From: Reclinomonas americana ATCC 50394
Lineage: Eukaryota
DNA: 41,903 nt
Direction of reading: 5' to 3'
NCBI GenBank assembly: GCA_048213135.1
Contig: PS015035.1
Location: 15,033 to 56,935 of the forward strand
Position 1 is the stretch's first letter. The number at the start of each line of letters is the position of its first letter. Below are positions 1-41,903 of the stretch, piece after piece. Made by a program: the position numbers and the translations under genes. A model generated the notes under the pieces. The model was not told the origin of the DNA, made no database searches, and saw only the letters and a list, made by a program, of their open reading frames with translations.

Positions 1-71
1 CACAGAAAGACTGAGTTCTTGGAGTGCAAGTTTAGATAGATGCGATCCATTTTGCACATTGCTGTCGCATT

Positions 72-145
72 AATATCTCCTGTGATGCGAGAGGATGTGA
101 TATCTCCTGCTGATGCGGGAGGATGTGATATCTCCTGCCCTGCGA
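72..145. repeat. Short tandem repeat, ~28-29 bp unit, about 2.5-3 copies
   Basis: ATATCTCCTG recurs at ~73, ~101 and ~129 with TGATGCG(A/G)GAGGATGTG between. Confidence 0.7.
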
Positions 146-416
146 AGGAAATCTCGTCCGCGCAGACTTTGATCGCACTGCGCACCGCAGACAGCTGTTT
201 GCAAATGCCAGTCACTATGGGCCACAGCGAGGGTCGTTACGAAGTGCACAGATGTGTGTGTGAGAGAGAGACGCACTCTCAGAATCCAGAACCAACGGGG
301 CTGTGAAGACGAGAGAGAGAGTAGTACCAAATTCTTCTCACTTGCTCATTTCTCATTCCCACCCTCCCCCTTTCCCCCTCCCCCCTTCTCCCCTTCCCCC
401 TTTTCCCCCATCGCAG

Positions 417-613
417 TCCACAACACCTACATGGTGGAGAACGTGCAAAAGTCGGTGGTCTACGCACCCTTCCGCATGCTCCTCGGCATCTCCCAGCCAT
501 GGTTCCCCGACCACAAGACCACGAAGCAAATGGCCCTGGCGCTCTCCCGATACACCATCAACCCCTCGCTCATTGGCCTCTTCAAGACCCTCTTCCACGC
601 TCTCCGTGGATAA
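417..613 (+). CDS. Terminal exon of an aldehyde dehydrogenase-family protein
   Basis: Polypyrimidine tract ending CGCAG at 416, then (G)TC CAC AAC = VHNTYMVENVQKSVVYAPFRMLLGISQPWFPDHK...HALRG, stop TAA 611-613. Sequence and phase directly continue the SGIGQ end of the minus-strand ALDH exon that ends at 1821. Confidence 0.8.
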
Positions 614-1820
614 GCGTGGGTGGGACCGGCGGAAGAAGCAGCCACTCTCTTGTTGTGTTGTGTTGTGTTAGACAAGTCAATGAACGATCAGTTGTCCTCC
701 ATTGTTCTTGCATTGCTGAAAGAGACGAGAGATATGTGGTACACTCGACTGTGCTGGCGCCTCTATGGCCGCGATGTTGCGCCTGCCTCACACGCGCTCT
801 CTNNNNNNNNNNNNNNNNNNNNGAGAGAGAGGGAGAGGAGAGGGCGAGAAGGGGAGAGAGACGTGAAAGATCGGGAGGAAAAGAGTGGCGAGTAGGAGGG
901 AGAGTGACGCACACACGCGCACCAACAGAGAGAGAGAGAGAGACGTGAAAGATCGGGGTGAAGTGAGTGGTGAGAAGGAGGGAGAGTGACGCACACACAC
1001 GCACATGCACACAGAGAGCGAGGGGGGTTACGAGGCAGATAGTCGATGTGGAGAGAACACGGGCAGTAGGGATAAAGCTGTGATCGATTAGATGAAANNN
1101 NNNNNNNNNNNNNNNNNNNNNNNNNNNNNNNNNNNNNNNNNNNNNNNNNNNNNNNNNNNNNNNNNNNNNNNNNNNNNNNNNNNNNNNNNNNNNNNNNNNN
1201 NNNNNNNNNNNNNNNNNNNNNNNNNNNNNNNNNNNNNNNNNNNNNNNNNNNNNNNNNNNNNNNNNNNNNNNNNNNNNNNNNNNNNNNNNNNNNNNNNNNN
1301 NNNNNNNNNNNNNNNNNNNNNNNNNNNNNNNNNNNNNNNNNNNNNNNNNNNNNNNNNNNNNNNNNNNNNNNNNNNNNNNNNNNNNNNNNNNNNNNNNNNN
1401 NNNNNNNNNNNNNNNNNNNNNNNNNNNNNNNNNNNNNNNNNNNNNNNNNNNNNNNNNNNNNNNNNNNNNNNNNNNNNNNNNNNNNNNNNNNNNNNNNNNN
1501 NNNNNNNNNNNNNNNNNNNNNNNNNNNNNNNNNNNNNNNNNNNNNNNNNNNNNNNNNNNNNNNNNNNNNNNNNNNNNNNNNNNNNNNNNNNNNNNNNNNN
1601 NNNNNNNNNNNNNNNNNNNNNNNNNNNNNNNNNNNNNNNNNNNNNNNNNNNNNNNNNNNNNNNNNNNNNNNNNNNNNNNNNNNNNNNNNNNNNNNNNNNN
1701 NNNNNNNNNNNNNNNNNNNNNNNACCCTCTTATCTCCCTCCACCCTTCCCCTCCGCTTCCCCTCCGCTTCCCCTCCCCCTCTCTCTCCCCCCTCCCTCCC
1801 CCTCTTCCCCTTCCGCGCAC

Positions 1821-4093
1821 CTTGACCAATACCACTGCCAATGTTATCGAGCGTGTGGCCCGGGAAGCCGCCCCACGACAACGAGCCGAGTCCAAAGATC
1901 ACACCGGCGAACGCGTTGTACGCAATACCACCGTATCTGAGATCGCGATTCGCCGCGTCAAAGACGTCCTTGTGGGCGCTGTGCGTGCGCGGATCGACAA
2001 TGATGACGCAGGCCAGCGTGCCGTCCACCTTGGTGTTGACAAAATCGACGGCGGCAGGCATGAACTGCGCCGCGTCACCGTGTCCCACGAGAGTGGTGAT
2101 GGCCAGCACCGGGCAGAAGGCCTCGCGGCAGAGCGCGTGCTCGCCCTCCTCCGTCGGCACATCGTCGATCCTGTGGAACGACGACGGATGTCAGGCAACA
2201 TGACGAGCCACGAAATGGTGGTGATGGGAGCAGATGCAACAGCAGCCACGGCAGGTGATTCTCCGGGTTGGTGCCAGGGAGAGGCTCTGCGTGGAAACTC
2301 TGCGTGAGACAAAGAAAAAATGACTCCCATGACACACACGAAATGAACCCGTGTCGATGGCGGTCGAGCCCGGATACTTGCCGCGGAATGCCTCCCATCG
2401 CTGCTTGGCTCCCGGGTAGTAGCTGCCAATCAAAGTCAGCTACCATGCGTGCGTGCATTCGGGTGTGGAAAGGCAGGTACGCAACGCTGGGCGAGAGCGC
2501 GTGGCGGCAAACACCTTGCGCACTTCGTCAACGAATTGCTCGCGCTGCGGCCAGTCGCGGTCCAGCACCAGCACCTTGCCGGCAATGCAGCTGCGCGTCG
2601 CAAGAGACGTGAGGAATTGAAGACAATCAAAGAGGTGAGCATTGAGGACGCAACTTGAACGACAGGTTGTTCGTCACCATACTGCACACCCGTTAAAAAA
2701 ACACAATGAGTGACGATCCGACAGTGGCTTAATGATCACCTCCATTCTCTCTCGCGTAAAGGAGGAGGAAGAGGACGAGACGAAGAGTGAGGGTGGTTGA
2801 TTGCTCGACCCTTTTCTCTGCGCAGCTAACACTTGAGGAGGAGGCACACACAATGAAGAGAAAGTGAAAGAGTGGCAGTGATCTCCCACTCTATCGCTTC
2901 ACTCGTGCGTGGAGGAGGGGGAGACAATGAAGAGTGCTGGTTGCTTTCCTCATTCTCTCTTTCTAACACTGTCTGCTGCGTGCAGGAGAAGGAGGGAGGA
3001 AGAGACACGCACACCAGATATGAAAGATGCACACACAACGAGGAGACTGCATGTGAAGGTGGCTGAATGTTCACCCCCACTAATAATAGAAACTTCACTG
3101 ATCCNNNNNNNNNNNNNNNNNNNNNNNNNNNNNNNNNNNNNNNNNNNNNNNNNNNNNNNNNNNNNNNNNNNNNNNNNNNNNNNNNNNNNNNNNNNNNNNN
3201 NNNNNNNNNNNNNNNNNNNNNNNNNNNNNNNNNNNNNNNNNNNNNNNNNNNNNNNNNNNNNNNNNNNNNNNNNNNNNNNNNNNNNNNNNNNNNNNNNNNN
3301 NNNNNNNNNNNNNNNNNNNNNNNNNNNNNNNNNNNNNNNNNNNNNNNNNNNNNNNNNNNNNNNNNNNNNNNNNNNNNNNNNNNNNNNNNNNNNNNNNNNN
3401 NNNNNNNNNNNNNNNNNNNNNNNNNNNNNNNNNNNNNNNNNNNNNNNNNNNNNNNNNNNNNNNNNNNNNNNNNNNNNNNNNNNNNNNNNNNNNNNNNNNN
3501 NNNNNNNNNNNNNNNNNNNNNNNNNNNNNNNNNNNNNNNNNNNNNNNNNNNNNNNNNNNNNNNNNNNNNNNNNNNNNNNNNNNNNNNNNNNNNNNNNNNN
3601 NNNNNNNNNNNNNNNNNNNNNNNNNNNNNNNNNNNNNNNNNNNNNNNNNNNNNNNNNNNNNNNNNNNNNNNNNNNNNNNNNNNNNNNNNNNNNNNNNNNN
3701 NNNNNNNNNNNNNNNNNNNNNNNNNNNNNNNNNNNNNNNNNNNNNNNNNNNNNNNNNNNNNNNNNNNNNNNNCAAGCACAGAGAGAGACACAGAGAGACA
3801 AAGTGGAGAGACTTGACACACACGCTCTTTCTCTTTCTCTCTTTCTCTCTCTCTCTTTCTTTCTATCTCTCTCACTCACCAACTCCGCGCTGACGAGTTG
3901 CCTCGCGCGCCCACTCCTCCGAGAGCGGAAGGAAGCGCTCGAGGTGCTCTTGCAAGAGACGCACGCGCTCGGCGATCGAAGTGCGTGCCCACACGGGCGC
4001 GCGCTCGCGCAGAGAGGCAATGATCTCGTCGAGTTCTTGCGTGTTTAGCGTCGCAGCTGCTGCTGCTGCTCCGGAGGATCCCGACGCCGCCAT
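1821..4093 (-). CDS. NAD(P)-dependent aldehyde dehydrogenase-family protein (multi-exon, some exons lost in gaps)
   Basis: ATG 4093, exon 4093-3880 (MAASG...WARTSIAERVRLL, donor GTGAGT). Exon ~2590-2487 CIAGKVLVLDRDWPQREQFVDEVRK (likely catalytic Cys context). Exon ~2424-2350 YYPGAKQRWEAF. Exon ~2300-2230 HLPWLL. Exon ~2170-1821 EAFCPVL...LRYGGIAYN...WGGFPGHTLDNIGSGIGQ, carrying the ALDH EXFXP motif. Confidence 0.85.
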
Positions 4094-4312
4094 GATGATG
4101 CAATGGAGTAACTGTGAAGTTGTGGGACATAAATAAAAGTCGATGCTCTACTCTCTTCTGTCTTCAACCATACACTGTCTGCGTTGGAGCTTGCTGCGTA
4201 GGCCACTTGCCACACGTGCACTTGCGTTTGTGCCGATTTGTGTGGTCTTCACATCGAAGTCCCGGAGAATTGCAGTAACACTTTGAGCCTCGCCCGACGC
4301 GTGTATGCAACG

Positions 4313-6960
<2,648 letters not shown>

Positions 6961-7475
6961 CGAAGAGCAGAGGGCGACGAGTGGGCAAGCTGCGTACACG
7001 ATTAACGAAGCAGCAGATGCAGGAGAGGCTACGAGAGGCCAAACTGCGAAGACGCAACTGCAGCACGGTGGAACTGACGACAAAGGTGCAGACGCAACTG
7101 GAGCACAGCGGAAGAGCAACAACCCCGAAAACATGACGTCGTGTCGGTCCGTCAATCGAGTCGGCTGCATGCTGAGCTGTGTACGAAAATAACGGCAACG
7201 TTGACGGCGCCACCAGCGGTTGCCGATGGAGCAGACAAGAGGAAGCCGACAGATGCATGGATGCACCGACTCGGTCGATGGAGAAGCTTAACGCAACGGA
7301 TGCACGTTTTACTGTGCACATACGTCACTACAGCCCAGCCGCCGCCGTCACCAACGGTGCACCCACATCGCCGTCCGCGGCGAGTGCGTCGACGTGCAGA
7401 GGAGGTTCCGGATTAAACTGCTTGATGTACTGAAAGCGAGCGAAAGTATCACGTGAGTAATACATACATCACACT

Positions 7476-8525
7476 CTATTCGAAGACCCCCTGACAAACC
7501 TCAGCGGCAAACTCCATGCAGCTGAGGAAATAGTCGGGTTCGCCCTGCACCACGCGCTTCACCGCGAAGCGACGCGCAAAGGCCAGTTGCGTGCACAGCG
7601 AGGCGCAGTCGCTGCACGCCACCACGTAGATCAGTACCGGCATGAGGTCGTCGGCGGCCACCACCACGTGCGGTTGCAGCGACTGCATCGCTCGCAGCAC
7701 CAGCTTGCCGCACCGCAGCGTCAGCAGCAGCTGATCCGTCGGGGTGAACTCGGCCACCGCCGAGCCGAGCAGGTGCAGCACCTTGGCGGCGGTCTCGTAG
7801 GGTCCCAGCGGCGGCCGTCGGTTCATGCGCTCCTCGGGAGTCAAGTCGGCCGCCTCGAATTGCGCCACGTGCACCGCGGGAATGTAGTGCGGGTCAATCG
7901 ACATGGCGCTCATGCCGCGGGAGCGGAGCAGGCGAGCGCGCTCCAGGAATTGTACGTCGGCGTCGGCGCAGTCGACGTAGCGGAGGCAGCGTTGGTAGAT
8001 GCGGGAGTACACCTGCAAGAAGGGGAAGGGTGGGCAGAGGGAAGGGAATAGGGGAAGGGGGAAGGGGAAGGGGGAAGGGGGGAAAAGGGGACGGGGGAGG
8101 GGGGAAGGGAAATACAGAGAGGGGATAGAGGAACAGTGAGAGAGGAAGAGAAAGGGATGGAAACAAAGGCAAGGAAAGGGATGACGAAGTGAGAGAGATG
8201 CGTGTATCCTGATGAACTGAAACACAGACATGAGTATGTAACAGAAGTGGCGTGAGCACTCTGACAATAGAATATGCAACGCAAAACAGGGAGCAAGGGA
8301 GAGATATGAATTCTGATGATCTGATACGCGGACACAAGAATGTTACAGAGGTGGCGATGAACTCTGTTAACGCGAGCATGTGAGTGGAAACTAAAGTGGT
8401 GTCCGAGTTCTGTGGTAAAACACAAAATGCACGCATAGACAGAGAGAAGATGATCACACACCACATGCAAAGGCACACTTCACCACACACGTACAAATAG
8501 AATGACGTGCAAGGCACAATGGTAA

Positions 8526-8567
<42 letters not shown>

Positions 8568-11500
8568 CAGCCTCAACTATAACGACGACGAAAACAACGA
8601 CAACAACTGCAGCAGCAGCAGCAAAAACACCAACAAACAACGCACAATCGATACTACAGACTAGCAGACTGAAACTGACGGCTCACACTCACATGTTACC
8701 AGAGCACACAGCACAAAGAAAGCAATCGCGCAATCACAGCATTACGACAACAAGAACACTAACCAGCACACTGCAATCGGTAAGAAAATACACAGCACAG
8801 AGAAAGCACTCACACATTCACGAGTACACACACACACCATTACCATTGTAATTAGCAGGCAAATACACAGCTCATTGACGTAAGGTAGAAACACTCACAC
8901 ACACGCACACCAGAAATGAGAACAAGCAGGCAAGCGTCCACACAGGCACACACAGAAAATGATCCGAAAACGCACAACATCAAGCCCAACACAGAGATAG
9001 CTCTCTATCCGTCTCTTTCCCTCATCTCTTTCCCCACCACGCACCATCTCCTCCACCATATCAATCAACACCCTTGGATGCACATCAGTGACCGTCTCCA
9101 TGGTCTCGCGAATGTGATCGGCCAGCTCCTCGACAAACTGCGCGCAGTCGGCCAGGTGATCCGAGCCCGACTTGGTGGAGCTGCGACGGCGAATGCCGGG
9201 GCTGGCCGGACTTGACATTTGTATCGACTGTTCCCAGCAGTCGTGAACCTCCTGCGACAGGCAGCGCTGCACGAAGCTCTGCAGGAAGCGACTGACGTCG
9301 GAGCGCACATCCGACAAACGCTCCGCCAGCAGGCGCACCGCCACAATGCGGCTGCGCGTGGAACCCGATGAGAGCGACGTGGCCTCGCGATTCAGAATGG
9401 CCGCCAGCNNNNNNNNNNNNNNNNNNNNAAAAGCAGCAACCCACGAAAGCAAGTTACCGTGATACAAACACACATTCGCTCACTCTCACACATGCATAGA
9501 GTGCTGTGGTCACGGAACAAAAGTGACAGTGCAACGACGAATGCACACAAATCGGTACACCAGGACACACAGCAACGAAAAAACAAGAAAAAACAATGAC
9601 ACTCACTCTAAACTTATTCCCCCGGCACTTGCGTATGTGAGCTGCGATATTCGTGGGCGTCCTACTTGATCACTCGCTGCACTTTCCTTCTATCATCCCT
9701 TCCCCCTTTTCCCCCTTCCCTCCCTTCCCCCCTCTCGCTCACCTCGGTCAGCGCCTCCGCATTAGCGGGGGCATCACCCGCCAGCAAACAATCCGTCGCC
9801 CACACCTCGGCCCGCCGCACCGCCTTTTTCGTGGAGCGATAGCACTCACTGAGGGTGGTGATGAGCTGGTTGTACGCCGCCATGGCCACTGCGGCGCGGT
9901 CGACGCGCAGCTGCTGACAGATCAAGCCGAGCGACATTAATCGCGTGTCGCGCAAAAGGCCCACCGACGTCTCCAACTCTGTCACCAGGCAGCGGTGAGA
10001 CACACACAGCACTCGCAGAATCACCTCTCCCACCACTCATACCTTGCGCCCAACACGCCGCCGTTTCACCGTCGCCCAACACACGCGCCGCACCCGCCAA
10101 CATCACATCCGACGCACGCAAAATCTGATGCAGAGCGGCTGGCAGCAATCGACCGGTGCCATCGGCATCGCGTGGAGCGTGTCGCAGCAAATCGGCTCCG
10201 CGACGAAACGCCTTGATGCGCTCCGTCACCACCTCAATGGCAAACTGCTGGCACGTGTGGTGCTTGTCGATGAGCAACCGATCCGCGTCAATGTAGCTGA
10301 CCTCCGGCCACGACGGCGACGACGGAAAGAGGGCGACAGTGCTGGCCGAGGCCGGTTGCGGATCGAGAACCACCACCGCCGCCGCCAGCGCCATTGAGTG
10401 GGTGCGCGGTCGTGATGTGGCCGTCGCCACCAGCGCCGCCGTGGTCATCAGCGCACCCACACCCACCGGTGCGCTGACTTGCGCCTTTAGCGGGGTGATG
10501 CGCGAGCGCAGAGTGAAGGGCCGCGGGGCGGGTACTGCACGCACAGCGTCGGCCACGGCGGCCTCGGACGGCGTCTTGCGCAGCATCTCGTCGATCTCGC
10601 TACCGGACCAAGCGCGCGAGTGGCCGCGGACGCGGTACCGCGACTTGATGGCCATGCGTGCTCGCGACGCCGCCGACATGAGCGACATGGAGGCGAAGGT
10701 GGCGGCGGAGGGCTGCGCCGAGAGTGCCGCCGATCCGTGCGAGTGTACGGAGGATTGTGGGTTCAGCAGGGCGGCGGCGGATGATGAGAAGGTGGAAGAG
10801 GAGGAGGAGGCGGAGACGGAGGTCTGAGGGCCGAGAATGTCGGCGTACACTGCGGAGGGGGGAGAAGGGGGGAAGGGGGAAGGGTGAGAAGGGAAGGGGG
10901 NNNNNNNNNNNNNNNNNNNNGCCGGGCATGCATTCGCGCAGCAGTAGACACAAGTCACCGTCGTCGGGCTGCATGGGTCTCCTCCGCGACTTGCGATTTC
11001 GGTTCTGCGACACCTTGGCCATGACCTTCGTGCTCGACATGAACGACACAATGCCGGCAGTCGGCTGCAGGCCCATGGACGAGAGCAGGCTGTCGTACTC
11101 TTGCATAGCCACGCGTCGCATCATGACCACATGCAGGCGGCGCAGCATGGATTCTTCGCGCACGCGTTCTCGGTGTGTCTCCAGGGTGCCCACCTGCATC
11201 GAGGCAAAGGGAGGGAGGGAGGGGGGAAAGGAGAACGAAGTAAGCCAAGGAATTGAGATGGAAGGAGGAAGGAAAAGGGATACAGAAGCATGAAGGAAGA
11301 GAAAGGCGAGAGAGAAGGAAAGGAACAGAGAGAAGCTCAAGGGACGAAGACGCACGAGATGATGGACACAAACACAAAGAACACAAAGGTATATCAAAGC
11401 ACGAAGAAAGCAAGGATTACAGAAGCGCGATGCCAAGGAGCACAAACCACGACACAATCGAGCATCGAAACATGAAGCATAAAGGAAGAAAGAACACCAA

Positions 11501-14387
11501 TGCAGCAGAAAGGAGAGAAACATCCAAACTGAGAAGGACGCAATAGAGACCAGTATGCGAAGAGAGCAACAACTTGAAGCGATGCAACACTGCAGCACAT
11601 GGAAAGCAGGTACACACAAGCGCGACACAAGGAACACATACGAACGAAATAAACGAACAGGTCGTCAAAGCTAGGAACACAAAACACGAAGTAAGCAATG
11701 AAAGGAAACATGAAGAACGCAGGGAACACAAGCACGACACGAACAGAGCCACGGAATCACAAAGCAGAGGGACACATACGCACGGAGAGAGCACGGAGCA
11801 CAAATGCATGATGCGAAGAGAGCAAAACACGATGCTATGGAGTACAAAAGCAAATGGAAAGCAGAGAGAAGAAGCGTAAAGACAGCAAGAGAACATGGCT
11901 GCACAAATGGAGCGAGCAAATGCAAGGAAAGGGAAAGTGAACAACTGAGAGCTCAGAGAAGACGAAGAGGATTGAGAGCAGAAAGAGATCAGAATATGAA
12001 GAGATCAAACGAAGACATCAAGAGAAAGACAGTAAACGGAACGCGCAGGATGACAAACTCACAGAGCACACAAGGCCACAATGAAACACTCAATGTGCGC
12101 TTCTTGCTCATCGCCATTGACATTGCGAGTGGCAGTGAGCGCGCGCTAAACAAGCGATGGCAGTACGTTGCGGAATGAGCTCTCCCAGCACACAAGGACA
12201 TGCAGCAACACACGCCGCTCGTTAAAGATGCGCTTCTTCTTGCTCACCGCCATTGACATTGCGAGTGGCAGTATGTTGGGGAAGATGAGGAGCAAGCGCG
12301 GAATGAGCTCTCCACTCTTTGCAGTGATCAACGACCGATCATTCACAGCTGAGCTCCTCAAAACCTCCCTTCCCCCACCTTCTCACAGCTACGCTTCTTC
12401 CCTCTTCCCTCCCCTGCCCCTCCCCTCCCCTCCCTTCCCCTCCCCTCTGTCCTCTTACATCCCCCACTCACCCACTGACGCAATACGTCGGTCACCGCAT
12501 TGCACCGCTGCAAACAATACTCGACGGCCTCGCGGTACGCCGCCGACAACCGCTCATTGCAGGTCTCGAACAGCGAATACAGCGCATCGCTAATGTCATC
12601 CTGCACGTCGACCGCGTCAGCACCGACACAGCACATACAGTCGCATCACACCAACGTCACACACCTCGTGCAGCAATCGCTCCGACAGGTGTGTGAGCAG
12701 CTCGATCACGTCGGCCGACGAGGTGAGGGGCGAGGAACGCCACCGACTGGGATCCTCGGCCAGCAGACTGTCGACTTCGGCCAGCACACGCCTTCGCAGC
12801 ACCAGCACCAACAGTGACGCATCCAAGGCCGCCGCCGCAAGTTGCCGACCGAGGCGCTCTATCGTCGGATCGCCCGCATATCTCCACTCGCACGTGAGGC
12901 GCAAAACGGCTTCGTCGACGGAGGAGAGAGCGGGCAGGAACGGGCACGCCAGCGTGTCGTCTCGCAGCCACAGCAGCATGGTCTCCACACCCACACCTCG
13001 CTGCTCCTCCTCCTGCGCTGGCGGGACGGACATGGAGGAGGGCGAGGATTCCCACTTGGTCAGCATGGCTTGCAGGCGCGTGCAACTGTGCGTCACCCAG
13101 TGAGAAGACGATCACAGCACCAGCCCTCTTCTCTCATACGCAACAATGAGGCAATCTCGGTGACTGCCGTCTGCAGCTCCTCACGCAGCGACATGAGGTA
13201 GCCGATGGTTCGCACGGCAAACTCGCCACTCGGTGTGGGCGGAATGGTGGCCACGGCCGCCGCAGCAGCTGCCGCCGCCGTGCTCAGTGAGGTGGCGTCG
13301 TAGTGACCGGCCCCCGCTACTGCTCTGCCTCGCGAACGATGTGCTCCCGCGGCGCTTCCACCCTGCGCTGCGACTGCCGCATGCAACACGGCGCTGACCG
13401 TCGGCGACATGGACAGGCTGGCGGGTGACGTGGGTGACAGGTCGCCCAGGTCTAGCCGGCCCGGCACGTGCGGTAGGCAGAGCGCCTGTCGACGGGGACG
13501 CGAGCGGACCGCGGTGACGCCGAGACCTGCGCCGAGAGGGCAAGGGATGAGGGACGCGAGGGGAAAGGGAGAATGGGGGGAAGTGTAACAAACCGAGCAT
13601 CTGCAACACAAACAGGAGGTCAGTCACTCGTCACCCCACACAAGCCACCCTATTCCCGCTCCATACCTGCCCATTCCGCGGACTGCCCGGCTCGATCAAT
13701 AACCGCGGCGTCGCAGGCCCATCGCCAATCCACCATGCCGCCTGCCGCAGCGCGCTGATCCACTCGTTGCGTTCGGCCGACGTGGTCGCGCGCAGAAACG
13801 TCACCTTGAGCTTGCACGGCTCACCCCCTTCGCCGCCGCCGCCGCCCCCGTGCACCGAGGTGAGCACGAGATCCAGCTCCGGGTCGAGGTCACGCGGGTA
13901 GGTGAAGAGGGCGGCGGCGGTGCGCGGGGTGTCCTCGGCACTGGTCTGGGCGACCACGCGGCCCATGTAGAACGGGCTGTCGGGTTGGAGGTGGTAGGCC
14001 GGGGTGCGACCGACGTCGGCGGAGACGACGGCGCGGATGCCGTCGTTGCCGGGGGTGAGGGGGATGTCGGCGAGGCGGAGGACGGCGAGGGGAGGGCGTT
14101 CCCCGGCGGTGTCCACCTATGGGGGGGAAGGGTGAGGGATGAGGGGAAGGAGGGGGAGAAGGGGAAGGAGAAGAGGGAGGAAGGTGGAGACAGTGTGAGT
14201 GAGAACAAGGAGAAGAAAGGGAAGAGAGGATGTGGCATGAGGGAATGCATGGAGAGGAAGAACCGCAATGAGAAGAAGGCAAGTGAGGCAATACACCTCT
14301 GTGAGAGTGACAGAGTTCGCGTGAGAGTGAGACAGAGAGGAGNNNNNNNNNNNNNNNNNNNNNNNNNNNNNNNNNNNNNNNNNNNNN

Positions 14388-14424
<37 letters not shown>

Positions 14425-14728
14425 CAGAGAGAGAGAGAGAAAGAGAGACAGAGACAGAGAGAGACAGAGAGAAGAAGACAAGAAGACGCGAATCGCAGAG
14501 GATGAGGAATGAGGGAATGCACAGGAAAGCAAAGAGAGGAGCAGCGAAGAAAGGGAGAAGAGAGGGAATGCACCTCTGTGAGAGAAGAGAGAGAGAGAGA
14601 CAGAGACAGTGAGAGACAGAGAGAAGAGGACAAGAAGAGCAGAGGATGAGGAATGAGGGAATGCATTGGGAAGGGAAAATCGCAATGAGAGGAAGGCAAG
14701 CACCTCTGTGAGCGAGACAGAGAGTGTG

Positions 14729-14783
<55 letters not shown>

Positions 14784-14945
14784 TCTGACCTTATCGCGAT
14801 AGCGGACCAAGGCAGTGTTGCTGAGACGAAACCATCGCGTGTTCCATCGCCGACAATAGCGAGAGCGCTTCTCCAGTCGCCCCTCCTTCAACTGCACCTC
14901 AGAGGAGAGAGAGAAGGAGGCGGAGAGAGACACACCCGCACTCAT
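7476..14945 (-). CDS. PH-domain + VPS9-domain protein (Rab5-family GEF-like)
   Basis: ATG 14945. Exon 14945-14790 LKEGRLEKRSRYCRRWNTRWFRLSNTALVRYRDK (PH N-half). Exon ~14116-13667 ending FLRATTSAERNEWISALRQAA (PH C-terminal helix). Further exons ~13527-13100, ~13070-12665, 12600-12472, 11193-10921, 10849-10043, 9978-9743 and 9408-9045. Last exon 8012-7476 carries VPS9 signatures AADDLMPVLIYVV and GEPDYFLSCME, stop TAG. Confidence 0.85.
12095..12275. repeat. Intronic direct duplication, ~45 bp, 2 copies
   Basis: TTCTTGCTCA(T/C)CGCCATTGACATTGCGAGTGGCAGT at ~12101 and ~12237. Confidence 0.75.
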
Positions 14946-15021
14946 ATCACGCAAGACCGACAGTGACTGCTGACTGCATGACCGCAGGACACATTGCAAT
15001 TGATTGATTGATTGCGGTTTC

Positions 15022-15500
15022 TCTCTCTGGCACTGAGTGTTGTCTTGCTTGTCTGTGGTTGAGAGAGCATTCCGGCTTGCCTTTGTGTCAAAGAAAAGAA
15101 ATGGTGTGGATCGTTGACGTCGAAGCTTCAGCTGATCGTGAACTTCACCACATGTCCCTTGTTGAAGTGACCCTGGCACACTAACAAGCCGTAAACACAC
15201 ATCTCCAACAGTCGTCTTCCCTTGCAGGAGGCAATGCTAATTGCAATCGTGATCAAGCACGTCTTGGCCGGCCTGAAAAGGATTCGTGACTTTTTGCTTG
15301 GTTTCTCGTGTGTCTCTGGCACTGAGTGTTGTCTTGCTCGTCTGTGGCTGAAAAACTAATCCAGCTTGCTTTTGTGTGAAAGAAATGGTAAGCTGACCTC
15401 ACCACAAGTCCCTTGTTGACAGTGACCTTACAGTAGCACACCAACACCCAGAACACACGGTTTGCTCTTCTCCACCAGTCACCTTCCCTTTCAGGAGGCA
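15022..15500. repeat. Degenerate direct repeat, ~290 bp period, 2 copies
   Basis: CTCTGGCACTGAGTGTTGTCTTGCT at ~15025 and ~15314. GTCCCTTGTTGA at ~15154 and ~15408. CTTCCCTT(G/T)CAGGAGGCAA at ~15216 and ~15483. Confidence 0.75.
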
Positions 15501-15928
15501 AAGCCATGTTGGCGCCATCAAGACATGCACAGTCAGGAAACCTTGACCACCAGCACTCCCACCAACCTTCGCGGCAAGGTCTTCACGTTGAACTCGGTCT
15601 CCGATGAGATTAAGCAAGTCCAGGTTGTGCCAGACAGCGCGAAGGTGAGCGTGTATGCGTTCTGTTCGCCTTGGGCATCTTGCGCCCTGCGGTAATGCTC
15701 AGGGCAAGAAGAAGGAGGAGAAGAAGGAGAAGAAGGAGAAGAAGGAGAGAGAGAAACTTCGTCGACCCTCTTCCCTCGACCAGTCAATCCCCCCGTGCAC
15801 TGTGGTCGCTGTCGTGCAACATAAACATTGGCTCACCAAGATCACGAATGGCACCCGACCCGTAATATCACTGTCACCTCAACCTTCGCAACCCCGCCCC
15901 GTCATCAGTTATCTCTCTCCGCAGTCCA

Positions 15929-18900
15929 CTACATTGTCTCCCTGCGTCGATCATCGCGTCGCCGTGCGGGATGCGACTGCCGACGATCCTGCTTCTGCTC
16001 TCGACGATCCTGCTTGTGCTCCCGCCGATCGTGCTGGTAGCGACCCTGGCGATCGTCGGTCGGCCGGTCNNNNNNNNNNNNNNNNNNNNNNNNNNNNNNN
16101 NNNNNNNNNNNNNNNNNNNNNNNNNNNNNNNNNNNNNNNNNNNNNNNNNNNNNNNNNNNNNNNNNNNNNNNNNNNNNNNNNNNNNNNNNNNNNNNNNNNN
16201 NNNNNNNNNNNNNNNNNNNNNNNNNNNNNNNNNNNNNNNNNNNNNNNNNNNNNNNNNNNNNNNNNNNNNNNNNNNNNNNNNNNNNNNNNNNNNNNNNNNN
16301 NNNNNNNNNNNNNNNNNNNNNNNNNNNNNNNNNNNNNNNNNNNNNNNNNNNNNNNNNNNNNNNNNNNNNNNNNNNNNNNNNNNNNNNNNNNNNNNNNNNN
16401 NNNNNNNNNNNNNNNNNNNNNNNNNNNNNNNNNNNNNNNNNNNNNNNNNNNNNNNNNNNNNNNNNNNNNNNNNNNNNNNNNNNNNNNNNNNNNNNNNNNN
16501 NNNNNNNNNNNNNNNNNNNNNNNNNNNNNNNGGACTTGAATTCCTTTGGCACGCTGTCCACGCTCAAGGTGCGGCACGTGGCAGCCTCCCGTCCCTGGTC
16601 ACGCGGCCCTCGGCGCGACAGCAACGGCGGACACGGTCGCCGACGCGAATCCAGCGGCGGCAGTGGTGACGGTGGCGGTGGTGGCGGTGTGTACGGCGCC
16701 AGTGGTGGTGGCAGCGATCGCCGCAGTTCCAGTCGCGGCCACGGCGACGATCGCGAGCGCAGGAGACGCAGCNNNNNNNNNNNNNNNNNNNNNNNNNNNN
16801 NNNNNNNNNNNNNNNNNNNNNNNNNNNNNNNNNNNNNNNNNNNNNNNNNNNNNNNNNNNNNNNNNNNNNNNNNNNNNNNNNNNNNNNNNNNNNNNNNNNN
16901 NNNNNNNNNNNNNNNNNNNNNNNNNNNNNNNNNNNNNNNNNNNNNNNNNNNNNNNNNNNNNNNNNNNNNNNNNNNNNNNNNNNNNNNNNNNNNNNNNNNN
17001 NNNNNNNNNNNNNNNNNNNNNNNNNNNNNNNNNNNNNNNNNNNNNNNNNNNNNNNNNNNNNNNNNNNNNNNNNNNNNNNNNNNNNNNNNNNNNNNNNNNN
17101 NNNNNNNNNNNNNNNNNNNNNNNNNNNNNNNNNNNNNNNNNNNNNNNNNNNNNNNNNNNNNNNNNNNNNNNNNTGCCCGCTCTGCATGGCCGTGTGGGCC
17201 GGTTGCTTGCAATTCTGTGTGCCACCCAAATAAGAGAGAGGTGCAATGCATTCTTGTTGCTGCATGACGTACCACCGCGGTGTGCCTCGAGCTACCACAG
17301 TTGCAGCACCAGTTCTCCTCCGGCTCGTCGCGCACCAGTTCCTTCTTCTTGCTCCTCTTCTTATCCTTGTTCTTTTTCGACTTTTTCTTCTTCTTGCTGC
17401 CATCGTCGCCCTCCTCATCCTCCACTTCCTCACCGGCGTCTACCATGGACACATCGCCGCCCTCCTCTTCCTCGTCCTCTTGGGCTGGTCGGAAGCCGGC
17501 TTCGCGGCGCAGGGAGCAGTCGGCGTGGCCGACGGCGCCGCACACGTAGCAGGTGGTCTTGGAGAAGTTTTTCTCAGCGGCGTGGAAGAGGAATTCGGGG
17601 CACGTCTATGAGGGGGAAGGGGGAGGAAGGGGAAGGGAGGGGTGGGGTTAGGGGAAGGGGAAGGGGAAGGGAAGGAAGGGATATTCTCAAACGGAGCACA
17701 GAGAGAGAGAGAGGAGGGAGAAGAGAGTACAAAGATAAGCAGGAGACAGACTGACAGACAGACAGAGAACGAGAGAAAGAGAGAGAGGCAGTGAGGAGAT
17801 GAAACAAAAGCGAGCAAAGGAGTTAACGAACACACCGAGGACGTAAGCGACGAGGGGACAAGCACGATGCGAGGAAAGAAGTGAAAGTGAAGTGGAGGGA
17901 CGAGATGAACAAGGATACGATGCAGGCAACGATTGTAAATTAGAGTGAGAGAGACAGGATGGGGAGAAGCGCTGGAGGACGAAGAGGGCAGGAAGGCAAA
18001 GAGAGCTGATTGGTGAATGCGGTTGCGATTGTACAGAAAAACGAGTAGGGATAGACACGGAGGACGAGTTAACCAACGCAGTCAAAAGACAGATGAGCAT
18101 GAGGATAGCACTGCTCACTTGCCTGCTTCCAACCTTCTCATGCACACGAATTTTCCGCTTTCTCCCTCTTTCTTTGTTTCATTGTTCTCTCTATGTGCAC
18201 ATGAACCTTTCTCACTCGCTCAAATCCACTAATTCTCTCGCTCTCTTCCTCTCCCTCACCATCGCATTCATGCATCCTTCTCTCCTTCGCCCGACTCCAC
18301 TGCCTCTCTCCCTCATCCTCTCCTCTCAACATTCCACTATTCTCCCTCACAATCACTTTGTCTTCGTCTGCTATTCTCTCTTTCTCTCCTCATCCTCCTT
18401 ACCCTCCCTCTCCCCTCCCTTTTTTTCCACGCGTCTTCTCTCCTCCTCCACTTCTCCTTTCTCTCCCCTCCTCTCCCTTCCCCAATTTCGCGCAACATCC
18501 TGAGCATGCCCGAATCGCTTGCAGTTACCGCACGTCAGCGTCCGCGGCTTCCGTGTCTCCGGGCAACTCATCGACACGTGACCCGGCAGGAGGCAGTTGA
18601 AGCACAGCATGTTGCTGCAGGAGCGCTTCCAGTGCGGGCATCCGCAGAGGTAGCACACGGCAAGGGCCTGTTGCACGTGCGATGAGCGAAGAGGAGAGAA
18701 GGAGTGAGTGAAAGAGTACGGGGACGGCAGAAAAGTGAGTGACAGAAAAGTGAGATAGACTGAGAGGGAAGCGAGCTGAAGAGAGTAGGGAGAGACGGAT
18801 AAGCAAGAAAACGGACTCCAATTGCGGCATCAAATGCGGAGTGAGAGTGAGGGAAAGAGAAAGGGGACGACAGAAAGTGAGAGAGAAGAGAGTGACAGAC

Positions 18901-20313
18901 AAGTGAGATAGACTGAGAGGGAAACGAGCTGAAGAGAGAAGGGAGAGACGGATAAGCAAGAAAACGGACTCCAATTGCGGCGTCAATGCAGAGCGAGAGT
19001 GAGCGCGCGAGAGAGAGGGAGGGATGGCAGTAAGAGACAGCGAATGGAAGAGAAAGTCGAGGGAGCAATGTCTTTGGTCAACAGGAAGAGTCAAAGCGAG
19101 AGAAAACAGAGGGGATGGAGACAGAAATACGCGAAAGAAAGACCAAGAGAAATGCAGCGTCACCTTTGACGGGCAGGCGGCGGCCAAATGACCGTCCTCG
19201 CCGCACAGGTAGCACGACTTGTTCGTGACGGTGTTTGGTTGCAGTGCGCGCGCCTCGCTGTCCTCCAGATAGTATCGGAACGGCAGCTGCATCGGCGCTC
19301 AGTCAACAAACTAGATCGCAGAATAGAGAATGCAACCGCACGTCACCTTGAGCACAGACTTGCGCCTCTCCTCTCCGTCGCCACCGGGCGAGAGAACAGC
19401 CTCCACAATGGCACCCTCGTCAACTGCATCGTCGTCGGAGAGCTTGGCTCGTTTGAGTGGCGGCTCCTCGTCTTCGTCCTCCTCAATCATCACCAGTGGC
19501 GCGTCGTCAGCACTCTCCGCCTCCTCCTCGTCGTCTTCCTCCTCCTCGGCAACAGGAGAGGCAGCAATAACAGCAGCAGCAGGTGCTTCCTCTTCCGTCT
19601 CCTCCTCCTCCTCCTGAGTAACAGGAGAGGCAGCAGGGAGAGCAGGAGGAGAAGGGAGAGGAGCTGGTGCGTCCACTGGGCGCATCGGCTCATCGGCGCC
19701 ACTGCTGCTGCTGTCGCTGTCGTCGCTGTATGCGGGTGCAGATCGTCGTCTGGCGGTGGGCTGTGGGGTGAGGGAGGAGAGGGAAGAGGGAGGGAGGATG
19801 AGGGAGGGTGAGAGAAGGGGAAGAGAGGAAAGAGGGAGGAGAGCGGAGTGTGTGCAAGAGTATGCATGAGAGATTGCAAGTCAGAGAGGTGAGGAGAGAG
19901 TGAGAGAGAGTGAGAGAGAGTGAGAGTGAGAGAGATAGAGAGATGCATGAGTGTGTGTGTCAATGTGTGCAATGAGCGTGCAACTCTGTGTGTGTGCGTG
20001 TGTGTGTGTGCACGAGAGAGAGTGTGTGTGGGAGAATGCATGCAAGAGTGTGTCAATGTGTGCACAATGTGTGCAAGAGTGTGTGCAAATGCACGCCGCC
20101 TCTCTGTGCACAAGCAACAGCAAGTGCGCACGCAACAGCACTGGTCTCTGCATTTGTTGTTGTTGTTGGTGCAGGTCGCGCGCGTTTCCCGTTGATGTGC
20201 ATCTGCACTTGCACAGCGCCGCCCTGTTCGTCACTTGCGCGTTGAATGCTTGTGCGTGGCTTCTTGGGGCGACGCTTTTGTCCGGCGGTGGAGGAGGAGG
20301 AGTCGCCACTCAT
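15929..20313 (-). CDS. Zinc-knuckle (CCHC) RNA-binding protein, Air1/Air2/ZCCHC7-like
   Basis: ATG 20313. Exons ~20313-20095, 19760-19347 (acidic), 19286-19164, 18667-18497, 17605-17273, 17213-gap, 16772-16532, 16069-15929. Six knuckle-like motifs: CYLCGEDGHLAAAC, CYLCGCPHWKRSC, CFNCLLPGHVSMSC, CGNCKRFGHAQD|TC, CYVCGAVGHADC, CCNCGSSRHTAV|NC. Two are completed across introns, which supports the splice model. Arg/Asp-rich tail. Confidence 0.8.
18748..18987. repeat. Intronic tandem duplication, ~153 bp period
   Basis: AAGTGAGATAGACTGAGAGGGAA...GGATAAGCAAGAAAACGGACTCCAATTGCGGC at ~18748 and ~18901. Confidence 0.85.
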
Positions 20314-20389
20314 TCACAAAGAGAGAAGAGAGTGAGAGTGTGTCTTGATTGATTGAGTGGGCAAGTCGACTTCATTGCAAGTAAAGGGT

Positions 20390-21380
20390 TTCTCAAGAGA
20401 AGAGAATGTAGAAGAGCACCTGTCTTTAACTTCTCATTATGTGCTCTACATGTCTCTCAGAGAACTGCGACTCTTGACTGATAAGCTTGACTTGCAGCAC
20501 TTGTCGTTGTCTTGTGCCTCTCAAGAGAAGAGAGAGTGTTTAGGAAGATGAGCATCGTGTCTTTACTTCTCGTTGTGTGCTTCTAATGGTTCTGGAAGTC
20601 ATGAGCACCGTGTCTCTACTTCTCGTTGTGTGCTTCACACGGTTCTCACAGAAGAGACTGTTGATTGATTACGCTTGACTTGCAGCACTTGTCATTGTTT
20701 GACAGCACTGACTTGTTGTGCCTCTCAAGAGAAGAGAGAGTTTTTAGGAAGATGAGCATCGTGTCTTTACTTCTCGTTGTGTGCTTCTAATGGTTCTCAT
20801 AGAAGAGACTGTTGACAGATAAGCTTGCATCGTCCTTCACTTGTCTTTGACAGCACTTGTTGTGCCTCTCGGAGAAGAGAGAGTGTTGATTAAGTGAGTG
20901 AGGAAGTCATGAGCACCGTGTCTCTACTACTTCTCGTTGTGTGCTTCACACGGTTCTCAGAGGAGAGTGACTCTTGACTGATAAGCTTGACTTGCAGCTC
21001 TTGTCTTTGATTGCACTTGTTGTGTCTCTCAGAGAAGAGAGAGTGTTTTGATTGAGGTGAGGAAGCCGTGTGCACCGTGTCTTCACTTCTCGTTGTGTGC
21101 TTCATGTGGCTCTCAGAGAAGAGTGATTCTTGACTGATAAGCTTGCGTTGCAGCACATCGTTATCACTTGTCGTTGTTTGACAGCACTTGCTGTGCCTCT
21201 CGGAGAAGAGAGACAGAGAGTGTTGATTAAGTGAGTGAGAAAGCCGTGTACACCGTGTCTTCACTTCTCGTTGTGTGCTTCACACGCTTCTCAGTGAAGA
21301 GTGACTCGTGACCTTCACATGTCGTTGTTGACAGCGCTTGGTGTGCTTCTTGTGCCCCTGACTGTTGATTGAAGCAGTCT
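20390..21380. repeat. Degenerate minisatellite array, ~150-200 bp unit, about 6 copies
   Basis: CTTCTCGTTGTGTGCTT at ~20565, 20619, 20770, 20930, 21086 and 21263. GATAAGCTTG at ~20480, 20818, 20980 and 21135. GAGAAGAGAGA recurs in each unit. Confidence 0.85.
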
Positions 21381-22356
21381 TCCACCACTGCACACTTGTT
21401 CACATGCGACAAACATCTTGGTGTTTTCTTTTTTCTGAGGACTGCCTCTTATCTGTTTTACAATGACGTCAAAGCTGCTGAATCTCCGGTCGTCGTCAGC
21501 CGCGGGGCGCGGTGATTCCTCCCACTCGCCCGCCGGGCACAGATCACTGGCGTTGCATTGCAAGTGCACGTCCGAGTCGACCGGCAGCACGCACATGCGG
21601 TGACTGTGTGTGCGTGACGGGGTCAGTAGGCATCACTCAGTGTGGAGGGAGACATGACGGCGGCGGTGACAAAGCTCGCTTGATGTGATGTCCACGTCTT
21701 GCAGTCACGCCGAAATAGTTGCGTTTTTTAATCGCTTCCACTTTGCAACGGGTGTTGGGCTCTCACACACAGAGGAAGCCACAGCATGATCGTATAGACA
21801 TGCTCGTGTTGGATTCTAGATCTGTTCTTGTCTGGTCCTCAGTTATCGTGTTGTGTGATATGCAGTTGCAGCTGCATCACACTAAGGGCTGCTGGCAACA
21901 TATGCAGCGGGAGTGCACTCGAAAAAGTCTTGCAACTTGGGGCAGACGGACAGTTGTCGGAAATCGAAGACAGGTCAACTTCCCGATCCTGTCATTTCCG
22001 GCAACTCGATTATAATTTGATTCGGCTTTCTCTCACTTTTCGAGCACTCTCCTGAGCGAAGACCACCAGGTAAACCCTTTCCTTGTCCCTGCGTGTTGTG
22101 GCATCGTTTTCACTGGCCTGTCTAACTCATTTGCATTGCAATTGCATTCATTCTTCAGCAACACACGCGCGCGTACAGCAACACACGCAGCAACAGCGAC
22201 AACGGCAAGTGCACCCTGCATCAACACAAGACTCACTGCCAACCTGCCACCACCTGGATACTCCGATACACTCATCTCCTAAACATCTCAGTCGCTGCGG
22301 TATCTCAATTGCTGACAATTGCAGTTTCAGCACAATAGCAACAACCACACCCTCCG

Positions 22357-22357
<1 letters not shown>

Positions 22358-22423
<66 letters not shown>
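22358..22423. repeat. (CAA)n microsatellite, ~22 units, in the probable 5' UTR of the downstream gene
   Basis: Uninterrupted CAA run about 80 nt upstream of ATG 22500. Confidence 0.95.
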
Positions 22424-22499
22424 AAACAAAAAAACACAACAACAAGAACAAAAACAAGAAACAGCAACAACCAAAATCAACAACTCAACAACCACGACA

Positions 22500-25400
22500 A
22501 TGGACACCGATCCGAAATCAACTTACTCTGCTGCTGCTGGTGCAGCTGCCAGCCCTGACCCTGGTATGTGTATGAGGCGCATTCTGATGATCTCCTTCAG
22601 TCGGCTGCTTGCGTGAAATTCACTTTAATGTCGCAGAGTACATCGAGGACGATGACTTCCTGGAAGATGACGAAGAAGGGGAGCACGCGCAAACAGGCGG
22701 CAGTGGTGCTGATCGACGCGGTGCAGTGGCGGCCGAGGATGCAGAAGACCATGCGTGCGAGTCAGATCCGGATCGTGACTACCCTCCTCCGGAGGACTTG
22801 TGGCGAGCCGCAGCAGCAGCGTCATCGCAATCGCCGCGAAGCACAGCAGGCCGGCATCGGACCACTCCAGCGACTGCTGCGGCGCCGCCTGTGCGTCGCA
22901 AACGAATGCGACCTCGCTTCAACGACATTCCGAGTACGGACGATGAAGAGGAAGAAGACTACGACAGGGGCTCAGACGGTGAATTTGAGATTGACGACGA
23001 CGACGGTACCGGTGACGCACAGATGGTGCCCGCACGAGAGGCGTATAACCTGCGAAACCGTGGACCATCGGCAGCACCGTTGCCGGGAGAGGAAAGTGAG
23101 GCAGCTGTCCCCCGAATGGAGGGAAGGTCGCCCAGTGGCTCTGGATCCGTGCGGTATGCTCAAGTTCTTCACGTGTCCGTGATTACTATCGGTGCTCCTC
23201 ACTGCCGCTTATGCATCCTAGACCTCCCGCCTCAAAACGACCCTCTGTCAGTGGTGGGAACACACACTCGATCACAAAATCGTCCTCAAGTGTCTCACGC
23301 CGTGGGGTCGCATCCAACGCGCGGGCAGCCGAAGTTATCGAGCGACCAGTGAACACGGAGGATCTTCTCAAAGCCTCGTCTGGTACTTGCGTCTGCAGCA
23401 CACCTTGTCGTGCGTTAATCTAACACTGGCGTACTACAGCTCTATACAGCCCTGGCAGTATGGTGTCGGTGCCCGAGAAACAGCTTCTTGACATTATCGA
23501 AATCTTGAGGCGTCCAATGCCGCCTCGAGATGATCCACCTGACATTCTGGCCCGCGCATTCGACGAATTGGTGGAGCATCACGGCACGATGGCTACGCGC
23601 GATGTCGTTGTTGCTGTGTGCGGCATGCCTGGTTCTGGAAAGACCAATTTCATTCATCGCATGCTGGGTCGTGCCGACTGGAATCAGCGGGATTTGTGCG
23701 GCCGTCAATTTCTCCGCTCTGTAAGCGGCGCAGCACACGCCACCACGACTGCGGCGTACATCCGGTGAGTAATATAGTCAACACTGATTCATTCGCCCTC
23801 TCTTTACGTGGCGCGGTACACTTGCTTATCTCTTGCCTGCAGTCGCGCGCAACGGGATGCACTGCAGCACCCCGGACTTGTGCAAGTTAACGTGACTGCG
23901 AGATGGGTACACGGCCACGACCAGAGCGTTGTCACTGAACTCAGTGAGCGCTTCCAATACCCGCGGTGGATCCAGGAAGATGACGAAGAAGCACTGTTGG
24001 AGTTTGAGCGCGACGTGCTTCTCTTTGAAGCAGCGATTGACACTGCTATCAGCGGTGCCGCTGTGGCGGAGCCACCATATGCGCTGGTGGTCGACTCGCT
24101 GATCATCGAGCATCCTTGTGTACCTGAGCGGACAACGCTCGTGAACTTGCCTGGTCTGCAGCGCCCAGGCGCCAGTTCGCAAGCCTTGGCAAGCAGCAAC
24201 GGTATGCAATGTCCTCCAATGCACTGACTGATTATACTCTTCTGCTACCTCAGTTAATTCACGTGTTCGCCTTTTGTGTCGTCACAGTAGCGCATCGAGT
24301 GCTGAAGGAGGCTGACATTGTCACGTTGAGTTCCACTCGTACCTGCAAGTCCCTGAAACGATGAGCTTACTCACGTTTTTCGCGACCACTTGCAGCTTTG
24401 TCTCCAACTCCCGTGTTGAGAGCTTGTCCTTTGAGAGTTTGCTGAAGGAGTATTTCCGAGGTGCATTCCCTGGTCGCTTGCTTCCACGACACTCCAGTTT
24501 CTATTGCGTTGTTCATCTATTTTCTTCTTGCGTGTAGATCGCATTCCAGCAGGCTTTGTTTGGGTCACCGATAGCGATTTCGACACGCTGACCTCCGCCG
24601 GAGTGGAGGCTTATCTGAGTAGGCTCGGTGACCCAGGTCACAAGGTGTGTGTCGCACGTGTGTGTGTATGTGTGTGCGAATGTGTACTTGCAATTGTGGG
24701 TCTCTCCCTCCGCTACGATATTAATAGTCGCTATTGGCGTTTGCATGCAAAGTTTCACAACCTTCTGGAACCGCTGACGGTCACCGGTGTAACCGAGGCA
24801 ACAGTTGACGCATTGAGCAAGGACCAGCTTCAAGCAATCGTCACGCTGCAGTCGCTCGAGATGTGGACAGCGGTACGCACAATTATACTTCTTGCCCGTT
24901 GATGACGCTGTCTTACTTGAAGCCCGTTGCGGTGTTGCAGCTCGGATCAGAGCTCCAGAAAGTACAGGACAACCCACAGATGTTCGATCATTTGAGCCCT
25001 ATAGAACGGCGTCAGCGCTTTGCGGCGTGGCAGCGGTGCATCCGTGTTTTCCCGCGCCCCTTCATGTTCCACCCGAAGGCCGAACTGGTGGATCGGTTCT
25101 TGGACAACTTGCGAGCACTTGCTCTGAATTCGGTTTGCACTCCTCGCTGCATTTCGTACTTCAGCATTTTCCTCTCGCTAATACCAGCGCCTCACGAATC
25201 GCAACATTAGGACGTCGTGAAATTCGCGCAGAAGAGCTGGAAAGTCATCTCTTTCATGAACATGTTCTCCTACCGTGGCAAGCGGCTGTGCAAGGGAGAT
25301 ACAGTGCATGAGCGATGGGACCGGTTTCTCAAGTGCTTCATGAGGCGCCCTGACATTCACCATCCGAAGATGCCAGACACTGAGGATGCTTTCGCATCTC

Positions 25401-28400
25401 TTCAGCACGACAGTAAGCAACTCATGGTGTGTATCGTGCCGCACCGTACGCTGGGTCACAGGCTACTGATACAACGTCAAATTCCCCCCACCACCATACA
25501 GATTACGAACCTCTTCCGTCGGTGCCTCAAGCGCATCCGAGAAAAGCGCGTACTCCCCCTTGCCCGTATTATCTTTCTTTTCCTTGATCTGTCCTCATCA
25601 CTCTGCTGGTTGCAAATGTGCACAGTTGCGAAAGCGTCATGGCAATGGCACCAGCACATGAGGAAGTTGGCGCTGCTTCGGCAGTGGCTGAAATGGTCAC
25701 GAAGAATCTCGCTCAACATGTGGCTGAAGGCATCTTGCAGATGCATTCACAGATGATTAAGTGCTGGGTGCGAATTCACGTGCGCTTTTCAAAGGGCAAG
25801 CCGCAACGCGGTGAACGCGACACCGATCGCGAAGAGTAGTGCGTCACTGATCTGTTATCGAAAGTCTGCCGTCGCTGAACATCTCACCAAGCCGCTTCGT
25901 CTTGCAGTCGAGCGACAACGGACAACATGCAGCAAATAATCAGCGATGTGTTGTGCAATCAAGAGTCTGCTGGTGCAGGCGTCGGTGCGGCAGAAGCTAT
26001 CGACCCCTCAGAAGCCGCAGATGCCATGCTTGTCGACGGAGACAGCGATCCGGAGAGCAGCGGCATTGGACAGAACGCAGCTGCTGACGAGGAAACGCTT
26101 TGCTCGATGTTGTCCGCGCAGCTGGCTGAGCTATGCCTCGCTGTGCGCACAACATTTGTCGAACAAAGCTGTGCAGACGCATCTCGAGCTGCAGCTGAGT
26201 TGCTCCGCAACTCATTCGATGGTCTTGTCGCGGCCATTAGTGCAAGTGCACCACAGAATCCGATTGACGTGGTGAGTGACTGTCCTGTTGTCTACTTGCG
26301 CAAGCTTCTGAATTGCCGTAATGCAGGATACCGAAGAGCACATCCTGGAGCAGCATGCTGGTCAGTTCATTCAAAATGTTGGAAGAGCGATCGCCGAGAC
26401 GTTTGCACTTCAGCAAGAACCGGAGTCGTCCTTGGGCAAAAGCCTTGACGATTTCTGCCAAGAACTTCGTCAAGAACTCTTCTCCTTTTTCCAGAGTCTG
26501 TTCAACGTTACTTCCAATCCCAAGATCGATCGAGCCGTCGCCACTCAGACATTGCGGGAAGTCAAGGCGATCATGAAGGAGGTGGACGCAAGCACGCATC
26601 GGTAAGCGTAAATGCGCTCATTGCAAGTGATGTGGGTTGCAAGTATCGATCTGATCTTGTATGCCACCCACCCTCAGTGTCGATGGCAGCGAGACAATGT
26701 TCCGGTTCGGCCCGGACGCCAATCCTCCTGCGTTGACGAGCAGCATGTTGCACAACGCGATTCCACTCAAGTGCACTGAGTTGCCACAGCGACTGTGTAC
26801 GGCCCGCCAGTTGCGAAGTGTTGCTGTCTGTCCGTGTGACCTGTTGTAGTTCTTCACATACCACGTCTTGTGACTTTGCATACGCAGAGCACATCTCTTG
26901 GTACAGCTGAGGAATGTGGAAGGCGAGGAGGAGTTGCCCATCATACGCACAAACCGTTTCGTGTCAGCAGGAGTGGTCTACAGGTGGAGAGTCTGGAAGT
27001 CATAGGTCTGAATGGTGCCAATGCTGTGCAGGTGGGGCCCCACTGGACTTCGCCTTGGGTGATGACATCGCGAGCCTACTGGTATGCGATGTCAACCCAG
27101 CGGCGAAGAGGCGCATTGATCACTATGTTGCCATCCGCGGTCAAATTGACGAAACCGAGTTTGCCAGGATATATCGCGACCAAAATGTTCCCCTTGGTCC
27201 GAATGTTCCGACACAGTGTGTGCTTCCGATCTTCATACCCTCGGCGGTACGTCTGTGATTTCAAAATGAGTCAGTGTGGTGGCTCAGTCGACTGCCTCGC
27301 AGGTGGCATTTGTTGACGACTTCGAGCGCCACATCAATCTATCTCTTGGACTCCATCTGACAGCTGAAAAGGCGCCCATGCACCTGCTTTTCATCGTTGT
27401 TCCGCGCGGCCAAGAAGGCATGTACGCAGAGCATCTCCGTCGGTTCCCCACACTGTCGGTGAGAACTCTTATGATGCCAGAGAAAGAAGACCATATCCGC
27501 CTGACAAATATTTTTTCTATTCAGTACGTGCTCGTCACGACACCGTCGGAATGGCCATCGCCGTCGCTGGCTCTTGAAGTATGTCACCGTCTGGCCATCA
27601 GCTTTGGATTTGAGTTGTTGCGTTCCTGTTGCCCGTGCATTCAGTAATTACAAACAAAAAGACACTACATTCACCAATTATCATGCCTAACTGATACTGT
27701 CTCATTCTCAGCCACTGGCTAGTGTCGCACTCAATGTACAACATGCGACTGTTCCGCCCACTCACCGGCGCGACCGAATGCTGCCCCATTTCTCAAGCGC
27801 TGTGCTACGCACAAGACTCTATTCGCAACGTGCAGTGGGAGTGCTTGAAGGCTTGTTGCTGTAGTGTCGTCCAAGTTCTTGTTCATGCTGTCATTTAGCG
27901 CTGACAACATTGAGCCGCGTTCCTGACTGCAGGCCGTGGGCAGAATGTTCTCCGAGTATGAGAAAGAGGACTTCTCCAAGATCCTGGATATTGGAAACAA
28001 GTTCCGAGCGGCGGCTGACGCCCACTTCGGTCGCGACCTCACGCAAGACGACGCAATCGATCGCGATGCGAATATATTCCGTTACCTCTTCGCAAAACTG
28101 CACAGCGGCGGATGGCAAAAATCGTTTGGCACGGCAGCAGTTGTCGAGATTGCGCAGTTGCGTTATTTATGTTCTTAATCGCGCCCTGCTGAGTTACTGC
28201 TTACCGTGGATGAATGCAGAATCATGCAGCGAATAGGCGACCGTGAGCTTGACAACATCGTCAACGTGATCAACAAAGCCTTCCGCTTCGGCTACACGAC
28301 ATTTTGCCCAGCAATCGCAATGCTCACCGTTGCGGCGGCAGGAGTTCGTTCCGACGGGGGGCTTCTCGCTGATCAGCCGCTCATTGCAGCGGACAACATG

Positions 28401-29367
28401 ATCTCCATGTTGCGTCTCATGTGAATCTTGTTGGTCGCGGTGCATTCGTGCTTACAGAGTTACCAACACAGCGGAACTCGCCAGCAGAATCATCTAGTGC
28501 CGGTGGCACTCAACAACACCTTCAGCAGCCTGTGTTACTTTGCAAATCCGTCACTGTCCGATGCTGACGTTGAAGGTCATCCATTGTGCCACGTGGTTCG
28601 TCTACCGCTCGCGCCTCTTGATGTAGATCTTGGGAGCGCAGTGTCCCTCACAACCCTCTCGTTGCAACATTATTGCGTAGTCATTCTTCACCAGCGAGCT
28701 ACTGGAGGCAACGTCGACGTACTATGCAGAGTGCCGTCAGCGTGGTCTTCTCGAGGTCGTGGTTCAGAACTTCAGTTGGATGCTGGATAGCCCGGTGCAG
28801 CCCCGTCCACTGTACAAGCTTAACGGTGGTCTGTTCCGGCCGATTTCGCCAACGAGGCAGGACCCTGCGATTCGAGCCGGGGCCACCAAGGACACTGTGA
28901 AGAAGATCTACGTGCTAGTTTTCTTCAGGCAGCTCGCGCCAGGTGAGTGCATGTGGCTGTTCGAATGACCGCACACACAGAGACGTAGACGGAAGGCCGG
29001 TAGAGAGGAGTACTTGGCTGTGCATCATCCTTGTCTGTCGAGCGAGGTGATGCTGCCGCAGTGCAGCACCACTGTTGTTCTAATTGCATACTGTTTTGCA
29101 GTTCTCTACAAGCAATGGATGACTGCTCTCCGCAAGCTGTGTCCGAAGAAGTCGTCCACTGTCAAGTGGTTCATGATTGACGTCCATCGCATTGACCGGG
29201 ACGACTTGTTCAGGCAATACTTCATCAACCTGCAGCAGCCGAAAAAGCGCCCACCTGTTGACGTGTTGTGTCTGGCCATTACGGCGGAGAAAAGAAAGGG
29301 AAAAGGAAGCGGTCGCGTCTTCAAGAAGAAGATCTGCTACGATCTCGCCATGCTCCCCAGCCCGTGA
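22500..29367 (+). CDS. Large multi-exon protein: acidic disordered N-terminus, dynamin-like P-loop NTPase, helical region, C-terminal GREB1/TAGT-like glycosyltransferase-fold region
   Basis: ATG 22500, exon 1 22500-22563, exon 2 22637-23152, then about 20 exons separated by ~60-110 nt introns, mostly phase-consistent (junctions near 25545-25910 are ambiguous). P-loop VAVCGMPGSGKT (23622-23645). ATTTAA as G2-like. TTLVNLPGL (24144) as G3-like. VLKEADIV. FVWVTDSD (24567) as G4-like. C-terminal LPIFIPS (27226), LLFIVVPRGQEGMYAEHL and LAISFGFDHWLV. Stop TGA 29365-29367. Confidence 0.7.
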
Positions 29368-29487
29368 GCGTCTCGACTGGTGAGGGCACTGGAATAAACG
29401 CGTGTTTGTTTTTCATAAAACTGGCCACCACCGAATTAGCTGCCTCACATCTAAACACCAAGCAACGTAATCTTCACTAACGATCCC

Positions 29488-30017
29488 TCAAGCCACCACC
29501 ACCGTCTTCCTCACCACCTCCTGCATCGCCTCCAACACCTGCTGCGCCGTCGGCCGATCATGCACCAGCGTCATGCACCTATCACCCCACCCCCATTTCA
29601 GCACATCTGCCACCACCCCCCTCCCCCCCCCCCCATCCCTNNNNNNNNNNNNNNNNNNNNNNNNNNNNNNNNNNNNNNNNNNNNNNNNNNCCCCCCCCCC
29701 ACTCCCTACCCCCCCCCCCCCCCGCAACTGCGCTCCAACATCAAACCACCGCTGCGCCACCACCTCCGCCCACACCCCCGCACTCCCATCCACCAGCGTC
29801 ATCACCCCCAGCTCGTGCGACGACTGCGTCCGCTCCCACCGCCGACCGAGCGGCACCAACGTGGCGGCCGGCTTGCCCGTCAGCAACTGCAACAGCAGCA
29901 GGCCGACCGTATACATGTCGTTCTCGCGACGCAGCTGTCCGCCATTCTGCAGCACCAGCGGGTCCAAGTAGTCCAGCGCACCGGCCACAATGGTGGTGAC
30001 AATGTTGGACGAAGGAC
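29488..30017 (-). pseudogene. Protein kinase C-lobe (subdomains VIII-XI), Pelle/IRAK/RLK-like; degenerate gene or pseudogene
   Basis: TTIVAGALDYLDP...NDMYTVGLLLLQLLTGKPA...LVDGSAGVW...GAQ|CMTLVHDRPTAQQV, with an intron at 29728-29579 and stop at 29488. The upstream pyrimidine tract ends TGCAC rather than TGCAG, and no clear HRD/DFG/VAIK exons are visible upstream. Confidence 0.6.
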
Positions 30018-30469
30018 GGTGCAGAGAGAGAGAGAATGTGGGAGGACGAGGGACAATGCAAGGGAGACGAGGAGACAGAGTGATGGAGACGAAGGCAGGG
30101 AGAAACTCAAAATGAGAAAGAAAACGAGAGAGACAGGAGAAACGAACAGAGAGAAAAATGAGGAAAAGAAAGGGAGACGAGAAGAAAGGGAAGCACTGAG
30201 AGAGCCACATCACTCCAACAACAGCAAGGTCAGTGAACTGCACATGGCTCATCTCGCTTCGGAAATCCAGCGTTAACGAAAACTTGCAGAAGCCCAAACT
30301 CCAAGGGTCCCGAGGACTTCGTCTATCTCGTGCACCATTGACGATACAAAGTGTGGTAAATGGCTCGTTTACGCTCTTGTCTCCCATCCTTCACAACTCG
30401 GTGCAGACCACACGCACATAAGACAGTGCACACACACCGCCAGCGCACCTGACCACAACACATCCTCCC

Positions 30470-30750
30470 CATCCTCCGAATCCATCACCGCCGGGCTCCC
30501 AAATGCCCCGCAGTGCGCACTGATAGGCACACACGCGCAAACAAGCGAATAGTGCCATCGCCCACTACACATCCTCCGAATCCATCACCGGCCCCGGCTG
30601 ACCGGGCTCCCAAATGCCCAGCAGTGCACACTGATAGGCACACACGCGCGAACAAGCGAATAGTGCCACTACACGTCCTCCCCGTCCTCCGCATCCATCG
30701 CCGGCCCCGGCTGACCGGCCTTCCAAACGCCCCGCAGCACGCACTGATGG
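30470..30750. repeat. Tandem repeat, ~100-115 bp unit, about 2.5 copies
   Basis: TCCTCCG(A/C)ATCCATC(A/G)CCG at ~30472, ~30572 and ~30685. CACTGATAGGCACACACGCGC..ACAAGCGAATAGTGCCA occurs twice. Confidence 0.85.
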
Positions 30751-30849
30751 CAAAAGGCAATGTCGGCCAGCTTCATGCTCGCTGCACCAAGAGCAACACA
30801 AAAGATGAGCAAAACGGCAATCGTAAAGCATCGCATTCACACCATCACT

Positions 30850-32300
30850 CACCCTTTCGGCTGCTCGTGCGCTTCTCCTTCATCACATACAGTCGCTCAC
30901 GCATAACCAGCAGATGATCCTCAGTCACCTCCTCACCCTCCACGAGGGACCTCCGTATCATCGTGTGTTGCAACTCGTACACCGACAGTGCGTCGTCGGG
31001 AACTGCGCGTTGCGTGTGAGTGTAAAGAGAAGGAGTCCACCAAAGACTCGCTCACCGTCGCTGCCAAACACAGCATCGCAGTACGTGGCCAGCAGCTCTC
31101 CGATGACACGTCGCGGGCGCCAATCCGCCGCCTGTGAGCGACAGGCTGCTTCCAGGCGACAGAGTCGCTCACGGAGAAACACTGGAAGCTCTGCGCCATC
31201 GTCGCCGATCTCGCTGCTCGACAGACGGCGTACGGCTTCTCGCTCCAGCAGCCAGTTCATGTCGGGCACTGCCTCGCCGGGTGAATGCGCTGACGAGAGA
31301 ACATGGAGCAAGGAACTGGCACGCACCAGCATCCAACGATTCAGCAGCGTCATGTTGCTCCACTAATCGACGAACTTCGGTGAAACAAGCTGGTGCGGCA
31401 CGAGTGAGACGCCACAGGAGCGCCACATCAGAGAGGTCGCGACAAACCTGCTGCGTTTGGCATCAGGAGTGGGAGAGCCTTATGACTGCTGTGTGGCAAA
31501 GGTATCAGGCGAGGTGATCGATGAATACAGTGAACAAGTGCCTCCGTACCTTACTGGAAGGAATGTCGGTGGCAGGACTCAAGCAGTGATCGCAGGCATG
31601 TGTCGGGCGCACTGTCGCACAAGAGTGGCGAATGTGAGTTGCACAGCAGCTACTGAAACAGGCGTGGTGTTTCAATCTGCTCGAGCTGTACTCAGTTCTC
31701 CCGCTGATCTCTCTCTCCCCCCTCCTCTCTCTCCCTCCCTCCCTCCCTTTCTCCCTCTTCGCCCTTCTCTCTCTTTCACTCACTGTCCTTCGTCTAAAAT
31801 CCAACCTTGTTGTTGCATCTCCGCCACTCTCTCTGTCTCTCTCGCATCTCTGCCCATACAGTGTCTCACAGCCAGTTCTTGTAATCCCATCACTCTGCAG
31901 CGCTTCGTATCTCAGTGCTTCTGTCACATCGCAAGACAGGAGCCAGCGCATCACTTTGCTGCTCTGCCTCAGTCGGTCATCCTCTGCTCTCATTCTCCCT
32001 CAACACACCGTGCCTCACAACCTCCCTCTTTCACTCTCCCTCCCCCTCACTCTCTCTCCCTCCCCCTCACTCCTTCTGCTCCAGCGGTGACACGCAGTCA
32101 GTTCCCATCAACCCATCACTCTGCAGTGTTTCGTCTCTTTGCGACCTCAATGCATGCTTTCTCTTCTTTCTCTTCCTCTCTTGCATGATGCCTGCAATGT
32201 CTTGCTGCAGTGTCATCACGACACACTGCTGCTCTGCCTCAGTCAATGCATTCTCCTTCACTGTCTCGTCTTCTCCAATTCTCCCTCAACGCACTGTGCC
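30850..32300 (-). other. Possible upstream coding exons of the kinase-like locus (unassigned)
   Basis: Coding-looking segments with GT donors: LVEGEEVTEDHLLVMRERLYVMKEKRTSSRK (~30947-30853), MNWLLEREAVRRL...LLATYCDAVFGSDG (~31260-31056) and MKENALTEAEQQCVVMTLQQDIAG (~32261-32070). No coherent spliced model was built. Confidence 0.3.
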
Positions 32301-32910
32301 TCACAACCACCCGGTTTTCACTCTTTCTCTCTCTCTCCCTTACACATCACTCTGCAGTGATTTTGTCTTTGCAGTCTTCTGTTCTCTCTTGCGTCTGACA
32401 TGGACTCCCGATCGCCTGCCAGTCGGTGTTCTCAGTGCTTTCTTCTCTTCTCTTACTCAACACCTCGCACTCTGCTCTCATCCATCCTGCAACGTCTCCA
32501 AAGNNNNNNNNNNNNNNNNNNNNNNNNNNNNNNNNNNNNNNNNNNNNNNNNNNNNNNNNNNNNNNNNNNNNNNNNNNNNCTCTCTCTCCACTCTCCACCA
32601 CCGTCTCACTAAACTCATCGTCTGCACTTCTTCTTCATCTCTCTCACTCCCTCTCCTCACACAAACGATCCCTCCTTCCATCACAACACTCTGCACTTAT
32701 CTCACACCCTTCGCCTTCACGCACACTCACCACTGGCCTTGTGTAAGCGCGCTCTGACAACTTCTGCCGGAAAATTCACACCAATGCATCGTCTGACAAC
32801 AAAACAAAGTTTCCCCTCTCGCCAACACTGGCCCCCTTCTGAGAAAGCGCGCGAAGGAGAGACACGCACCTCTCCCCCTCTCCGCCGCTTTTCCCCACGC
32901 GGAGAGAGAC

Positions 32911-35900
32911 ATGGACGCGCCTCCTCCGCCACCGCCTCCCCGGCCACCTCCTCCTCCACCTCCTCCTCCACCTCCTCCCGCTGCCTCCTCTTCTTCTCAC
33001 CACCCTCCCCTCTTCATCTCGGATCTACCCTTCCACCCCGTCGGCGAGTCACTCTCCACCGCCGAGCACCGTGGCGGCGGTCTCTTTGACGAGGACGAAT
33101 TTGACTGTGATCGCACTCACGAGGCGGAAGATCACGATCTGTTGTTCTTTGACGGCCCACTGCAAGACATGTTGGGTCACCCGCGTGTGATCGATGCCTC
33201 GCCTCCGCTGTACATCTCGCCACCATCGCCGACAGTCAGCGGTTCGTGAATGTGAAAGAGGAGGCGGAAGTTCGGAGATCTTGACTCAATGTGACACGAG
33301 ACCCTTTGTTCTTTACTCTTTTCCTCTGCCTATTCCTTCTCCCTCCCTCGTCCCCTCCGCTGTGTTTCTCTTTCTGTTTTTCTGCTATTGTCAGAGGCTT
33401 CCAGAACTCCTCCGTATTTTAATGATCACGAATATGACGAGTTTATTTTTTGCGACCAGGTCCTCCGTCTGAGGAGCTCGTGGAGAACTTGCGGCGAGCG
33501 GATCCCTCCAGAGCCCTGGAACGAGTGCTGTACCGGGAGCACACGCTGCACGTCATCCCGGTTCGTTCGCTTTTCTGTCGTGTTTGTCTGTTTTGGACAC
33601 GAAAGGGAGGGTGGCTTGGTGTTTGCTGGTGTTGTGATCGTCACTCGCTGCTTGTGCGAGGTGATGCATGCTAGCATGCAGAGGATTCTACTACTTGTGA
33701 TTATTCGCACATCTCATCTGACAGCAGTCGGAGAAAGAGTCACGATCTCCGGCTCGGATATCCACTGCATGTTTTTGACAGAAAGAGGGGCAGCGCATGC
33801 GAGACTCACTCCTTTCTGGTGCCTGTGCACTCCCCTTCACTCTCCCATTGTCGCAGAAGTGCAGGGCACAAGATTCTTGCACTGCTGTTCGTCACGTCTT
33901 GTTTTTCACATCAGCTCTTGTCACGTCTCTGTCAGACTCTGTTGCACAGACTCCTCACGTTTCCTTTTACTCACTCTGATAATCAGTAATTCTGTCTCTC
34001 TCTGCACGCTGTCGTCGGCCTCAGTCGCAGAATAATACCGCTCAATTGTCAGTGCTTCTGTTTTTCTCTCTCTTTGTATGCCGCCATCAAATCGGCCTCA
34101 GTTGCAGAAAGTCGGCATGCTCGTCGCAACTCTTCGTTTGCTTGCCAGTCGGAGTGTACTCACTGCTGTTGTTCGTCACGACACTTTCACTCAGCATGAT
34201 AATCAGTTCTCAGCCTCTCCTCTCTGCACAGTTGCAAAACAATACTCATGTCTTTGCTCAATAGTCAGTGCTTCTCTCTCTCTCTCTGCGTCGAATCAAC
34301 CTTCGTTGCGGAATGTGCACATGCTCCTCGCAACGCTTCCTGTCTCTCAGCCTGACGATCAGTGCTTGTCTCTCGGAGAATACTCACTGCCGTTGTCACT
34401 TTCACTCGGCTTGATAATCAGTTTCTCTGTCTCTGCATGTCGCCGTCAGCCTCAGTTGCAAAACAATACTCGTGTCTTCACTCACTAGTCAGTGCTTCTG
34501 TTTTCTCTCTCCTCGTATGATCAGTTGCAGAAGATTGGCATGCTCGCCACCTCTAATCCTTTCACTCGGCCAGTTAATCAGTGTCTGTGTCTCGGAGAAT
34601 ACTCGCTGCTGTTGCTCTCCACGCTCTTCCTTTCACTCACTCAGCCTATCAATCAGTGCCTGTGCTTCTCTCTGCATGCTGTCTCAGTCTCTGTTGCAGA
34701 AATATACTCGTGTCTTCACTCACCAGTCAGTGCGTATGTCTCTCTCTCTCCCTTTGCGCGCCGCCATTGAATCAACCTCAGTTGCAGAAGATTGGCAACT
34801 CTTCCTTCTTGCTTGTATCTCACTCTCGTTCATCGCCACGCTTCTTGTCACTCACTCAGCCTGAAAGTCAGTGCCTTTGTTTCTTCGCACCCTTGTTGCG
34901 AAGATCGGCAACGGGGATACTCGCATCTGTCGCTTCTCACGATTACTCTTCGCGAGTCTCTCTGCACGCTGTTTTTTCATCAGCCTCGACTGCAGAAGAG
35001 CACCCGCGACTCGCGCTTCCTTTCAGCGCTAGTTTCTCTGCACGGCACTTCAGAGATCTTCAGTCGCACCCAATTACAGTTTGCGCAGCCTTGGCAAACC
35101 CACTTTACTTGCTCATCTCTCATACTAATCACAATTCTCTTCCGGTTCGCTCTGTGCTCACCACCTCAGACAGTCTCAGTTGCAGATGCGCAGCACAGCC
35201 AGATTTCCACTGCTCCAGCAGCCACTGCCGTCTCTTATTTCTACCTGTCTTCTCTCACAGAAGAGAATCACATTGCTTGTACCAATGCTCGTCTTTTCGT
35301 TTATCCCACACTAACTGCTTCCTGCTGCACACCATATCTGACAGCCTCACAGCACTTTCTCCGTTTCACTCACAACCTTTCTTTCGTCGCGTTAAACCTC
35401 TGTTGTCTAAGCAGACTTGCATTCTCTTTTCAGTTCTCCGAGCTCTTCTTTTCCCCTTGTCCTTCTTTAGTTCCCTTTCGTCCCCCTTTCCCTTCTCCTT
35501 CCCCTCACCCCATCCCCTCCCCTCTCACCCCCTCCCCCCCATCCCTTCCCCCCTTCCAGATCGGCGACCACGTCCACATCGTCACTGGCGCCCGGTGGCC
35601 CCTCCACCCACTCTCCCTCAACGACGACCTCAACCTCCGCGTCTCCGACGTCCTCAGCATCGACTGCGTGCTCGACCGCCGATACCTGGCCCGCGGCATG
35701 CTCGGACGACAGTGCGTGCTCGAGATGCACTATCACGGCCTCGCCGACAATGGCGGCCTGATGAAGCCGGTGAACTTTCACTTGCTGCGCCGATCGGGCG
35801 AGCGGTGTCGAGTCTTGCGTGCCTCGGTGACACTCATTCGCGACCGCGAGAATCGCGCGTCGCACTTTGAGATGACGTGCACGCCCACCAACACTGGTCT

Positions 35901-37210
35901 CACGCTCCACAGTCGGCAAGCCAAGGTGCTTCATGAAGCTAGCTTCCTTGATCACACAAGGTACCCACTCTTCTCTTTCCGCAGAACGAGTCGCAGCGAC
36001 CGTCGTCACGACACCCATCAGTCGACAAGTTGCACTTCTCGCTGGATGTGGAGATTGTCATGCCCAGCGGCCAACCGTGCAACGTGCCGCTGGAGTGCGA
36101 CCTGCCGCTGGTGTTGCGGAATCGCACCGCCCAAGTGCCTCTGTTCGCCAGTCACATTACGTGGGCGGCGGTCGACCCGAGTGCCACGGCCATGCTGGCC
36201 GCATGCTCAGCTCACGATCCCGGCCTGTGCGTCATGGAGCGCGCCGGCGGGACAATCAGTTGCGGCAAATAGGGGGAAAGGCGCACTCGCTCGTCGTGCG
36301 CTTACAGACGTGAGGTGTGCAGATTTTACGCCATCGAGCACCTACGTTCGCCTGGCGCCCGACAGCAAAGTCCAGCTGTCGTTCACCTTTCCCCCGGACT
36401 TCCTGCAGCTCGTCCCCGACGTGTGTGCCGTCGGCCTAGTGACCGCCTGGAGCAGTGTGAAAGCGCATACCATGGTCAGCAGTTGCTACTGTGCTCTTTC
36501 CCTAAAATTTGCGGCGCTCACCGTGGTGCAGGTGCCCGACGTCTTCCGCATCACGGCCGCCGGCGTCGACCACAGCACCAGGCCCTTTGATCAGATCTTT
36601 GTGGAGCTACATGGTGGGCGTGTACGCAGCAGGGCGTGCCTGCTGGTCGCCGTCATGCGATCCACGGGCGTCATTGGTGTGTACGCGCAGCAGTGTGTGG
36701 TCGACGTGCGGCCGGAGCGTGCTGCCCTTTCGGGTGAGAGTGTGTGGTGTGTAAGGGAGACTGCCAACAATACTTGCTCTCATTCCATTGCAGCCGATGT
36801 CGACGCCAAGCGCAGACGAAGGAGAAAGACCGCGGCGGCCGATAGCCAAGATGGCAGCGACGACGATGGTTGGCTGATTTCTTTATTCTCTCTCTCTTTC
36901 GCTCTCTATCTCTCACTATTTCCACAGCCGATGATCCGCGTCCGCGCAAACGAGGCGCACGGGACGCCGATCAATGAGTGCATCAGGAGTGTCGCCATCG
37001 AATGGCGTCATCGTTTTAGTAAGCAGATCGACAGAACGATCGGTAACTTGTATCGAGTGAAGGGGGGAATTGTTGGCTTGTTTACTCGATCTGTGCGACT
37101 ACCCAACTGACTGTACTTCTGCTTCTCGACGGACGCAATATGATGCGCAGCTGTGCATATGCATCAGTGACTATCCCAAGTGACATACTGAGAATCATCG
37201 GTGACTTGCA
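32911..37210 (+). CDS. Unknown multi-exon protein with poly-Pro/acidic N-terminus, beta-rich core and basic NLS (possible transcription factor)
   Basis: ATG 32911. Phase-consistent exons 32911-33241, 33460-33560, 35560-35925, 35985-~36258, ~36323-36474, ~36532-36733, ~36793-36868 (KRRRRRK) and ~36928-37070. High GC3. The 3' end is uncertain. Confidence 0.6.
33978..35050. repeat. Degenerate intronic repeat array
   Basis: Recurring TCAGTTGCAGAA, GTCTC(TC)GGAGAATACTC, AATCAGT and AATACTCGTGTCTTCACTCAC motifs at roughly 200-250 bp spacing within intron 33561-35559. Confidence 0.65.
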
Positions 37211-37800
37211 AGTAGAACTTCTTCGCTCTCTGTTCTTTTCTCTCTTTCTCTCACTCTCCCTCCCTCCCCCTTCCCCTCTCCTTCCCTCCCCCTTTCCCTA
37301 TAGTCCTCTGAAGTACCTTCTCTAACCCAAGTGACATACTGAGAAACATCGGTGACTTGCAAGTAAACTTCTTCGCTCTCTCACTCCGTCTGTGTCTCTT
37401 TCTCTCCCTCTTCCCCCTCTCCCTCCCTTTCCCTTTCTCTCTCCTTCCCTCCCCCTTCCCCACTTTTCCCTTTCCCTATAATCCTTTGCTCTCAAGCGAC
37501 ATACTGAGAATCATCGGTGACTTGCAAGTAGAACTTCTTCGTTCTCTGTTCTTTTCTCCCTCCCTCCCCCTCTCCCTCCCTCTCCTTTTCTCTCCCTCAC
37601 TCCCCCTTCCCCTCTTTATCCCTTTCCCTATAATCCTCTGAAGTACCGTCTCTATCCCAAGTGACATACTGAGAATCATCGGTGACTTGCAAGTAGAACT
37701 GATTTGCTCTCATTTCTTTTCTCACTTTCCCTGTCTCCTTCCCCTTTTTCCCTTCCCCTCTCCTCCCTTTCCCTCTCTATCCCTTTCCCTATAATCCTCT
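37175..37800. repeat. Four-copy tandem repeat: conserved ~45 bp core plus variable polypyrimidine spacer (150-166 bp period)
   Basis: CAAG(T/C)GACATACTGAGAA(T/A)CATCGGTGACTTGCAAGTA(G)AACT at ~37177, ~37328, ~37493 and ~37658. Spacers end in TTTCCCTATA or a close variant. Confidence 0.9.
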
Positions 37801-37820
37801 ATATTATCCCCTTTACTAAT

Positions 37821-40800
37821 TCAATCATCGTCATCATCACTACCTCCCTCCGACCCCACATAATCATCCCCCTCATACGCGTCGGCCAGCGCCGACAGCG
37901 ACTCGGTCAGCTCCTCAAACTCATCCTGCGTCATGCCCCCCAACTGATGCGCGACAATCCCTCGCGGAGCCGCCGCAAAGCGATCACGAATCTTGCCGCC
38001 CAGATAGCCGTGCACACCGGGTCCGCACGTCAGCGACGCCATTGAGGCCGAGCGCAGGACGTCTGCGAGAGAGGAATGAGAGAATCACCAAAAAGAATGA
38101 GCTGGAGAGGAACACCAACCGTGCAGCTCGGGCGACGCTGGATCCGGATCACGCATGTGCGTCAAATCGCCCTCGGACGACACGTGCTCCTTGAACATGT
38201 GCGGATACGAGATCGGGTACGACAGCGGCGCGTCCACGAGGCTCCAATCGATGCGGTGATAGCCAGAGAACTGACCATAGTAGATGTCCATCAACTCGTC
38301 CACCGAATCTGCGCATTCCCATGAGTGCCCGTTCTTCCCCTCCTCGCCTCCCCCTTCTACCCATTCACACTCACCACAACCCAAGAACCGGTACGGCAAC
38401 AGGCTGCGCTCGCGCTCGCCCGGCTGATACAGCGGGTACCGGCTGAGACCGCGCGCGGCCATAAACTCGGAGAACGGCACGCGATCGTCGTCGGTGAGCT
38501 GCGCGTATGGCGACAGCAGCGGCGCGAGGGGCGAGCGGCGACCGAACGTCGGACCCATGTGCACCATGCGGCTGGCCAGCGACTCGGCCTTGAGCGGTGC
38601 ATGACCACGCGACGAGTAAATCGGCAGCAGCGACTCGGGACAATCGGCCGGATAGATGGGGAAAGGCATGGCCAGCGATGGCGACGCCACTCGCAAACGC
38701 GGCTGCACCGCCAACGTGTGCGCCACGTTGCGCATCTGCGAGTCGGACTTGCCGAATGCCGACGACACAGTGTCGACGAGGGCCGCGCAAATCGCCGAGT
38801 GCGCGTAGTGTCCGGGCTCCACGCGCATGTTGGGGAACAGCGACGAAACCGGCCACTCCTCGCACGACACGGGCGAGAGGATCGAGCTGTGCTCGTACAG
38901 CGACGCCAGACCGATGCCACTCTGAATGTCGTGCATCGCAATGTCGCGTCGCTGTGCACCCTCCGGCAGCGGCGTGGTGAACGAGTTGGTGAAGATCGGC
39001 GTGATGCCGTACTCGTCGCGCAGCATCTCCAGGTAGCGCTCGGTGAAGCCGCCGAAGAAGCCGACCTTGTGGAGGGGGGAATATGGGGAAGGGGGTGAGT
39101 GAGGGGAAGGGGGAAGAGGGGAAGGGAGGGGAAGGCAGGGGAGAGTGAGAAACAGAGAGGAAAAACAGAAACGACAATGCCGAGAGAAGAGAGAGATCTG
39201 GGGGAGAGAGAACGATGGCGCATAGAGGGGATGACTCGGGCCTCTGCTCAGACAATCACAGAGAATGCAGACTTAGGGGAACATTGAAGGGAGCGCCGGC
39301 ACATCGCGCAAAGGAAAGGACACACCTATTCCTGTGCCAGAGACGGATGAAGATATCGCGAGAAAAGAGGGAAAGATATAGAGAGAAGTGAGAGTGAAAG
39401 ATAACGATGACAAGGTCATTGTCTTCGCAATGCATTCACTACTCTGCGACGTGAGCAACTCCTGGCCGCGAAAGAAGCGAGGAGCACGAGAAATCGACGC
39501 AAAGAACAATACGAATACGCTCTTTCATTCCCTGTACAAGTCAAGGAACACGACCGCCATGAAGACAGAGAAATGAATGACAGACACTATCGACAATCGT
39601 TGAAGAGTGGAGCGCTGACAAGAGGATTGTGGAAGCAGGAGGAGACAACAAAGAGCTGATGTGAGAACGACGTCTTCACATTTTCCCTGCACAACGTCTC
39701 GAGAGGAAGGATGGAGAGAAAGAGAGGGAAAGAGAGAGGAGAGCGAGGAAAAATGAAGCACAAGTCTACCATTCTCTCTGCAAATTAGGGAACACGGGGT
39801 CAACGGTCAAAGCCTTGACCTTTACCTGAAAGACCAACAAAACCGAGAGGAGCAAGGGAAGACACATACGCAGTACTCCCACTCTTACAGCAAATCACCA
39901 CGAAGAAGAGAATCAAAGTCAAGCAAATACGCCCTTTCTTCTCTCTTCTCATTTCCCCTAATCCCTCCCTTTCCCACTCTTACAGCAAATCACCACGAAG
40001 AAGAGAATCAAAGTCAAGCAATACGCCATTTCTTCTCACTCTTCTCATTTCCCCCTTTCCCATCCTCTTCCCTTCCCCTCCCTCTCCTCCCCCTTCACTC
40101 TTTCCCCCATTCTCCCTTCCCCTCCCACCCTTCCCTTTCTCCGCTCACCTGATCCGCCAACACATTGAACCCCTGCAACGAATCGCACTCCTCGACAAAG
40201 AAGCGCACCGGGTCGAGATACTCATCGAGCGCCGCCGCCGAACTCAGCAACTCACGACCGACCGTGTGCACATCGCAGTCGTCGGTCACCTGATACTGCC
40301 GCACCACCGAAATGGTGCGCGGGTGATAGGCGGCCTTCAAAAAGTCGCTCCACGTCTGCACCGAGCCGTCGCGATCGGAGAGCGAAAACCACTCGCGGCC
40401 AGTGTTGTCGGCGTACTTGCGTGCCGGCGCTGCCTCGGCCGGTGCTGCCGCCGATGATGACGAGCCCTCGCCGCCACTGCCACTTCCTGCAGCAGCAGCT
40501 GCACTGACCTTGAGCTCCACCGCACTGCCACCGTCATCGTTGAGCGCCTTCAAAAAGTCATTCATAGTGCGGCTCTTGGCACGCGCGGCCGACGCCGACG
40601 CCGCCGCACGTACTCTTCGCCGCACACGAACGCCCAGTCGCACGCTGTCGTCGTCATCGTCATCGTCGTCGTCTTCGCGCTCATCATCCGGCACCTCGTC
40701 GACCTCAATGTCCACGAGCTCGCCGTCGTCGTCAAATGCGCCTTCGACGGGAAGTACGCCGCCGGGCCTGGAAATGACAGGGGATGAGATGATGTGATAA

Positions 40801-41841
40801 GGGAGAAGGGAGGAAAAGAGAGGGGAGAGAGAAGAAGTAGAAGAAAGAAGGGAGAGAGAGAGAGAGTGAAGAGGAGACCAGAAAGAACAGGAGACGGAGA
40901 CAGCGACAGAGGAGACGGAAACAACGAGAGTGACAAGAGAGAGAAAGAGAGAGAGTGTGTGTGCGTGAAGGGATGGAGAGTCAAGAGTGATGAGAAGAGA
41001 GTGAATGAAGATAGTAAAGGAGAAGTTCATGGTGAGAGAGAAGGACAACGACGACAGAGACACGCAGAGAGAAGGGAGTAGACAGACAGTGAAGAGTTAA
41101 ATGAGAAGCTGAGAGTGCGATGAGGGGAGAGTAAACGGAGACGACGACGCACAGCAGAGAGATAAGGAAAAGTGCACAGAGAAGGAGACGAGCAGAGAGA
41201 GAAGGAAGGGAGACAGTGAAGAGAGTGAAAGCAGAAAAGTGTGAAAAACAAGAGAGACGAGGAGAGACAACGGCAACGACGACAGAGACACGAGGGAGAG
41301 CAGAGAAACGGAAAAATAGAGTCAAGAGAGTGAACGGGACGAGGGGAGAAAGTAAAGAAGTGAACGGTGACGAGGAGAGACAAAGGACAAGAGCACAGAG
41401 TGGCATAGGGAGCAGAGAAACGGAAAAAATCGAGAGAGTGATAGGAGCAAGAAGAGACGAGACAGGGAGAGAAAGTAAAAGAGAGAACAGGATGCACAAC
41501 AGAGAGAGATAGAAGGACAAGAGCACAGACAGGCGGCGAGAGAGCAACACCCACACAGAGAGACAACTTACCAAGCACCTCCGACGCGATCCCGCACCGC
41601 CATTGGCTCCTCCGGTCGCGCATACACATATCCATCACGCGCAAGGAATCCCAGACTACCCCGCAAGTCGCACAGAACAGCTCGCGGCAAGTACGTCGAG
41701 TCACCCTTGACAAGAGAGACACAGAGAGAATGAGCTCATCTTTGAGCACTTTCGAGTGAGAGTGTGAGCGCTGCACCTGTCGCGTCTCGCCTACACGATA
41801 AAAGGTGTCAAAGTTGACTGCAGAGTCGGGTGTGGCACCAC
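37821..41841 (-). CDS. MSTO1: Misato/DML1 tubulin-FtsZ-like protein (5' end beyond window)
   Basis: Exons 41841-41777 (FDTFYRVGETRQ), 41705-41572 (GDSTYLPRAVLCDLRGSLGFL), 40767-40149 (VQTWSDFLKAAYHPRT...VRFFVEECDSLQGFNVLADQ), 39065-38375 (GFFGGFTERYLEMLRDEYG), 38308-38120 (PLSYPISYPHMF) and 38062-37821 (stop TGA). These are hallmark Misato motifs and all junctions are phase-consistent. Confidence 0.92.
39877..40060. repeat. Intronic tandem duplication, 95 bp period
   Basis: TCCCACTCTTACAGCAAATCACCACGAAGAAGAGAATCAAAGTCAAGCAA at ~39877 and ~39972. Confidence 0.9.
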
Positions 41842-41903
41842 CTGCATACGCAATGGCCTCCTCCTGTGTGTGTCACAGACAGTGAGTCCAACAATAACTT
41901 TTT

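Follow-up and report, generated by a model that had tools for sequence, protein, structure and literature searches.

Gene structure of the locus

In the window, a stretch of 41,903 nucleotides from Reclinomonas americana ATCC 50394, a curated ab initio model built by dynamic programming predicted a gene at positions 22500–29367 of the forward strand. As summarized in Table 1, its 24 exons (coding sequence of 4,863 nt, 1,620 amino acids) encode an acidic N-terminal region, a P-loop domain, a long middle region, and a C-terminal block, along a stop-free path from the ATG at 22500 to the TGA at 29365–29367. All 23 introns were of the GT–AG type; 22 of them measured 50–120 nt, whereas the one at 26797–27031 measured 235 nt. 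The GT–AG rule was imposed by the gene-model search, but the codon-position composition and the acceptor consensus were not. The GC contents at codon positions 1, 2, and 3 of the spliced model were 62, 44, and 61%, respectively, with G accounting for 36% of position 1. Of the 20 exons of at least 100 nt, 17 had their purine peak on model codon position 1. Furthermore, the introns displayed a GCAG acceptor consensus, with C at −3 in 17 of 23 and G at −4 in 12 of 23. Based on this coding signature and acceptor consensus, neither of which had been imposed, the locus was therefore concluded to be a real multi-exon gene of clearly coding composition. The single chain of short-intron exons proposed in the original prediction was thus borne out by the 24-exon model, and all 12 of the peptide strings quoted there were located on the forward strand. 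An Rfam scan of the window gave no matches.

Table 1. Features of the predicted gene, in window coordinates.
Feature	Position	Strand	Evidence or remark
Acidic low-complexity N-terminal region, exon 2	22637–23153	+	DE 22%, AGSP 42% over residues 1–235
Basic patch RRKRMRPR in exon 2	22894–22917	+	Possible nuclear localization signal
P-loop exon	23440–23764	+	Pfam, NCBIfam, ESM Atlas
GMPGSGKT, Walker A/G1	23622–23645	+	String located
Exon with G3-like motif	23843–24201	+	N replaces D of DxxG
LVNLPGL, G3-like	24138–24158	+	String located
Three short exons finishing the NTPase core	24291–24644	+	Gene model
KEADIV	24305–24322	+	String located
WVTDSD, G4-like, TDSD for [NT]KxD	24561–24578	+	String located
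Middle region, 8 exons, about residues 535–1047	24753–26796	+	Predicted largely helical, by eye
Stretch of 235 nt, non-coding in every frame	26797–27031	+	Coding-potential scan and gene models
C-terminal block, 8 exons in three frames, about residues 1047–1620	27032–29367	+	Gene model
LPIFIPS	27223–27243	+	String located
Largest C-terminal-block exon, 103 aa	27303–27613	+	Gene model
LLFIVVPRGQEGMYAEHLRRFP (begins LLFIVVPRGQEGMY)	27384–27449	+	String located
YVLVTTP	27525–27545	+	String located
SPSLALEVCHRLAISFGF	27558–27611	+	String located
HWLV	27713–27724	+	String located
AIAML	28311–28325	+	String located
HLVPVALNN	28491–28517	+	String located
EATSTYYAECRQRGLLEVVVQNF (EATSTYY..QNF)	28705–28773	+	String located
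LNGGLFR	28819–28839	+	String located
Basic tail KRKGKGSGRVFKKK	29290–29331	+	String located

Among the modeled junctions, those at 23154–23251, 24645–24752, 25427–25625, 26797–27031, 27841–27943, and 28421–28528 are uncertain. The string FGFDHWLV is not contiguous in the DNA and requires a 98-nt GT..AG intron (27614–27711) together with a split codon, while HLVPVALNN enters the model only with the acceptor at 28471 (51-nt intron) and is omitted by one of the dynamic-programming models.

The model tentatively joins the two halves across the 235-nt gap, which has double the length of the next-longest intron. The locus was also considered as a pair of neighboring forward-strand genes, namely, one for an NTPase-plus-helical protein stopping at 26847–26849 and another for a C-terminal-block protein starting at ATG 26914. 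Besides the length of the gap and its non-coding character in all frames, this arrangement would accommodate the stop met by frame 0 at 26847 and frame 1 being open from ATG 26914 into the exon at 27032. However, such genes would be separated by a spacer of just 64 nt, in a window where recognizable genes otherwise lie kilobases of low-complexity DNA apart. Moreover, the 39 codons following ATG 26914 gave non-coding scores of −3 to −8 bits per 20 codons, and the gap is bounded by a GTACGG donor at 26797 and a good TGTGCAG acceptor at 27031 in the right phase. The two-gene arrangement was accordingly regarded as rather improbable.

N-terminal nucleotide-binding domain

In the P-loop exon, Pfam gave AAA_33 (E 0.0014) and DO-GTPase1 (E 0.012) as matches of P-loop length only, all under the gathering scores; the NCBIfam match to the Der GTPase (0.0048) covered only the P-loop, and the PHROGs match was likewise confined to it. 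The nearest ESM Atlas clusters were MMR_HSR1, Dynamin_N, AIG1, Septin, and EHD_N at 0.89–0.93 (recognition 2645); 3 of the 10 clusters listed contained Dynamin_N as a minority family, with 13–24% of the members. When the PDB was searched with the same exon, the best matches were designed helical repeats aligned to the helix ahead of the P-loop, and these were judged spurious. The next exon, 23843–24201, matched no family in Pfam, PHROGs, PADLOC, or NCBIfam. Its homologue searches (23844–24200) confirmed none of 744 candidates and, in a metagenome scan, none of 597, and the PDB yielded only a match at 0.26.

GTPases carry the motifs DxxG at G3 and [NT]KxD at G4. In the predicted protein, G1 (GxxxxGK[ST]) is represented by an intact Walker A sequence, GMPGSGKT, whereas the counterparts of G3 and G4 read NLPG and TDSD, so that order and spacing fit while the key D of G3 and K of G4 are substituted. 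Judging from these short motifs and the language-model look-alike search, the P-loop exon resembles GTPases of the TRAFAC type, and we infer that the nucleotide-binding domain lies on the dynamin/AIG1/septin-like side of the GTPases. These results agreed with the proposed N-terminal P-loop domain of GTPase type, as the G1, G3-like, and G4-like motifs occurred in the right order and the ESM Atlas clusters were those of GTPases. The narrower term "dynamin-like" was not supported: no profile was significant and G3 and G4 deviate, although Dynamin_N was among the ESM Atlas clusters. In particular, the Dynamin_N profile (PF00350) that had been expected to match the NTPase region matched none of its exons at E ≤ 1 in the exon-by-exon Pfam search.

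Database searches and structure prediction for the C-terminal block

The C-terminal block had been assigned to the GREB1/TAGT glycosyltransferases. Its exon ORFs gave no family match in Pfam (including TAGT, PF20691), PHROGs, PADLOC, or NCBIfam, and none matched PF20691 exon by exon at E ≤ 1 or 10; the Pfam-A copy used does contain TAGT, to which a T6 protein matched at 3.7e-9. Pfam likewise gave no match of any exon ORF to a GREB1 or helicase family, no Tet_JBP match was found among the window ORFs scanned, and the exon ORFs of the middle region (24753–26796) matched no family. For exon 27303–27611, phmmer against 1.84 billion representatives returned nothing at E ≤ 0.001, the homologous-protein search confirmed none of 53 candidates, the PDB gave no matches, and ESM Atlas gave no usable one. 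Contig scans with the same exon confirmed none of 122 metagenome, 7 viral, and 74 prokaryote pattern matches. Neither of the two exons searched in this way (23844–24200 and 27303–27611) thus had a detectable relative. AlphaFold2 without an alignment predicted alternating strands and helices for exon 27303–27613 (H2-11 E17-21 E24-34 H38-45 E51-56 H65-70 E71-78 H87-100) at low confidence (mean pLDDT 50.3, too low for a meaningful fold search). By these sequence comparisons, the C-terminal block is a putative orphan domain.

Comparison of the C-terminal block with the TAGT family

The definition of the TAGT/GREB1 group is reportedly owed to Iyer et al. in 2013. For a direct comparison, a TAGT profile of our own was used, comprising 26 sequences, all of them (26/26) confirmed by Pfam, from phage and giant-virus TAGTs only, with no GREB1 or JGT sequence. 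The consensus of these members reads IVIPSYKR, VV..E...Y, M.DDD, KEDY, and GG, and the motifs given in the original prediction proved close to it. Invariant in all 26 are the I, P, S, and R of the first strand (V-I-P-S-x-x-R) as well as D85 and D86, while D87, E186, and D187 occur in 90% or more. In GT-A enzymes, the DDD that ends the central strand constitutes the DxD-type site for metal and sugar nucleotide.

Against this profile, the spliced protein scored −0.6 to −1.8 bits (E 0.04–0.1 for a single target), whereas 12 left-out true TAGTs scored 65.6–244.2 bits. In hhalign, the block gave P 0.13, which was worse than the 0.062 obtained for another part of the protein used as a control. Exon by exon, the best TAGT matches were out of collinear order for 3 of 6. 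The best exon of the block reached E 0.005, compared with 0.026 for an exon used as a control. With no Pfam match and an HMM score of about −1 bit, the GREB1/TAGT assignment of the block was not upheld.

At the level of single residues, LPIFIPSAVAF keeps the IPS of the first strand but lacks the R three residues on. The position of HWLV reads HWLVSHS, and no hydrophobic strand with a DxD was found at the collinear place; as the counterpart of DDD, the chain alignment took DSIRNVQ and hhalign took IDRDAN, without a preceding hydrophobic strand. The ED position reads LEATSTYY, in which E is kept and A replaces D. Consequently, D85, D86, D87, and D187 of the TAGTs have no counterpart at any collinear position. 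By eye, CHRLAIS (27558–27611) can be set, in the TAGT order, at the conserved R70 of the helix preceding the DDD strand, and LNGGLFR at G220 and G221 behind the ED helix; the scored alignments gave no support for these positions. The original claim that the motif order matches therefore survived as a weak collinear resemblance, while the DD(D) and the D of ED that it called for are missing.

These residues bear directly on the idea that a dynamin-like NTPase is coupled to an active GREB1/TAGT/JGT-type glycosyltransferase of nucleic acids (DNA bases). Apart from the motif order and the weak collinear signal, nothing in the comparison spoke for such an enzyme; SHS follows HWLV, EA stands at the ED position, a collinear DxD strand is lacking, and profile support was absent. 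The active-site pattern of TAGT-type enzymes, R...DDD...EDY/F according to a preprint, includes the D85 and D86 that are invariant in the TAGTs. An active transferase was hence considered highly improbable.

A weakened form of the original reading was also considered, in which the block is a very remote, catalytically dead GT-A/TAGT-like domain (a pseudo-glycosyltransferase) fused to the GTPase-like module. The role of this domain would be to bind a ligand carrying glycosyl or hydroxymethyl groups, for instance modified DNA, and not to make it. In the chain alignment, LPIFIPS was placed on IKIVIPS (14.2 bits), ..LLFIVVPRGQEGMYAEHLRR on ..IIIVVREEEEEEYKKALPK (15.4 bits), and RDRELDNIVNVINKAFRFGYTTFCPAIAM on the helix behind the DDD strand (19.7 bits); the three placements follow the TAGT order, and the RDRELDNIVNVINKAFRFGYTTFCPAIAM helix was also the best local match for both HMMER profiles. 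For jump costs 6–8, model 1 gave a chain-score z of 2.4, and model 2 gave values of 3.2 to 3.5. At jump cost 6, the score was reached by 7 of 400 shuffles with model 1 and by 3 of 400 with model 2, and at jump cost 8 by none of 400 with model 2. In a model-free, three-frame genomic chain, the C-terminal region ranked first of the 23 stretches tested. The actual consensus agrees with the motifs of the original prediction, and AlphaFold2 predicted strand/helix alternation for one exon of the block. The IPS, E..Y, R, E, and GG of the block are alignable in the TAGT order, and the C-terminal module may therefore be a degenerate GT-A-like domain.

Several results nevertheless argued against this reading. 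With jump costs of 4 and 10, 5–31 of 400 shuffles attained the chain score; the higher scores hinge on the splice choice that adds HLVPVALNN; and in the genomic chain, the coding frame holds only 103 of 216 codons. At cost 6, 35 to 55 of 70 windows of real T6 phage proteins attained equally high scores, although this control is biased by composition shared with the phage-derived profile and no conclusion was based on it. Added to these are the profile, hhalign, and exon-wise results and the missing R after IPS, DD(D), and D of ED described above. The collinear-motif test for TAGT resemblance is thus only suggestive, and a dead TAGT-like domain was deemed possible but unlikely.

Proposed mode of action

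We favor, with a probability of roughly 0.5, a single lineage-restricted gene of about 24 exons, whose product would be a GTPase-like protein of about 1,600 residues with a C-terminal module that is not TAGT/GREB1. An acidic N-terminal tail with a basic, NLS-like patch would precede a domain that probably binds nucleotide. With N in place of the Mg-binding D of G3 and D in place of the K of G4, the domain would be expected to hydrolyze the nucleotide slowly or to use it as a switch. The long middle part may serve as a stalk, and the C-terminal 570 residues would form an alpha/beta module outside the TAGT/GREB1 glycosyltransferase family and without its catalytic acidic residues. In the most likely mode, the protein would act as a nucleotide-gated scaffold or mechanochemical protein, with the C-terminal module binding a partner and transferring no sugar.

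On present evidence, the locus encodes a large GTPase-like protein that is specific to its lineage and has an orphan domain at its C-terminus, which is useful for genome annotation. Such a protein is not surprising, given how common orphan multidomain proteins are among protists. The comparison also illustrates that a motif order read by eye may closely resemble a family consensus while all scored comparisons lie at the chance level.

Giant viruses carry TAGT and TET genes. A GTPase-type switch joined to a non-catalytic descendant of the TAGT/JGT/GREB1 fold could, in a proposal that we regard as a long shot, constitute a nuclear sensor reading glycosylated or hydroxymethylated DNA, for example of giant viruses, with the NTPase driving assembly or signaling. 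Should the weak TAGT-like signal prove real, the DNA-base glycosyltransferase fold would have its first pseudo-enzyme derivative, which would also be the first one coupled to a Walker-A GTPase-type module, and the protein would be a testable candidate reader of sugar-modified DNA in a protist.

Comparison with known systems

The predicted protein shares with the TRAFAC GTPases the order and spacing of the G1, G3-like, and G4-like motifs. Its likeness to the dynamin superfamily/TRAFAC extends to a G1 motif, a hydrophobic strand followed by xLPG, and a T-x-x-D about 60 residues on, as well as to the long non-globular region behind the G domain. It differs in having N for D in G3 and D for K in G4, in the approximately 150 residues between G1 and G3, in that no GTPase profile was significant on single exons, and, with respect to the dynamin superfamily, in that middle, GED, and PH domains were not recognized.

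With the TAGTs (PF20691; phage, giant-virus, and kinetoplastid JGT), the block has in common the motif order of an h-IPS strand, h-VV..E/Q...Y, a helix past the central strand, E...Y....G, and GG, along with the predicted strand/helix alternation in one exon. In contrast to the TAGTs of about 205–280 residues, it spans about 570 residues, so that long insertions would be needed, and it belongs to a eukaryotic, intron-rich, fused protein.

The combination of NTPase and nucleic-acid glycosyltransferase-like domains had been put forward as undescribed. In our literature search, part of which was poorly selective, no published account of a fusion between a Walker-A GTPase and a TAGT-like domain was found. 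The architecture is, however, less novel than proposed, since GREB1 already joins an inactive helicase-type NTPase to a transferase domain. According to PMC7968844, GREB1 consists of an N-terminal Zn-binding domain, a circularly permuted inactive SF2 helicase, and then a TAGT-like domain. The predicted protein instead has a classical Walker A with G3- and G4-like motifs and no exon ORF matching a GREB1 or helicase family, and it lacks the catalytic acids, whereas the transferase domain of GREB1 is reported to be active on a protein substrate. What it shares with GREB1/GREB1L is the large size and an NTPase-type module ahead of a C-terminal domain, which on the GREB1 side is of the TAGT kind, as described in PMC7968844.

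Gene model of the window protein

On the + strand of 22500-29367, open pieces succeeded one another across three frames and could be joined via short GT..AG introns. The gene path was obtained by a codon-usage dynamic programme, in which GT-AG borders were imposed by the search, and was then curated at two points: acceptor 28471, which lies 17 nt downstream of a branch-like CTTAC and closes an intron of 51 nt, was chosen, and a 9-nt bridging micro-exon was removed. The curated model comprised 24 exons with a CDS of 4,863 nt (1,620 codons); of its 23 introns, 22 measured 50-120 nt and the other 235 nt. GC contents at codon positions 1, 2 and 3 were 62, 44 and 61%, with G accounting for 36% at position 1, and purines were maximal at this position in 17 of the 20 exons no shorter than 100 nt. 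In addition, the introns showed a GCAG acceptor consensus, and two exons had ESM "recognition" values (2333 and 2645) such as real proteins show. Since none of these four properties was imposed by the search, the gene was demonstrated to be real. All 12 peptide strings quoted in the original prediction were found at their places, confirming that observation; FGFDHWLV is present solely after splicing, and the presence of HLVPVALNN in the product hinges on a single splice choice. Of lesser concern for the model is an in-frame TAG at 25837, bridged by a 69-nt intron (GTGCGT..TTGCAG). At 22357-22500, 48 copies of ACA form an (ACA)n array whose end coincides exactly with the predicted start codon; the array may belong to the 5'-UTR or the promoter, or translation may in truth begin at another site.

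Most exon junctions were ordinary, the exception being that of the helical middle with the C-terminal block. The 235 nt at this junction (26797-27031) had no coding potential in any frame; frame 0 ends in a stop (26847), and in frame 1 an open stretch leads from ATG 26914 into the next exon. Two adjacent genes split within this interval would require a 64-nt spacer followed by 39 codons of non-coding appearance and are thus improbable, and one gene with a single long intron is preferred at a probability of about 0.8.

Putative GTPase-type domain in the N-terminal half

Residues 1-235 were acidic and of low complexity, with a single basic patch, RRKRMRPR. TRAFAC-class GTPases carry the motifs G1, G3 (DxxG) and G4 ([NT]KxD) in this order. 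In the window protein, GMPGSGKT was followed after about 150 residues by a hydrophobic stretch ending in NLPG and, about 60 residues further on, by VWVTDSD, a series that would correspond to G1, G3 and G4 of this class. A Pfam search with the P-loop exon returned 16 P-loop families, all below the gathering score (e.g., AAA_33, 0.0014; DO-GTPase1, 0.012) and matching just 20-60 residues or so around the P-loop, while NCBIfam gave Der (0.0048) and YlqF (0.065). The nearest ESM Atlas clusters (scores 0.89-0.93) carried MMR_HSR1, with smaller shares of Dynamin_N (13-24%), AIG1, Septin, IIGP and EHD_N. The G3 exon matched no family in Pfam, NCBIfam, other family libraries, the PDB or homologue searches, and the membership test did not place the window protein in Dynamin_N. 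Judging from these motifs and matches, "GTPase-type P-loop domain" seems a reasonable label for this half; of the dynamin-like NTPase originally proposed, the GTPase-type P-loop is plausible, and "dynamin-like" is, at such thin scores, a lead and not a result. Furthermore, N replaces the D of DxxG at the G3 site and D replaces the K of [NT]KxD at the G4 site; taking a canonical GTPase as reference, these substitutions would be predicted to impair Mg binding and base contacts.

Comparison of the C-terminal block with TAGTs

The T6 gene next to gene 42 (locus L001:22134-22973, minus strand) matched Pfam TAGT (PF20691) at 3.7e-9, indicating that the library used does include this family. From this seed, 14 close relatives and 72 IMG/VR loci were collected, and their ORFs were cut and thinned to 26 sequences of <75% identity, every one of which matched Pfam TAGT. 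Their alignment proved close to the consensus given in the original prediction: I-P-S, an R three residues further, a second R (R70), D85, D86 and one G were invariant, and V, Y, Y47, D87, E186, D187 and a second G were conserved in at least 90%. Two of the 26 viral proteins additionally matched Pfam Tet_JBP (best E 5.2e-05); in these, a single polypeptide combines the DNA glycosyltransferase with the dioxygenase making its substrate.

Searches of the block's exon ORFs against Pfam (E up to 1 or 10) yielded no TAGT, GREB1 or other family, and those against PHROGs, PADLOC and NCBIfam no relevant match; both were run exon by exon and are hence weak. A targeted TAGT profile was built to permit a test on the spliced protein, in hmmsearch runs with every filter disabled and the search space set to a single sequence. 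The protein gave E values of 0.1 and 0.051 against 11- and 26-member profiles, respectively, both scoring close to -1 bit. In six further runs, each omitting one of six groups of true TAGTs from the profile, the left-out members (n = 12) scored 65.6-244.2 bits vs -0.6 to -1.8 bits for the window protein in five of them; in the sixth it was unreported. With hhalign, the C-terminal part obtained a P of 0.13, and another part of this protein, taken as a control, 0.062. The best exon-wise TAGT match (28237-28420) had an E of 0.005, a control exon (25211-25426) obtaining 0.026, and the best match lay at the collinear place in just three of six block exons. The window protein, placed in neither TAGT nor GREB1 by the membership tests, is thus no TAGT family member by standard measures.

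As for the catalytic residues, HWLV is followed by SHS in the block, EA occupies the place of ED, the family's R downstream of IPS is lacking, and none of the remaining acidic pairs (VDDFE, IDRDAN, IDRDD) is collinear behind a hydrophobic strand. With these residues missing whatever alignment is used, an active DNA-base glycosyltransferase is unlikely. The GREB1/TAGT-type glycosyltransferase fold proposed for the block found no support in any standard test and was contradicted at its catalytic positions. The largest block exon, folded alone out of a domain spread over eight exons and three frames, gave a pLDDT of 50.3 with alternating strands and helices, a prediction that would suit every Rossmann-like alpha/beta domain and cannot tell one from another.

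Because long insertions could mask a real, remote relationship, we wrote a local chaining alignment that sums profile log-odds at a fixed cost per jump with insertion length free, and compared it with 400 composition-preserving shuffles; background frequencies and jump costs were set by us. At costs of 4, 6, 8 and 10, the observed score was reached by 31, 7, 10 and 17 shuffles for the first model (z 1.5-2.4), and by 5, 3, 0 and 18 for the model with HLVPVALNN (z 2.0-3.5). At cost 6, three or four control windows from the rest of the protein scored lower (26.8-43.4 vs 45.6 and 50.7), and windows of real T6 protein, a control sharing the profile's AT-rich phage composition, reached the observed scores in 55/70 and 35/70 cases. 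In a model-free chain over three genomic frames, the block's 2.5-kb stretch ranked first among 23 (69.8 vs at most 66.1 elsewhere at cost 6; 43.6 vs at most 33.5 at cost 8), with the coding frame covering only 103 of 216 aligned codons. Recurrent in-frame matches were LPIFIPS on the first TAGT strand, LLFIVVPRGQEGMY on the second strand and helix, and RELDNIVNVINKAFRFGYTTFCP on the helix after the DDD strand. This resemblance is suggestive but unproven, and a degenerate GT-A-like fold for the block is possible, though rather doubtful.

Surrounding DNA

The window is eukaryotic scaffold sequence interrupted by 11 N gaps, in which GA/CT-rich low-complexity DNA separates the recognisable genes. 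Nine ORFs scanned outside the studied gene gave no family match beyond the three tabulated, of which the Tubulin_3 ORF probably represents a single exon from a Misato-like gene. Purines predominated on the + strand to about 21 kb, where GC and AT skew were positive, and pyrimidines at about 30-38 kb; a composition pattern repeated every 3 kb or so between 5 and 15 kb.

Features of the window and candidate fusion proteins of the viral reference loci
Feature	Position	Strand	Detail
Tubulin_3 (Misato/DML1-type) ORF	38088-39272	-	E 2.2e-05; 24.7 bits (gathering score: 30 bits)
CCHC zinc-knuckle ORF	18374-19298	-	zf-CCHC 9.6e-05
Ankyrin-repeat ORF	4827-5399	+	Ank_4 2.7e-05
Tandem repeat	20594-21312		unit 160 nt, 4.5 copies
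Tandem repeat	30470-30752		unit 111 nt, about 2 copies
Tandem repeat	37171-37800		unit 165 nt, 3.5 copies
GA/AG dinucleotide arrays	5309-5439, 5881-5982, 14388-14472		adjoining N gaps
Candidate TAGT + Tet_JBP proteins (IMG/VR loci)	L027:1468-2733, L055:1465-2775, L070:1465-2742		three ORFs >400 aa

Comparison with known systems

Among 1.84 billion representatives, none was related to exon 27303-27611 at E<=0.001, and homologue and metagenome searches gave no relative of the G3 exon; with these queries of 103-119 residues, relatives below about 30-35% identity would be missed. The former exon likewise had none in a word-indexed 5.8-billion set or in metagenome, viral or prokaryote contigs. The evidence so far marks the window protein as lineage-restricted.

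An NTPase-type module ahead of a TAGT-like domain is already in print for GREB1 (PMC7968844). In the literature searched, no such arrangement with a GTPase-type module of the Walker-A kind was found described. Unlike GREB1, the window protein carries such a Walker-A module, not GREB1's NTPase-type one, ahead of its C-terminal part, and at most it works like a large GTPase-family scaffold.
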